Positions 1 to 32,000 of a stretch of 32,000 bases of DNA are shown in pieces (position 1 is the stretch's first letter; each line of letters opens with the position of its first letter). The notes under the pieces were generated by a model. It saw only the letters and a program-made list of their open reading frames with translations. It was not told the origin of the DNA and did not search any database. Location of the stretch: assembly GCF_900232105.1 (NCBI RefSeq), contig NZ_LT934425.1:1050001-1082000 (forward strand), in the 5' to 3' direction. This stretch comes from Candidatus Kuenenia stuttgartensis (GTDB taxonomy: Bacteria > Planctomycetota > Brocadiia > Brocadiales > Brocadiaceae). The position numbers and the translations under genes are program-made.

Positions 1-47
1 GGTATTTTTTCTATCACGGAAATTTTTCAAAAGACTAAAATGTTGCA
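1..47. repeat. Copy of dispersed ~47-nt intergenic repeat (family R1, core TTTTCAAAA[A/G]ACTAAAATGTT)
   Basis: ggtattttttctatcacggaaatttttcaaaagactaaaatgttgca aligns almost base for base with 4694-4740. Shorter core copies lie at 4443-4465 (inverted) and 27458-27482. Confidence 0.6.
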
Positions 48-353
48 AATTTTGTGATTTGGGCACTGGAATTTTATTGCAATACATGGCTCCATTATCC
101 ACACAAACTCATGGTTTGCAAACCTTAATCCACTTGGAGTTAGGCTGGGAAGTAAATAAGGTACCCCCCTTGATTAATGCTTAATTTATAGACAATAAAA
201 TGCATTTTGCTACTTTATTTGCCATGACACGACAAAGCGATGCATAGAATTTGAAGGGGCATACTATCGCACCTTATCGAGCGGAAATGAGTGTCTGAAG
301 TTCAGGAGGGGGAAACGGTGGGGGCATTATTACAGGCAGCTCGTGAATTGTAA

Positions 354-1118
354 TTACAATTTTATACGCAATCCATCATAAGCGAGTTCCACGTTTTCAG
401 GAAGCCTGCTATTTGTTGACTCATGCTCTATATCATGGCATATGTGGGTAAAATAGGTCTTTTGGGGCCTGACTTTAGAGACAATATCCAGCGCCTGGTC
501 TATATTGAAATGCTTTGCGTGAGGCGTGTAGCGGAGTGCGCCCAGGACAAGGACGTCGAGATTCATTAATTTTGCCAATGAGTGATCGGGTATTTCACTC
601 ACATCCGTTATATAAGCGAATCTTTCGAACCGATAGCCCGTAACGAGGCCATTCCCATGAATAGCGTCAATCGGCACAATGGAAAAACCGCCTATTTTTA
701 CATTGCCATCAATGGCGTTAAGAGAAAAGCGGGGTACATAGCCATCGTTTTTTGCCCGGATATCAAACGCATAGGCGAAAATTCTTTTTATGCCCTCAAG
801 GGTATCTGGTGTGCCATAAATAGGGATGTCTTTACGCTGTACAATATTGAACCGCCGGAGATCGTCCAGCCCGAAAATATGGTCTGCATGGATATGGGTT
901 ATGAGGACGGCATCCAGCCTGGTAACGTTGTTCTTTATACATTGAAGCCTCATTTCCGGCGTGGCGTCGATAAGGATGTCGCAGCCATTTTCACAAACAA
1001 GAACTGACGTGCGCATCCTTTTATTCTTTGGATTATCGGAGGTACACACCTTGCAGTTGCATGCAATCATCGGTACGCCGTGCGATGTTCCCGTGCCCAG
1101 GAATATTACTTCCATCAT
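354..1118 (-). CDS. MBL-fold metallo-hydrolase, PhnP-like phosphodiesterase family
   Basis: 254-aa ORF. It has N-terminal FLGTGTSHGVP, a CNCKVC cysteine motif and the metal motif ITHIHADH (HxHxDH), typical of beta-lactamase-fold or PhnP-like enzymes. Substrate is not inferable. Confidence 0.85.
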   Translation of the reverse strand: MMEVIFLGTGTSHGVPMIACNCKVCTSDNPKNKRMRTSVLVCENGCDILIDATPEMRLQCIKNNVTRLDAVLITHIHADHIFGLDDLRRFNIVQRKDIPIYGTPDTLEGIKRIFAYAFDIRAKNDGYVPRFSLNAIDGNVKIGGFSIVPIDAIHGNGLVTGYRFERFAYITDVSEIPDHSLAKLMNLDVLVLGALRYTPHAKHFNIDQALDIVSKVRPQKTYFTHICHDIEHESTNSRLPENVELAYDGLRIKL

Positions 1119-1180
1119 TTGTACCCTTTCAAAGGATATGAATACATTTAAGGGACTTGAAATTTTCTATTATGCTGCAG

Positions 1181-1245
1181 CAGTCGGTAGTCTACAGTCG
1201 GAAAATCGCAGGTTGAGGACTGCCGATTGCCGACCACAGAAGCAA
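1181..1245. repeat. Short periodic palindromic intergenic repeat (family R3-like)
   Basis: cagtcggtagtctacagtcgg...gcaggttgaggactgccgattgccgac resembles the 6690-6760 segment (gtagtcggcaatctaca...gcagattgaggatcgaggactgg). Confidence 0.45.
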
Positions 1246-1303
1246 CAATTAATATTTTGTCAAAAATGCAATGAAATTACTAATAAGGTACTAAATTGTT
1301 ACG

Positions 1304-2353
1304 TTATTTGTGCCTTCGCATGCCAACACGTTGACTCCATATTTTTTTTACTATCCCGTCATCGTCTTCATCATAAATTTCACCCAAAATCTCTTCCAGA
1401 ATATCCTCCATGGTTACGATTCCAACGGGTTTTAAATTTTTACAAACTATTGCCATTTGGAGGTGATATGTCTGAAGATTTTTTAATATCTTCAAAATGG
1501 GGTCATTTACCTCTACAAAATAAGGCTCACGGACCAGGTTTGACAATGAAAAAGGGCTTTTTGTATCCATCATTGCAATGAACTCTTTCGTGTGCAAAAT
1601 GCCAAAAACCTTTAACTCTCCTTCTTCCGAAATAACAGGAATCCTTGTATGGCCGCAGGCAATTACCACCTTCAGTATGTCTTCTTTGTTCATTGATACG
1701 GGTATGGTTACTGCTTTGGAAAATGGAAGCATTATTTCAGAAACCTTTTTAAATCTCAAGGCAAATAGGTTTAAAATGTAGTCTTTGTGAAACGGAGGCA
1801 ATGATTCCAGGGAAAGTTCGGGGGTCACGGTTTTATCAGAAACCGTTGTACGAATACCAAACAGCGATAAGAGTTTTATCGTCGATTCTTCCAGGGTATG
1901 AATAACGGGCATGGCAACCTTTATCATTATTCTCAGGAAACGTCCCGATACTAAAGACACCTCTTCGGGGTAACGGATTGCAATTGCTTTTGGCACCAAT
2001 TCGCCAATAACAACGGAAAAAAAGGTAAATGGAATAACAAAGAGGGCAATGCCTAGAATTTTTGCGGTTGTTTCCGAAACATTAAGTAATTTTTGAAGAA
2101 ACGGGAGTATCGTTTTTTCGACTTCCGCACCACCCACAGCAGCAGATAGTATGCCAACAAGGGTGATGCCTACCTGAATAGCGGCGAATGTCCTTTCCGG
2201 CCTGCTTTTTAAGTGCAGGAAAATTTTTGCCGCGCTATTCCCCCTGGACGCCATACTGCGCATGAGCGGCACGTTGGTGGATGCAAATGCCATTTCTACA
2301 CACGAAAACAAACTATTAAACAAAAGCATTATTGCTATTATAATCCAATCCAT
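1304..2353 (-). CDS. CNNM/DUF21 transmembrane domain plus CBS-pair protein (hemolysin/TlyC/CorC family)
   Basis: 349-aa ORF. The hydrophobic N-terminal half starts MDWIIIAIMLLFNSLFSCVEMAFAS, typical of DUF21. The C-terminal half has a CBS-pair-like pattern (IPV..., HLQMAIVCKNLKPVGIVTMEDILEEI). No CorC_HlyC tail is apparent. Confidence 0.85.
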   Translation of the reverse strand: MDWIIIAIMLLFNSLFSCVEMAFASTNVPLMRSMASRGNSAAKIFLHLKSRPERTFAAIQVGITLVGILSAAVGGAEVEKTILPFLQKLLNVSETTAKILGIALFVIPFTFFSVVIGELVPKAIAIRYPEEVSLVSGRFLRIMIKVAMPVIHTLEESTIKLLSLFGIRTTVSDKTVTPELSLESLPPFHKDYILNLFALRFKKVSEIMLPFSKAVTIPVSMNKEDILKVVIACGHTRIPVISEEGELKVFGILHTKEFIAMMDTKSPFSLSNLVREPYFVEVNDPILKILKNLQTYHLQMAIVCKNLKPVGIVTMEDILEEILGEIYDEDDDGIVKKIWSQRVGMRRHK

Positions 2354-2466
2354 AACGTATCTTCATGTATGGGTTAAATGGTATTTGCTTCTAAAAAACT
2401 CTTTTGGTATGTTTTGTGGTTCACGAACGGTACGATGGTAATGTGGCGGGAAAGAGTGAAATTCAT

Positions 2467-3804
2467 TTATAAAGAAAAACCCTCAAATTTTTCTAAAATT
2501 GCGGTTTTAACTGCTTCGTATGATGGCGGAACTGATACAGGTAGATTTGCAAACCTTGGTGTAACTTCTTTCAGTTTATTTTCGTGATAATTTATCTTAA
2601 ACTCGGTAAACTTCAACCCGTGTGCGGTTGAAATAACCACGACCTTTTCATGCGCTTTAATTTTTTTCTTTTCCAGCAATTTTTTCAGAACGGCAAGCGC
2701 AACGCCTGTGTGGGGACAGCTAAACAGTCCCGTTTTGTCCGCTTGCGCCGCTGCATTTGCCAATTCGTCTTCCGTTGCCTGTTCGACAATCCCATCAAAC
2801 TTTTTCAATATATTGATCGCCTTTTGGTAACTTACGGGATCCCCTATCTGAATGGCGCTGGCGAGTGTTTTTTGTGCTTTTATTGGCTTAAATTCTTTAA
2901 AACCTGTCAAATAACTAAGATACAAAGGGTTTGCCTTGGCTGCCTGAGCGCATACAATGCGCGGCCTTTTGTTTGTAATACCCATTGCTTCCATAATCAG
3001 AAAACCCTTTCCTATGGCGGAAGTGTTACCTAGATTCCCTCCGGGGACGACGATTACATCGGGGACTTCCCAGTCAAACTGTTGTACAATTTCGACGCTG
3101 ATAGTTTTCTGTCCTTCGATGCGCAGAGAATTCATGGAATTGGCAAGATAGATATTGTTTTTAAGACACACCTCCCTGACCAGTTTCATGCAGCCGTCAA
3201 AATCCGTATCGATGGAGAGCGTAAGGGCGCCGTTTGCAATGGGCTGGATAAGCTGTGCCAGGGACACCTTGTCCTTTGGGAGAAATACAATTGAAGGAAT
3301 CCCGGCCGCTGCACAATATGCGGCAAGGGCGGCAGATGTATCCCCGGTGGAGGCGCAGGCTACCGCGGGAATTTTTTTCCCTTCTGAAATCATCTGTTTT
3401 ACCATGGAAACCAGTACGGTCATTCCCAAATCTTTAAAAGATCCCGTGTGGGAATTTCCGCATTGCTTGATCCAGATATTTTCAATGCCGAGTTCCTTTC
3501 CCAGCCTTTCAGCCCAGAAAAGGTTACTGCCGCCTTCATACAAGGAGACTACATTTTCATTTTTCACCTGCGGACATACAAATTCCTTCTTTCCCCAGAC
3601 AGAACTGCCATATGGCCATTTCGTGCGAAGATAGCGTGCATCCAGCAAATCCTTCCAGTATTTTGCGTCGTGCTTACGCAATTGATCCAGGTCATGCACG
3701 ACCTCAAGAAGGTTGCCGCATTTTTTGCAATGATAAATAATTTCGTTTAGCTTGTATTTTTCATCGCAGCCCGCAATGCATTGAAACCACGCTCTGTATG
3801 GCAT
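2467..3804 (-). CDS. thrC: Threonine synthase
   Basis: 445-aa ORF. It has an N-terminal CxxC...CxxC zinc-ribbon-like segment (CIAGC...CKKC), the PLP-lysine motif [16 protein letters not shown] and a GN(L/F)GN-type loop (VPGGNLGN). Confidence 0.9.
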
Positions 3805-4046
3805 GAAGCCGTTCTCCCTTTTCCCTCGTAAAATAAATATTTTCTACAATTACTTCTGTGAAATTTTTTCTCATTATAGGCAGACATACATTGGATTATC
3901 AAGTAAAATAAAAAGGCCTTTCCCGCGCAGAACGGTTATTTTCGTTTTGACAAAAACACTCTTGTTCTGATAAGCTTCTCACAAGCCGTTGTATCGACAA
4001 AATTGTATAATGCCAGACCACCATAAAAATTTTGAAAGTGTTTATA

Positions 4047-4436
4047 ATGTTGCCATTCTTCAAAGATTTTGATAAAGAAACTTTCAAACGTGGGCTGAAA
4101 CATGCCTTCAGTGTTGGCACTGCGCAGGAATACGAGGTATTTAAAGAATACGAACATGCCCTCGCTGCCCGATTAGCGGCAATAATTCACAAAAGAAGGC
4201 TTACCATACCGGCAACAATGTTTCTGGAGTGTATGCAGCCGCTTAACTATATTGGAAGTCAGGCAATGGTATTCTTAAGGCCATTTTTAACCTTTTTCTT
4301 TTCCCCCAAAGAATATGATATACTTCAGGGCATTCTTGAAAGAAGAAAGGGTATGAAGATGATAATTGAAGCATTAGAAAATGCGCCACATCAACATCAG
4401 CAAGAAGATAAAAAGAAAAACGAAGAAAAATTGTAA
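4047..4436 (+). CDS. Hypothetical protein (no family recognised)
   Basis: The track ORF begins at TTG 4032 and the first ATG is 4047 (MLPFFKDF...). It has a K/E/Q-rich tail and is divergent from thrC. Support comes only from ORF length and the lack of a better overlapping ORF. Confidence 0.45.
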   Translation: MLPFFKDFDKETFKRGLKHAFSVGTAQEYEVFKEYEHALAARLAAIIHKRRLTIPATMFLECMQPLNYIGSQAMVFLRPFLTFFFSPKEYDILQGILERRKGMKMIIEALENAPHQHQQEDKKKNEEKL

Positions 4437-4442
4437 TAATTC

Positions 4443-4739
4443 GTAACACTTTAGTTTTTTGAAAAGTGTACTACATATAAGCTCCGTAGGAGCAGCCTGT
4501 TTGCAGCAAAATAGGATATTATAACAGATCGTAGAGACAGGTTTGAAACCTGTCTCTGCAATTAGGGGCGACCTGTCTCTTGTAAATCCATATAAACAGG
4601 TCTGCCTGAATACGGACAGGCCGCTCCTACGGAGCTATTTACCTTATTGAATTTTATTGCGCTACAAACAGACCGCCCCTGACGGGGCTACATGGTATTT
4701 TTTCAATCCCGGGAATTTTTCAAAAAACTAAAATGTTAC
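4443..4739. repeat. ~297-bp composite palindromic (MITE-like) element bounded by 23-bp inverted R1 cores
   Basis: The ends are gtaacactttagttttttgaaaa (4443-4465) and ttttcaaaaaactaaaatgttac (4717-4739), with 1 mismatch. Inside is a 20-bp inverted repeat, gctccgtaggagcagcctgt (4481-4500) against acaggccgctcctacggagc (4616-4635). Also inside is the hairpin agagacaggtttgaaacctgtctct (4533-4557). Confidence 0.65.
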
Positions 4740-4769
4740 AATAATTCACATTAAAATAGAACATAGATT

Positions 4770-6578
4770 ATGGAACAAAAATATCCTGATTTGAATGTTA
4801 TCATTGCCACAGATTGTGGCAGTACCACTACAAAAGCTATTTTAATTGAGAAAAATGACGGCGTTTACCGGCAAACATTCAGGGGAGAATCACCGACAAC
4901 CGTGGAAGCCCCTTTTGAAGACGTTACCCGTGGAGTACTCAACGCATTTGCGGAGGTGGAGGAGCTTTCAGGCAGGAAGATTTTAGACGGAGAAAAAATT
5001 ATAACTCCTGCCAGTGGCAATGTGGGGGTTGATATTTATGTTTCCACAAGCAGCGCAGGCGGGGGATTGCAAATGATGGTTGCGGGGGCAGTCAAGACTA
5101 TGACAGCAGAAAGCGCCCAAAGAGCGGCATTGGGGGCAGGCGCAATCGTCATGGACGTCATTGCCTCAAATGATAAACGGCTCCCTCATGAAAAAATTGA
5201 CCGGATAAGACACCTGCGGCCCGATATGATACTCCTTTCCGGAGGTACGGACGGGGGGACGGTTACCCACGTAGTGGAACTGGCAGAATATATCGCGGCA
5301 GCGAATCCAAGACCAAGGCTCGGCATGTCATTTCAACTTCCCATTGTGTATGCAGGCAACAAGGACGTTCGTCAAAAAATCACCGAAATACTGGGGGAAA
5401 AAACTTCGCTGCATATCACTGAAAACCTGCGTCCCACACTGGAGCGGGAAAATCTTTTCCCTGCACGCCAGGAGATTCAAAAACTCTTTCTTGAACATGT
5501 CATGGCGCAAGCGCCAGGCTACAAGACACTGATGACCTGGACAGGCGCCCCGATTATGCCTACCCCGGCGGCAGTCGGCCTCATTATGCAGACGATAGCA
5601 AAGAGGGACAATATTAACGTAGTCGGGGTTGATATTGGTGGTGCAACAACTGATGTTTTTTCCGTTTATGGAGAGGTCTTCAACCGTACGGTTAGCGCAA
5701 ATCTGGGAATGAGCTATAGCGTGTCAAATGTTTTGGCAGAGGCGGGACTTCCGAATATTTTGAGGTGGATGCCTTTTGATATAGAGGAATCTGATTTAAG
5801 GAACAGGATTAAGAATAAAATGATCCGCCCTACGACCATACCGCAAACTCTGGATGAACTAAAAATAGAGCAGGCATTGTCTCGTGAAGCGCTCAGGCTT
5901 TCCTTTGATCAGCATAAATCATTGGCAGTCGGGTTAAGAGGTGTACAGCGGGAGAGGGATATTTCCGAGGCGTTACAACAGGATGTTTCAGCAGAAACGA
6001 TTGTTGACATGCTAAAATTAGATCTTCTGGTTGGCAGCGGAGGGGTATTATCCCATGCGCCGCGAAGGGTGCAATCAATGCTTATGATGATTGACGCCTT
6101 TCAGCCGGAAGGGATAACGAGGATTGCCGTGGACAGTATTTTCATGATGCCGCATCTCGGAGTCCTTTCCTCAATAAATGAAAAGGCGGCAACGGAGGTA
6201 TTTATGAAAGATTGCCTGATTCATCTTGGAACCTGCGTTTCTCTTGCAAAAAGCCGCACCGGCAAGGCAGGGGAGGCATGTCTGTCGTATAAAATAACCC
6301 TGCCCGGTGGGAAAACAAGGGAAGAATCAATGCCGTTTGGAGATTTGCGCGTGATACCCCTTGATATTAATGAAACTGCGGAAATGGAGATATCCCCGTC
6401 GAAGAATTATGATGTAGGCAAGGGAAGGGGAAAGGCTATCACCGCACATGTACATGGCGGGGTTATCGGCGTTGTAATCGATACCCGGGGAAGACCTGTT
6501 GTTTTGGCGAAAGATAAAGCCTCGCGGGTAGAGCAATTAAAGAAATGGACGCAAGCCATTGATGCGTATCCGCAATAG
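4770..6578 (+). CDS. GlmL/MutL-family ASKHA ATPase (glutamate-mutase-L-like putative reactivase or chaperone)
   Basis: 602-aa ORF. It has two actin-fold phosphate motifs (ATDCGSTTTKA and VGVDIGGATTDVFS). It also has family-typical blocks SSAGGGLQM, AESAQRAALGAGA, PDMILLSGGTDGG, PIVYAGNK and MPTPAAV, as I remember them from clostridial GlmL. Confidence 0.8.
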   Translation: MEQKYPDLNVIIATDCGSTTTKAILIEKNDGVYRQTFRGESPTTVEAPFEDVTRGVLNAFAEVEELSGRKILDGEKIITPASGNVGVDIYVSTSSAGGGLQMMVAGAVKTMTAESAQRAALGAGAIVMDVIASNDKRLPHEKIDRIRHLRPDMILLSGGTDGGTVTHVVELAEYIAAANPRPRLGMSFQLPIVYAGNKDVRQKITEILGEKTSLHITENLRPTLERENLFPARQEIQKLFLEHVMAQAPGYKTLMTWTGAPIMPTPAAVGLIMQTIAKRDNINVVGVDIGGATTDVFSVYGEVFNRTVSANLGMSYSVSNVLAEAGLPNILRWMPFDIEESDLRNRIKNKMIRPTTIPQTLDELKIEQALSREALRLSFDQHKSLAVGLRGVQRERDISEALQQDVSAETIVDMLKLDLLVGSGGVLSHAPRRVQSMLMMIDAFQPEGITRIAVDSIFMMPHLGVLSSINEKAATEVFMKDCLIHLGTCVSLAKSRTGKAGEACLSYKITLPGGKTREESMPFGDLRVIPLDINETAEMEISPSKNYDVGKGRGKAITAHVHGGVIGVVIDTRGRPVVLAKDKASRVEQLKKWTQAIDAYPQ

Positions 6579-6662
6579 GAGTTTTACCAGGACGTTAAAT
6601 TATGCTTAGTACTTATCACTACTTTCTTTGCACACTTCCATTCGTCAGTGCGTGCTTTTTGG

Positions 6663-6794
6663 AAAATATTTAATGGCCACTTCTGTAGTCGGCAATCTAC
6701 AATCAGCAATCAGCAATCAGCAATCGGCAAATTGCAGATTGAGGATCGAGGACTGGAGATTGGGGACTATTTTCGCGCTTGTTTGGTTCTGGCC
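6663..6794. repeat. Mosaic intergenic repeat (family R3) with conserved ends and a (CAGCAAT)n periodic core
   Basis: It starts aaaatatttaatgg (also at 8742-8755) and ends ttcgcgcttgtttggttctggcc (compare 27555-27579). The interior has cagcaat repeated three to four times, followed by gcagattgaggatcgaggactggagattgggga. Confidence 0.55.
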
Positions 6795-6802
6795 ATGCCA
6801 GC

Positions 6803-6908
6803 TTAGGAATTTCAATATTTTTTAAAGGCGCATTGCATGCGTCTCTTTGTTATGTCAATATTTTTCTTTACGTACAGCAGTTTACAGACGTATGCAATGC
6901 GTCTCTAC
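6803..6908. repeat. R2 repeat: two inverted palindromic units (GAGACGCATTGCATGCGTCTC) flanking a ~41-nt core
   Basis: The order is ttaggaatttcaatatttttt, then ggcgcattgcatgcgtctc, then the core, then agacgtatgcaatgcgtctctac. A second copy lies at 11028-11138. Confidence 0.65.
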
Positions 6909-6932
6909 ATTAAAAACAGGATTTTGTAAAAC

Positions 6933-8057
6933 ATGACACACGCATATACACCTGGTTTACGCATATCTGAAAAAACAAAAATCGCAAGCCGAAGATCCTT
7001 GCCCCTGCTGGGTGACGTTCTTGTTAAAAAAGGCGCTACGTTGAAGGCTGAGGATGTTGTAGCTGTCACCCATTTACCCGGCAAAGTGCACGTCACTAAT
7101 GCGGTTAACCGGCTGGGAATTCAACCAAAAGACCTTAAGGATTACATGTTGAAAAAAGAGGGTGATTCCGTACAGAAAAACGAACCCATTGCGGAGACAA
7201 GGCCATGGCTGAAGATGATGAAATCTGTTTTGCTATCGCCCATTACCGGTACTATTGAAACAATCTCTACGATAACGGGACAAATTCTTCTGCGCGAACC
7301 TCCAAGGCCGATCGAGGTATATTCCCACGTTGATGGTATCGTTACAGAAGTAATGGAAAAAGAGGGGGTGGTGGTAGAAACGGTTGGCACCTTCATACAG
7401 GGGATTTTTGGCGTTGGCGGGGAAACGGTTGGCGAACTTGCAATCGCCGTTGACGGCCCTGACGATATAATTACCGCAGATAAAATTCATTCTGAATACA
7501 AAGACAAAATTATTGTTGGCGGCGCTTTTGTTGAATATGATACCATTGAAAAGGCAAAAAAGATCGGCGTTAAAGGTATAATTGTCGGTGGTTTTAATGA
7601 TGATGACCTTAAGAAACTCCTGGGATATGATTTAGGCGTGGCGATTACCGGTTCGGAAGAAATTGACATAACGCTTATCATTACGGAAGGGTTTGGGCGC
7701 ATACAAATGGCACAAAGGACGTTCGAATTGCTCAAATCCCGCGCAGGCGCCAAGATTTCAATAAACGGGGCGACTCAGATACGTGCAGGGGTGGTGCGTC
7801 CTGAAATTATAATACCGCTTGCAACTCAGACAACCGGAGAGAAAGATACTGGTATGGCAGACAGAGGTATGGAAATCGGAGATCCGGTGAGGGTCATTCG
7901 TGCGCCCTATTTTGGCAGGATCGGAAACATCAAGGCACTGCCCTTTTCCCCACAACTCATCGAAACAGAAGCCACCGTACGCGTGCTTGAAGTAGCATTT
8001 GCAGATGGCACATCTGCGGTTGTTCCCCGGACAAATGTGGAAATGATTGAAACTTAA
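6933..8057 (+). CDS. Conserved-looking hypothetical protein, 374 aa (hybrid-barrel-like N-terminus, Rossmann-like middle, KOW/SH3-like C-terminus)
   Basis: Long ORF with no competing frame. It contains LPLLGDVLVKKGATLKAEDVVAV and SPITGTIETIS (lipoyl/hybrid-motif-like), KIIVGGAFVEYDTIEKAKKIGVKGIIVGG, and GDPVRVIRAPYFGRIGNI (KOW-like). The family was not recognised. Confidence 0.7.
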   Translation: MTHAYTPGLRISEKTKIASRRSLPLLGDVLVKKGATLKAEDVVAVTHLPGKVHVTNAVNRLGIQPKDLKDYMLKKEGDSVQKNEPIAETRPWLKMMKSVLLSPITGTIETISTITGQILLREPPRPIEVYSHVDGIVTEVMEKEGVVVETVGTFIQGIFGVGGETVGELAIAVDGPDDIITADKIHSEYKDKIIVGGAFVEYDTIEKAKKIGVKGIIVGGFNDDDLKKLLGYDLGVAITGSEEIDITLIITEGFGRIQMAQRTFELLKSRAGAKISINGATQIRAGVVRPEIIIPLATQTTGEKDTGMADRGMEIGDPVRVIRAPYFGRIGNIKALPFSPQLIETEATVRVLEVAFADGTSAVVPRTNVEMIET

Positions 8058-8120
8058 TTACGCCTTTACGTACAACTTATTTCCTCCATCCTCGTTTTGT
8101 AAGTTTTTGTTCATTAAAAA

Positions 8121-8247
8121 CCGCTAAATTCGAAATTCGAAAAAATCTCAAAACTCAAAACTACAAATTCAAATATTCCAAACCTCGTTTTTAATTTTTT
8201 TCACTTGATATTAGAATTCGCTTCGGATTTTCGAATTTGGTTGCGGC
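8121..8247. repeat. Mosaic intergenic repeat (R3-type) with inverted CGAAATTCGAAA arms
   Basis: ccgctaaattcgaaattcgaaaa...caaaactcaaaactacaaattcaaat...ttcggattttcgaatttggttgcggcc. The arms are inverted and the right end is tttggttgcggcc, similar to other R3 copies. Confidence 0.5.
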
Positions 8248-8369
8248 CAAAGACGACACCAGGTGTTTAATGGCGAAATCCCCCCCTACCGGCAGGCAAG
8301 AACAATATAAAATGGAGGTTCAAGTTTGCATTGATGCAAAGCCTTAATGCCAGCATCCATTAACCAGCC

Positions 8370-8651
8370 TTATTCGGCAGGTAATCTTTCTGCTTCTGCT
8401 TCGGCTTCGGCTTCGGCTTCGGCTTTAGCCGCTTCTTCTTTCTGTTGTTTTTCTTTCCGTTTTTTTTCTGCCTGCCTTATGTCATATTCAAGCTCACGGT
8501 TGAGTTTATCCGCATCCGTTTTCGAGTCATCAATAAAAAATTGCTCTGAGGTTTTAAATTTTATATATACCCTTTCGTCACCGCAGCCTGGAAGAACGAA
8601 TAAAATAGCAAGGATTGGTATTGTCTGTAAGAGATAATTTCGTAGTTTCAT
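8370..8651 (-). CDS. Small secreted lipoprotein with K/E-rich tail and (EA)n repeat
   Basis: 93-aa ORF. It has a signal peptide ending in the lipobox LPGC (MKLRNYLLQTIPILAILFVLPGC) and AAAGGA about 10 nt upstream of the ATG. The C-terminal AEAEAEAEAEAE is encoded by the hexanucleotide repeat at 8392-8430. Confidence 0.6.
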   Translation of the reverse strand: MKLRNYLLQTIPILAILFVLPGCGDERVYIKFKTSEQFFIDDSKTDADKLNRELEYDIRQAEKKRKEKQQKEEAAKAEAEAEAEAEAERLPAE

Positions 8652-8741
8652 GCATAGTATTCCTTTAATGAAATATTAAAACGGAGGGTTTGCGGCTAGT
8701 ATATTTAGTACCTTATCAGTAATTTTTTCGCATCTTTTGGC

Positions 8742-9020
8742 AAAATATTTAATGGTGAAATACGAAATACGCAACGCGAAATACGAAACAAATTCTAATG
8801 ACAAAATGATTGTGACTATTCAGCGTAATTTATTAAACTACCGGAGATCAGAGCGCAATTGCGTTCCCAAACAGATACTTCACTATGTTCAGTACAAGGT
8901 TTGGGAACGAGCCATGTATCGTTTACCCTCAATAGTTACAGATAATTTAAAATTTTAAACAAGAGCACCTTTCGTATTTTTTATTTCGTGCTTCGTGGTT
9001 AAAATCTTTTTGGTGGCGGC
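8742..9020. repeat. Mosaic intergenic repeat (R3) with GAAATACGAAATACG arms and an internal 11-bp-stem hairpin
   Basis: aaaatatttaatgg followed by gaaatacgaaatacgcaacgcgaaatacgaaa...cgttcccaaac(N25)gtttgggaacg...tttcgtattttttatttcgtgcttcgtgg...tttttggtggcggc. The 73-aa plus-strand ORF here is a translation of the repeat. Confidence 0.55.
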
Positions 9021-9039
9021 TATACCACTCTATGAAATG

Positions 9040-10095
9040 TTATTTACCTAAAATTTTTTGCACGTTTTCCGTGGAAGGTTTTTCTATTACGCCTTTCTCG
9101 GTAATAATCGCAGTAATATTTTTTGCCGGCGTTACATCAAAGGCGGGATTGAATACCTTTACTCCCTCCGGTGCCGTTCTTTTGCCAAACCCGCAGGTAA
9201 CTTCCTCTGATGACCGTTCTTCAATGGGAATTTCATCGCCAGATGTGATATTCAGGTCAAATGTAGATACCGGAGCTGCGACATAGAAAGGAATGCCATG
9301 TTCTTTTGCCAGGATTGATACGCCATATGTGCCAATCTTATTTGCGGCGTCGCCATTTGCCGCAATCCTGTCTGCGCCCACAATAACACACTGAATCTTG
9401 CCTAATTTCATTACATGAGCCGCCATGTTGTCGCATATAAGTGTAACGTCTATGCCGGCATGCATGAGTTCCCATGTCGTCAGTCGTGCGCCTTGCAAAA
9501 GTGGACGGGTTTCGTCGGCGTAGACCTTAAATTTTTTACCGTTTTCTTTTGCCTTAAACATAACTGCCAGCGCGGTGCCGTAATCCGCAGTGGCAAGTCC
9601 GCCCGCATTGCAATGTGTAAGAACGCCATCACCGTCTTTAATAAACTTCGCTCCGTTTTCCCCTATTTGCCTGCAAATAGATTTGTCTTCATTTTGAACA
9701 TTGATTGCTTCCCGCAAGAGGATTTCTTTGATTGTATGGACCGGTTTATCACGGTTTTCCCATGCAACACGTTCCATTCTGGAAAGCCCCCAGAAAAGAT
9801 TTACCGCCGTAGGCCGTGAGGAACCAAGATAGTTTGTAACATTCTTTAGTTCTTTAAAAAAAGCCTCTGTATCATCGGTGCGAATATCTTTAATTCCTAA
9901 TAACACGCCGGTAACCGCTGCGATGCCAATTGCCGGCGCTCCTCGTACCATGAGTGTTTTAATTGCGCGCCAAATACTCTTTAAGTCTTCACAATATATA
10001 TACTTTATTTCAGCAGGCAAAAGGGTCTGGTCGATCAATCGAACACGGCCTTCTATATTCCCTTCCCACTCTATGGTTGGTAACGGCATTTCCAT
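9040..10095 (-). CDS. mtnA: S-methyl-5-thioribose-1-phosphate isomerase
   Basis: 351-aa ORF. It has the typical N-terminus (RLIDQTLLP...) and the blocks VRGAPAIG, TRPTAVNLFW, THCNAG, ETRPLLQGARLT, VGADRIAANGD.ANKIGTY and NPAFDVTP. Confidence 0.9.
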   Translation of the reverse strand: MEMPLPTIEWEGNIEGRVRLIDQTLLPAEIKYIYCEDLKSIWRAIKTLMVRGAPAIGIAAVTGVLLGIKDIRTDDTEAFFKELKNVTNYLGSSRPTAVNLFWGLSRMERVAWENRDKPVHTIKEILLREAINVQNEDKSICRQIGENGAKFIKDGDGVLTHCNAGGLATADYGTALAVMFKAKENGKKFKVYADETRPLLQGARLTTWELMHAGIDVTLICDNMAAHVMKLGKIQCVIVGADRIAANGDAANKIGTYGVSILAKEHGIPFYVAAPVSTFDLNITSGDEIPIEERSSEEVTCGFGKRTAPEGVKVFNPAFDVTPAKNITAIITEKGVIEKPSTENVQKILGK

Positions 10096-10231
10096 CTCCT
10101 TATGTAATAATACATACCATCTATAAACTTAATTGTTATGCTATTTGGGATTTTGAATTTCTGCATTTCGCAAACTAAAATTAAAGGGGGTGAGGTGCTA
10201 CAATGCTTTTCGTCCGGGGTAACAGCCGCCA

Positions 10232-11005
10232 TCATTTTAACAGAGTGTTATATATTTGTGTAATAAAATCCGGCAGGAACTCCGATAATGAGCGTGATGC
10301 GAACTTTGCCTGTTTACGGAGATTTTTTAAGGTAAAAATGCTGTACGGTTTCTTAAATAGGTACAATGATACGGCAGGCACATTTATGTTCCCTTTTTCA
10401 TTAACAAGGTTTTCACAGACAGCCACATCTTCATCTGCCCTATCGGAAATTGCCCGCACGACAATAAATGGGATCCCTAGATTATGCGACTGTTCCGCAA
10501 TCAGAAAAGATTCCATGTCAACGGCAATTGCATAAGTAGTATTTCCAAGTAATTTTTTGTATGAAGATAAGTGGATTATTTTATTTGTTGTCGCAATTAT
10601 TCCATAATGTACTTTAAAACGAGGGCTGCCGGACAATTCCCTCGCCACATCCAAAATGGAAGATTCACAGGAAATAACCGGGCTGCTATGCGCTTTCTTT
10701 CCCAATGTTTCATCTGTTACATACAATACTTTTTCCCCTATGACCAAATCGCCCACATCAATTTCCGGCCGCAGCGCCCCCGCAAAACCAGAAGAAATTA
10801 CTAACTGTATTCTGAATTGTTGAGATAAGTGCTGGAGAACAGAGGAAACGTTTTGCCCTATTCCCGTCTGAATAAGTGCTACCGGAAAACCATACAGCTC
10901 GGCATGGTAAAATGTAATATGTCCGAAACGTATTTTCCCCAAAATATTTACTTTTGATTTTATAGAAACAATTTCCCGGCTTAGAGCGAAAAATATTACA
11001 ATCAT
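10232..11005 (-). CDS. PNP_UDP_1-family nucleosidase or phosphorylase (MTA/SAH-nucleosidase-like; exact specificity unresolved)
   Basis: 257-aa ORF with QTGIGQ, AVDMES and VVRAISDRADED motifs of the Pfs/phosphorylase fold. It lies immediately upstream of mtnA on the same strand. Futalosine-hydrolase or HpnG-like roles cannot be excluded. Confidence 0.7.
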   Translation of the reverse strand: MIVIFFALSREIVSIKSKVNILGKIRFGHITFYHAELYGFPVALIQTGIGQNVSSVLQHLSQQFRIQLVISSGFAGALRPEIDVGDLVIGEKVLYVTDETLGKKAHSSPVISCESSILDVARELSGSPRFKVHYGIIATTNKIIHLSSYKKLLGNTTYAIAVDMESFLIAEQSHNLGIPFIVVRAISDRADEDVAVCENLVNEKGNINVPAVSLYLFKKPYSIFTLKNLRKQAKFASRSLSEFLPDFITQIYNTLLK

Positions 11006-11027
11006 TGTTCTTGCGCTAATTTAACGT

Positions 11028-11138
11028 TTAGGAATTTCAATTTTTTTGTAGAGACGCATTGCATGCGTCCGGAAACTGCTGCACATAATGAAAATGTTGA
11101 ATGAAACAACAGAGAGACACATGCAATGCGTCTCTACA
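11028..11138. repeat. R2 repeat, second copy (core inverted relative to copy at 6803-6908)
   Basis: The order is ttaggaatttcaattttttt, then gtagagacgcattgcatgcgtc, then a 45-nt core, then gagacacatgcaatgcgtctctac. Confidence 0.65.
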
Positions 11139-11385
11139 TCAACAATCTAAGGTGGGATATGGAAACCCACGGCAACATCAAAGTTATATTGCAAAGTACT
11201 ACAAATCAGGCATGTTGTCGAAATGATAGTTAATCAACAGAGTCAATATGGAAGTAAATCTCGGACCAATGCGTCTATAAGCAAACAACACGCGGAATGA
11301 AAAGAGGTGCTAGAAATATTTAGCGGTAGCGAGGAAAAATATAGAAAGGATATCGAAAGGAGCCAAACAGATAGATAAGAAAGAA

Positions 11386-11652
11386 TTAGTTATGAGAATT
11401 AAAATATTTCGAAAACATATTATCTACCTGATCCTGGCTCAACCAATCTTTTGCTTCTCCCATGTCTATATTTGTCGCAACTTTTATATATTCATTAATA
11501 TACTGAAGTAAATCCTTTTTTGTAATAGCCTCCATTTTTACCAGTAATTCACCTATACGCAAATTGTTATCATGCTTTTGTAAACTGAGCACTTCATTTA
11601 ATGTTTCTTGTGAAATATAATTATTCTTAACTAAAAATTCACCTATTTTCAT
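11386..11652 (-). CDS. Stand-alone MshEN/T2SSE_N-like domain protein (putative c-di-GMP-binding adaptor)
   Basis: 88 aa from ATG 11652 (the track start at 11658 is TTG). It has two tandem 24-residue segments separated by 6 residues: KIGEFLVKNNYISQETLNEVLSLQ and RIGELLVKMEAITKKDLLQYINEY. These fit the remembered MshEN motif RLGxx(L/V/I)(L/V/I)xxG(L/I/F)(L/V/I)xxxxLxxxLxxQ, with substitutions. Confidence 0.6.
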   Translation of the reverse strand: MKIGEFLVKNNYISQETLNEVLSLQKHDNNLRIGELLVKMEAITKKDLLQYINEYIKVATNIDMGEAKDWLSQDQVDNMFSKYFNSHN

Positions 11653-11892
11653 TAACAATCTCTTATTTTATGATTTAATCTTTTTATCTTTACGATATTA
11701 TATCGGTTTGCCAAATCATACATAAAAATTATGCCTATTTATTATTTTGCAAATTTAGTGGCTCAAAAATTCAAAATTAATTAATACTTCTTCAAATAAT
11801 TGTAGCGCTTCATAGTTTCTTATGGTTCCACGGATGTAACATGATGAATGTTTTTAAAAACGGACAAAATTTGAGGTTAATGACAGCGTCGT

Positions 11893-13335
11893 TTAGTCCA
11901 AACCTTTCAATTTATTCTTCAAGATTTCATTCACTATTTTTGGGTTTGCCATTCCCTTTGATTCTTTCATAACTTGTCCAATGATAAAGGCAATAGCATT
12001 CTTTTTACCCTTTTTATAATCTTCTATCGCATTTGGATGAGAAACAATAACCTTATCTACTATTTCAATTATCTGCCACTCATCACTAATTTGCGCCAGT
12101 TTTTTTTCTTCGATAATTGTTTTTGGTTCTTTTCCCGTGTCAATCATTTCAGAAAACACTTCTTTGGCAATTGTATTGCTTATTGTGCCATCATCAATCA
12201 TTCCCACGAGAGATGCTAATTGCTCCGGTTTCATTTTCAGCGAAGCAATATCCAACCGTTTCTCTTTTACTTCCCTTAACAAATCATTTATTATCCAATT
12301 ACATAATGCTTTAGGGAGATTTACAACCTTCACACATTCCTCGAAAAAATCTGAAAGCATTTTATCCTCAGTCAACAAATCAGCGTCGTAATTGGATAAT
12401 TGAAAAGACGCTACAAACCTCTGTTTTCTTTCAAGAGGAAGTTCCGGAATAGTATCTTTTATCGAACATATCCATTTTTCATCTATCACAAACGGTAATA
12501 AATCCGGCTCGGGAAAATAGCGGTAATCCTGCGCTTCTTCTTTTGAACGCATTCTTACGCTTCTCCCGCGTATTTCGTCCCATAATCGCGTTTCCCGCTC
12601 TATCATTTCACCACGATTCAGTAATTCGCGCTGCCTTGATGTTTCATATTCAATCGCCTTTAATACAGATTTCATTGAGTTTAGGTTTTTAATTTCCACC
12701 CTATTACCCAATTTTTTTTCACCATTTTTTCTCAATGAAATGCTTGCCTCAAATCTAAGTGATCCCTCCTGCATCTTACAATCAGATATGCCTGTATAAA
12801 AAATTATTTTTCTTAATGTCTGCATATAGCTTTCTACTTCAACTATATTTCTCATGTCCGGGTATGAAACAATTTCCAACAAAGGAACTCCAGCTCTGTT
12901 AAAATCGATAAGGCTATAATCTGCACCTGCTTCTTCAGGGTGTATAAGCTTACCGGCTTCTTCTTCCAGATGAACATTATGTACCCTGATTTTCTGAATG
13001 GCATTGTTCACTTCAATAACGATAAATCCATCAACACCTAAATTATAATAATTTTGTGAAATCTGATAGTTTTTGGGTAAGTCCGGATAATAATAACTCT
13101 TTCTATCAAAATTCGTGTATCGGTTAATAGTGCAATTCAGTGCTATAGCAGCCTTTAATGCATACTCAAAGGCTTTTTTGTTTACGACCGGCAAAACACC
13201 AGGCATTCCTAAACAAATTGGACATATTTGTGTATTGGGCTCAGCGCCAAACTTTGCATTACAACCACAAAACAATTTTGTGACTGTAGACAATTCAGCA
13301 TGGGTCTCTAGTCCTATAACAACCTCGTAAGCCAT
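11893..13335 (-). CDS. gatB: Asp-tRNA(Asn)/Glu-tRNA(Gln) amidotransferase subunit B
   Basis: 480-aa ORF. It has VIGLETHAEL, CGC...CPICLGMPG, YYYPDLPK.YQISQ, EEEAGK and a C-terminal YqeY-like tail. Confidence 0.95.
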   Translation of the reverse strand: MAYEVVIGLETHAELSTVTKLFCGCNAKFGAEPNTQICPICLGMPGVLPVVNKKAFEYALKAAIALNCTINRYTNFDRKSYYYPDLPKNYQISQNYYNLGVDGFIVIEVNNAIQKIRVHNVHLEEEAGKLIHPEEAGADYSLIDFNRAGVPLLEIVSYPDMRNIVEVESYMQTLRKIIFYTGISDCKMQEGSLRFEASISLRKNGEKKLGNRVEIKNLNSMKSVLKAIEYETSRQRELLNRGEMIERETRLWDEIRGRSVRMRSKEEAQDYRYFPEPDLLPFVIDEKWICSIKDTIPELPLERKQRFVASFQLSNYDADLLTEDKMLSDFFEECVKVVNLPKALCNWIINDLLREVKEKRLDIASLKMKPEQLASLVGMIDDGTISNTIAKEVFSEMIDTGKEPKTIIEEKKLAQISDEWQIIEIVDKVIVSHPNAIEDYKKGKKNAIAFIIGQVMKESKGMANPKIVNEILKNKLKGLD

Positions 13336-13365
13336 TTGAATATTTTTGCCTTTAATACAGTAAAA

Positions 13366-14826
13366 TTACAATTTGGGTTCAATCAAATGAAAGTCAGTAT
13401 CTCTTTCAAAAGAATATGCAATTTGTAACATTTTAGCTTCTTCGAAGTAATTGGTGAGTATCTGCAAACCAATCGGCAAACCTTCTTTAGAAAATCCACA
13501 AGGAATCGAAATGCTTGGAATGCCGGACAAGTTTGCGGGAATGGTATAAATGTCAGAAAGATACATCTCTAAGGGATTGTCAATACGTTCTGCGATCTTA
13601 AATGCAGGAACAGGGGAGGTGGGGCAAACAATGCAATCAACTTTTTCAAAGACCGTGTCAAAATCTTTTTTTATTAAATTCCTCACTTTTGAAGCTTTTA
13701 AATAATAAGCCTCATAATAACCTGAACTTAATGCATAGTTGCCGAGCATAACACGCCGTTTCACTTCATTACCAAATCCTTCCGAACGGGACCGGCAATA
13801 CATTTCATCAATGCCTTTTATATTGTTTGCACGAAAACCATACCTTACACCGTCAAATCGCGATAAGTTAGAGCTTGCCTCTGCATTTGCCACTATATAA
13901 TAAACAGCAACTGCATATTCAGTATGGGGCAAAGATACCTCTACAAGCTTAGCCCCAAGTCTTTCGTAAATTTTTAAAGAGTTATCTACTGCCGTACGAA
14001 CATCAGCATCCAAACCCTCTGCAAAATATTCACGCGGAATGCCAATTTTAATGCCTTTTACACCACCACCAATTCCATTTAGATAATCAGGGACATTTAT
14101 ATCAGCACACGTAGTATCATTCTTATCTTTACCTGCAATTACACTCAAAAGCAATGCAGCATCACTTACATCCTTAGTGATAGGGCCAATTTGATCAAGA
14201 GAAGAACTAAATGCAACTAAACCAAATCGAGATACCCTTCCGTAAGTTGGTTTTAATCCAACAACTCCACACAAAGCCGCAGGCTGTCTTATTGAACCAC
14301 CAGTTTCAGAACCCAATGCCATAAATGCAAGATCTGCGGACACTGCTGCTGAGGAACCACCGCTTGATCCGCCTGGCACAAAATTTTGATTATAAGGATT
14401 GCGAGTAATTTTATAGCTGGAGTTTTCGGTTGAAGAACCCATTGCGAATTCATCCAAATTGGTTTTGCCAATTATAATGGAATCTTCTTCTTTTAACCGT
14501 TTAACAACAAAGGCATCGTACGGTGGGATAAAAGTTTTGAGAATCTTAGAGGCACACGTAGTAGTTAAATCTTTTGTACAAATATTATCTTTAACGGCAA
14601 TGGGGATACCCGCGAGCAAACCTACACTCTCATGGTTTGCAACCTTCTTGTCAATTTCCTTAGCCTTTTTAAATGCGTTTTCTTCATCTAATGTAAGAAA
14701 TGACTGTATATTTGAATCGATCTTAAAAATCCGTTCAAACAACATATTAACTATGTCCGTTGCCCGAATTTCTTCTGATAATATTTTCCGTTTTATTTGA
14801 AGTGCGGTAAAACTTAAAAATTTCAA
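13366..14826 (-). CDS. gatA: Asp-tRNA(Asn)/Glu-tRNA(Gln) amidotransferase subunit A
   Basis: 486-aa ORF with the amidase signature [13 protein letters not shown] and [13 protein letters not shown]. It sits in the gatC-gatA-gatB order. Confidence 0.95.
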
Positions 14827-14851
14827 AAACGCTTCTCTTATAACAAATTAT

Positions 14852-15139
14852 TTATTCCAGTACTTTTGGTACTTTAAAAAAAAAACCCTCAGTAGCAGGT
14901 GCCAAGGAGAGGGCTTTTTCCCGTCTGATTGATTCTTCCAACGTATCTTCTCTAAATATATTGGTAATATTGAAAGGGTGAATTAACGGCGCAATATTTT
15001 CGGTATTAAGTTTATTTAATTTTTCTATATACAACAGCACTTCTCGCAACTGACTTGTAAATATTTTCTTTTCATCGTCACTAAGCTCAAATTTTGATAA
15101 TGATGCAACATATTCGATGTCTTTATTACTAATATTCAT
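14852..15139 (-). CDS. gatC: Asp-tRNA(Asn)/Glu-tRNA(Gln) amidotransferase subunit C
   Basis: 95-aa ORF directly upstream of gatA, with a typical GatC pattern (VA.LSKFELSDDE...F...L..IL.Y.E.L). Confidence 0.9.
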   Translation of the reverse strand: MNISNKDIEYVASLSKFELSDDEKKIFTSQLREVLLYIEKLNKLNTENIAPLIHPFNITNIFREDTLEESIRREKALSLAPATEGFFFKVPKVLE

Positions 15140-15169
15140 AATTTTTCAACTTATCCACGATTCATAAGG

Positions 15170-15403
15170 TTATAATGCTTTTATTACTTTTCCAGCACTA
15201 ATGCACCTCGTACAAACTTTTATTCTTTTCACAGTTTTGTTATCAATCAGTGCTTTTACCTTTTGTATATTCGGCTTAAACTTTCGTTTTGTCTTCCCTG
15301 TAATTTTTTTACCTACGCCACCTTTCCACTTTGCCAAACCTCTAGTTTCAATCTGATTGCCCGCTACTGTCTTTTTTTTGCATATCTCACAAACCCTAGA
15401 CAT
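15170..15403 (-). CDS. rpmB: 50S ribosomal protein L28 (four-cysteine, zinc-ribbon C+ type)
   Basis: MSRVCEICKKK...KRKFKPNIQKV...VCTRC. The internal ATG at 15403 gives the canonical MSRVC N-terminus, with AAAGGG 8 nt upstream. The longer track ORF (to 15439) would overlap the fur stop. Confidence 0.85.
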   Translation of the reverse strand: MSRVCEICKKKTVAGNQIETRGLAKWKGGVGKKITGKTKRKFKPNIQKVKALIDNKTVKRIKVCTRCISAGKVIKAL

Positions 15404-15429
15404 AAAAATACCCTTTCTACAAAAATTTC

Positions 15430-15882
15430 TTACTGACATAACTTTTCGTCAGGTTTTTTAAAACAATCTTCACACAGTCCTTGAATTTGTAACCGATGTG
15501 ATTTTGGAACAAATTTATTTTTTTTACACACAGCAACTTGTAGATTTTCAATTTTTTTTTCAAAAAATTCTATAATCTTACCACAGTTATCACAGACTAA
15601 ATGATCATGATGTTCTTGTCCATGAACATGCTCATAATGCGTGTGCCTCTCGCCAGATATAACTTCTCTTAACAACCCACTTTCGACAAGCAGAGCAAGA
15701 GAACGATAAATCGTCGCTTTTGATACTTTATAACCATTCAGCCTCAAATCCACTAACAACTCATCTGCTTCAAAGTGTTTATGGCTTTCAAACACATGAG
15801 TAAAAACAGACTTTCGTTCTGTTGTATATTTTAAACCTCGAGAATAAAGAAATTCAATGAACTTCTCTTCCTCTGAATCCAT
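15430..15882 (-). CDS. Fur-family transcriptional regulator (Fur, Zur or PerR not distinguishable)
   Basis: 150-aa ORF. It has a winged-helix N-terminus (ATIYRSLALLVESGLL), a His-rich metal site (HTHYEHVHGQEHHDHLVC) and two CxxC pairs (CDNC, CEDC). Confidence 0.9.
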   Translation of the reverse strand: MDSEEEKFIEFLYSRGLKYTTERKSVFTHVFESHKHFEADELLVDLRLNGYKVSKATIYRSLALLVESGLLREVISGERHTHYEHVHGQEHHDHLVCDNCGKIIEFFEKKIENLQVAVCKKNKFVPKSHRLQIQGLCEDCFKKPDEKLCQ

Positions 15883-15982
15883 GATGGACTACCTTTATTT
15901 TAAATTTCACCTATAAAACTTGAAAATATAACCTAAATTTAGTTTTTTGTAGATTTAAGATAAAAATAAAGCTACAAATAAT

Positions 15983-16020
15983 AAAACCCATCCCGATGTA
16001 TCGGGACGGGTTTTATTATT
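15983..16020 (-). terminator. Rho-independent terminator of the rRNA operon
   Basis: Read on the minus strand: cccgtcccga-taca-tcgggatggg, a 10-bp stem with one G-U pair, followed by UUUUAUU. On the plus strand the same stem has an A-C mismatch. It lies immediately 3' of the 5S gene. Confidence 0.75.
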
Positions 16021-16022
16021 TA

Positions 16023-16135
16023 TTCCCGGCAGTAACTTACTCTCCCAGCTTTCACCAGTACCATCAGCGTAAGAAGCTTAACTACCGTGTTCGGAATGGA
16101 AACGGGTGTTTCATTCTTACTATATCCACCGGAAA
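16023..16135 (-). rRNA. rrf: 5S ribosomal RNA
   Basis: The reverse complement reads ttccggtgg...cccgtttccattccgaacacggtagttaagc...ctgggagagtaagttactgccgggaa. The conserved CCGAAC loop and the terminal helix I pairing are present. Ends are accurate to about 3 nt. Confidence 0.9.
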
Positions 16136-16307
16136 TTATAAATTTATATCAATCAACCTCAAACTTCACTCTTTTTCAAACGATAGCATTTGAAACTAAA
16201 TCGTCAATGTGTAATATTTTTTTTGAAAAAGTATCAAAAAAATTAACAGCTTATACAATAATGAATAACTTAACGGTAACAAATTGAAACGCAATTTATA
16301 TAAAGAA

Positions 16308-19303
<2,996 letters not shown>

Positions 19304-19521
19304 ATCTTAAATAAATCGAGAATCAAATTGCTACCCGTTAAGTATTCACTTTTCAAAGAACAAACTATGTCGCAAAACTTAGTATTTCAATCTCCAACAA
19401 TGACAAATGCTGAGATATACAATATGCAGTCTACATGTGATTATACAGGCTTAAAATTAGCTATCAAAGACAGGCGACCAGTTACCGCAAGACCTAAAAA
19501 CCTTGCGCAAAGAAATCAAAC

Positions 19522-19597
19522 TGGTGGAGATGAGCGGGATCGAACCGCTAACCTCTGCCTTGCAAGGGCAGCGCTCTCCCAGTTGAGCTACATCCCC
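19522..19597 (-). tRNA. tRNA-Ala (anticodon TGC), CCA encoded
   Basis: The reverse complement ggggatgtagctcaactgggagagcgctgcccttgcaaggcagaggttagcggttcgatcccgctcatctccacca folds as a cloverleaf. It has the G3:U70 pair, anticodon loop cttgcaa and the T-loop ggttcgatcc. Confidence 0.95.
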
Positions 19598-19623
19598 CTT
19601 CAGACCGGACGTATAAAAGAAAA

Positions 19624-19701
19624 TGGTGGGCCTAAGTGGACTCGAACCACTGACCTTTCCCTTATCAGGGGAATGCTCTAAACCAACTGAGCTATAGGCC
19701 C
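19624..19701 (-). tRNA. tRNA-Ile (anticodon GAT), CCA encoded
   Basis: The reverse complement gggcctatagctcagttggtttagagcattcccctgataagggaaaggtcagtggttcgagtccacttaggcccacca has anticodon stem ttccc/gggaa and loop ctgataa. Confidence 0.95.
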
Positions 19702-19802
19702 AAACCATCGAGCAATATTTGGGCCACACTCTGTTTCCAAAGGCAATATAACTTACAAAAAAAATAGAAGCCTTTTGCGCGCGAGACAAAACCGTTACAA
19801 CA

Positions 19803-21395
<1,593 letters not shown>

Positions 21396-22154
21396 TAAAA
21401 CAACAAAAGGCTAACCAAACTAACTGGCTACTTAATTTTACATCTATTCAAAAAAAAGAAATTGTTATGGCTTTTGTACTCGCACGCAATTGACTTCTAA
21501 ATTATAAAAGAACAGAACTTCCAAAACCACTCATTTCCTTAATATACTATTTAAACTTCAGGATATCAAGCAAAAAGTAAACTTTTTTTTATTTCATACT
21601 TTCTCGACTTAGGATTAGTACTCAATGAGCAGTTTCACAAAAAAATTGAACTTCGAAGATAATACCATCAAAAACTATTATTTCAATCTTTAAATTCGAT
21701 AATATTTTGAAAATATTCTTATAACATGCAATATTACTTAGGCTTATACATTAATATTGCTTATAATATTTTTCGAATCTTTACACTATTGTGATTTTTT
21801 ACCGTCAGATGCTGCATAGAGCAAAACGACTGTAATATCTTGTCAAAATTAGACATATAAAAGATTAATAATCCGCGAGAGTTGTAATGAAAGAAATAAC
21901 TCAACAATAGGTGACAAATAGTTGAACTAAATATTGGGCAGCGTCCCTGATAACAACGAAACCAGCCGTTTCAGGCATGTATTTTCTGCTTAGGTAAACA
22001 ACTCATGGCCACAAAAAAGAATACGGCCAAACTCACAGCATTTCCAAATCTCCAGGAAAAGAAATACTTCAGGCTTAAAAAAACCCGCATAATATTTGAT
22101 ATAAAGCCAAATCCCCCCCGAATCAGACGTTTTGAAATTTTTGTCGCTTCAAAT
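21396..22154 (-). promoter_or_regulatory. AT-rich rRNA operon leader and promoter region (individual promoters not resolved)
   Basis: This is a ~760-bp non-coding AT-rich gap between the addB-like stop (22155) and the 16S 5' end. The operon promoter must lie here by position. I could not identify a convincing -35/-10 pair by eye. Confidence 0.3.
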
Positions 22155-25100
22155 TTATCTGATTTTTGTAATTTTATTAGTAATATTATTTCTGTAGTTC
22201 AGCAACCTTTCATCGTTTTCCAGCCTGAAGCGGGAAGGTTGGTGTCCCTTTCTGCATAGGGTAGCGAATTTACACCACTGACAGTTTTTTTCTTTTCCCG
22301 TGGTGGGGAACAATCCCTGGCGAATGATAGCCAGGATTTCATGGACGGTTGCCCAGAAAAATTCTTTATGCTGTGCCCATTCATTGTTATTTATGGTATT
22401 TTTTTGCAGGCATCTTTCTCCATTTTCATCATTCATGCAGCGCGCAATATAAACGAATGAAGCCTCGTCGAATATTATTTCAGAGGGAAGAGAAACCTCC
22501 TTTCTATAGGTATTTACCAGGAACTGTTCTGCCATTGATATGTAAAATGGCAGTTGCAATTTTTGTCCGCACACGGCCGCTTTTAATAAATGTTCAGTGC
22601 CTGCCTTTCCGGATTTGTAATCCACCAGCCGGAAATATATTTCCTGTCCGCTTTTTTTAACATCTATTCTGTCAATCTTTCCTTTAAAAAAAATTGCCGG
22701 ATAGTCTTCAAATTTGCCTTTTGGCAATGCTAATTGTAACCTTGCTTCCAAAAAAGCAGGGCTATAACCCGTGTGTTCAATTTGTTTAATATCCCATGAC
22801 AGGAAATGTATTAAAGCGGCGACTATTTCATCCTTTTTGAGTTCCCATAGTAGCGGATAGGGAATTGGTATTTGTTTTCCCATTTTCACAAATGATTCAT
22901 TTGCAATTTTATGCAGGTATTCAACTGGATTTGTATCGGCGGCTTTCCCATCGAAATATCCCTTTTCTTTTAAATGGCAATATAATGTGTCTAATATCTC
23001 ATGATAGATAGTGCCCAGTTTGGGCAATGATATGGTTTCACCCTTTTCCGGCTCTTCCAACGGTTCCAGTTGCAGTATTTCTCTCATAAAAAATTGGAAT
23101 GGGCATGCGCCAAACGTTTCAAGCATCGTAGGATTAAAACCTTTTTGTACACGATTTTTGTACCAATGTTCCCCATCGGAAACAATACCATCATATGCTG
23201 AGAGATAGGGGCTAAAACATTCTATAGCCTGCAACGCTGATTTGGAACGTGTATAGGCTGCCAGGTTGCCACCGATTGCATTAATGCAACATGAGGGGTC
23301 TATATGTTCCAGCACCATACGGATCACGGCCTCATTGGGTGTAAGCAGCGATATATCTTCTTTGCATAATTTATTTTTTATGCTGCGGGGAACGTTCATT
23401 TTTACAGGAGACTTGTTTTCTTTATCCTCATTGCGGGTATGTATTCCTTTTATATTTTGAAGGATGTCCATTATGTAGTGGGAAGGGGTTTTGGGTTTTC
23501 CCGCCTCATCTGAACGTTCATAAAGAAGATAAATCCTTTCCTGCGCGGCATTGAGCAGGAAATAAAATAACAAACGTTCCTCCTCAAAACCCCTTAGTTT
23601 TTCAGGAATATGATTCCCAAGCGCTTCGGATAGTATTCTTCGGGTATGGTCCGGCAAAAATGGTTCTTCAAAAATAGCGCGTGGAAACTCCTTTTCGTTC
23701 AATCCGACAAGAAACAGTATCCGGAATGGTATGCCACGAGCAGACATGGCGTTCATAACCCTGACGCCTTTATTATTAGCGGTCCCGGCTTGGATCCCTT
23801 CCTGCTTGCAGGCGTTTATGAAAGTATCTGCAAATTGATCGTATGTAATTTCTTTATCGATACGATCGAGAATAGACAATGTGTCAAACAGGCAAAATAT
23901 TCTTTCTTTAATAAAAATATCTCTTTTTATAATTTCCTGATCTATGTCTTCAGAAGGAATGTGTATATATTTATCGAGAAATAGTTTTGTTTTTTGACAC
24001 ATTTGAGACCAGGTCGCCTTTTCCTGCAGGGAAAGCAAATCATTTGACAACAACTGCACTATATTTTTCAGCGACTCAATCTGATCGCAGGAGATATTGA
24101 TATTGTGAGGCAAAATATCTTCCTCCGCTGGCTCTGCCATTGCGTTCTTTAACTGTTCAAGTTTTGACAACCAGCAGCGTATACCGCTATGGATACCATT
24201 TGTCCTGCTAATAATATCCCAGAGATTCTGCCGTGAAAGGACGTCTTTTAATTCAGGAACAGGGATATTGAAATAGGGTGATTCCAGAATATCGATAACC
24301 ATAGGACGATAAAAGTTTTCGCGATCCAGCAATAGCAATTGTTTTATCATGGTAAATAAGGGGTACTTTTCTATCGGTTCCTTGTCAAGTGTGGTAAACG
24401 GGATTGCGTTTTCCTGAAAAACCTCCTGTATAATGTTTAAATATTGCCCAAGTTCTCTTGCGACAATGCCTATATCGCCAAATACGTAACCTTTATTAAT
24501 GAGTTTGAGTATTTCCTTTGCAATCACCCATATTTCATCATGTTTGCCGGATACATTGATGATGCTAAGGTTATCCAATGAAGGGGCGTCAGGCATGGAT
24601 TCTCCATGCAGAGAGGTTTTTGTTTCCGAGTCTGCGTCCATTAAATAAGAAAACCCCTGTAGATCATCTGGGGGCAGATCCTCAATGTCCCGTGCGATCC
24701 CCAACAAAAATGATTCGTAGAAATGTTTAACGTAGGTAAAAACGGCATGATTTTTTTTGTAGGGCAAAAACAATATTGTTGGATAATATCTGAATATTTC
24801 AGAGAAAAAATCCTGTTCCACGCCGGTTAAATCATAGAAACCATATGCCAGTATATATTTGAATTTTCTGAGATATTCAGAATCAGCAGCGTGCTTTGCC
24901 GCCGAACGATAGAGGTTTGAATCGTGGGATATGCCGGATGCATTCAGCGTGTTTTGGAAAAGAGTAAATAACCGCGATATATCAGACAGTTTTTGAATAT
25001 CAGCACCGCCGGTAAGTTGCTCATTAATAACTGCCCTTAAATCATCTGCATTAACATTGGCGTCTGTGAGGTCTTGCAGAGAATGAAACATTGAGCGGGC

Positions 25101-25454
25101 AATGGATGATGGCGATATTATATTTTTTAAGGAAGGTATATGATGCCTCTCCTGTTCGATAAGTTTGGTGATAATCCGTTCGTAAATAAAAGGTTCCTGC
25201 CGGATATGCCCGATATCATTTTTTGAATTCCTGCATATTTCTCTTGCCAGGAGATAGAAATTGAGAAAAAATACGTTAAGAAACGATACGTCATGTTTCT
25301 TTACCAAACGTTCCTGAAGCCTTTCAAGCATATAGTTTGTGGGAACAATAACGGCAATGGGGGATAAGGGATCTTCGCTTTTTATGGTATGCAAAGTTTC
25401 TACAAACGAGTTCTCAAGCGAGGGATGGTAGTGCCCAAATTTAATCGATAACAT
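22155..25454 (-). CDS. addB: AddB-like helicase-nuclease subunit (inactive helicase-like N-terminus plus PD-(D/E)XK nuclease with Fe-S cysteines)
   Basis: 1099 aa from ATG 25454 (MLSIKFGHYHP); the track ORF extends 30 codons further. There is no Walker A. It has VRVMNAMSARGIPFRILFLVGLNEKEFPR, typical of AddB. The C-terminal nuclease has FGACPFQFF (Cys1), GKIDRIDV...LVDYKSGK (D...D-x-K) and CQWCKFATLC (Cys2-4). Confidence 0.8.
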   Translation of the reverse strand: MLSIKFGHYHPSLENSFVETLHTIKSEDPLSPIAVIVPTNYMLERLQERLVKKHDVSFLNVFFLNFYLLAREICRNSKNDIGHIRQEPFIYERIITKLIEQERHHIPSLKNIISPSSIARSMFHSLQDLTDANVNADDLRAVINEQLTGGADIQKLSDISRLFTLFQNTLNASGISHDSNLYRSAAKHAADSEYLRKFKYILAYGFYDLTGVEQDFFSEIFRYYPTILFLPYKKNHAVFTYVKHFYESFLLGIARDIEDLPPDDLQGFSYLMDADSETKTSLHGESMPDAPSLDNLSIINVSGKHDEIWVIAKEILKLINKGYVFGDIGIVARELGQYLNIIQEVFQENAIPFTTLDKEPIEKYPLFTMIKQLLLLDRENFYRPMVIDILESPYFNIPVPELKDVLSRQNLWDIISRTNGIHSGIRCWLSKLEQLKNAMAEPAEEDILPHNINISCDQIESLKNIVQLLSNDLLSLQEKATWSQMCQKTKLFLDKYIHIPSEDIDQEIIKRDIFIKERIFCLFDTLSILDRIDKEITYDQFADTFINACKQEGIQAGTANNKGVRVMNAMSARGIPFRILFLVGLNEKEFPRAIFEEPFLPDHTRRILSEALGNHIPEKLRGFEEERLLFYFLLNAAQERIYLLYERSDEAGKPKTPSHYIMDILQNIKGIHTRNEDKENKSPVKMNVPRSIKNKLCKEDISLLTPNEAVIRMVLEHIDPSCCINAIGGNLAAYTRSKSALQAIECFSPYLSAYDGIVSDGEHWYKNRVQKGFNPTMLETFGACPFQFFMREILQLEPLEEPEKGETISLPKLGTIYHEILDTLYCHLKEKGYFDGKAADTNPVEYLHKIANESFVKMGKQIPIPYPLLWELKKDEIVAALIHFLSWDIKQIEHTGYSPAFLEARLQLALPKGKFEDYPAIFFKGKIDRIDVKKSGQEIYFRLVDYKSGKAGTEHLLKAAVCGQKLQLPFYISMAEQFLVNTYRKEVSLPSEIIFDEASFVYIARCMNDENGERCLQKNTINNNEWAQHKEFFWATVHEILAIIRQGLFPTTGKEKNCQWCKFATLCRKGHQPSRFRLENDERLLNYRNNITNKITKIR

Positions 25455-25998
25455 ATGATACCTCAACCTTGTCTCTGCTTTTTTCTTTTGCCCTGTACAA
25501 TGCCTTGTCAGCAGATCGCAACAAAGCACTGCATTCAGTTTCATGCGACGGAAAAGAGGAAACCCCGATGCTTATCGTCAACGCAAGTTGTTTTTCAAAC
25601 ATATCTTCAAAAAACCTCCTGTTGTATACGTCGGTTAGCGCGTCTGTTATTGCGGCATGTTTGGTGAACTCCATAAGCCTGACCCTGTAAAGCGCAGATG
25701 ATGCCAATCCTGCATAAACCAATAGAAGTTTTCGCATATCCCTGTCATCCCAAAATCCCTTTTCTTTCTTTATCATCAGCACCATGCCTATCGCCATTTC
25801 CCCATAGTAAGGGGAACGTAAACGCATCCTCCTTCTTTATATTTGCTACTGAGGCAATCGCAGGCCGGTTCCGTGCTCATATCATTCACTATAAGTTCCT
25901 TTCCGGTGTGCAACACACCTGCAGCCTGAAGGATTCAGGAATATATCCGTTTTAATGAGTTCACCTTTCGGCATTGGCGAATATACGATTGGCATATC

Positions 25999-26228
25999 TA
26001 GTGTCTGAACGAAAACTATTTAACTTGTTGCTGTATTAAGAGTTGAAATTGTTGCATAAGCGCGAATCTTTTTATCCTAATTTGGAAAATATTAGTTTGA
26101 CTATGATAATCTTCGTGAAAATGGCGCATTTTTTGAGATTAATGAAAATATTCGTCAAATATTTGCAACAATTAGTAGTCTTAACTATCCAATAAATAGT
26201 TGTTTAGATAGTTTTCGTTCAGACACTA
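25999..26228. mobile_element. 230-bp non-autonomous MITE with perfect 19-21-bp terminal inverted repeats and possible TA duplication
   Basis: The termini are ta-gtgtctgaacgaaaactat (25999-26019) and atagttttcgttcagacac-ta (26208-26228). The interior is AT-rich with no ORF. It is inserted inside the GAF-coding region. Confidence 0.7.
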
Positions 26229-26229
26229 T

Positions 26230-26386
26230 CTAGTATAACGTTTCATTAAAATATCTACATTGATACCGTCATTGCGAGCTACAGCGAAGCAATCTTAAGT
26301 CTTTTGGGAACAAGAGATTGCTTAGTCGCTCCACTCCTCGCAATGACATTTTTTTACGTACACATTTTAATGAAACGATGTACTAG
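26230..26386. repeat. 157-bp nested palindromic element
   Basis: The outer arms are ctagtataacgtttcattaaaatatctac (26230-26258) and gtacacattttaatgaaacgatgtactag (26358-26386), matching at about 25 of 29 positions. The inner stem is gtcattgcgag (26268-26278) against ctcgcaatgac (26337-26347). The innermost stem is aagcaatct against agattgctt. Confidence 0.65.
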
Positions 26387-26738
26387 TATATTTCTTTCAG
26401 TATCAAGCGTCATTATTGCAAGGATATCGGGGTAAAAATCCTCCTTCAACGTCCTTCCCAAATTATTAAACAGCGATTCTTCATGCACTTCGTCATTCAT
26501 AAGGCTTGAAAAATACACGAGGTGTCTCATCTCTTTGATAGTACGGTTCCCTTGTTCTATAGTATCACGGAGTTCTTCATCCATGATTTTACGCGTGGAA
26601 TGTCTGATGCCACAAGCACAAACCCCTGATTTTCTCCGTTTTCTCGCTGAATACTCAATGAGGAAAAAAGGACAGGTATTTGCCGCCCTGTTTTTTACAA
26701 GTAAGTTGTTTCTGTGTGCCGGATAACGCCTTGCTCAA

Positions 26739-27352
26739 TCAAACAGTTAAGCAGCGTCCCGGTGTTCCTACTTCAATATCATTTTCTCTGTAGTACAGGC
26801 GGCTTCTGCCGTTGCTATCATAATAAGAGGCGGAAATGAGCATCTCAATACCATAACACGGTCAATGAGGTCAACATCCAGAACGAATTCCGTCCAGATG
26901 GATGCCGTATCGTAAACAGCGTCATTGAGGCGAAACCCGTCCACCATGATAAGATATCGCGAATTGTAATCGCCCAGACGCGAAAAACCCCTTGAGCCAA
27001 GATAAGAATAATTGCGGTCATAATTCACATAAAAACCCCTTATACTTCTCAAGATATTCGTAAGTGTGCGGTATCCGTATTTCTTTATATCATCGGCAGT
27101 GACAATGCTGGCGGATAAAGATAACGGGGCTTCAGTAACCTTCTGTTTGTATTTGGATGCGGCATAAACGGTAGCAACATCTATGTCTATAAGGTCTTCG
27201 ATGGTCATGCTTAGTAAATCGAGTAATGGGGTATCGGCTGGATTTTGGGTGTCTGTATACGGGTGAAACAGAGAAGGATCATTTTCTGCTTCTGCGCTGT
27301 GTGTGTAATATGATATTAACAGAAAGATAACAACTAATATGAAGGCTCTCAT
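26739..27352 (-). pseudogene. TonB-dependent receptor remnant (signal peptide and plug domain only; barrel lost)
   Basis: It has a signal peptide (MRAFILVVIFLLISYYTHSAEA) and plug motifs (VTEAPLSLSASIVTADDIKKYGYRTLTNILRSIRGF...YLIMVDGFRLND...IDRV). After IDRV the frame breaks. A +2 frame gives ISASYYDSNGRSRLYY, like an early barrel strand, and then a stop at 26739. Full-length receptors are about 650-800 aa. Confidence 0.65.
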
Positions 27353-27420
27353 TGTGTTATTTTCTTAATTGACAACACCTTCGCTTTTTGAAAAATGCGG
27401 ACAACGATGGCGTTATTTGT

Positions 27421-27640
27421 GTAGGATGGGGCAAGCGAAGCAGCCCCATCGATAAAAAAATTTCAAAAAACTAAAGTGTTATGAATCTTTCAATCTGCGA
27501 AATCGCTCGACTGAGATCACGACGAAGTCTGTGTAATCTGTGGTTCCTCTTTCGTATTTCGCGCTTATTTGGTTCTGGCTTGTACAGGTTGGGTTTAAAA
27601 CTAAAAATCAGGTTTAAAACTAAAAATCAGCGGTAAACTA
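27421..27640. repeat. Mosaic repeat block: hairpin module, R1 core, R3 right end, and a perfect 19-nt tandem duplication
   Basis: The block holds the hairpin gatggggc-aagcgaagca-gccccatc (27425-27450), the R1 core aaatttcaaaaaactaaagtgttat (27458-27482) and the R3 end ctttcgtatttcgcgcttatttggttctggc (to 27579). It also holds ggtttaaaactaaaaatca twice (27592-27610 and 27611-27629). Confidence 0.6.
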
Positions 27641-27710
27641 TTACCATATGAAAAAGGCAGGGTAAAAACAATCAGCATCTTTGTTTTTACGACAGAACGG
27701 TTATAGTTTT

Positions 27711-29042
27711 TCAAGAAATAGTACACGTTTCACGTTGAGCGGCAGACGCTCTTCTTCCACGTATCATTTCCAGGAAACCTTCAATCCTTGTAGAAAACTG
27801 TCCAGGCATGTAGTTTTTATCGTCTACGCAATCACCATCGAGACTGAGAAAGGGGTAGCCTATTTTGTTGAGTTCTTTCTTAATAGTGGGTACGGCTGCA
27901 TTATTTCTTCTGCATCCCCATGAAGAAAATACAACAACGCCGTCAACATCGTACTCACGGGCTAGCATTTTTGCTACTTCTATGCGCCGTTCCAACGGAC
28001 CGTTATACGTATTCATGATATGTTTTCTGGCAAGGCTTTCGTATGGTTTTTGCACATCAAGCTTATCCCAGTAAACATAGTTTGTTTCTTCAAAGACAAT
28101 TTTAACATTCTCTTTTTCTTCAAGATTTTGCAGGAAATCCACATTGAAATAGGGTTTTAATTCCAGCCAGAGAATTTTGATTTGATTTGTGGGCGGGATT
28201 TTTGGGGATTTTGTCTTATTTTCTGCAATCTTTTCGCGCAATTCATTCGCCAAACTGGAATAAAATTCCAGGGCTAATCCGGAACCGATAAGCAGATAGG
28301 TGGGAAACATAAACCCTAAGGCACTGCTGCCTTTCAGAGGGCAAAGAGGATCTTTTCTTAATTCGTTGATTTCAAGAATCTTTTCCCGTGTTTTGTTTGA
28401 GTATTCAAAGGCTCGTTCTAATGCTTCATGCCTCATCTTTCTCCCTGTTGTTTTTTCCAGATATTTGACGAGATCTTCCAGTTGTTTGGCAAGGTATTGA
28501 ACGGAATATTCATCTTCTTCGTAAGGGATGTCTATCACGATCGTGTCCTTTCCCGTCAGACATTCACACAGTTTTGCTGTTTTGGTATTGTTGTCACAGA
28601 GTGTTGACGTGGCGACCTGTAGAATATTCCTCGGAAAAATGTTTCTATATGCATGGCCGATTGCAGCGCGGTGAAAGGTGCAGATATCAGTGGAAACTCC
28701 TCGTGATTCAGCTTCTATAAGGCCGCGGGAACTTTGGCCTATTCCGGCAAAAAGGGCAGCTCCGATCTCAAGGCAAAAGGGATAAAGCCCCATGGCAAAC
28801 AATATTTCCGAGGGGACAAACATGGTTGTCCATATAGTCCGGTCAGGATGCGCATACACGTTAAAAAGATGTTTTACCCCGACGTGTATCTGCACTTGCA
28901 GCGAGCGGAACCCACCGATTTTCTTGTTGCGGAAGAAAAAGAGGTATATCTTATAAAGCCGCAATCCTTCTCTGATAAGCAACTGTGAGTGTCGCTGCAT
29001 GAGCGAGGTTGCCCATTCCTTTAGTTTTAAAATTAATGACAT
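27711..29042 (-). CDS. 2-hydroxyacyl-CoA dehydratase / benzoyl-CoA reductase B/C-family subunit (HGD-D domain)
   Basis: The ORF is about 443 aa from ATG 29042; the track start at 29078 is TTG and overlaps the upstream stop by 14 nt. It has the family pattern TTMFVPSEILFAMGLYPF, conserved Cys contexts TDICTFHR and STLCDNN, and the C-terminal GYPFLSLDGDCVDDKNY...RIEGFLEMI. The start codon is uncertain. Confidence 0.8.
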   Translation of the reverse strand: MSLILKLKEWATSLMQRHSQLLIREGLRLYKIYLFFFRNKKIGGFRSLQVQIHVGVKHLFNVYAHPDRTIWTTMFVPSEILFAMGLYPFCLEIGAALFAGIGQSSRGLIEAESRGVSTDICTFHRAAIGHAYRNIFPRNILQVATSTLCDNNTKTAKLCECLTGKDTIVIDIPYEEDEYSVQYLAKQLEDLVKYLEKTTGRKMRHEALERAFEYSNKTREKILEINELRKDPLCPLKGSSALGFMFPTYLLIGSGLALEFYSSLANELREKIAENKTKSPKIPPTNQIKILWLELKPYFNVDFLQNLEEKENVKIVFEETNYVYWDKLDVQKPYESLARKHIMNTYNGPLERRIEVAKMLAREYDVDGVVVFSSWGCRRNNAAVPTIKKELNKIGYPFLSLDGDCVDDKNYMPGQFSTRIEGFLEMIRGRRASAAQRETCTIS

Positions 29043-29064
29043 AAAGAAAATTCTAACGTATTTC

Positions 29065-30984
29065 TTATTTTGGGGCAACCATTAATTGTTCAAGGAAGGC
29101 TTCAACGCGTGTTTTGATTTGTCCTTCGCTGCTTAACGAGTAGTCACAATTCAAATGGAGAAGCGGGATATTTTTTTCATAGAAAGTCTTTTTTATCATG
29201 GGATAATCCAGAAGATTATGGTCGCAGAATTTTAATGTATGATAAATTGCAGCATGGATTGATTTTTCCTGCATAATCGTTAATGCCTTATTAATCCTGT
29301 CAAAGATATTTTCCATCCGGGAGCAGGGGCTTCTTTTGATATACCGTTTTGCAATGGACAAAATAGGCTCTTCGTTTATGCTCACCACGGCGTCAAAATA
29401 CCGGCTGCCGTTACATAGGTCTTCTGCCACAACCTTTGCACCTGCATCCTCTATAATCTTCATTATCTTTTCATTCTCCATGATACTACCCCAGATGAAT
29501 AACCGCGGTACTTCGCGTGTGTCGCGTACACCTTCACCCTGCTTAATAATATGCGTTAAATAGGTGTTAAACTTCTCTGGAACTGCATTTACTCCTTTTT
29601 TCAGCAAGGAAAACATCTCGTATCCCGAATGGGCAATATATCCGTTCCAGTATTTCTGCAAACATTGTCCTACTTTTTCCCGTACCGAGTTATAGACGAC
29701 AATGCTCCGGTTGATGTCGTCAGGCAGGATTTTCATGGTGAAGTACGACTCGAGTTTCTCTTTAAATTTCTTGAGCAGGTTGGCGTAATAGTAAACCGCA
29801 GCGTCATCAATATTTTTAGGAATATCCAACATATAGTTAAATCGCCCTTTCCCTTCGTCCATTTTTACCCAGGCATCGTAAAGGCGCCTCATCCCGTCAC
29901 AGGAATTGACAAATACCATTCCCTGAAAATCCTCCAGACTACCTTCAATCTTTCTATCGGTAACAGCCTTTATATAAGGGCAGATGTTTCCGCAGAGCAC
30001 CTCGTCAGCGGCGCATGAATCATGTTCTGTCCCTTTAATCCTGACAGGATGAAACCCTGCGGCATGAATAATTTCTACCGGGGTATAAGAACAAAAATAT
30101 CCGATCTTGGGCAAATTGCTTTCTTCAATGGAAAAATCCGCGATAGAAGTTTCAAGTAAACTTTTGCTGTTGTCAGATCCTGACAGCGACACAGAGACGT
30201 TGCTTTGCGCCTGCGCTTTTTCCAGCGCTATTAACGCCGCCCCAAGCGCACCGTTAATTTGCGGCTCTCCTGAGATTTCAATTTTGCAGCCCAGGTTTTT
30301 TTCCAGCTCCGTTACTACGCCAATATTTTTAGCAACGCCGCCTGTCATGGCAACCTTTTGTTCCAACCCTACCCGTTTTACTTGTGCGGTAATACGTTTT
30401 GCGATTGAAATATGCAGTCCACGGCAAATATCCGCCGTTTTGTGGTCGGCGCCAATAAGCGATACAACCTCCGATTCTGCAAAAACGGTACAAAGGCTAC
30501 TCACGGAAACGTTATCTTTTCCGTGCAGGGAAATCTCTCCCATCTCCTCCAGCTCAATTTCCAGTGTTCTTGCCATAACTTCCAGAAAGCGGCCGGTACC
30601 GGCGGCGCACTTGTCGTTCATAACAAAATCAAGTACATTGCCATTTCCATCGATTTTGATAACCTTACTGTCCTGTCCGCCAATATCAATAATTGTCCTG
30701 GCGTCAGGAAAGTAATAATTTGCACCTTTTGCATGGCAAGTGATTTCCGTTATTACTTCATTGGCAAAAGGAACTTTTACGCGCCCATAGCCTGTGGCTA
30801 CGATATAGTTAATATCTTTTTCTGTAAGATTATGCTCTGTAAATATTTGTTGAAGGGTTTTTTCCGCAGCTTTTTTACTGCTTGCACCGGTTGCGATGAT
30901 TGTTGCAGAAAGGATCTCCTTCTTATCATTTAAAAGAATTCCATTGGTTGACATAGAACCAATGTCTATTCCGATAGTATACAT
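29065..30984 (-). CDS. Fusion protein: HgdC/BcrAD-type [4Fe-4S] ATPase activase (N-terminus) plus HGD-D dehydratase/reductase-like subunit (C-terminus)
   Basis: 639 aa. Residues 1 to about 260 have IGIDIGSMSTNG, DIGGQDSKVI, NDKCAAGTGRFLE and LCTVFAESEVVSL, the two cluster-ligand Cys contexts of HgdC as I recall them, followed by MTGGVAKN. Residues from about 290 to 639 have GYFCSYTPVEIIHAAGFHPVRI, CPYIKA, VNSCDGMRRL and LHLNCDYS...RVEAFLEQL. GGAG lies about 10 nt upstream of the ATG. Confidence 0.85.
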   Translation of the reverse strand: MYTIGIDIGSMSTNGILLNDKKEILSATIIATGASSKKAAEKTLQQIFTEHNLTEKDINYIVATGYGRVKVPFANEVITEITCHAKGANYYFPDARTIIDIGGQDSKVIKIDGNGNVLDFVMNDKCAAGTGRFLEVMARTLEIELEEMGEISLHGKDNVSVSSLCTVFAESEVVSLIGADHKTADICRGLHISIAKRITAQVKRVGLEQKVAMTGGVAKNIGVVTELEKNLGCKIEISGEPQINGALGAALIALEKAQAQSNVSVSLSGSDNSKSLLETSIADFSIEESNLPKIGYFCSYTPVEIIHAAGFHPVRIKGTEHDSCAADEVLCGNICPYIKAVTDRKIEGSLEDFQGMVFVNSCDGMRRLYDAWVKMDEGKGRFNYMLDIPKNIDDAAVYYYANLLKKFKEKLESYFTMKILPDDINRSIVVYNSVREKVGQCLQKYWNGYIAHSGYEMFSLLKKGVNAVPEKFNTYLTHIIKQGEGVRDTREVPRLFIWGSIMENEKIMKIIEDAGAKVVAEDLCNGSRYFDAVVSINEEPILSIAKRYIKRSPCSRMENIFDRINKALTIMQEKSIHAAIYHTLKFCDHNLLDYPMIKKTFYEKNIPLLHLNCDYSLSSEGQIKTRVEAFLEQLMVAPK

Positions 30985-31009
30985 AACTATAAAATCTCCT
31001 ATTTTAAGA

Positions 31010-31399
31010 TTATTCCGTTTCTGGTTTCGGCGGTATGGTGCTGACCCAAATATTTACAACAAAGAAGCCTATGGCAATGACTTCGATACCGGCAAAAATT
31101 TCTACCAGGGGATGAAGCGGGCGAAAGCAGACTAAACCTACAAGCCCGATATTTGCAAGATAGAATTGAAGTGTGCCTATTTTAGGATAGGCGAGAGGCC
31201 TGCCGGTAAATCTGGGCAGTATATGATATCCAACACCAAAGATCATCATGGACATCCATCCCAAAAGGTTTAAATGTACATGAGAAAACAATAATTGAGC
31301 GGGATAGCTTTTCATGGATATCATAACGGTACCAAGTATTGCCGCTATAAAAAAATAAACCAGGCTTGCCCGAAGAAAATTTTTCGAAAGAGGACTCAT
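31010..31399 (-). CDS. Small 4-TM membrane protein with heme-copper-oxidase subunit-I-like HxH...GW...G..Y..PR motif
   Basis: 129 aa with about four hydrophobic helices. FSHVHLNLLGWMSMMIFGVGYHILPRFTG resembles the HVHxGALGW...G..Y.L.PR helix pair of cbb3 CcoN (from memory). It has a strong SD (AAGGAG, 10-11 nt upstream) and stops 25 nt before the fusion gene. Confidence 0.7.
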   Translation of the reverse strand: MSPLSKNFLRASLVYFFIAAILGTVMISMKSYPAQLLFSHVHLNLLGWMSMMIFGVGYHILPRFTGRPLAYPKIGTLQFYLANIGLVGLVCFRPLHPLVEIFAGIEVIAIGFFVVNIWVSTIPPKPETE

Positions 31400-31480
31400 T
31401 TATCAAAAGCTCCTTTTTAAGAAAGTTGTTGATTTAAAAGAACTTAAATCAAATTTATAAAGAACCTAACAAAAAGGGTA

Positions 31481-31508
31481 AGAATATATAAAAAATATGG
31501 ATTGTCAA
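31481..31508 (-). promoter_or_regulatory. Candidate sigma70-type promoter for the 31399-27711 operon
   Basis: On the minus strand, TTGACA (31508-31503) is followed by 16 nt and then TATTCT (31486-31481), about 80 nt upstream of the ATG at 31399. This is a motif match only. Confidence 0.3.
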
Positions 31509-31624
31509 ACAAAAAATTATTGTTACATAGTAATACTTAAGATTACAAGCGTGACCCAAAAGTATGTTCAAAAGGTCAATTGCCCTGTCGAATCGTGTTA
31601 TAAAATATCGTGTATGGTGCGTGA

Positions 31625-32000
31625 TCAATTCGGGGGGATTTCTTCTTTTTTCTGAGTAACTTCTTTTTCCGGAGTCGCTTCTTTTTTCTTTTGCGTTTTT
31701 AGTTCCTCAATTTTTTCCGCATAGGAGCGTACTTTATTCGCTACGCTTTCAGGAATAATTGTAACCAATCTTTGCATACCTTTTCCTATGGGGGCTGCTA
31801 TTTTTGAGGTATTCACCCTATCGCGTGTTGATTCACTGCAGAATAATAAAACGCCAAAGATAATTACTCCGCAAAAGAGAACCCCTTTAAAAATCCCCAA
31901 AAAACCACCGAAAAACCTCGACCCAACAGATATGCCGCTTTTATTGATAACGATTTTTAACAGATTTGTAATAAAACACGTTACGGCTAAGATTACTCCG
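31625..32000 (-). CDS. cvpA: CvpA-family (colicin V production) membrane protein, 5'-truncated by window edge
   Basis: The frame is open to the window end (…GVILAVTCFITNLLKIVINKSGISVGSRFFGGFLGIFKGVLFCGVIIFGVLLF), which matches the CvpA C-terminal pattern (l..ll.k..l...drllGa.fG..rG.l...v). It ends in a K/E-rich tail. The track start is an internal TTG. Confidence 0.7.
   Translation of the reverse strand, partial: GVILAVTCFITNLLKIVINKSGISVGSRFFGGFLGIFKGVLFCGVIIFGVLLFCSESTRDRVNTSKIAAPIGKGMQRLVTIIPESVANKVRSYAEKIEELKTQKKKEATPEKEVTQKKEEIPPN

Follow-up and report, generated by a model that had tools for sequence, protein, structure and literature searches.

Among the described relatives of the locus analysed here, benzoyl-CoA reductases (BCRs) consume ATP stoichiometrically and form stable complexes, while in 2-hydroxyacyl-CoA dehydratases (HADs) a catalytic electron suffices; the ATPase dimer of the family shares one cluster, located on the two-fold axis (PMC9351452). 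In the BCR subunit BzdN, the double cubane is a multi-electron store feeding a three-Cys [4Fe-4S]-OH2 site, and the ligands of its partner BzdO are Cys95, Cys128 and Cys380 together with Glu65 (PMC11971306). In vitro, the double-cubane cluster protein (DCCP) acts as a reductase of acetylene, hydrazine and azide (PMC9351452; PMC11971306). Fusions of an HGD-D subunit to an activase have already been described, including the ∼550-aa 'class III DCCP' (Jeoung, Martins & Dobbek 2020, PMC7317905).

The window, a 32,000-nt stretch of DNA, comes from Ca. Kuenenia stuttgartiensis (protein match at 100% identity), confirming the anammox host proposed in the initial annotation. Its minus strand carries three ORFs in a row, here called g1, g2 and g3, and the ORFs agree with the arrangement originally reported, three co-directional genes with a 25-nt gap and then either an overlap or a 22-nt gap. 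The first gene, g1 (Q1Q1I7_KUEST; 31010..31399), encodes a 129-aa membrane protein and has an AAGGAG Shine-Dalgarno motif 5' of it. The 25-nt spacer (30985..31009) contains an AGGAG ribosome-binding site for g2 (kuste3120; 30984..29065), which encodes 639 aa. The second junction depends on the start of g3 (kuste3119): the gap is 22 nt from the ATG (27711..29042, 443 aa), while the genes overlap by 14 nt if g3 starts from a TTG at 29078, as in the old annotation (29078..27711, 455 aa). The g3 orthologues align from the ATG, and newer NCBI records carry the 443-aa form. A sigma-70-like promoter match on the minus strand, TTGACA-16-TATTCT, lies ∼80 nt upstream of g1 (31481..31508) and is a possible start for a g1-g2-g3 transcript; it is a consensus match only, and the count of promoter-like matches across the region is not above shuffled expectation. 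We found no mention of kuste3119–3121 in the papers searched.

A complete ATPase of the HadI/HgdC type, retaining both cluster cysteines, makes up the N-terminal half of g2. Residues 1–258 (30211..30984) form an ASKHA-type electron-activating ATPase (archerase/activase) domain, and HMM searches support the domain assignments proposed for this protein, with residues 4–253 matching Pfam BcrAD_BadFG (E = 2.7e-67, 227.6 bits) and the domain scoring 268 bits on TIGR00241, in excess of the cut-off of 125.4. It matches HadI (4eht, 270 bits), MbdQ and HgdC over the full length, and is about as near to these three as they are to one another. Cys126 and Cys165 lie in NDKCAAGTGRF and LCTVFAESE, the two motifs that had been read as cluster-ligand contexts; in the alignment they do fall on the cluster-binding cysteines of HadI and HgdC (Cys127 in HgdC numbering), and are the predicted [4Fe-4S]-bridging cysteines. 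Neither they nor Cys83 vary among 59 anammox and 12 non-anammox homologues.

A Ser-rich linker outside both domain matches (residues ∼259–288; 30121..30210) leads from the ATPase to the core domain (residues ∼289–639 plus the stop codon; 29065..30120), of which residues 298–634 match Pfam HGD-D (E = 4e-76, 257 bits). The best NCBIfam model for this core is double_cubane, at 202 bits against a cut-off of 350. Taking the double-cubane ligand lists from PMC7317905 and PMC11971306, we aligned the core residue by residue to DCCP (6eno/7yyl) and BzdN (8s02_B), which places Cys298, Cys335, Cys362, Cys524, Cys554 and Cys587 at the [8Fe-9S] double-cubane ligand positions. All six are invariant in 61 anammox g2 orthologues and are retained in 13 of the 17 non-anammox partners. 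Since it has this six-cysteine motif, the g2 core is BzdN/DCCP-like rather than similar to the beta subunit of a 2-hydroxyacyl-CoA dehydratase, and from its sequence we class the C-terminal half of g2 as a subunit of BzdN/DCCP type, with six predicted [8Fe-9S] ligands. Cys331 and Cys613 are extra anammox-invariant cysteines adjoining the cluster motifs. The six-cysteine motif had been overlooked in the initial annotation.

Its partner g3 is an HGD-D core subunit of the catalytic HadB/BzdO type, with a predicted three-Cys [4Fe-4S] site and a conserved Glu. The HGD-D match covers residues 86–439 (E = 2.3e-72, 244.9 bits). In a profile alignment with HadB (3o3m_A), BzdO (8s02_A), MbdO and DCCP, residues Cys121, Cys149, Cys377 and Glu92 align with the HadB/BzdO ligands, and they show little or no variation across 50 diverse homologues. 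The catalytic His131 of BzdO is replaced in g3 by Asn152, at a position that is variable across the family. As in g2, there is an extra anammox-invariant cysteine, Cys405, beside a cluster motif.

All the anammox genera sampled have g2 and g3 in synteny (Scalindua, Brocadia, Jettenia, Loosdrechtia, Wunengus, Anammoxibacter, Subterrananammoxibius and Kuenenia). An assembly or frameshift error joining two genes had been raised as a possible origin of the fusion; we reject this, because the identical fused protein is found on 104 contigs, one of them of 4.4 Mb, and the same fusion is present at all of ∼60 anammox species loci. Both g2 and g3 form a monophyletic anammox clade spanning all anammox families, with identities of 47–97% within the clades and at most 37% to outside. 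In the anammox loci we found no CoA-transferase, CoA-ligase, acyl-CoA dehydrogenase or beta-oxidation genes next to g2/g3, which upholds what had been seen for the first three in the window.

The fusion itself had been presented as noteworthy. However, fusions make up 76 of the 150 representative clusters with the best scores, and an architecture that is common in databases and already in the literature (PMC7317905) is unremarkable. The ATPase-first order of g2 is the rarer one, with 12 activase-to-HGD-D against 64 HGD-D-to-activase fusions among the same 150 clusters. Unfused operons of N, O and A genes occur at 15 genome loci, at loci L090–L092 and at 80 of 80 metagenome loci, their hosts being uncultured Spirochaetota, Actinomycetota, Bacillota, Chloroflexota and Caldisericota, and also Desulfovibrio. 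Other Planctomycetes (Planctomycetales) carry a reversed N-A fusion with an O gene, and loci L008 and L075 have the reversed fusion with a g3 homologue at 40% identity. The fusion in g2 is a local rearrangement of a module that is elsewhere split in three or fused in reverse. Around the unfused relatives lies a mixed set of housekeeping genes (HSP33, a SucD-like CoA-binding protein, CobU/His_Phos_1, NAD-salvage, CCA-adding enzyme, Germane-domain), and no curated NCBIfam equivalog cut-off was reached by g2, g3 or any relative tested.

The initial annotation had the enzyme led by g1, a membrane protein. With four hydrophobic helices, g1 scores just under the gathering score of Pfam COX1 (33.9 against 34.8 bits) and matches NnrS with an E-value of 5.7e-4. 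Its homologue is the helix-X region of subunit I (CcoN) of cbb3 oxidase, where it aligns with residues ∼309–400, with GVGYHILPR of g1 opposite GALYHLVPK of CcoN. His40 and His42, an HxH motif that is invariant along with His59, fall on His345 and His347 of 3mk7_A, which we take to be the haem-ligand HxH of helix X. Unlike CcoN, which has twelve helices, g1 is without CuB ligands and without the second haem-b ligand; it belongs to its own family of ∼130-aa proteins, found in Brocadiales and Nitrospirota. Were g1, g2 and g3 one functional unit, g1 might anchor the enzyme at the membrane or deliver electrons to it. Consistent with this, g1 is directly upstream and on the same strand in 36/36 Brocadiaceae loci with enough flank, the gaps being mostly 23–40 nt, and in Kuenenia the promoter-like site lies before g1 and no terminator-like site was found between g1 and g2. 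However, g1 adjoins g2 only in Brocadiaceae, where the gap ranges from 23 to 520 nt and reaches 210–520 nt in several Brocadia species. None of the g2/g3 loci of Scalinduaceae, Anammoxibacter or Subterrananammoxibius has g1, and we found it beside no g2/g3 relative outside Brocadiaceae in either genome or metagenome loci. Its orthologues sit in unrelated contexts, beside DUF1858-NifU-ThiF-cysteine-desulfurase genes in Scalindua arabica and Hypogeohydataceae, and alone next to a Crp regulator in Nitrospirota, and membrane or signal segments are not visible in the g2 and g3 sequences. We consider a three-gene unit quite unlikely; g1 is probably a separate small haem-type membrane protein, a mere upstream neighbour in Brocadiaceae and not part of the enzyme. 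Conservation of the three-gene neighbourhood stands for g2 and g3 across anammox genera, while for g1 it stands only in Brocadiaceae.

Our preferred reading, to which we assign a probability of roughly 0.6, is that g2 and g3 form an ATP-dependent iron-sulfur radical enzyme located in the cytoplasm, a member of the BCR/HAD/DCCP ('archerase') family. Two g2 chains would dimerise via their ATPase domains, sharing one [4Fe-4S] cluster, which ferredoxin or flavodoxin would probably reduce. ATP hydrolysis would then drive electrons from the reduced cluster into the fused double cubane of g2, which could store more than one electron and feed the open-site [4Fe-4S] cluster of g3, where a bound substrate, probably thioester-activated, would be reduced by radical chemistry. 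Because ATPases of this family act as dimers sharing one [4Fe-4S] cluster (PMC9351452), there would be one functional ATPase dimer per two N/O cores. Thus the 'obligate 1:1' coupling first suggested holds only with a qualification: one ATPase domain per core, but one shared cluster per two cores. ATP-driven low-potential reduction is the most likely mechanism, given that a double-cubane relay with a stoichiometric ATPase suggests a reductase consuming electrons and ATP, rather than a dehydratase recycling one electron. The precedent that points to a reductase is that of just two characterised double-cubane systems.

A dehydratase deserves consideration nonetheless, as HadBC with HadI, HgdAB with HgdC and FldBC with FldI belong to the same fold families. 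Here g2/g3 would carry out a HAD-like radical dehydration or isomerisation that is redox-neutral, and the fused ATPase would only prime the core with one electron, which is then recycled. We regard this as unlikely. The g2 ATPase resembles HadI most, the second-best scores are HadB for g3 and HadC for the g2 core, and HadB aligns end to end with g3, sharing the three-Cys open-site cluster and the Glu, but those scores are only 80 against a cut-off of 750 and 127 against 700. The beta partner in HADs holds a three-Cys [4Fe-4S] cluster, and HadC is without three of the six cysteines present in g2. Furthermore, a catalytic-electron mechanism needs no covalently fused stoichiometric ATPase, the dehydratase activator being separate and sub-stoichiometric, and CoA-transferase or 2-hydroxyacid dehydrogenase neighbours are missing. 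It is more doubtful still that g2/g3 is a DCCP-like small-molecule reductase, with the g2 double cubane as active site, g3 as an accessory or second site, and leaked hydrazine or another N compound as a conceivable substrate. The top curated model for both cores is the double-cubane reductase, DCCP from Carboxydothermus hydrogenoformans (6ENO, 7YYL), whose reductase is DCCP-R, is the closest solved structure, DCCP is active on hydrazine, azide and acetylene, its six cluster ligands are kept in g2, and the extra anammox-invariant cysteines (Cys331 and Cys613 of g2, Cys405 of g3) lie by the cluster motifs. Class III DCCP-like proteins in the literature have the core subunit fused to the ATPase, as g2 does. 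However, DCCP is a homodimer built from a single subunit, whereas g2 has a conserved heterologous HadB/BzdO-type catalytic partner with three cysteines, and g2 has no counterpart of Cys94, the seventh cysteine of DCCP, which lies close to the active-site opening. Both cores (202 bits for g2, 105 for g3) score below the equivalog cut-off of 350, and many anaerobes outside the anammox group have related N-O-A operons but no hydrazine metabolism.

Less probable again is a role in anammox lipid chemistry, a link floated in the initial annotation, with g2/g3 acting on ether bonds or in radical steps towards ladderanes by analogy to PlsA/Ger. The PlsA/Ger ether-lipid enzymes do combine the same two domain families, the formation of sn-2 ether bonds is unexplained, and g2/g3 are present in all anammox lineages as a separate clade. 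Ger/PlsA, however, need two BcrAD_BadFG domains plus DUF2229 (PF09989), while g2 contains a single ATPase domain and lacks PF09989; the candidate ether-lipid enzyme of Kuenenia (modified PlsA/Ger) has the two-ATPase-plus-PF09989 architecture and is hence another gene. The g2/g3 locus lies outside all proposed ladderane clusters, fatty-acid or lipid genes were not found adjacent, and homologous operons occur in organisms without ladderanes. The lipid link is thus unsupported.

Returning to the ATP-dependent radical reductase that we favour, the true nearest relatives of g2/g3 are the unfused N-O-A operons and the reversed fusion of Planctomycetales, with g3 identities of 28–40%. These share the three modules, the core-pair gene order and, in most, the cysteine sets, but are without the anammox-invariant Cys331, Cys613, Cys187 and Cys233 of g2 and Cys159 of g3, and their ATPase is encoded by a third gene of its own or joined to the opposite end. 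Among characterised enzymes, class I BCRs (BzdNOPQ, MbdONQP; PDB 8S02, 9G87/9GAI) have a cofactor layout like that predicted for g2/g3. Sequence identity is low, the curated models score 110 against 454 for BzdN and 53 against 449 for BzdO, His131 is not kept, and, unlike in BCR, no aromatic-degradation genes lie near g2/g3. BCRs also divide their ATPase module between two distinct proteins, whereas g2 has a single, presumably homodimeric, ATPase domain fused to the N-type subunit. In both, however, the ASKHA ATPase module is held stoichiometrically, and the ligands correspond throughout: Cys36/73/100/263/293/327 of BzdN to Cys298/335/362/524/554/587 of g2, Cys95/128/380 of BzdO to Cys121/149/377 of g3, and Glu65 of BzdO to Glu92.

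The three genes under study are minus-strand ORFs that lie head to tail: g1 (31399..31010, 129 aa), encoding a small membrane protein; g2 (kuste3120; 30984..29065, 639 aa), encoding an ATPase joined to a core domain; and g3 (kuste3119; ending at 27711), encoding a second core subunit. g1 and g2 are 25 nt apart, and their spacer carries an AGGAG ribosome-binding site. In the original annotation of kuste3119 (CAJ73876.1, 455 aa), g3 begins at a TTG at 29078 and overlaps g2 by 14 nt, while from the ATG 12 codons downstream, at 29042, it is a 443-aa protein separated from g2 by a 22-nt gap. The sequence comparison supports the ATG as the start, since all orthologues align from it and newer NCBI records use the 443-aa form. 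The ORF positions and spacers match those of the initial annotation, whose coordinates, spacings (a 25-nt gap, then an overlap or a 22-nt gap) and two cysteine motifs are thus correct. The window is from Candidatus Kuenenia stuttgartiensis. A Kuenenia protein with 100% identity to the fused g2 occurs on 104 contigs, including one of 4.4 Mb.

Elsewhere in the window, a complete rRNA operon occupies 16024-21399 (-), ∼6 kb downstream of g3 and on the same strand, with the 16S gene at 19811-21399, tRNA-Ile at 19624-19701, tRNA-Ala at 19522-19597, 23S at 16305-19304 and 5S at 16024-16133 (all -). Just downstream of g3, the sole domain of a 194-aa ORF (26768-27352, -) is a TonB-receptor Plug, and a 128-aa GGDEF fragment (25441-25827, -) overlaps the start of a 1129-aa ORF (22155-25544). 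The Plug and GGDEF ORFs both look like gene remnants.

Pfam places a BcrAD_BadFG domain at residues 4-253 of g2 and an HGD-D domain at residues 298-634, in agreement with the activase–core fusion read from the sequence. The ATPase half passes TIGR00241 (268 bits, cut-off 125.4) and can be aligned end to end with HadI, MbdQ and HgdC, activators of solved structure. C126 (in NDKCAAGTGRF) and C165 (in LCTVFAESE), which had been put forward as cluster ligands, do fall on the HadI/HgdC cysteines that bridge the inter-subunit [4Fe-4S] cluster, and both are invariant among 71 homologues. The core half (Pfam HGD-D, 257 bits, cut-off 28.4) aligns with the double-cubane cluster protein (DCCP) and with BzdN. 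In this alignment C298, C335, C362, C524, C554 and C587 occupy exactly the six ligand positions of the [8Fe-9S] double cubane, which are Cys36/73/100/263/293/327 in BzdN (PMC11971306) and are listed for DCCP in PMC7317905. The seventh, non-ligand cysteine of DCCP, Cys94, is missing from g2, while the other six are kept; in HadC, the beta subunit of a true dehydratase, only three of the six g2 positions are cysteines.

By the same kind of alignment, g3 (Pfam HGD-D, 245 bits, cut-off 28.4) is an HGD-D protein of the other, catalytic type, represented by HadB and BzdO. C121, C149 and C377 of g3 occupy the positions of the three-Cys [4Fe-4S] ligands in these two proteins, and E92 that of BzdO Glu65. 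All ligand residues of g2 and g3 are invariant in 59-70 anammox orthologues; across 50 diverse homologues of g3 the three cysteines are likewise invariant, and E92 is kept in 49. The position of the catalytic His131 of BzdO differs, being Asn152 in g3 and T, A, N or G across the g3 family. We considered C405 of g3 (in a DGDC motif) as a family-wide fourth cluster ligand and rejected it, given that it is cysteine in only 34 of these 50 independently gathered sequences; an earlier count of 14/14 in non-anammox loci came from loci fetched with the pattern LDGDCVD. Within anammox bacteria, C405 is invariant, as are C331, C613, C187 and C233 of g2, and C159 of g3 is conserved in 63/70 orthologues. 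Judged from these alignments, the six residues are lineage-specific features.

The fusion of ATPase and core had been presented as unusual, which it is not. Among the best 150 representative clusters of a 1.8-billion-protein library, 76 are fused (64 core-to-ATPase, 12 ATPase-to-core), and Jeoung, Martins and Dobbek (2020) had already described most long FldB/C-family sequences as core–ATPase fusions and defined a fused 'class III' of putative double-cubane proteins (PMC7317905). Such fusions routinely carry the database names 'acyl-CoA dehydratase activase' or '2-hydroxyacyl-CoA dehydratase'. The suggestion that this could be a routinely annotated architecture with a known substrate therefore holds for the names and fails for the function: neither g2, nor g3, nor any relative tested reaches a curated NCBIfam equivalog cut-off.

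The best 120 matches to g2 are all fused, and all the taxonomically named ones come from Brocadiales or unclassified Planctomycetota. Scanning GTDB species genomes with the g3 alignment recovered the g2–g3 pair in eight genera (Kuenenia, Brocadia, Jettenia, Loosdrechtia, Wunengus, Scalindua, Anammoxibacter and Subterrananammoxibius), so that for these two genes the proposed synteny across anammox bacteria is upheld. In neighbour-joining trees, built from trimmed alignments and without support values, g3 and the g2 core domain each form a monophyletic anammox clade; members of these clades share 47-97% identity with the Kuenenia proteins, and sequences outside them no more than 37%. Separate genes in the order N-O-A, for an N-type core (BzdN/DCCP-like, six-Cys), an O-type core (HadB/BzdO-like, three-Cys) and an ATPase (A), are found in genome loci of Spirochaetota, Actinomycetota, Chloroflexota, Bacillota and Caldisericota and on three long contigs. 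The 80 metagenome loci retrieved include no fusion; 49 have the full N-O-A order and the remainder are partial. Two Planctomycetales-type loci have the ATPase joined instead to the opposite end of the N-type core, followed by a g3 homologue (40% identity). From the separate N-O-A genes and this reversed fusion, the predicted history is that the anammox arrangement is one of at least two independent fusions in an uncharacterised subfamily that is otherwise unfused. Fusions with the same domain order as g2, at 31-36% identity, were considered for the same subfamily and assigned to others, because the gene downstream is not g3-like.

Several of the loci compared are of interest in their own right. 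In the unfused operons of four Anaerolineae/Anaerolineales loci (L079, L080, L084 and L085), the N-type partner retains just two of the six double-cubane cysteines, the counterparts of C335 and C587, having lost the other four, and probably no longer binds a double cubane. In Brocadiia/Planctomycetota MAGs (L047, L048, L049 and L052), a g3 orthologue with 50-57% identity is not preceded by g2; an ORF of ∼200-228 aa upstream overlaps g3 and has neither a Pfam match nor similarity to g2. Locus L056, labelled 'uncultured Thermodesulfobacteriota bacterium', carries a Scalindua-type g2/g3 in which g2 is split into two ORFs, and its g3, 49% identical to that of Kuenenia, groups with the anammox clade; this locus is probably mis-binned.

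The product of g1 has four hydrophobic helices and aligns with residues ∼309-400 of the cbb3 oxidase subunit CcoN, with GVGYHILPR falling on GALYHLVPK of CcoN. The invariant histidines H40 and H42 of g1 correspond to His345 and His347 of 3MK7, which we take to be the helix-X ligands of haem b3 and haem b. Against Pfam COX1 it scores 33.9 bits (cut-off 34.8), matching only profile positions 314-400 of 436. Whereas subunit I of a haem-copper oxidase has twelve helices, the CuB histidines and both sets of haem ligands, g1 has only the helix-X HxH in 129 aa, and its family consists of ∼130-aa proteins from Brocadiales and Nitrospirota. We think it improbable that g1 is functionally linked to g2–g3. 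It does lie directly upstream of g2 in all 36 Brocadiaceae loci whose flank is long enough, at a distance of mostly 23-40 nt, but several Brocadia species have a gap of 210-520 nt; no Scalinduaceae locus has g1, the ORF upstream there being unrelated, and no non-Brocadiaceae relative of g2/g3, among the genome loci and the 80 metagenome loci, has it as a neighbour. Its orthologues in Scalindua arabica and Hypogeohydataceae adjoin DUF1858, NifU, ThiF and cysteine-desulfurase genes, and in a Nitrospirota genome g1 stands alone beside a Crp regulator. Given the variable gaps, the absence from Scalinduaceae and the unrelated contexts elsewhere, we regard g1 as a neighbour with its own, presumably haem-related, function; the three-gene neighbourhood led by g1, as originally proposed, is confined to Brocadiaceae.

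The 155-aa ORF upstream of the Scalindua g2 orthologue (L001:7192-7659, +) was considered as a g1 equivalent and is unrelated to g1. It carries a motif, GITRIVGYYSRVNNWNKSKVGELRDR, that resembles the glycyl-radical C-terminus of anaerobic ribonucleotide reductase, and scores 22.8 bits against Pfam NRDD (cut-off 26.2). At L007:6001-10029 and on a Hypogeohydataceae contig, g1 orthologues head a conserved string of DUF1858, NifU, ATC_hydrolase, ThiF and cysteine-desulfurase-type aminotransferase genes, which suggests a separate connection between the g1 family and Fe-S, sulfur or redox stress.

No pathway emerges from the gene neighbourhoods surveyed (the anammox loci, 15 genome loci, three long contigs and 80 metagenome loci clustered by neighbour family); the recurring neighbours are housekeeping genes or reflect lineage synteny. 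The anammox flanks differ by genus: Scalindua has cell-wall genes there, Brocadiaceae have fumarase, phosphoglycerate mutase and CvpA. None of the anammox flanks examined contains a CoA-ligase, CoA-transferase or beta-oxidation gene, which bears out the lack of CoA-transferase and CoA-ligase neighbours reported for the window. Unfused relatives adjoin genes for HSP33, a SucD-like CoA-binding protein, 4HBT thioesterases, CobU, His_Phos_1, NAD salvage, the CCA-adding enzyme, and Germane-domain and radical SAM/SPASM proteins, with isochorismatase and QRPTase also recurring. Many loci of these relatives come from few lineages, so that their counts are not independent. The presence of CoA-binding and thioesterase genes hints weakly at thioester substrates, and the housekeeping contexts argue against a catabolic pathway.

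A role in lipid synthesis was also considered. We rejected g2 as a PlsA/PlsR/Ger enzyme (plasmalogen synthase / glycerol ester reductase): the PlsA/Ger ether-lipid enzymes are built from the same domain families, but have two BcrAD_BadFG domains plus DUF2229 (PF09989), 'BBD', whereas g2 has one BcrAD_BadFG domain and no PF09989 match at E<=0.01. The reported 'modified PlsA' of Kuenenia has the Ger architecture and is therefore another gene than g2. The g2–g3 locus is not among the ladderane clusters as proposed.

To our knowledge, substrates have been assigned to no more than a handful of the enzymes in this ATP-driven, very-low-potential Fe-S family, and just two proteins have been seen to contain the [8Fe-9S] double cubane. 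The alignments here define a coherent, uncharacterised candidate subfamily that combines an ATPase with a double-cubane N-type and an open-site O-type subunit, and whose best-sampled and most conserved branch is that of the anammox bacteria, with the ATPase fused to the N subunit. A literature search found no mention of kuste3119-3121, and searches combining anammox with the family names likewise returned nothing. As a well-defined two-gene target, kuste3120/3119 lends itself to expression and structural work, where the naturally tethered ATPase could help to trap the electron-transfer complex.

As read from their ligand positions, g2 and g3 together supply three parts: an ATPase with the cysteines for a bridging cluster, a core with six cysteines, and a second core with three cysteines and an open iron site. 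In the complex of DCCP with its reductase (DCCP-R), an ATPase dimer holds one shared [4Fe-4S] cluster on the two-fold axis of the core dimer (PMC9351452), and in BzdNO the double cubane stores at least two electrons and feeds a [4Fe-4S]-OH2 site where substrate is reduced (PMC11971306). By analogy, two g2 chains would dimerise via their ATPase domains, a ferredoxin-type donor would give an electron to this dimer, and ATP hydrolysis would push the electron into the g2 double cubane and then on to g3. The obligate 1:1 machine of the initial annotation would then be right in having one ATPase domain per N/O core but would need qualifying as to the working unit, which on the DCCP:DCCP-R precedent would be one functional ATPase dimer per two cores. 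On reading the sequences, neither g2 nor g3 has a signal peptide or membrane segment, so both are likely cytoplasmic.

Benzoyl-CoA reductases (BCRs) use ATP stoichiometrically, while 2-hydroxyacyl-CoA dehydratases (HADs) require only a catalytic electron (PMC9351452). Because a multi-electron relay and a permanently attached ATPase fit BCR-like ATP use, we favour g2–g3 being a reductase with stoichiometric ATP use, at a probability of about 0.6. A dehydratase is unlikely: a HAD has a three-Cys beta subunit, a separate activator and a CoA-transferase in its cluster, whereas the g2 core has six cysteines, its activator is fused, and a CoA-transferase is found at no anammox locus; scores against HadB and HadC (80 against a cut-off of 750, and 127 against 700) are below threshold. 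We consider it very unlikely that the pair is a DCCP-like small-molecule reductase. DCCP reduces hydrazine and azide in vitro (PMC9351452, PMC11971306), and six cysteines of its seven-Cys motif (NF040772) are present in g2, but only three are in g3; DCCP is moreover a homodimer of a single core subunit, whereas g2 and g3 are a heterologous pair, and NF040772 gives 202 bits for the g2 core and 105 for g3 (cut-off 350). Since every anammox lineage has kept the fused double-cubane enzyme, with invariant cysteines specific to anammox bacteria, it may also have an anammox-specific job, be it ATP-driven reduction of hydrazine or another leaked reactive nitrogen compound, or low-potential radical chemistry on ladderane or ether-lipid precursors, with g1 as a possible haem-binding membrane partner in Brocadiaceae. 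We hold this to be a long shot, which would matter for anammox physiology if the substrate were indeed tied to hydrazine handling or anammox lipids.

Returning to the favoured reductase, g2 and g3 are predicted members of the BCR/HAD/DCCP ('archerase'-dependent) radical enzyme superfamily: g2 has an ASKHA-type ATPase with two bridging cysteines per monomer, and the g2 core and g3 form two homologous HGD-D-fold core subunits whose cluster cysteines align with those of solved structures. The initial annotation is confirmed in its observation and, in its interpretation, in part only. Class I BCR (Bzd) has a six-ligand N subunit and a three-Cys O subunit, the same layout as g2/g3 by alignment, but two distinct, separate ATPase subunits, P and Q, whereas g2 has one ATPase domain fused to its N-type core and no second ATPase gene is present in the operon or at any anammox locus. 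Scores against the Bzd equivalogs are below their cut-offs (BzdN 110 against 454, BzdO 53 against 449 and BzdQ 209 against 380 bits). Our conclusion from these comparisons is that the anammox pair is no new kind of system, but a lineage-specific fused variant of an uncharacterised subfamily within a known enzyme family.
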